Counted from the stretch's first letter, positions 1 through 24,724 are shown. The stretch is DNA of 24,724 nucleotides from Candidatus Cloacimonadota bacterium (GCA_016927675.1 JAFGMF010000035.1:1-24724); one strand, 5' to 3'. Made by a program: numbers and translations. The notes: a model not told the origin generated them from the sequence alone.

Positions 1-821
1 ACACTCTGCTGGGCGAAGACATTTACGTTTCGACTGTAAACGAGCAGGAAAACAGCTTTGGGAGAAACGGTTAGGTCATATTCAATTTCGATTCCGACAG
101 CAAGGTCTGGTCCTAATCGGGATATTGAATTGGTTTTCTGGTCAGCTGTCAATCTGCTGATTTCGGATTTCAATTTCTCGAATCTGTTATGAATAAAAGA
201 AGGAGGTTGCAAAGAGCCGGACATTTCCAGGGGGTAGGGGAATAGATAGGTATAACCGCTGTCGTAGATCTGGTAAAGTTTTGAATCCTGGAACTCGGCT
301 CTGATCACAATTCCGCTGATCTCATTTTCAGGTAGATCATGGTAAATAACCGAATAGGTCAATCGGTAGATTTTACTGCCGAATGTGGTATAGAAAGTTT
401 TATATGGTCGATTTTCAGCATGATCGAAAATTACCGGAAGATAGCTTTCGATCAATTCCCAATTCTCTCCATAGATAAGTTCGTAATCACTGCTGTAAAT
501 TGCCAGGAACTCTGGTTGCTGGTTGTTCGAATAAAATTCAATCAACCTTCTGACTTCCATTGAATCTTTCTTGGTAACGGCAGTTACCAGATTTCTACTG
601 GTTGATAGCAGATTGACGAAATTCTGAGATTCATTGATCAATCGGTTACGGGTTGATCGATACTCCTGAATGATCTCATTGATCCTTTTATTCTCAAATT
701 GCCAGATGCCGAACTTTGCCAGCTGCCATTCACTGAAAGCCAATATCAGAACCAGAAGAAAGGTCAGAATTATATACAGGATAAAAACCCGTTGTTCCAG
801 ACCAAGTTTTAGTTTATTCAT
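1..821 (-). CDS. Membrane-anchored sensor/signal-transduction protein, N-terminal part (runs off the window edge)
   Basis: Not in the ORF track. My manual translation from ATG at 821 (AGGAAGG RBS at 831-837) is open to the window edge: MNKLKLGLEQRVFILYIILTFLLVLILAFSEWQLAKFG... One N-terminal TM helix is followed by about 230 aa of soluble sequence, the layout of an extracytoplasmic sensor. The output domain is not visible. Confidence 0.7.
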   Translation of the reverse strand, partial: MNKLKLGLEQRVFILYIILTFLLVLILAFSEWQLAKFGIWQFENKRINEIIQEYRSTRNRLINESQNFVNLLSTSRNLVTAVTKKDSMEVRRLIEFYSNNQQPEFLAIYSSDYELIYGENWELIESYLPVIFDHAENRPYKTFYTTFGSKIYRLTYSVIYHDLPENEISGIVIRAEFQDSKLYQIYDSGYTYLFPYPLEMSGSLQPPSFIHNRFEKLKSEISRLTADQKTNSISRLGPDLAVGIEIEYDLTVSPKAVFLLVYSRNVNVFAQQS

Positions 822-911
822 GACACAACACCTTCCTGCTATTTTAGAAAAAGTACTATGTCAAGAAAATGTTACACCTTATAATTCTGTCAACTTTTTA
901 TGACTTTAATA

Positions 912-2186
912 TTATTTCAGCAGGGCTTTTACGGGTTCAATGCCGTAGGGGGAATCCTGTTCAATGGCTGTGAGGATGGCACCGCCACCGGTAAAAAAGT
1001 AATATTTCGGATCCGAAAGAGCCTTTATATAGATATCCGGTTGCAGTATTTTAAATTCCTGAAGAGTATCACCGCCTCCCAGTAATTTATTTGCCTGATG
1101 ATTTTCATTCAAGCTGGAATATAAGGCAGCCGAACCTTGAGTAAAGTGTGGAGTGAATCCCATAACGGCATTGACAAATATGGTTTTTGCTTTAATAATA
1201 CTATCCTGAAATTGTGGAACCTGCAGAGAATCGGGATGCATATCGAGGATATAGGCGTAGACATCTCCAGTTTTGAATTGAGTAACATCCAGTTTTCTGA
1301 TCTTGGAATTGTCTTGTCGATCCGGGAAAATTGATTCAACAAGATAGCGAGGCAGGATAAGTTTATCACTTTCTTCCGGACTGAGGGTATCGATAAAATG
1401 GCTGGCGGCTGCAACATCTTCCGGTGTGATGCCAGCGATTTTGATCCCGTACCGGGCACAGAGGTAGGCATTATAGATCACTCCACCCAGAACTAGATGA
1501 TCTGCTTTTTTCAACATAGCTTTCAACGGACCTATCTTAGTATCAAATTTAGCTCCGGCGATAATTGCCAGCAAAGGTTTTTCCGGGTTTAGAACTCTGC
1601 TTAAGTTGTCGATCTCTTTTTGCATCAGTAACCCGGCATAAGAGGGAAGATGACGGGTCGGTTCGATTGTTGAAGCGTGAGGTTGCCAAGAGCCAAAAGC
1701 GTCGTTCACGAAGATATCACAAAATGAAGACAGGTGTTTGCCCAATTCCGTAGATGCTTTGTCTTTAGCCTCTTCTCCCTCGAACCAACGGGTATTTGGC
1801 AGATAGATCCCCTGCCAGGCATCATCTTTTAGAATTTTCTTCAGGGATTCAAGATCAAGTGATTTTATTCCAGATTTATCTTCAGGATCAACTTGCGGAG
1901 TATACAAACGGTAACCCTTCTTCTCGGCAAGGTAATCGATAATTGGCTGTACAGCAGTATCGGATGATATAGAGATCAATTTCGTCCGTTTATCTCTTGG
2001 TCTGCCAATATGGGTCATGATCACGGGTTTACCACCATTTTTTATTATCAGATCCAAAGTTGGCAGAGAGGCGTCAATTCTAAACGGATCTTTTATCTTT
2101 CCTTTTTTTACGACATTATGATCGACTCTTAGCAGGATAATTTTTCCCTTAAGATCAGCAGATTGGATTCGAGCTAGATCAGACAT
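912..2186 (-). CDS. pgk: Phosphoglycerate kinase, divergent form
   Basis: PGK motifs in the expected order: RVDHNV, HIGRP, NTRW..GEE, VNDAFG..HAS, AGLLMQKEI, GAKFDTKI, GGGDT, TGGGA. Strong GGAGGAGG RBS just upstream of the start. Confidence 0.9.
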   Translation of the reverse strand: MSDLARIQSADLKGKIILLRVDHNVVKKGKIKDPFRIDASLPTLDLIIKNGGKPVIMTHIGRPRDKRTKLISISSDTAVQPIIDYLAEKKGYRLYTPQVDPEDKSGIKSLDLESLKKILKDDAWQGIYLPNTRWFEGEEAKDKASTELGKHLSSFCDIFVNDAFGSWQPHASTIEPTRHLPSYAGLLMQKEIDNLSRVLNPEKPLLAIIAGAKFDTKIGPLKAMLKKADHLVLGGVIYNAYLCARYGIKIAGITPEDVAAASHFIDTLSPEESDKLILPRYLVESIFPDRQDNSKIRKLDVTQFKTGDVYAYILDMHPDSLQVPQFQDSIIKAKTIFVNAVMGFTPHFTQGSAALYSSLNENHQANKLLGGGDTLQEFKILQPDIYIKALSDPKYYFFTGGGAILTAIEQDSPYGIEPVKALLK

Positions 2187-2320
2187 ACCTCCTCCTTGTC
2201 AAATTGTACTCATAGACCCTGATGATTGATCCTATCAAGCTTGGCAATCTTTTTTTTCCGAGACAGTTAATTTTAAAATATTGCTTGAGTTTTTCTATTC
2301 TATAAATAATGGATTTTAAC

Positions 2321-2349
2321 TTGACACTAACAGTTCAAAACTTTTTTTT
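2321..2349 (+). promoter_or_regulatory. Candidate sigma70-type promoter of the TonB-dependent receptor
   Basis: TTGACA at 2321-2326; the -10 position 17 nt downstream falls in a T10 run (non-canonical). Confidence 0.35.
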
Positions 2350-2392
2350 TTGCAAGTCGGAAAAGACAATCAAAAAATAGTGGAGGAATTTT

Positions 2393-5200
2393 ATGAAGAA
2401 AGGATTTGTCATCACTGTTTTGTTTTTATTATTGATTTTACCGGCTTTTGTTTTTGCTCAGACGGGGACAATTGCTGGTAAAGTAACTATCGAGAAGACA
2501 GGTGATCCACTTCCCAATACGGCTGTTTTTTTAAGTGATGCCAAAACAGGGACGTACACCAAGAAGGATGGGAGTTTCATCCTGAAGAACGTTGAAGTTG
2601 GTATTCAGCAGTTAACGGTGAGTTTTGTGGGATACAAGAAACAAACCAAAGAAGTAACTGTATCTGCTGATGAAACAGTTGTGATCAATTTCTCAATGGT
2701 GGTGGAAGCAATCAAACTCGGCGGGATCAGTGTTAATGAGAACCGGGCTATTAAAAGAGAAACACCGATTGCCTTCACAAATGTTTCTCAGGAGCAGATC
2801 TCCGGTAAATACACAACTGATGACATGCCTCAGTTACTCGAAGGTGTACCCGGTCTTTTTTCCACAACCAGCGGTCTTGGTGAAGGAGAACTGAAGATCC
2901 GCGGATTCGATGCTGACAAGGTTCAGATCATGATCAACGGGATCCCGGTGAATGATCCTGAAAGTCAACAGGTTTACTGGTCTAACTGGACAGGTTTATC
3001 CTCTGCTGTGAAATCCGTTCAGGTTCAGAGAGGTGCGGGTTCTTCCATGTATGGTTCCGGTGCATTTGGCGGATCGGTAAATATTGAGACTATCGGAGCA
3101 GGTGCCAATCCAGAAAAGATGTGGACTTTCCGTAGTTCTGTTGGCGGTTATTCATCCGAGGATGATGTAGCCGATGGCCGGGGTTATTTTGTGGATTACA
3201 AACCTTACAACTACAACTTTTTGCTCAAGTATAATTCAGGTAATCTATATGGCGGTAAGTTCAATTATAGTACTATGCTGGAAAGAAAAGTCGGTAATTC
3301 ATATCAGATAGGTACAGATTATGATGGCTGGTCTTTCGGTGTAGAAGTGCAGAATCTCTGGGGTGACCATAAAGTGAATACCAGTCTGATCGTTGCCCCC
3401 CAGGAACATCGTCAGGCCAGAACCAGTACGGATATGAGGCTTCAGGAAGTTCTGGGTCGCAACTACAATCGTAATAATAATCCCGAGCAGCTTAATTATT
3501 ATAATAAGCCTCAGCTCTCAATCCGGGACGAATGGCAGATCACCGATAATACGCTGTTAATGACCAATCTTTTCTTTACCCGCGGAGATGGCGGTGGAAA
3601 ATATCTCAACAATGATGGCTTTGATGTTAACACCGGCAGGATCATGTATAAACCTGTAAGTGAATATAACGATAACAAATATTTCGGACGTCATGCTTAT
3701 CATGTTGCCTTGCAGGAAGGGATAGAACTTGACGGAATCGAAATCTTCTGGAACGAAAATGATCCGACAATGATTGACAGTGTTTATTTTAACGGAAGTC
3801 TGATCACTTACGGCGCTAATCTTCCCAACCGCGATTATAATCATACCTGGATAAATGACAGCCAGAACAATCACAAACAGTTTGGTTTCAATACTTATCT
3901 CGATCATAAGATCAACGACGTTTTCAAAGTTGTTGTTGGTGGTGAAATGCGTTACTGGAGAGGAGTTCACAGAGCTGAAAGTTTTGATTTCCAGTACTAT
4001 GGCGGAGTTTATGACCAGGCACAGGACAGATATAATTATCACGGAATTGTAACCAATATCTCCGGTTTTGCCCGGCTTAATATCAGACCAACCCCTGCTG
4101 TGAATATCCTTCTGGATGGTCAGTATGCAAATTACATTTCTAAAGTGGAAGAACAACCGATCCAGATCTTTGATTATCAGCTCGGAAAATTCACCGATCA
4201 CTGGTATTATGCCACAAAAACCCTGAAGGATGAAGATGGAAATCTGATCTTTGAAGAAGATGATTACGAAAAAACATTCTCTTTCTTCTCTCCGAAAGTC
4301 GGGGCAAACTTTAATATAACAGAATATTTAAATCTTCTTCTCAATTATTCAATAGCATATAAAGAACCCAAGGTAACCGACTGGTACAGTCGATCCGGTG
4401 GGCCTGATGATTATCAGACCTGGTACGATGATGATGGGGATAAACATGTTGAGAAAATTGATCCTGAAAAAGCCACGACAATCGAATTTGGGTTTGGATA
4501 CGAGGGTGTCGGCTGGAATTTCGGGGCAAATTATTATCGAACTGTTTATGAAGACAAGCTGGAATCAACTTACAATCAGGAAGGCGAATATGTTACAATC
4601 AATGCCGGTAAAGCTCTTCACCATGGGGTAGAATTAGAGGCTGGTCTGTTAATGAATCAGTTTGATGCAGGCATGTCTGTTACCTATTCCCGTAATCGTT
4701 GGGATGATCTCGATGTTGATGAACTTTTTGGGGAACCCAGTGAAGAAATCGAAGGCTGTGTAGTTCCTTATTCACCCGAAAAAATGGCAAATGTTTCTCT
4801 GGGTTACACATTTGTAAATATGCCGATGGCAGGATCACTCAGAATCGGATTTACAGGGAACTTCTGGAATGAATATTACGGAAATTATACCAGCCTTTAT
4901 GATGAATATAAAGGTATAGATCCTTTAACCGGTGAAGGAATCTGGGAATATGATGTAGATGCCAAACTTCCTTATTATCTCACTATCAGCAGCGACATAA
5001 CCTACACATTCAAAGTGGGCGGCAAGAATGCTTCTCTGCGGCTTGATCTGAAAAATATTAACAACAGAGAAGATAATTATTCAAAAGCTTACTGGACTGC
5101 CGATTATGGGCGTAATGACGCTCTTAATAGTCAACGTTATATGTATGTTACCCCAGCTCCGCTGTTTCATGCATTCCTGACAGCTGAGATAAATTTCTAA
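2393..5200 (+). CDS. TonB-dependent outer-membrane receptor with N-terminal carboxypeptidase-regulatory-like domain
   Basis: Signal peptide; GTIAGKV...TGDPLP...GSFILKNV...SFVGYK N-domain; plug motifs (IRGF, MINGIPVND, SVQVQRGAGSSMYGSGAFGGSVNI); beta-barrel-like remainder ending in Phe (AEINF); GGAGG RBS. Confidence 0.92.
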   Translation: MKKGFVITVLFLLLILPAFVFAQTGTIAGKVTIEKTGDPLPNTAVFLSDAKTGTYTKKDGSFILKNVEVGIQQLTVSFVGYKKQTKEVTVSADETVVINFSMVVEAIKLGGISVNENRAIKRETPIAFTNVSQEQISGKYTTDDMPQLLEGVPGLFSTTSGLGEGELKIRGFDADKVQIMINGIPVNDPESQQVYWSNWTGLSSAVKSVQVQRGAGSSMYGSGAFGGSVNIETIGAGANPEKMWTFRSSVGGYSSEDDVADGRGYFVDYKPYNYNFLLKYNSGNLYGGKFNYSTMLERKVGNSYQIGTDYDGWSFGVEVQNLWGDHKVNTSLIVAPQEHRQARTSTDMRLQEVLGRNYNRNNNPEQLNYYNKPQLSIRDEWQITDNTLLMTNLFFTRGDGGGKYLNNDGFDVNTGRIMYKPVSEYNDNKYFGRHAYHVALQEGIELDGIEIFWNENDPTMIDSVYFNGSLITYGANLPNRDYNHTWINDSQNNHKQFGFNTYLDHKINDVFKVVVGGEMRYWRGVHRAESFDFQYYGGVYDQAQDRYNYHGIVTNISGFARLNIRPTPAVNILLDGQYANYISKVEEQPIQIFDYQLGKFTDHWYYATKTLKDEDGNLIFEEDDYEKTFSFFSPKVGANFNITEYLNLLLNYSIAYKEPKVTDWYSRSGGPDDYQTWYDDDGDKHVEKIDPEKATTIEFGFGYEGVGWNFGANYYRTVYEDKLESTYNQEGEYVTINAGKALHHGVELEAGLLMNQFDAGMSVTYSRNRWDDLDVDELFGEPSEEIEGCVVPYSPEKMANVSLGYTFVNMPMAGSLRIGFTGNFWNEYYGNYTSLYDEYKGIDPLTGEGIWEYDVDAKLPYYLTISSDITYTFKVGGKNASLRLDLKNINNREDNYSKAYWTADYGRNDALNSQRYMYVTPAPLFHAFLTAEINF

Positions 5201-5213
5201 AAAAACCGATTAT

Positions 5214-5251
5214 AAAAGCAGGGAAGTTCTTTTACTTCCCTGTTTTTTTTT
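5214..5251. terminator. Intrinsic terminator, probably bidirectional, between convergent genes
   Basis: CAGGGAAGT (5219-5227), 6-nt loop, ACTTCCCTG (5234-5242), then T9; an A4 tract precedes the stem. Confidence 0.85.
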
Positions 5252-5254
5252 ATA

Positions 5255-8098
5255 TTAATTGTCCAGAATGTATCTGACTTTATTTACCAGATCTGAAGAA
5301 GAGAAAGGTTTCTGCAGAAAACCTGCATTCAGCTCGGTTATTCCTTTCTGGACAGCTACCGATTCGGTATATCCCGAGATAAAGAGTACTTTTGTATCTG
5401 GATGAAGGGATCTGATCTTATCAGCCAGTTGATGTCCGTTCATGTTCGGCATAACGACGTCGGTGACCAGCAGATGGATTTTTTTATCAAGATTCTTTGC
5501 TTTGTTCAGAGCATCTATACCGTTAGTCGCACCGATTACCTTATAACCGAATTCTTCCAGAATATCTATAACAAATTCTCTGATACTCGGTTCGTCTTCA
5601 GTTAGCAGAATCGTCTCGAAACCTCGGGGAAGTTCATCATCTTTAACCGGTCTTTCGATAATTTGAGGTTCTTCCTGAAATGCAGGAAAGTAGATAATAA
5701 ACTCACTGCCGATATTCGGTGAACTTTCAACAATTATAAATCCTTTATTCTGTTCGATAATCCCGAATACGGTTGCCAAACCGAGCCCTGTGCCCTTACC
5801 CTGGTCTTTGGTGGTAAAAAATGGCTCGAACAGATGCTGTTTAATTTCGTCACTCATCCCGATACCTGTATCTTTTACCGTTAAGACAACATAATCACCC
5901 GGGATGATCACTTTATCCACAGAATTGATTTCCTGGTCCACAGTCTTATTCTCTGTGCGTACGATGATCTTACCGCCCTGCTGCATAGCATCTCTGGCGT
6001 TGACAACGAGATTTGTTACGACCTGTTCTATCTGGCTTTTATCGACTTTTACGGTCAACAGGTTCTCACCCGGATAAGTTATCAGTTCCAGATCTTCGCC
6101 AATAAGTCGTCGCAGCATTTTATCCATATCCAGAATGATCGAATTCAGGTTAAGCAGTTTGGGCTCTACGATCTGTTTGCGGGAGAAGGCAAGCAGTTGC
6201 CGGGTAAGATCGGATGCTCTTTCTCCGCAGTTCAGAATCACTTCGATGTCTTTTCTGATCGGATCTGAAGCGGAAATTTTTTTAAGAACCAGATCTGCAT
6301 AGCCATTAATAGCCGTCAGCAGATTATTGAAATCATGGGCAATGCCTCCGGCAAGCCGACCGACGACCTCCATTTTCTGTGACTGGATCAGTTGCTGCAG
6401 AAGTTTTTCTTTTTCAGCTTCTGCCAGTTTTCTGTCGGTAATATCACGTCCGACAGCCTGATATTCTATGATCTGATTATCTTCGTTAAAGATCGCCCGA
6501 TGTGTCCATTCCAGCCAGTTCACTTTTTTACCTTGAATAATTTCATCTTCATAGACCAGATTCGGAGTTACACTATCAAGAGTTTTTATTTTATCCAGGA
6601 TAGATGATTTTTTTTCCGGGGTAAAATGTGTGAACCAGTTTGTCCCCTGATACGACTTGTGATTGCATTTATAATATCGGCAGAAAGCATCATTGATAAA
6701 GGTGATAGTGCCTTCGGCCAGATATCTGATTATCAGTTCGGATTGGTCTTCGACCACAGCTTTGTACTGAAGCTGGCTTTCCCGCAGGGCTTCTTCAGCT
6801 TCTTTCAGGGTTGTATTATCGATCATCACACCGGATATATATTTTTCACCTTTTTCATTTACTATCGGAGCCATTCTATCTTCAATCCAGAGATAATTGC
6901 CGTCTGCTTTTTTCAATCTATATAAAAGTGACAGCATGTTAGTATCCCCGGATTTGTACCATTTCGTAAAAGAATTCCTGTATTGAGCCTGGTCATCAGG
7001 ATGCATCAGACTTTTCATGTCTATTTTATCTGCAATGATCTTATCGGCAGTGATACCAATAAGCTGCTCTATATTATCTGAGATAAAGTCTCTGCCTCCG
7101 AATTTTTCATACAGGATGATATTGGGGACATTTTTGAAGATCGAGGTAAGCCTGAATTGTGTTTCTACCAGTTTTTTCTGAGTAAGTTTACGTTCTTCCA
7201 TCTCCTTGCGGAGCTGATTATGGGTCTGAGCATTTTTCAGAGCTGTTGATGCGTATGTTGCATAGGCTTCAGCCAGAGTAAGATCCTCTTCAGTATAGTC
7301 TTCTCCGATCCTGCTCAGGCACATGGCACCCAGCACTTGATTATCGACCAGAAAAGGTGCTGAGATCACCCGTTCATCCTCGATAACAGATGTTCCGGGG
7401 ATCTGCATACCCACCGGATTACCTCTGACCTCGTTAAAGATCAGAGCACGTCCTTCTTTCACAGCTCTGCCTGTAAAACTGTTATCTATGGATAAATCGG
7501 TTTTCAAAATTTCCTGATCAAATTCAGGATCAATAGCAACAACCGGGTTAAGAGTCTGATTGTCTTTCATCAGATAAATCGCACAGGATGAAGATCGTAG
7601 AATATCGGTTGCTCCTTTACCTATCTGGGTGAGAACTTCTTTAACATCAAGACTGGATGTTAGATGACGGGCCGACTCAAGTAATTGTTCCTGTTGACTT
7701 GTCTTCCTCTGAATGGCTTTTTCTATTTTGTGACGATAGAAAGCCATTTCGATTGTTGCATGTAATTCTCTTTCCTCGAATGGTTTGATGATATACCCGA
7801 AAGGTTCGGTTATTTTAGCGCTCTGAAGTGTTTTTTCGTTGGCGTAAGCAGTCAGATAGATAACCGGTGTCTGGATTTCACTGCGGATGATCCCGGCAGC
7901 TTCAATTCCATTCATCGGACCTTCCAGCATTATATCCATAAGAACGAGATCGGGTTTTTTATCTCTGGCGGCTTTGATCGCCAGCTCTCCGGAAGAAAGG
8001 ATACCGGTTACGGCATATCCGAAATTGATCAGAGTCCTTTTTATGTCTTCAGCGATAATTCGCTCATCTTCGACGATCATAATCTGCTTTTTATCCAT
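5255..8098 (-). CDS. Cytoplasmic hybrid histidine kinase: REC-GAF-PAS-PAS-HisKA-HATPase-REC
   Basis: N-terminal receiver (IMIVEDE, LMDIML), GAF-like segment, two PAS/PAC regions (WIEDR..., WLEW...GRDITDRK), H-box [13 protein letters not shown]-box [11 protein letters not shown]-boxes DTGIGM and GKGTGLGL, C-terminal receiver ([13 protein letters not shown]). No TM helix seen. AGGAG RBS. Confidence 0.93.
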
Positions 8099-8131
8099 TT
8101 CTGCTCCTGAGGAAATGATTCTCCGAAAACA

Positions 8132-8159
8132 ACATCTTCAGAAAATACATCTTTAGAAA
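8132..8159. repeat. Tandem 13-nt direct repeat upstream of the hybrid kinase
   Basis: ACATCTTCAGAAA (8132-8144) and ACATCTTTAGAAA (8147-8159), 12/13 identical. Confidence 0.6.
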
Positions 8160-8336
8160 TGGAAATAACATGGTCAAATTTTTTTTTATCTTTAAATAAA
8201 ATCAGATCGTTATATAAGAAGTATTTTAAGGTATTGTCTTGTCCGGATATTCTGCAGTTGCTTTACCCGGCAACGCTCTAAACCGAACTCCAATTATTTC
8301 AATTTTTTTATTTTTTATTCCTGAGATAAAATACTC

Positions 8337-9971
8337 TTACGTTTTTCTTTTCTTTCTGGGCGTACTTTTTCTACTGTCAGAATCAGTTCTTTTCCTGGCA
8401 TGAGTGATCAGTGATTTTTCACCTTTTTCTTTAAAGCGAACAATAATTTCCTCGGCTTGTTCGAAGGGTACTGTTAAAAAAGAGAAATTATCGAGGATCT
8501 GGATTTCACTGATAGCTCTTGATTTTATGGTAATTTTACTTTGCACAAGTTCGACCAGTTTCTGCGGATTAATGCCGTCTTTTCTGCCCAGAGCTACGAA
8601 TAATCTTGTCTTACCCTGCTGATCGACTTGTTTCCCTCTGGTCCCGAGATCTTTGATCTCTCCGTAAGCTTCAGGATTCAAATCATCTTCAAAAGAGTAA
8701 TGTAAAACTGCTGCCAGGATTTCGGTAGGGTTATTATCTTCCAGCAGATTTTTAGCCCAGTTGAAATATCTGGTTTCAGATTTTTTCTGAAGGAGATTAA
8801 CAATATCTTCGTTGATCTTGTTTTTCTTAGCATTGATAATATCCTGGATCTGGGGAACTCTCGATTTTTTGATATCTGTTTTTGCTATCCTCTGGATAAA
8901 CATCAGTCGTTTGTATTCACTCGGTGTGATAAAAGTGATTGCAGTTCCTTCATGACCTGCCCTTCCGGTTCTGCCAATCCGATGGACATATGACTCAGGA
9001 TCCTGAGGAAGAGCATAATTTATTACGTGAGTGAGATTGCTTACATCAATACCTCTGGCTGCCACATCAGTTGCTACCAGGATGTTGGCTCTTCTTTTTT
9101 TGAATTTCTCCAGGGTCCGTTCCCGCTGTGCCTGGGAGATATCACCGTGAATTGCTTCGGCATCATAACCTCTGTCGGTTAAATGATTGACTACTTCATC
9201 AACATCGATCTTGGTCCTGCAGAAGATCAACCCGTAAAATTCGGGTTCAATATCGATAATTCTGCAGAGTGCCTCGAATTTATCGGATGCTTTCACTTCG
9301 AAATATATCTGCTCCGTGAGATCAGTTGTCAGAGTTTCATTTTTAACCTTGATCAGTTCGTAATCATCCATGTATTTTTTAGCAAGACTTTTAATCCTGC
9401 TCGGGATCGTTGCGGAAAAAAGAAGTGTTCTTTTTTGAGGATTAGTATGTTTCATTATCTCTTCGATATCTTCGATAAAACCCATGTTGAGCATTTCATC
9501 TGCTTCATCCAGGATCAAATGCTCTATTTCCTGAAGTTTCAGGGTTTTCCTGTTAAGATGATCGATAATTCTTCCCGGAGAGCCGACTACGATATGGACT
9601 CCTTTTTTCAGCATCCGTAATTGCTGATCGATTGATTGACCGCCATAGATCGGTACAACTATGATCTGTTTGTCACCCTTGAGTGAATTGATCTCCTCTG
9701 AGACCTGGATCGCGAGTTCACGGGTGGGAACCAGGATCAGAGCTTGAACATTTCTGGAGAGTGGATCTACCATGTCAATCAGCGGTAAGCTGAAAGCGGC
9801 TGTTTTACCGGTACCGGTTTGAGCCTGGGCAATAATGTTCTTATCATCCTGAAGCATCACGGGGATCGTTATAACCTGAATAGGTGTTGGTTCCTCAAAT
9901 CCTTTCTTTTCTATGGCAGCCAGAGCATTTGCCGACAGACCCAGTTCATTGAAAGCTAATGTTTTTTCCAT
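8337..9971 (-). CDS. deaD: DEAD-box RNA helicase (DeaD/CshA-like) with C-terminal DbpA-type RNA-binding domain
   Basis: Q motif (GFEEPTPIQ), AQTGTGKT, PTRELA, DEAD, SAT, ARGID, HRIGRTGRAG; the C-terminal RLFVALGRKDGI segment is typical of the DbpA RNA-binding domain. Confidence 0.9.
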   Translation of the reverse strand: MEKTLAFNELGLSANALAAIEKKGFEEPTPIQVITIPVMLQDDKNIIAQAQTGTGKTAAFSLPLIDMVDPLSRNVQALILVPTRELAIQVSEEINSLKGDKQIIVVPIYGGQSIDQQLRMLKKGVHIVVGSPGRIIDHLNRKTLKLQEIEHLILDEADEMLNMGFIEDIEEIMKHTNPQKRTLLFSATIPSRIKSLAKKYMDDYELIKVKNETLTTDLTEQIYFEVKASDKFEALCRIIDIEPEFYGLIFCRTKIDVDEVVNHLTDRGYDAEAIHGDISQAQRERTLEKFKKRRANILVATDVAARGIDVSNLTHVINYALPQDPESYVHRIGRTGRAGHEGTAITFITPSEYKRLMFIQRIAKTDIKKSRVPQIQDIINAKKNKINEDIVNLLQKKSETRYFNWAKNLLEDNNPTEILAAVLHYSFEDDLNPEAYGEIKDLGTRGKQVDQQGKTRLFVALGRKDGINPQKLVELVQSKITIKSRAISEIQILDNFSFLTVPFEQAEEIIVRFKEKGEKSLITHARKRTDSDSRKSTPRKKRKT

Positions 9972-10227
9972 GTCTAATTTCCTTAATTTTTTCGAAAAAC
10001 CGATGTTTCGTTATAACCTAACTCGCTATTCAGCAACCGTTTCTGCAATATCCACCGTGTTTTAAAACAACCTTTATAATGTCTTGAAAAACAGCAAGAT
10101 AAATTTATTTTAGATATAATGATAATTGAATAATTCGTTTTTGATTGCTATGCCTAAGCGAGATAAGATGACCTGTCGAGTGTGAAGAAAAGTTGATTGT
10201 TCGGAATGATTGTTCAGCTGGGAAAAT

Positions 10228-10301
10228 TGGTTGGGATGGGAGGAGTCGAACCCCCACATACAGATCCAGAGTCTGCTGTCCTACCATTAGACGACATCCC
10301 A
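10228..10301 (-). tRNA. tRNA-Gln(CTG)
   Basis: Cloverleaf TGGGATG.../CATCCCA-A-CCA; anticodon arm GCAGA-CTCTGGA-TCTGT; T-loop TTCGACT; CCA encoded. Confidence 0.96.
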
Positions 10302-10363
10302 ACTTATTCACAGAGAAATTAACCTGTTTCTGATGAAAATTTAATTTTCAGTAAACAGATCAT

Positions 10364-10398
10364 GAGAAACAGCTCCCCTTATCAAGGAGCTGCATCTC
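10364..10398 (-). terminator. Hairpin downstream of tRNA-Gln(TTG), possible terminator or processing signal
   Basis: Minus strand GAGATGCAGCTCC-N9-GGAGCTGTTTCTC (13-bp stem with one mismatch and one G-U); only a short U tract. Confidence 0.45.
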
Positions 10399-10403
10399 AA
10401 AAA

Positions 10404-10478
10404 TGGTTGGGCCGGGAGGATTCGAACCCCCGAATGCAGGGACCAAAACCCTGTGTCTTACCACTTGACGACGGCCCA
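10404..10478 (-). tRNA. tRNA-Gln(TTG)
   Basis: TGGGCCG.../CGGCCCA-A-CCA; anticodon arm CAGGG-TTTTGGT-CCCTG; TTCGAAT T-loop. Confidence 0.96.
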
Positions 10479-10489
10479 TACACGATATA

Positions 10490-10584
<95 letters not shown>

Positions 10585-10598
10585 GTTCTTAAAGATCA

Positions 10599-10684
10599 TG
10601 GCGGAGGATGAGGGACTCGAACCCCCAAGGGCAAAGCCCGGCGGTTTTCAAGACCGCTGTCTTACCAGTTAGAACTAATCCTCC
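10599..10684 (-). tRNA. tRNA-Ser(TGA), atypical D-arm
   Basis: GGAGGAT/ATCCTCC acceptor, GCGGT-CTTGAAA-ACCGC anticodon arm, GGGC-TTT-GCCC variable stem, G73-CCA. Confidence 0.93.
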
Positions 10685-10698
10685 ATAAAGGGAAAAAC

Positions 10699-10727
10699 AA
10701 ATAATTTCTCTGAGTTTTTAGTGTCAA
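10699..10727 (-). promoter_or_regulatory. Candidate promoter of the tRNA cluster
   Basis: TTGACA (10727-10722), 17 nt, TTATTT; tRNA-Ser starts about 15 nt downstream. Confidence 0.45.
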
Positions 10728-10806
10728 ATGATTTTTTATCTCTCGAGGCACAGCTGGGATCTAAACTGAGAATAATACGAAAGAACATGATCGGATCGGT
10801 AGATTT

Positions 10807-11697
10807 TTACTGATAGCCGAATTCCTTGAGAGCGTTTTTTTTCTTACGCCAGTTTGGTTTGATCTTGATCCAGAGATGCAGGCGTATTTTTTTTCCGATA
10901 ACACGATAGATCTCTTTTTCTGAGGCGAGTCTGATCTTCTTGATCATTTCTCCATTTGTGCCGATCAGGATAGGTTTCTGGGATTTCCTTTCCAGCCAGA
11001 TATTGGCGGAGATTACGATCTTATTTGGTTCTTCTTTGAAATCTTCCACCACCACTGTGGATGAATAAGGTATTTCTTCTCGAAAATTATGAAAGATCTG
11101 CTCTCTGATTATCTCCTGAGCAAAAAAACGCATCGGCAGATCGGATATCTCATCTTCTGCATAATATGGAGGATTAAACGGCATATAGCCGGAGATCAAT
11201 TGGATCAGATCTGCAAGATTTCCAGTATTGATCAGAGAGATGGGAATAACACGCTCGAAACCGAACCCACCCAGTTCTGTTTCCCTGGAGCTTACAGTCT
11301 GGGCATCAGTTTTATCTATTTTATTGAGCAGGGCAATCTTTGGTGAAGGATGTCGTGTAATCAGTTTCAGGATTTCAAGATCATAATCGGTAGGATAATT
11401 CTGAACATCCGTGATAAAAATAATTAGGTCTGTATCTTTAAGAGAAGACATGATATAGCCGACCATTTTATCCTGAAGTTCATAACGTGGTTTTAAAAAA
11501 CCCGGAGTATCAAGAAAGATCAGCTGACAATTATCGCCGTTATATATTCCCTTGATCTGATGCCTGGTGGTTTGAGGTTTGGCGGAGATAATGGATAATT
11601 TTTCCTGAAGAATTAAATTAAGAAAAGTTGATTTGCCGACATTTGGACGTCCGATAATGGTGATGAAACCACTGCGGAAATTTTTATCATCTTTCAT
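10807..11697 (-). CDS. era: GTPase Era
   Basis: SGFITIIGRPNVGKSTFLN, AKPQTTR, FLDTPG, NKID, then a KH domain (EEIPYS, KPILIGTNG..IKKI, LWIKIKPNW). Confidence 0.97.
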   Translation of the reverse strand: MKDDKNFRSGFITIIGRPNVGKSTFLNLILQEKLSIISAKPQTTRHQIKGIYNGDNCQLIFLDTPGFLKPRYELQDKMVGYIMSSLKDTDLIIFITDVQNYPTDYDLEILKLITRHPSPKIALLNKIDKTDAQTVSSRETELGGFGFERVIPISLINTGNLADLIQLISGYMPFNPPYYAEDEISDLPMRFFAQEIIREQIFHNFREEIPYSSTVVVEDFKEEPNKIVISANIWLERKSQKPILIGTNGEMIKKIRLASEKEIYRVIGKKIRLHLWIKIKPNWRKKKNALKEFGYQ

Positions 11698-12719
11698 GAG
11701 TTTCCTTTACACAGGTTATAGATCAGTTTTTCCAGAATGATATATCCTTTTATGTCGGTTGATTTTAACTCAGTATCAGCCTGAAGGAGATGAGAAAAAA
11801 TGCCGGGGATATCTTTTCTTCGAAAATTAACTGAAAAATTAAGATAATCCTGACGAAAAGATGGATAAACCTCCGTCAGATGTTCTCTTTTAATCTGATC
11901 TGGGGAGACACCTTTTTCTTTGAGAACCGATACTCGCCAAAGCAGGTTGAAGAAACGTGTGAGCATGGTAATTATATAGACACCCGGTTCATCGTTGGCG
12001 ATCAGGTTCTCCAGAACAAGAATTGATCTGGGCAGATCTTTTACTCCCAGGGAATTCTGCAGTTCAAAAATGGAATTGGTCTTACTTTTACCTACTGCTG
12101 CCAGAACATCATCAACGGAAATATGTTTAGCCAGACGGGTAAAGATAATTAACTTTTCGAGTTCATTTGCTGCGATCAGATAATCAGTTTCAACCGTATT
12201 GGCAAAAATCTCAACAGCCTCTCGATCCATATCTATCTGCAGTTTACGCAGCTCAAAATTAAGCCACCGGGCGATATCAGAAGAACCGTAAGGCTCTTTG
12301 CATTCAACGCAGACTGCTTCGCTCATGAGTGTTTTGATCAGTTTCTGGCGACCGTCCATTTTATCGGAAACAACGATAAAAGTTGAAGATTTTTCCGGTG
12401 ATTCCAGATATCTCTGCAATTTATTTCTATCAAGAGGTTTCATCATTTCCAGATTACGCAGAATGATCAATCTTCGAGAAGCGATCATGGGCGGCATTTC
12501 AAGTTGTTCCAGTATTTCTGAAGAAGAACAAGTATCTCCGTATAGGATGATAAAGTCAAAAACATCCATCTCCGGTGTTTTTAACATTTCTATCAGGGAA
12601 CTTTGAGCAGTATCCTTAAGATACTGATCTCCGCCGAAAATATAGAATAAAGGCTGGGATTTGAGTGAATTCAGCTGAGATAGAAATTCATGATGACGAT
12701 ATACTTTTTTAGCGCTCAT
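11694..12719 (-). CDS. holA: DNA polymerase III subunit delta
   Basis: YIFGGDQYL, LEMPPMIASRRLII, NELEKL, IFELQNSL, LLQADTELKS, ILEKLI: HolA pattern at typical length. ATGA overlaps with both neighbours. Confidence 0.88.
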   Translation of the reverse strand: MSAKKVYRHHEFLSQLNSLKSQPLFYIFGGDQYLKDTAQSSLIEMLKTPEMDVFDFIILYGDTCSSSEILEQLEMPPMIASRRLIILRNLEMMKPLDRNKLQRYLESPEKSSTFIVVSDKMDGRQKLIKTLMSEAVCVECKEPYGSSDIARWLNFELRKLQIDMDREAVEIFANTVETDYLIAANELEKLIIFTRLAKHISVDDVLAAVGKSKTNSIFELQNSLGVKDLPRSILVLENLIANDEPGVYIITMLTRFFNLLWRVSVLKEKGVSPDQIKREHLTEVYPSFRQDYLNFSVNFRRKDIPGIFSHLLQADTELKSTDIKGYIILEKLIYNLCKGNS

Positions 12720-15196
12720 TCTCTTGATCTCTTCGGTTCGCCTGCCGTTAACTCGGTGATCAGAACCCCAATGGTCGCACTCAAAGAAAAGATAAATATC
12801 CTCCAGACAAGTTGTCCGGCAAAAGGTTCTTGATTGCCCAGCATTTGATTACCTCCTGCTGAGATAATTGCCAGGATGAAACCGCTCAAACTGCCGTAGA
12901 CAACTCTTTTCCAGAAAATCATTCCTTTTGCGGCGCGGGTTACAGCAGAGCCCATCAGCATCGGCAGGAAAAAAATCAACCACCAGAGTTGTCGTAAACT
13001 GGGCAGGTAATCCAGATAGCTTAGAAAATAATAATCTGTAAAAAACAGTGTGGCTGCAGCCAGAATAATCAATAGAGGAATATGCCAGTATCGAGGTTGC
13101 ATTTCTGCTCTGACTGCACTTCTTTCCACGAACTGGCGTCTAAGGGTAAGAGGCCAGTTATAGAAAAGATTATAGATCCAGTGCTCGAGTAAGGCTCCTT
13201 TCTCTCCGAAAACAGGAATGATATGAACCGCTTCAGTAGCCCAGTGACCAGCCATGAACCGGGCAAGAGCTGCATAACGGTATGTCATCTGAATCGGAAA
13301 AGCCAGATAACCGATGTATTTAAAAAAAGCCAGGAATACGGCTATGTTGTAATTTTTGAAATCCCGCTCCCTGATTACAAGGAAAAGCACATAAAGACCT
13401 CGTGCCAGAGAGCCCGGTGAAATCGGGATCACCTGAAATAGTGCAATAATGCCAAATCCTGTACCCCAGGCTTGAGCACGGGGTAATTCCGGATGAGATG
13501 TGATATAGATAATAGCTATCAGAACAGACACTATTTGTGTTAATGGGATCGTACAAACATGAACTGCCAGACTTTTCAGGTATTTCTGAATAAAAGGTTC
13601 CTTGATCTGAGCGGATATGGTCTGTGAATCTTCATCTGTGAGGATGTTTTTCTGTTTTCCTTCTTCCAGCATTTCATTGAGCCATTCTTCTCGCAAATTC
13701 GCATCGAAATAAAGTTTAACAGGCCGGATAAACAGAAAATAAAGCCGTTCCCTGAAATATCTCCGATCTGAGAAAAAACGATGAAGACCTTCAGGAAGCA
13801 GAGATAACAAAGAATGCCAGCAGTATGAGGTAAAGGAATGCAGAATAATGTCTACTTTTTCCGAATTGATCCTTTCGGCACGATGCCATTTGATCAGTCT
13901 TTCACAGATATGTGCCTTGATGGCTCTGATGAAATATCTCCGGTTTGAAAAGATCAATCTGTAATGTGACAACCATGTCTTATTGCCACAGAGTTTCAGG
14001 AAAAATCTGCCAAGTAATGGAATAAAATTTAGAAAATAAAATAACCTGCCTGCAAACATCTTCCGGTTGAGATATTCGGCAAAATCCTGATCAATAATAT
14101 TTCTGATCTGCCATGACTGGATTGCAGCGCGCAAAATAGTCTCATGAAGCTTTCGACTGAATAACAGCCTGAGATGATTATGGGTGATATCCGGTACAGA
14201 ATTACGGTAGAGCTTCTCTTTTTCTGATAATTCAGCAATCAGAGGCAGTAGATCGGTAAAAGCTTCTTTTCTGGTGTGAAGATAAAGTGTGAGTTTTTTA
14301 AGATTACCTCGATCAAACTGAACTAGACTACCTCGTTTTAAACCCTGCCAGATCAGTTTTATATCTCCGGGACTCATCGGCAAAAAGGGCAATAATACCA
14401 GACCTGCTCTGAAATCGACGGCAACCAGTCCCCGGGAGGGATCTGATTCGAAGGACTTTCGTTTCAGACAATTAGGTTGACTCTTGCAGGTTGTCCATTC
14501 GTATTGCCTTGCTAACTCAGGTGCTCCGATCTTGTGGAGCATTCTGACAAAATCATGCATGAAAGTGTATTTGGCTCTGTATTCAGGTGAACCCAGATCA
14601 GGATCGTTCACGATTTTTCCACGATGCCATTTTTTCAGAAGATTGAGATGATCATCTGCTTCAAGTCTCCATGTTCGGCCATCGATCCATTCCAGTATTT
14701 CTCCGCAACTTCCCAGTCTGGTATCAAGCAGAGTTCCGTGGATATCTGCAACCAGGTCTTCGCTGCCAAGTTCGATCGCAGCAGCTCTGCGGATGATTTT
14801 CTGCCAGAGAGCACCGGCTCTGGCTGCAGCGGGATTTACCTGCAGTTGAAAGAAACTTCCAAATCCGATAAAATAGAGGAGATTCCTGAATATACGGGCA
14901 AATCGGCCGGGAGGGATTAGTATCTTCATCGCATAAAGTGCTTCAGGATTTAATCCTGATACTCTGGCTGAACAGCTTTTTAACCTTACTTGATAAACCT
15001 GTCCGGCAAATCCTCCGCCAATGAATTTTTCTATCAGTAGAGTTATCTTTACAGTGCCGGCGGTTGTGAAAGTTTGCAGCTCATAGGTTAACTCAATCCC
15101 AGGTTCGTAGCGGTCGTAACGGAAAGGTCTCAGAATTTTCATGGATTTGAAGCGATCCATGAGTGAAAAGATTTTTGCAATACTATAAGTTGCCAT
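12716..15196 (-). CDS. Uncharacterised 826-aa protein: atypical protein-kinase-like N-domain, helical repeats, multi-pass membrane C-domain
   Basis: Long ORF within the gene cluster. Gly loop G60GGFAGQVY, beta3 Lys (AMK91), hinge-like EILEWIDG, KSQPN242, D261FR. About 6-7 hydrophobic helices after residue ~540. Start codon uncertain (M1, M13 or M19). Confidence 0.7.
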   Translation of the reverse strand: MATYSIAKIFSLMDRFKSMKILRPFRYDRYEPGIELTYELQTFTTAGTVKITLLIEKFIGGGFAGQVYQVRLKSCSARVSGLNPEALYAMKILIPPGRFARIFRNLLYFIGFGSFFQLQVNPAAARAGALWQKIIRRAAAIELGSEDLVADIHGTLLDTRLGSCGEILEWIDGRTWRLEADDHLNLLKKWHRGKIVNDPDLGSPEYRAKYTFMHDFVRMLHKIGAPELARQYEWTTCKSQPNCLKRKSFESDPSRGLVAVDFRAGLVLLPFLPMSPGDIKLIWQGLKRGSLVQFDRGNLKKLTLYLHTRKEAFTDLLPLIAELSEKEKLYRNSVPDITHNHLRLLFSRKLHETILRAAIQSWQIRNIIDQDFAEYLNRKMFAGRLFYFLNFIPLLGRFFLKLCGNKTWLSHYRLIFSNRRYFIRAIKAHICERLIKWHRAERINSEKVDIILHSFTSYCWHSLLSLLPEGLHRFFSDRRYFRERLYFLFIRPVKLYFDANLREEWLNEMLEEGKQKNILTDEDSQTISAQIKEPFIQKYLKSLAVHVCTIPLTQIVSVLIAIIYITSHPELPRAQAWGTGFGIIALFQVIPISPGSLARGLYVLFLVIRERDFKNYNIAVFLAFFKYIGYLAFPIQMTYRYAALARFMAGHWATEAVHIIPVFGEKGALLEHWIYNLFYNWPLTLRRQFVERSAVRAEMQPRYWHIPLLIILAAATLFFTDYYFLSYLDYLPSLRQLWWLIFFLPMLMGSAVTRAAKGMIFWKRVVYGSLSGFILAIISAGGNQMLGNQEPFAGQLVWRIFIFSLSATIGVLITELTAGEPKRSRE

Positions 15197-15209
15197 TAAT
15201 TTAAGCTCT

Positions 15210-16409
15210 TTAGAGGATAGCGGGGAGATCGGACTGGAATAGCTGGGAAGCCGGGATCAGTTCCAGATCAAGTTCGTCGATTAAAGCGAGGAATCTTTTC
15301 AGGTAATCAAGATGTACCTGACCGGCACAATGAGAGATTACCAGGATATAATCACGACTTTTACTCACAGTTTTGAGATAGTCGATCTTTTCTGAAAAGG
15401 TTTTATCCGAAATAGATGGGGTATCCAGGAAGAAAGTATTTTCATAAGAGGGAACCATCAATTCTTTAGCCATTTTATATGCAATTGAAGCTTGATTGGT
15501 GCGACTGTCTATAAAGAAGAGATTGCTTTTCTTCAGTGTTTCCAGAACAGCCTGCATCACGGCAGCATCAGTTGTAGCCAGGGAACCCATATGATTGTTT
15601 GCACCCACGCAAAGCGGAAGCTGTTTGATATATCCCTGAACTTTTTTCTTTATCTCCCGCGGTGAATCATGAACATAGATTGCGTTTTCACCGGGATTAG
15701 CCTTCGGATAATTCAATGGTTCCATAGGCATGTGGATAATCGTCTCATGTCCTTTTTCAGCCGCTTTTTCCATTACTTCGCGGGAATGCGGACAATGAGG
15801 TAAAATGGCAAAAGTGATCTCCTCGGGTAGATTCAGAAAATCATCAAGCAGCTTACCATTAAAATAGCCAAAATCGTCAATGACAAAAGCGATTTTGGTC
15901 AGCTTTTTACTGGTGCTGGCATACTGGGAATAATAAAGGTTAACTATGTATTTCTGATTCTGGCCAATGTCGAAAAATTCCAGAACCTGTCGGTTGTTGT
16001 TATTTTTTTCTACACCTTTCAGAATTCTGCCGCCGGCAAGTTCAATCTGACCGGTAATGATCGCATTGGCAAAATTCAGGTCCATGGTCTGGCTGTTTAT
16101 ACCTGCAGAAAAATAGATAGCATCATCTTTCTTTTCCTGGCGATATTTGGATTCAGGAATTCCCAGCAGTTTAAAGCTGTGAATTAGGGCAGATTCCAGG
16201 GTTATCGTATTTGCTTTATATTTTCCGGATAATCGATTTTCAGCAGATCGTTTTTGGAAGGAATTGGCCACTCGGCTGTCAACCAGCAGATAAAGGATGA
16301 TAAGTACCAGAATGACAAACCCAAAAGCATACAATGTTTTCTTTTTGTTTGCCGGATATTTTTTTTTCCTGAGTTTTCTTTTCCCTGATCTTCTATATTT
16401 CTTCGCCAT
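15210..16409 (-). CDS. Divergent polysaccharide deacetylase family protein (YibQ-like), membrane anchored
   Basis: Basic N-tail, one TM helix, spacer region, then IAFVIDDFG, FAILP, HMPMEP, NNHMGS, FFIDSRT, FFLD motifs. GAGGAG RBS. Confidence 0.88.
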   Translation of the reverse strand: MAKKYRRSGKRKLRKKKYPANKKKTLYAFGFVILVLIILYLLVDSRVANSFQKRSAENRLSGKYKANTITLESALIHSFKLLGIPESKYRQEKKDDAIYFSAGINSQTMDLNFANAIITGQIELAGGRILKGVEKNNNNRQVLEFFDIGQNQKYIVNLYYSQYASTSKKLTKIAFVIDDFGYFNGKLLDDFLNLPEEITFAILPHCPHSREVMEKAAEKGHETIIHMPMEPLNYPKANPGENAIYVHDSPREIKKKVQGYIKQLPLCVGANNHMGSLATTDAAVMQAVLETLKKSNLFFIDSRTNQASIAYKMAKELMVPSYENTFFLDTPSISDKTFSEKIDYLKTVSKSRDYILVISHCAGQVHLDYLKRFLALIDELDLELIPASQLFQSDLPAIL

Positions 16410-16422
16410 TACTCCTCACGGA

Positions 16423-16457
16423 CTGAGATTACACTCAGAGAGAGGTTCTAAAGTCAA
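16423..16457 (-). promoter_or_regulatory. Candidate promoter of the deacetylase cluster with an overlapping inverted repeat
   Basis: TTGACT (16457-16452), 18 nt, TGTAAT; CTGAG-N6-CTCAG at 16423-16438 brackets the -10. Confidence 0.45.
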
Positions 16458-16469
16458 GCAATTTGTTAG

Positions 16470-16499
16470 AAAAAAACCGATCCCCTCAGGAATCGGTTT
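16470..16499 (-). terminator. Intrinsic terminator after tRNA-Val
   Basis: Minus strand AAACCGATTCC-TGAG-GGGATCGGTTT followed by more T's (T7 tract in total). Confidence 0.85.
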
Positions 16500-16503
16500 A
16501 ATA

Positions 16504-16579
16504 TGGTGGGCACTGAGGGACTTGAACCCCCGACCACCTGCTTGTAAGGCAGGCGCTCTCCCAACTGAGCTAAGTGCCC
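16504..16579 (-). tRNA. tRNA-Val(TAC)
   Basis: GGGCACT/AGTGCCC-A-CCA; CCTGC-CTTACAA-GCAGG anticodon arm. Confidence 0.97.
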
Positions 16580-16646
16580 CGATAAACTGCAGGAAGCTTT
16601 TTTTAAAAAGCCATAACCTGTCAAATCATTTTTACCAATGCTGAAA

Positions 16647-16725
<79 letters not shown>

Positions 16726-16803
16726 AGCAGTAGCTACAAAAAAAAGGGGGATATCTGAGTCAAGCAATTTTTTTATGATAAATTATCTGGCTGCTTGGGC
16801 AGA

Positions 16804-19035
16804 TCAAAAAGTGGTGCCAAATTGAAAGTGTGGCTCCCATTTTCGTTCATCCAGATTATAAGCATAGTCAAAACCGATCAATCCAAAAGGACTCTGCACT
16901 CTGATACCAACTCCGGCACCTTTTTTTAATTCCCAGAAGTTGAATTTACTTAGGCTGTTGTAACTGTTACCGGCATCGAAAAAGAGAAGACCGACAATTT
17001 GATCTCCGGCAATAGGTGCACCATATTCTGTTGAAAAGATGACTTCTCTCAATCCACCATCTGCAGGACCGACAGAACGTTCCGGATAACCTCTGATTCC
17101 ATCAGCTCCGGTACCGCCCAGAGAAAACCTTTCATCGGGCGGAACATCTTTTCCGTCAAAACCTGTAACATAGCCAAAACGCCATTTGGTTTTCAGAGAA
17201 AGTTCCCAGATGGTTTTAATGTACCAGCTTACCTGAGATATCTGTTTGAAATAACTGAAGTCACCCTGAAGCGGTCCCCCGGCTAATTCATTGTAAATCG
17301 TGAACTGAGAACCCGTGGTCGGGAAAAAGATATTATCCCGGCTGTCTCTGGAAAAGGTCAGAGATATCAAACTTGTATGTTGCCATCCGGACTCATCCAG
17401 ATCTTTCAGGGTATTCGAAGCATTATCTTCTTCGCCTGAAAGGATACTGTATTTCTTGGCATAGTAAGAATATCCGGCAGTGAGTCTGCTGAAATTCAAA
17501 AATGGCAGAGGACGTCCTATCCTGATCGATCCGCCGTTGGTTCGAACTTTATAGGTATCCCATTCTTTGGTGGTATGATAGATATCGAATCCTGCCAGAG
17601 TGGAGGTATCAAAAAGGTACGGATTGGTGAAATTAAAACTGAAATTCTGGGTTTTACCGCCAAACTCCCATTTGACTCCGGCTTGCCAGGAATTTCCGAA
17701 AAGATTATTATGAGATACTGCCAGCTGGCCTACCAGTCCGTCCTGACTGTTAATGGCAACACCTCCATTAGCGGATCCGGATACTTTATCGGTAAGGTAA
17801 AGATTGATGTCAATATCACCGTTATTATTAATCGGAGCGGAAGGTTCTGGATAAAGGTCCGGTTCGAAGAATCCCATGTTGTAGATGTTGGACAGGGTTC
17901 GTCTTAGTTTGGATTGCTGATAATAGTCACCCGGGGAGATTGCTAACTGACGGCGAATTACCTTTTCTTTGGTTTTACGATTGCCCAGGATGTTAATTTT
18001 GCGAATCCTGGCTTGGGTATTTTCGATTATCTTCAGGCGGATGTCTATTTTATCGCCTCTTTTCTCTAGATCATGATCAAAGCGGGAATAAATATAACCT
18101 TCTTCATAATACATGGAGGCGACTGAGGATAAATGAGTTTTAAACTTTTCCAGATTAAAAACTTCATCTTCTTTAAATCTGAAATTTTCAGTGATAACTT
18201 CATCAGTAAATCTATCATTACCTTCTACATATACATCCCCGAAGTTATATGACTCGCCCTCGAACAGATAGATATCCACAATAAATTTTTCATCTTCAAT
18301 TTTTTTATCCCAGGAGATCACTCTGGCATCGATAAACCCGCGTTTATTGTAAAACTCAACGATCCTGGTCAGATCTTCATCGAATTTATCCTGCTCGAAT
18401 TTACCGGAGCGGAAAAAACTGGCACTTTTTGTTTTCATTTTTCCCAGGATTTTTTTGGCAGGGATTTCCTTGTTTCCATGTATTCGGATTGACCTGATCA
18501 CGATTTTTGTACTTTCATCAATGTTTATGATCAGATCTACTCTGTTATCGGGTTTGGATATTTCAGTAAAATTGACTTCAGCAAGATGATATCCTTTTTG
18601 TTTATATTCAGAAATTATCTTCTTTTTGATATCTACCTTAAGGAATGGCGATAAATAACTGCCCTTTTTTACCGGGATGATATCAGTAAGTCTGGCAGTC
18701 TTAACTTTTTCGTTGTTCTGGATTTCAATTTCATCCACAATTGGGAATTCAATTACATCAACAGTGATAATAATTCCCTGATCAAGTTGCTCTCCCGATA
18801 TCCTGATATCCTCGAAAACACCTAACTTATAAAGATCCTGAATTGATTTGCTCACAGCTTCCCGGGTGAGTAAATCCCCTATCTCAAAGTCCAGAAGAGA
18901 TAAGATCAGATCGGTTTCTATATTTTCTGTCCCCTGGATCTCAATATCCAGGATAAGATTATTACCTTCCTGCGCCAGGCACAGATTAACCCAGAACAGC
19001 CCCAGTATAGCTGTGATGAAAATAATTCTGAACAT
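16804..19035 (-). CDS. bamA: Outer membrane protein assembly factor BamA
   Basis: Signal peptide; POTRA-like repeats (IEIQGTE, IRIHGNK, VYVEGND, INILGNRKTKEKVIRRQL); barrel with IRGY, FFDAGN, GAGVGIRVQSPFG and a C-terminal FQFGTTF. GGAGG RBS. Confidence 0.95.
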   Translation of the reverse strand: MFRIIFITAILGLFWVNLCLAQEGNNLILDIEIQGTENIETDLILSLLDFEIGDLLTREAVSKSIQDLYKLGVFEDIRISGEQLDQGIIITVDVIEFPIVDEIEIQNNEKVKTARLTDIIPVKKGSYLSPFLKVDIKKKIISEYKQKGYHLAEVNFTEISKPDNRVDLIINIDESTKIVIRSIRIHGNKEIPAKKILGKMKTKSASFFRSGKFEQDKFDEDLTRIVEFYNKRGFIDARVISWDKKIEDEKFIVDIYLFEGESYNFGDVYVEGNDRFTDEVITENFRFKEDEVFNLEKFKTHLSSVASMYYEEGYIYSRFDHDLEKRGDKIDIRLKIIENTQARIRKINILGNRKTKEKVIRRQLAISPGDYYQQSKLRRTLSNIYNMGFFEPDLYPEPSAPINNNGDIDINLYLTDKVSGSANGGVAINSQDGLVGQLAVSHNNLFGNSWQAGVKWEFGGKTQNFSFNFTNPYLFDTSTLAGFDIYHTTKEWDTYKVRTNGGSIRIGRPLPFLNFSRLTAGYSYYAKKYSILSGEEDNASNTLKDLDESGWQHTSLISLTFSRDSRDNIFFPTTGSQFTIYNELAGGPLQGDFSYFKQISQVSWYIKTIWELSLKTKWRFGYVTGFDGKDVPPDERFSLGGTGADGIRGYPERSVGPADGGLREVIFSTEYGAPIAGDQIVGLLFFDAGNSYNSLSKFNFWELKKGAGVGIRVQSPFGLIGFDYAYNLDERKWEPHFQFGTTF

Positions 19036-19219
19036 TCAACCTCCGTTATGCTCCAAAACTTCCGCCTGATTTCCAACGGTCAAGTTGAATTCAAAATAAA
19101 TTTCACTCTGAAACGTCAACATTTATTTACATTCAATAGGTATTTTGAGATTTTGATAAATTAAATGTTCCCGATCGGAAGATAGTCATAATTATGAATT
19201 AAATCAAATAAATAACTGC

Positions 19220-19248
19220 TTGACAGAAAGGAGGTATGTTTTTTTTGT
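19220..19248 (+). promoter_or_regulatory. Candidate promoter of the rimP-nusA-infB operon
   Basis: TTGACA at 19220-19225, 17 nt, TTTTGT, in an AT-rich divergent intergenic region. Confidence 0.45.
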
Positions 19249-19281
19249 GAATAAAGTTAAGAAAAAAAGCAGAGGATTTTA

Positions 19282-19339
19282 GCTGACTTAGGGTCAGCAT
19301 TTTTTTGATATTTTTGCTATACCACTGGTTTTCAGTGGT
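19282..19339 (+). promoter_or_regulatory. rimP leader with two hairpins (possible attenuator)
   Basis: GCTGAC-TTAGG-GTCAGC followed by A and T7; ACCACTG-GTTTT-CAGTGGT followed by TT. Confidence 0.5.
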
Positions 19340-19368
19340 TTAGTGTTATTATGGGAAATAATTGCAGC

Positions 19369-19842
19369 ATGGATAAGAAAAAAGAAAGAATTGAAGAAAT
19401 CGCCAGGCAGGTATGTCAGGATCTGGATCTGGCCTTGTATGATCTGGATCTGAAAAGTGCCCATAAAGGTACTATAGTGCTGATCTATATCACCAAAATT
19501 AATGGCGTTAGCGTTGGTGACTGTCAGCAGGTTAGTCGTACTGTGGGTGCTATTCTCGAGGAAGAAGATTTGATTGCCGGTAGATATTTTCTGGAAGTAT
19601 CATCTCCGGGGCTTGAGCGTGAATTAAAGCGGAAAAAACATTATGTCAGCGCGATCAATGAATTGCTCAAGCTCACCTATCATGAACTTGATAAGAACAT
19701 GACGGTGACGGGTACTTTACTGGAAGTAATGGAAGACAGTATTTTACTGGAAGTTGACGAACAACCGGTAGAAATTTCCTTTAATGATATTCGCAAGGCG
19801 AGAACATATTTCGACTTTAAAAAAGTTAAGAAACAAGGGTGA
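19369..19842 (+). CDS. rimP: Ribosome maturation factor RimP
   Basis: GVSVGDCQQVSR, YFLEVSSPGLERELK, ISFNDIRKAR. The second ATG (19369, MDKKKERIEE) is preferred over 19351 by comparison with typical RimP N-termini. Confidence 0.92.
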   Translation: MDKKKERIEEIARQVCQDLDLALYDLDLKSAHKGTIVLIYITKINGVSVGDCQQVSRTVGAILEEEDLIAGRYFLEVSSPGLERELKRKKHYVSAINELLKLTYHELDKNMTVTGTLLEVMEDSILLEVDEQPVEISFNDIRKARTYFDFKKVKKQG

Positions 19843-19851
19843 GGAGAAAAG

Positions 19852-21087
19852 ATGAGCATGAATTTGATGGGATCTTTGGCTGAATTGGCCAATTTGAAAC
19901 AGCTGAACAAAGAGAAATTGGCAGAGATCATCAAAGAAGGTCTTTATCAGGCTATTTCAAAAAAATTACAGCCAGAGAATGAACTTGAGATCCTGACCGA
20001 TTTTGAAACCAACAGGATTACTGCCCGGTTTAAGAAAATAGTAGTCGAGCATGATCTTTCTCTGGGAGAGATTTCACTTGAGGAAGCTCTTAAATATGAA
20101 GATTCTGAACTTGAGTTGGGAGATAAGATCCCGATTGAAATGCCAATTTTCGATTTTGAACCCAAAGTAATTCGTAATGCCCGGAAAGCAATCCTGGAAA
20201 GGATAAAATTGCTTGAAGAAGACAGAATTATGTTCGACTATGAAAATCAGAAGAATCAGATAATTTCAGGTAAAGTCACCAAAGAAGATTACAACGGTTA
20301 TATCCTTGATATCGGCTATACAGATGCACTGCTGCCCAAAGACGAACAGGTCGAGGATGAATACTATAAGGTGAACGATATCATCCGTGCCTATGTGGTC
20401 AATATCAGAAAACGGAAAAATGACGTTGTCGTAATCCTCTCCAGAACACGTCCTGAATTTGTCAAAAAGATCTTTGAGACTGAAATTCCTGAAATAAACA
20501 GCGGGTTGATCGAGGTAAAAAAAATTGTCAGAGAACCGGGAATCAGGACCAAGATTGCCGTCAGATCATTAGATGCCAAGATCGACGCTACGGCTTGCTG
20601 TCTGGGTCCAAAAGGCATCAGAATTGAGCAGATCAAAAATGAATTGAATAACGAAATGGTTGATATTGTCCTCTGGGATGATTCTCCTGAACAACTTATC
20701 GCCAATGCCATAGGACCTGATCTGGTAGAAAAAGTCTATCTTGCTGATCGGGGAAATTTTGCCCGGATTATCGTAAACGAGAAGAACAAGAATCTTGCCA
20801 TCGGGAAAAAGGGTAAAAATGTTAAACTTGCAGCAAAATTAACCGATTATAAACTTGATATTTATACTGAAGAAGAATTCGAAGATAAAATTTCCGAGGA
20901 ACGTAGAATTACGAGTCATGTAAGTGATCTCGATGGAGTAACGGCGAAGATCGCAGAAATTCTCAAAATCCACGGATACACATCTGTCCAGGATATTTAT
21001 GAAGCCAGTGTAGAAGAGCTGTGCAATCTGGAAGGACTGGGGATGAAAACTGCGAGTAAAATAAAGGAATCAGCCAAGTATTTTTAA
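19852..21087 (+). CDS. nusA: Transcription termination/antitermination factor NusA
   Basis: N-domain, S1 domain, VILSRTRPEF, KH motifs (REPGIRTKIAV, CLGPKGIRI, AIGKKGKNVKLAAKLTDYKLDI), one C-terminal HhH-like acidic repeat. Confidence 0.96.
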   Translation: MSMNLMGSLAELANLKQLNKEKLAEIIKEGLYQAISKKLQPENELEILTDFETNRITARFKKIVVEHDLSLGEISLEEALKYEDSELELGDKIPIEMPIFDFEPKVIRNARKAILERIKLLEEDRIMFDYENQKNQIISGKVTKEDYNGYILDIGYTDALLPKDEQVEDEYYKVNDIIRAYVVNIRKRKNDVVVILSRTRPEFVKKIFETEIPEINSGLIEVKKIVREPGIRTKIAVRSLDAKIDATACCLGPKGIRIEQIKNELNNEMVDIVLWDDSPEQLIANAIGPDLVEKVYLADRGNFARIIVNEKNKNLAIGKKGKNVKLAAKLTDYKLDIYTEEEFEDKISEERRITSHVSDLDGVTAKIAEILKIHGYTSVQDIYEASVEELCNLEGLGMKTASKIKESAKYF

Positions 21088-21329
21088 TGGTTAACAAAAA
21101 TTCTCGTGCCTTGCATCAGCCACAGAGAACCTGTGTGATCTGTCGCAGTGTTAAATCTAAACAGGAATTGATCAGATTTATCAGGATAGCGGATCAGGTT
21201 ATCTACGATTTGTCTGGCAAGATCAATCAACGTGGTTATTATGTTTGTAACGATAATAACTGTCTGCAGAAGCTTCCTGTCTGGCAGAGAAAAAAAAGAG
21301 GTAAGCAGGTTGGAAAAAAAAGTATATAA
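21087..21329 (+). CDS. ylxR: YlxR/DUF448 family RNA-binding protein
   Basis: PQRTCVIC...KQELIRF...RGYYVC...C motif; TAATG overlap with nusA. Confidence 0.88.
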   Translation: MVNKNSRALHQPQRTCVICRSVKSKQELIRFIRIADQVIYDLSGKINQRGYYVCNDNNCLQKLPVWQRKKRGKQVGKKSI

Positions 21330-21609
21330 CTTACTTCATCTGGCTAGACGGGCGGGTAAGGTGATCTTCGGATTTGATGCTGTCAAGCGTCTCTGCCATC
21401 AGGGAAAATGCAGACTGCTTCTCTGCAGTTCTGATCTGGCTGAAAAGACCATCAAGAACCTGCGTGAACTGGCGGATGCGTATAATGTCAAGATGATAAT
21501 CTTTGGTAGTATGGCTGATTTTGGGCGAGAGTTCAAAATAAAAGATACCGGAATCATTGCAGTATCTGATGCTGATTTTGCCGGTGGTATTACCCGGATT
21601 TTGGGATAA
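21310..21609 (+). CDS. ylxQ: L7Ae-family RNA-binding protein (YlxQ-like)
   Basis: LLHLARRAGKVIFGFDAV...LLLCSSD...FGREF...IIAVSDADFA. The start is probably TTG at 21310, with GAGGT at 21298-21302, rather than ATG 21232. Confidence 0.85.
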   Translation: MEKKVYNLLHLARRAGKVIFGFDAVKRLCHQGKCRLLLCSSDLAEKTIKNLRELADAYNVKMIIFGSMADFGREFKIKDTGIIAVSDADFAGGITRILG

Positions 21610-21619
21610 TGGAGGAATG

Positions 21620-24040
21620 ATGCCAATCAGAGTACATGAACTTGCGAAAGAGTTTAAAATTTCAACAGCAGCTCTTAAAAAGCACCTTGGTGATATGGGC
21701 GTACAAGTAAAAAGCCATATGAGCCCTGTTGACGATGAAATAGTGGTGAAGATCCGGGCTAAATTCAACGAAGAAGCTGCCGCGGTGAAACAGCGGCAGA
21801 AAGATATAAATACTTATCATAGGAAAATTGAAAGAACTGAAAAACTCAAAGAGGCTGTGGAGAAAGAAAAGCAGGATCAGGAAGTGATTGCCAGGAAGCA
21901 GACGAGGGAAGCAGAAGAGATCCCGGTTTTTGTTGAGAAGACAATAAAAAAAGCTCCGCCGAAAAGAGATAAAAAAGCTCCGGTTTCAAAAACAAAGGTG
22001 ATGCCTTCGGATGAGAAGAAGGATAAATTGCCTGATCCTCAGCCCCTGCCGGAACAAGTTGCACTGGAAAAAAGCAAACAGGAGAAAAAGAAAAAGGAAG
22101 CAGATTCGGAACTCCATCAAAAGCATCTCAAAGCCAAACTCAAGCATATGAAAAAATCCGGACGGAAGAAGAAGTTTATTCCTACCGAGCTTGAAGAAGC
22201 TGAAATATCCCGCAATATCAAAAAGACTTTGATAAGTTCTACCAAAAAGAAAAAATATAAAAAAGACGATAAAAAAGAAGATTTTGTAATTGAAAAAATC
22301 GTTATCAGCGAATTTACTTCGGTAAGTGAATTGGCAAAACTGATGAACATCTCTGCCACTGAGATCATTGCCAAATTCTTTAAAATGGGGCAGATGGTCA
22401 CGATTAATCAGCGACTGGACAGAGAATCGCTGGAAATGATCTGTGATGAATTCGAATTTGATGTTCAATTTGAAGATGAATACGGCAAGGATATCCTGGA
22501 AGAACAGTCTGAGGAAATCGGAGAAATTGAACAGGCAGAGAGACCGCCTGTTGTTACGGTTATGGGTCATGTAGATCATGGGAAAACAGCGATTCTGGAT
22601 CGGATCAGATCAACAAATATCATTGCCGGAGAGGCTGGTGGGATAACACAGCATATCGGAGCATATCAGGTTACTTATAACGAACACAAGATCACCTTTC
22701 TTGATACACCTGGTCACGAAGCTTTTACTGCCATGCGAGCCCGTGGGGCAAATGTAACTGACATCGCGGTGATCGTTGTTGCTGCCAACGAAAGTGTTAA
22801 ACCACAAACTGTTGAAGCGATAGACCATGCCCGTGCGGCTGGAGTGTTGATTATCGTAGCTATCAATAAAATGGATCTTAAAGAAGCCAATTTTGATCGG
22901 ACTGTATCGGATCTGATGAAAAACAACCTGATGTTGGAAGGTTATGGCGGAAATGTACTTTGGGTCAAGTGTTCCGCTCTCACAGGAGAAGGTATCAGTG
23001 ATCTGCTTGATACAATCCTGCTTGCTTCAGAAATGCTGGAATTAAAGGCTCCGATCAATATCAATGGTAAAGGTACCGTTATCGAAGCTCAAATAGATAA
23101 AAGAATGGGAACAATTGTTACCATCCTTCTCCAGGAAGGAACATTGAGTAAGAGTGACAATGTTATCTGCGGAGCTACTTACGGTCGGATCAGAAAGATG
23201 GAGGATGAACGTGGCAAGGAGTTGCTGGTTTTAAATCCATCAGATGTTGCCATAATTTACGGAATTTCCGATGTGCCTAAAGCAGGAGATTTTCTTGATG
23301 TTGTCGATAATGATAAGATCGCCCGTCAAATCAGTGCTGAACGAATGCATATTCGCAAGGAAAGAGAGAAGTATCAGACGAAAACCAATCTGGATAATCT
23401 TTTCCAGAAAATCAAACAGAATGAAATGTCTGAGATAAAACTGGTTGTCAAAGCAGATACCGATGGTTCGGTAGAAGCTCTTTGCGATTCTTTCGAAAAA
23501 CTCAGTTCGGAAGAAGTTCTGGTCAATGTTATCCGTCGGGCAGTCGGCGGGATAAATGAGGCAGATGTCAGTCTGGCTTCAGCAGCAGATGCTATTATTA
23601 TCGGATTCCATGTGAGAGCTAACAATTCCGCAAAGAAGCTTGCGGAAGATGAAAAGGTAGATATCAAACTTTATCAGATAATTTATGAAGCAATTGAGGA
23701 TATTCAGAAAGCCATGCATGGTATGCTGGCTCCAGAAATGCAGGAAAAATATCTCGGCAGTGCTTTGATCAAACAGATATTCAAGATCAAAAAAGTTGGT
23801 ACAATAGCAGGATGTTATGTAGAGAAGGGAACAATTACCAACTCTGGTAATGTCAGGCTTTATCGCAATGATATCATGATCCATGAAGGTAAACTTTCAT
23901 CATTGAAACATTATGCTGAAGAAGTCAAGGAAGTGAAAGCAGGTTCCGATTGCGGGATCAGTCTGGAAAATTTCAATGATCTCAAAGAGGGTGACATCAT
24001 TGAGAATTATCTGATTGAAGAAGTTGAAAGAAAAATGTAA
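21620..24040 (+). CDS. infB: Translation initiation factor IF-2
   Basis: [10 protein letters not shown]-domain, Lys/Glu-rich linker, [60 protein letters not shown] at 21611-21615 favours ATG 21620 (or 21617). Confidence 0.97.
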
Positions 24041-24066
24041 ATCCCATTCCAGGGAAAGAAGGGAAT

Positions 24067-24438
24067 ATGACCAGGATCCGAATTCTCAAGCTGGAAAAAA
24101 TGTTGCTGAAAATAATCAGTAATGCGATCAATTATAAATTGAGAGATAGTCATCTGGATATGGTATCTATTAATCATGTAAAACTTTCTAATGATATGGG
24201 ACACGCCAGGATTTACTTTTCTCACCTAGATAAACACTCACTTTCTGATGTTCAACAGGCTTTGGAAAAAAGTTCGGGCTATCTGAAAAATGAAATTGCC
24301 CAGGCTAAGATAATGAGATTGATTCCCGAATTATCCTTTGAATTTGATGATACGGAAGAGAAGGCGCGCCATCTGGATGAGCTCTTTGCCAAACTCGAAG
24401 CGGAAAAGGAACCAGAGATAACGCCGAGCGAAAAATGA
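24067..24438 (+). CDS. rbfA: Ribosome-binding factor A
   Basis: RILKLEKMLLKIIS, VKLSNDMGHARIYF, SSGYLKNEIA, RLIPELSFEFD: RbfA pattern, directly after infB. Confidence 0.92.
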   Translation: MTRIRILKLEKMLLKIISNAINYKLRDSHLDMVSINHVKLSNDMGHARIYFSHLDKHSLSDVQQALEKSSGYLKNEIAQAKIMRLIPELSFEFDDTEEKARHLDELFAKLEAEKEPEITPSEK

Positions 24439-24724
24439 GACTGAATTCTCGTGATGAATTAAAGTCGAGGATCCTTTCTGCAGTCGAAAAAGCAGAATCA
24501 GTAGCCATACTCACCCATATTGATCCTGATGGAGATGGCTTTTGTGCCGCTCTTGCGCTTCAGGCACTGCTCAGTAATTCCGGAAAACCTGTTGAGATCG
24601 TTCTGGAAGAGCAAGCTTCCGATATATACGATTTTGTCGAAGGTGCAGGTAGATCTCTGATCTACCATTCCCAATTGAGTTTTGAACTGCTGTTGATTCT
24701 CGACTGCCATGAAACAGACCGCCT
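24435..24724 (+). CDS. DHH-family phosphoesterase (NrnA-like), 5' part only
   Basis: Manual translation from ATG 24435 (ATGA overlap with rbfA): MRLNSRDELK...AILTHIDPDGDGFCAALAL...LLLILDCHETDR, containing DHH motifs I and II. Truncated by the window edge. Confidence 0.88.
   Translation, partial: MRLNSRDELKSRILSAVEKAESVAILTHIDPDGDGFCAALALQALLSNSGKPVEIVLEEQASDIYDFVEGAGRSLIYHSQLSFELLLILDCHETDR

Follow-up and report, generated by a model that had tools for sequence, protein, structure and literature searches.

The lipid carrier of cell-wall synthesis, undecaprenyl phosphate (Und-P), is regenerated from Und-PP, and in the textbook account of carrier recycling the order is "dephosphorylate outside, then flip". 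BacA/UppP (E. coli BacA, PF02673) carries the motif PGxSRSGxT, and LpxT illustrates that an acceptor other than water may receive the terminal phosphate of Und-PP. Among kinase folds, COQ8 acts as an ATPase rather than phosphorylating proteins. The active site of BacA faces outward, and apart from BacA the known Und-PP phosphatases are the PAP2 proteins (PMC12826051). AceK combines a kinase scaffold with a strictly ATP/ADP-dependent phosphatase activity (PMC6591243), and SidJ is described as an active enzyme with a kinase fold that lacks the canonical catalytic Asp (PMC6858067). Here we analyze a family that probably represents an undescribed route for regenerating Und-P; our literature search found no paper on displacement of BacA by this family.

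The window is a 24,724-nt stretch of DNA from a Candidatus Cloacimonadota bacterium whose genome is 75% complete. A first-pass annotation of this stretch had claimed an open reading frame for an atypical kinase fused to a membrane domain. This reading frame was borne out on the minus strand (Table 1), and every motif quoted for it lies at the residues given: GGGFAGQVY at 60–68, YAMK91, EILEWIDG at 166–173, WTTCKSQPN242, D261-F-R and PVFGEKGALLEH at 661–672. A chance reading frame is excluded by more than 2930 homologues at E<=0.001 (8000 candidates scored; more than 2900 are described as full-length), which form 419 clusters at 50% identity, and by the family's occurrence in no fewer than 558 GTDB species genomes. 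The protein, hereafter the target, is a long-form member of an unnamed family in which a kinase-fold domain is joined to a membrane domain. The first-pass annotation could place it in no family known to it, and no characterized family claims it in Pfam, NCBIfam or PDB sequence and profile searches. At E<=1 it matches zero Pfam families, which removes PAP2 (PF01569) as a candidate and leaves the Pkinase profile (PF00069) unmatched, and the PDB sequence and profile searches returned no significant kinase.

Table 1. Positions of the target gene, its predicted parts and its neighbors, counted from the first letter of the window.
Feature	Position	Strand	Remarks and basis
Target gene	12716..15196	minus	826 aa + stop, ATG start; ORF and translation
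Protein-kinase-like domain	14297..15124	minus	residues ~25-300; top fold matches all kinases
Glycine-rich nucleotide loop G60-G-G-F-A-G-Q-V-Y68	14993..15019	minus	conservation and AF2 model
K91, beta3 lysine, A-x-K-x-L-x-P motif	14924..14926	minus	conservation and strand position
Catalytic-loop region R230-Q231 to N242	14471..14509	minus	carries Mg-binding Asn; no Asp at N-5
D261-F-R-A-G265, DFG-type metal-binding motif	14402..14416	minus	D261 and G265 invariant
All-helical middle domain	13598..14296	minus	residues ~301-533; DSSP on model and conservation
Conserved membrane core	13106..13597	minus	residues ~534-697; hydropathy and models
Loop motif P591-I-S-P-G-S-L-A-R599-G	13397..13426	minus	between helices 573-589 and 594-610
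Loop motif P661-V-F-G-E-K-G-A-L-L-E671	13184..13216	minus	followed by amphipathic helix 669-697
C-terminal four-helix membrane bundle	12719..13099	minus	mark of the long form; residues 700-826
Divergent polysaccharide deacetylase (PF04748)	15210..16409	minus	left border of slot, 13 nt upstream of target; Pfam E 7.5e-65
holA (DNA polymerase III delta)	11694..12719	minus	right border of slot; ATG overlaps target stop by 4 nt; Pfam
era	10807-11697		comes after holA

The full-length AF2 model (pLDDT 92.4, pTM 0.88) predicts a protein-kinase-like fold for the N-terminal third of the target, in which the nucleotide and Mg residues are kept and the catalytic-base Asp is absent. The kinase-like fold that had been claimed from the sequence was recovered by all three structure searches. 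All 50 of the top 50 Foldseek matches in the PDB are kinases (probability ~1, E 1.5e-3 to 1e-2), as are ranks 1–49 of the top 50 in VIA-align (Z 8.6–10.2), and the ESM Atlas structure neighbors of residues 25–345 are all Pkinase proteins. The top fold matches include YabT (6g4j, Z 10.2), ChaK (1ia9, Z 9.9), PknB (1mru, Z 9.5), BubR1 (6jkk) and GSK3beta (1q41).

Conservation was assessed in 38 diverse homologues with 23–57% identity. G60, G62, V67, R104, G224, R230, Q231, N242, D261, G265, P276, R599, G629, P661 and G664 are invariant in all 38. The glycine loop, in which F63, A64, Q66 and Y68 are each at least 90% conserved, forms the beta1-beta2 turn between strands 48–61 and 66–75 of the AF2 model. 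K91 sits within modeled strand 87–92 and is kept in 37/38 homologues, together with A89 (35/38) and P95 (37/38). In the catalytic loop T236, S239 and Q240 are 87–92% conserved and N242 immediately precedes strand 243–246, while D261 immediately follows strand 257–259 and R263 is kept in 32/38. The first-pass annotation had singled out five residues here for possible invariance; N242 and D261 proved invariant, whereas position 233 is Glu in 27 of the 38, position 237 varies among L, C, M, W and F, and position 238 is mainly Lys (19) or Val (15). Its two observed absences also hold for the family. Because position N-5 (residue 237) is hydrophobic throughout the 38 homologues, the missing catalytic Asp is a family trait, and no alphaC Glu is conserved, helix 98–112 bearing instead R104, which is invariant, and next to it D/N105. 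The annotation had named lack of a kinase-like fold, poor conservation of K91, N242 and D261, or a match to a characterized family as results that would speak against it, and none of the three was observed.

Protein kinases, among them the bacterial YabT, PknB and PpkA, supply the nearest solved folds, and the target could on this basis be a conventional Ser/Thr kinase of the Hanks type, or a receptor kinase, with protein substrates. We regard this as extremely improbable, as the Pkinase profile fails to match even at E<=1, the fold-match E-values reach only 1e-3 to 1e-2, and the HRD Asp and alphaC Glu are absent. An APE-type segment is likewise absent, and the C-lobe is reduced and is completed by a helix of the membrane module. 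In addition, the genomic behavior described below is that of a housekeeping envelope enzyme.

The hydrophobic C-terminal part noted in the first reading was confirmed by hydropathy and the model, and it resolves into a conserved core (residues ~534–697) and a four-helix bundle (helices within 705–817), preceded by the helical middle domain. The middle domain has conserved residues P393, G396, H411, Y421, W437, R442, P468, R502 and W505, and it has no structural neighbors outside the family. The core consists of hydrophobic helices plus short helix-loop-helix units. For the core, the best E that Foldseek reached in the PDB was only 1.0, and its confident matches among AFDB clusters are exclusively long uncharacterized proteins resembling the target's own family; as modeled, the core thus has no structural relative beyond the family. 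Its two loop motifs are strongly conserved (P591 in 37/38 homologues, P594 in 33/38, R599 in 38/38; G667 in 37/38 and E671 in 36/38). Helix 669–697 superposes on a kinase C-lobe helix, the VIA-align kinase alignments extending to residues 672–691, and the pLDDT of the P661...E671 loop falls from 84–89 in the full model to 61–72 in a model built without the kinase domain. The four-helix bundle is carried by ~40% of diverse homologues and gapped in ~60%, and its structural matches are generic four-helix bundles only. A PgpA domain (PF04608) was considered for this tail and rejected (no Pfam match, BLASTP E >2, hhalign probability of the tail profile against 26 PgpA sequences 0.16%). In some other family members the core is naturally fused, at its C-terminus, to PgpA, and one such gene adjoins a PgsA-PgpA pair.

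In three phyla the target occupies the slot that bacA occupies elsewhere. The gene order is deacetylase-target-holA-era in the window and its carrier relatives, and five relatives without the target have deacetylase-bacA-holA, in which bacA overlaps holA in the same way as the target does. In a Planctomycetota order the arrangement is pgpA, then bacA or the target, then c2-c3-purA-uppS, and in non-carriers there PgpA is fused to BacA. In Desulfobacterales, the BacA gene of non-carriers is flanked by a PGM gene on one side and a 642-aa gene on the other, and the same interval in carriers holds the target, in opposite orientation and accompanied by two or three extra genes.

The long form and BacA are also almost perfectly mutually exclusive across the sampled genomes of three groups, namely Cloacimonadota, a Planctomycetota order and a Desulfobacterales-type order. 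BacA/UppP (PF02673) is present in 1/71 long-form carriers and in 243/249 non-carriers, counts that overstate the statistics as the genomes are related and non-independent. Among 151 Cloacimonadota genomes BacA occurs in 0/13 carriers and 135/138 non-carriers, and within the mixed genera g4, g7 and g13 the two genes are complementary genome by genome. Corresponding values are 0/44 carriers and 36/37 non-carriers for the G151 order of Planctomycetota (81 genomes, >=90% complete) and 0/7 and 72/74 for the Desulfobacterales-type G154 order (81 genomes); carriers G152, G153, G155, G317, G318 and G320 likewise gave no BacA match. Carrier genomes were searched with PF02673 in six frames, and no match was found, the target gene included. 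Six non-carriers have neither gene. The single long-form carrier that also has BacA, G319, bears its target on a 6.8-kb contig of a Nitrospiraceae-labeled bin, and the protein nests within the Desulfobacterales clade of the target tree; mis-binning or recent transfer is a plausible explanation. A short-form clade (~690–730 aa, no four-helix tail) co-occurs with BacA in 3/3 genomes, which indicates that the family core is not enough for BacA replacement or does not always serve that end.

Based on the complementary distribution and the shared locus, we propose that the target likely replaces BacA in the Und-P cycle as a non-homologous Und-PP phosphatase. A displacement pattern could also arise if a cassette integrated at the bacA locus and deleted it while having an unrelated function of its own, such as signaling or defense. 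The target is indeed patchy within genera, its tree follows phylum for the most part with a few foreign labels nested (some transfer), and the Desulfobacterales version has its extra genes and opposite orientation. However, with three flanking contexts in three phyla bacA would have to be targeted independently each time, and the window shows no integrase, repeats or mobile-element genes beside the target, which is translationally coupled to holA within a housekeeping operon. Moreover, BacA was not found anywhere in 70/71 carriers, a loss that would not be tolerated so regularly were it neutral, and genome G199 shows the reverse outcome, in which BacA is kept and the neighboring target has decayed to a remnant of 250 aa. 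We therefore consider positional exclusion very improbable.

A forward lipid kinase, acting on undecaprenol or, together with PgpA, on a lipid related to PG, might make BacA dispensable without performing its reaction. The conserved ATP/Mg residues in a kinase fold and the PgpA genes fused to or adjoining target-family genes agree with this possibility. An alcohol acceptor normally requires a catalytic base, however, which is absent here, and the adjacency to PgpA is accounted for by the slot, PgpA being equally tied, even fused, to BacA where the target is missing. Within the window's lineage, carriers and non-carriers do not differ in this respect: PgpA is either encoded at another locus or not found. 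Conversion of undecaprenol to Und-P also cannot replace de novo dephosphorylation of Und-PP unless another phosphatase is present, and neither BacA nor PAP2 was found in the complete chromosomes of G151 and G153. A forward kinase is in our view improbable. Cloacimonadota carriers do retain PAP2 genes, which could cover Und-PP dephosphorylation in that phylum, and the target need not be the sole phosphatase there.

Returning to the replacement of BacA, the target would be an inner-membrane enzyme that supplies Und-P from Und-PP for cell-envelope synthesis. Nucleotide use and action from the cytoplasmic side are both probable. The first-pass annotation's suggestion of a membrane-embedded, nucleotide-using enzyme acting on lipid fits these findings, and comparative genomics narrows the role to the place of BacA. 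Its specific chemistry, a nucleotide-dependent dephosphorylation of Und-PP, is a tentative proposal. The cytoplasmic kinase-like domain would bind ATP or ADP with Mg, and the core loops P591...R599 and P661...E671 would present the diphosphate head group of Und-PP to the nucleotide site, membrane topology and the proximity of these loops to the ATP site having been deduced without coordinates. The terminal phosphate would then be removed at this site by transfer to ADP, as in a kinase run backwards, or alternatively by AceK-like nucleotide-dependent hydrolysis. The missing Asp alongside invariant R104 and R230 would follow, since no general base is required when phosphate serves as nucleophile or leaving group. 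The membrane part, including the four-helix tail, may return externally released Und-PP to the inner leaflet.

The strongest conservation outside the kinase residues falls in the two Pro/Gly loops with their invariant Arg and conserved Glu, and these loops could bind and hydrolyze the diphosphate unaided. The membrane core alone might accordingly be the Und-PP phosphatase or translocase, with the kinase-like domain as a non-catalytic ATP/ADP sensor that gates the core by energy state. The family-wide loss of the catalytic-base Asp fits such an arrangement, there is ample precedent for pseudokinases that still bind nucleotide (PMC4718504), and the BacA displacement data fit it equally well. Against it, N242 and D261 are invariant metal ligands for phosphoryl transfer, beyond what mere binding needs, and R230 and Q231 of the catalytic loop are invariant as well, residues of a kind lost in many non-catalytic pseudokinases. 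The packing of helix 669–697, directly after P661...E671, in the kinase C-lobe further suggests one composite site. We judge the sensor arrangement to be rather unlikely. If nucleotide-dependent dephosphorylation is correct, the phosphate is possibly passed to ADP with its bond energy kept as ATP, and carrier recycling would run "flip, then dephosphorylate", opposite to the textbook order. In genomes like G151, where DedA and DUF368 were also not found, the tasks of phosphatase (BacA/PAP2) and Und-P flippase (DedA/DUF368) would both fall to this single protein. The family may possibly constitute a third, non-homologous class of Und-PP-processing enzyme, cytoplasmic-side and nucleotide-using, whose kinase fold takes the phosphate and whose membrane module returns Und-PP.

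Among known systems, the target shares with Hanks-type kinases and pseudokinases, the closest solved of which also include VRK3 (2jii) and CASK (3mfs), a bilobal fold over ~140–200 aligned residues (Z 9–10), but it has R104 in place of the alphaC Glu, no catalytic Asp, and the invariant R230-Q231 pair. SelO and SidJ are likewise kinase folds that lack the canonical Asp, and both are active enzymes, as the first-pass annotation noted; unlike the target they have protein substrates and no membrane module, and Pfam, ESM Atlas, Foldseek and VIA-align revealed no specific sequence or structural similarity. AceK, which sets an example of nucleotide-assisted phosphate removal by a kinase fold, resembles the target at the level of fold class; it is soluble, acts on a protein and keeps its catalytic aspartates. 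UbiB/ABC1/COQ8 proteins (PF03109) are kinase folds tied to membranes and polyprenyl-lipid metabolism, a tie predicted for the target, and have in common with it a Q-V-[YH] loop ending and an A-x-K-x-x-x-P strand. Three ABC1 proteins of the phylum aligned by hhalign over residues 61–95 only, which pairs the nucleotide loop and Lys of the two families (pairwise E 4e-4, probability 35%). The target was not assigned to this family, as the alignment is local and weak, the PF03109 HMM does not match and it lacks the Asp-bearing catalytic loop of ABC1; its membrane module is also different and far larger.

Of the Und-PP phosphatases, the PAP2 proteins (PgpB, YbjG, BcrC, LpxT) have an unrelated fold and motifs. 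BacA may resemble the target in its short helix-loop-helix units with Pro/Gly/Ser/Arg loops, to judge by its PGxSRSGxT motif. The target is three times larger and has a predicted cytoplasmic domain for nucleotide binding with no counterpart in BacA, its hhalign probability against 13 BacA sequences was below 1%, and BacA is not among the Foldseek and VIA-align matches of the membrane-part model, although a missing match is weak evidence. Taken together, the slot common to both in three phyla, the complementary distribution over more than 300 genomes and the partnership with PgpA, including fusions, that BacA and the target family have in common lead us to infer the same cellular role for the two proteins.

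The gene under study is a single open frame on the minus strand that encodes 826 amino acids from an ATG start; a plus-strand reading of the same interval was ruled out by its many stops. The kinase motifs quoted in the first-pass annotation were all found in the translation at the residue numbers it had assigned to them. The genes for BamA, a deacetylase, the kinase-fold protein, HolA and Era form a tight five-gene series on one strand, as listed in the table. The window also encodes a 947-aa hybrid protein, unrelated to the present finding; judged from its translation, it has a receiver domain at each terminus and, between them, GAF/PAS-like sensor regions and a histidine-kinase core.

Features of the window: the kinase-fold gene, the genes in series with it, and a hybrid protein gene
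Feature	Position	Strand	Remark
bamA	16804-19035	minus	same-strand series with the kinase-fold gene
divergent polysaccharide deacetylase (PF04748)	15210-16409	minus	ends 13 nt before the kinase-fold gene
kinase-fold gene	12716-15196	minus	between the deacetylase gene and holA
holA	11694-12719	minus	ATG overlaps the stop of the kinase-fold gene by 4 nt
era	10807-11697	minus	same-strand series
947-aa hybrid protein	5255-8098	minus	

Five relatives that lack the kinase-fold gene (non-carriers) hold a 266-267-aa gene between the deacetylase gene and holA, and this gene is bacA/uppP (PF02673, E 1e-76 to 1e-87, with agreeing coordinates), which encodes the undecaprenyl-diphosphate (Und-PP) phosphatase. 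It overlaps its neighbors in the same way as the kinase-fold gene does. BacA has been replaced in place by the kinase-fold protein. When searches for the two proteins were cross-tabulated over the identical 151 genomes sampled from the Cloacimonadota, the kinase-fold gene was present in 13, patchily even within genera, and BacA was absent from all 13 of these carriers and present in 135 of the 138 non-carriers; the three non-carriers without BacA are 82%, 86% and 96% complete. Within the three mixed genera (g4, g7 and g13) the two proteins are complementary genome by genome. As a separate observation, one orthologue (G121:C73:2907-5366), from a 95%-complete genome in which BacA was not found, contains one internal TAA, for which sequencing error, recent pseudogene formation and recoding are possible explanations.

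The same exchange is seen in other phyla, where BacA was not found in five carriers that include three complete chromosomes. In the order around one of the Planctomycetota carriers, G151 (81 genomes, at least 90% complete), BacA is encoded by 0 of 44 carriers and by 36 of 37 non-carriers. The non-carrier locus reads pgpA-bacA-c2-c3-purA-uppS, with PgpA and BacA often joined in one 442-459-aa fusion, and the carrier locus reads pgpA-kinase-fold gene-(rSAM)-c2-c3-purA-uppS. A Planctomycetota genome with a PgpA-BacA fusion, G199, has immediately upstream of it a 250-aa open frame (L099:3853-4605). Because this frame matches the kinase-fold protein over residues 424-479 and 685-803 only, we read it as the decayed remnant of a kinase-fold gene in a genome that kept BacA. 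Among 81 genomes of the Desulfobacterales-type order, BacA is found in none of the 7 carriers and in 72 of the 74 non-carriers; here bacA is flanked by a phosphoglucomutase-family gene on one side and a 642-aa gene on the other, and the corresponding interval of carriers is occupied by the kinase-fold gene and a few additional genes, oriented the other way. In total, BacA is present in 1 of 71 carriers of the long form of the protein, which has a C-terminal four-helix tail, versus 243 of 249 non-carriers. The sole exception, G319, has its kinase-fold gene on a 6.8-kb contig in a bin labeled Nitrospiraceae, and the encoded protein nests within the Desulfobacterales clade. Homology between the kinase-fold protein and BacA was rejected on comparison.

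Three neighboring genes, c2 (259 aa) and c3 (161 aa) in Planctomycetota and c8 (298 aa) in Desulfobacterales, matched no Pfam or NCBIfam family, and since BacA is flanked by them as well they say nothing specific about the kinase-fold protein. The c2 product (L063:3381-4160) is soluble and that of c3 (L069:4147-4632) has one hydrophobic helix; both genes follow the slot ahead of purA and uppS in Planctomycetota carriers and non-carriers alike.

A partnership with PgpA, the phosphatidylglycerophosphatase A, was considered, as two members of the family end in a genuine PgpA domain and pgpA lies directly upstream of the kinase-fold gene in 23 of 78 loci. All 23 are from Planctomycetota. In the window's lineage pgpA occurs in carriers and non-carriers alike and never adjoins the kinase-fold gene, and its presence in 5 of 5 Cloacimonadota non-carriers and 3 of 5 carriers rules out that it tracks the gene there; no PgpA was found in the window's own genome, which is 75% complete. 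A test also ruled out the possibility that the four-helix tail is a degenerate PgpA. PgpA is a neighbor of the slot that holds BacA, which explains the adjacency of pgpA and the kinase-fold gene. PgpA-BacA/UppP fusions of 442-459 aa were located in Planctomycetota genomes lacking the kinase-fold gene (L097:3455-4822, L098:3443-4822 and L099:4605-5933); such a fusion couples two lipid-phosphate phosphatases, and the size of many BacA open frames in the order of G151, 436-517 aa, suggests that it is common there. One of the family members with a C-terminal PgpA domain (P0130, 890 aa, L088:6001-8673) faces, in convergent orientation, a second, stand-alone pgpA and a gene for a CDP-alcohol phosphatidyltransferase (8839-9927), and its genome thus holds two PgpA domains. 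No neighbor recurred around the distant homologues P0199, P0170 and P0252.

A clade of short forms, which lack the tail, occurs alongside BacA in 3 of 3 genomes; displacement of BacA is therefore specific to the long form, of which the window's protein is a member. The short-form clade (∼690-730 aa), represented by P0134 (L090:6001-8193) and found in genomes G316, G323 and G324, is 41% identical and accompanied by a somewhat divergent BacA, and it may serve another function than the long form does. Cloacimonadota carriers retain PAP2 genes. To our knowledge, four families serve Und-P recycling, namely BacA, PAP2, DedA/VTT and DUF368. Neither BacA nor PAP2 was found in the complete carrier chromosomes G151 and G153, and in G151 (2.7 Mb, holding locus L057) DedA/VTT and DUF368 were not detected either, leaving none of the four. 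Because the protein tree largely tracks phyla, many carriers within each phylum are non-independent, and the independence of the replacements rests on their occurrence in three phyla, each with flanks of its own, on the switches within genera and on the remnant in G199. The role of the protein as a replacement for BacA is well supported by this comparative evidence.

Searches with the protein against Pfam, NCBIfam and PDB sequences returned no matches even at E≤1 or 10, and a PDB profile search likewise returned nothing of use. The best profile match, a BRIL-MurJ chimera (E 0.078), was discarded because the alignment spans the artificial junction of the chimera. Relatives are nevertheless numerous, with more than 2930 at E≤0.001 among 8000 candidates scored and 419 clusters at 50% identity in an exhaustive HMMER search. 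The best 120 relatives are full-length, 53-57% identical and without a Pfam domain; any names given by their sources are 'hypothetical'. By motif, at least 558 matching stretches were confirmed in GTDB species genomes, which places the family in no fewer than 558 species genomes, from several phyla and for the most part MAGs of uncultured organisms from metagenomes; the best 80 loci are from MAGs labeled Cloacimonadota, Planctomycetota, Desulfobacterales, Latescibacterota, Aminicenantes and others. The conserved core comprises residues 1 to ∼695, and only ∼40% of a diverse homologue set has the last four helices (700-826). The window's copy has a terminal branch of 0.88, four times the median of 0.21, and despite this long branch it retains every invariant residue. 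The amino-acid composition of Cloacimonadota copies differs from the rest of the family. Two loci from MAGs labeled Armatimonadota (L007 and L008) have the Cloacimonadota-type context of deacetylase and kinase-fold genes, and the tree places their proteins, with full support, inside the Cloacimonadota clade; we doubt either the labels or the binning.

The N-terminal domain has a kinase fold with intact nucleotide and Mg2+ residues in which the general base is absent. An AF2 model built on the family alignment has a mean pLDDT of 92.4 and a pTM of 0.88. The top 50 Foldseek matches in the PDB are all kinases, including BubR1, GSK3beta, VRK3, CASK, GAK and choline kinase, with probabilities of ∼1 yet E values of only 1.5e-3 to 1e-2. 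Kinases, RIO kinases and alpha-kinases among them, also occupy ranks 1-49 of an exhaustive VIA-align pass (Z of 10.2 for YabT, 9.9 for ChaK, 9.8 for PpkA and 9.5 for PknB, over 139-207 aligned residues). Outside the family, the ESM Atlas neighbors of residues 25-345 are Pkinase proteins only, and the language-model neighbors of the same residues are small kinase-clan families. Among 38 sequences of 23-57% identity, G60, G62, V67, R104, G224, R230, Q231, N242, D261, G265, P276, Y421, W437, R599, G629, P661 and G664 are invariant. Conservation is at least 90% at F63, A64, Q66, Y68, A89, K91, P95, W131, W170, W234, T236, S275, D295, H411, R442, R502, W505, P591, G667 and E671. The position of the kinase catalytic Asp, five residues before N242, is hydrophobic family-wide, and C237, K238 and E233, which the first-pass annotation had singled out, proved not to be conserved in the 38 homologues.

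The C-terminal part is a new conserved membrane and helical module. Folded alone, residues 520-826 reach a pLDDT of 92.2, the least confident stretch being the loop P661...E671 (61-72 versus 84-89 in the full model); this fall in pLDDT suggests that the loop is held by the kinase domain in the model. Directly after the loop comes helix 669-697, which stands in for a kinase C-lobe helix, as many VIA alignments to kinases continue to residues 672-691. Foldseek found no relative of the membrane part in the PDB (best E 1.0), and the confident core matches among AFDB clusters are only long uncharacterized proteins resembling the protein's own family. For the four-helix tail we obtained only generic bundle matches under the stated helical noise level, and its match to the membrane helices of FtsX (Z 8.7) likewise scored below that level.

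Peptidoglycan, O-antigen, capsule and teichoic acid synthesis all depend on Und-P as their limiting carrier, and the only Und-PP phosphatases that we know of are BacA and PAP2 enzymes, both acting in the outer leaflet. We propose that the N-terminal domain, which has no signal sequence and would bind a nucleotide, should be cytoplasmic. The diphosphate head group is probably bound next to the nucleotide site by two invariant Pro/Gly loops, each of which lies between short helices, and the terminal phosphate of Und-PP would be removed there. With phosphate as nucleophile or leaving group no base would be needed, in keeping with the lack of the Asp and the presence of invariant arginines. Such a phosphate may pass either to ADP or to water, the membrane module may in addition flip Und-PP, and the kinase-like domain may alternatively act just as a nucleotide sensor. 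A phosphatase on a kinase scaffold has a precedent in AceK, whose phosphatase strictly requires ATP or ADP (PMC6591243).

The family appears to substitute for BacA and is a testable candidate for Und-PP processing at the inner face, in which the kinase fold would be put to a new use. According to a recent review, why dephosphorylation is confined to the outer face is an open question (PMC12826051). The replacement also opens a functional route into a large family without Pfam annotation, and it is a clean natural case of an essential-pathway gene replaced in place by an unrelated gene. BacA has been described as a target of, or receptor for, bacitracin-type agents and certain bacteriocins (PMC12765074); that escape from such agents drove the replacement is speculation. 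Our literature search found no paper linking a kinase-like protein to undecaprenyl recycling, and nothing relevant on PgpA and a pseudokinase or on a new kinase family. ABC1/UbiB gave a weak local profile match (probability 35%) to exactly the nucleotide loop and Lys strand of the protein. By the tests run here, the protein belongs to none of the Pkinase, ABC1, BacA, PgpA and PAP2 families, and its common ground with known systems is the kinase fold class only.
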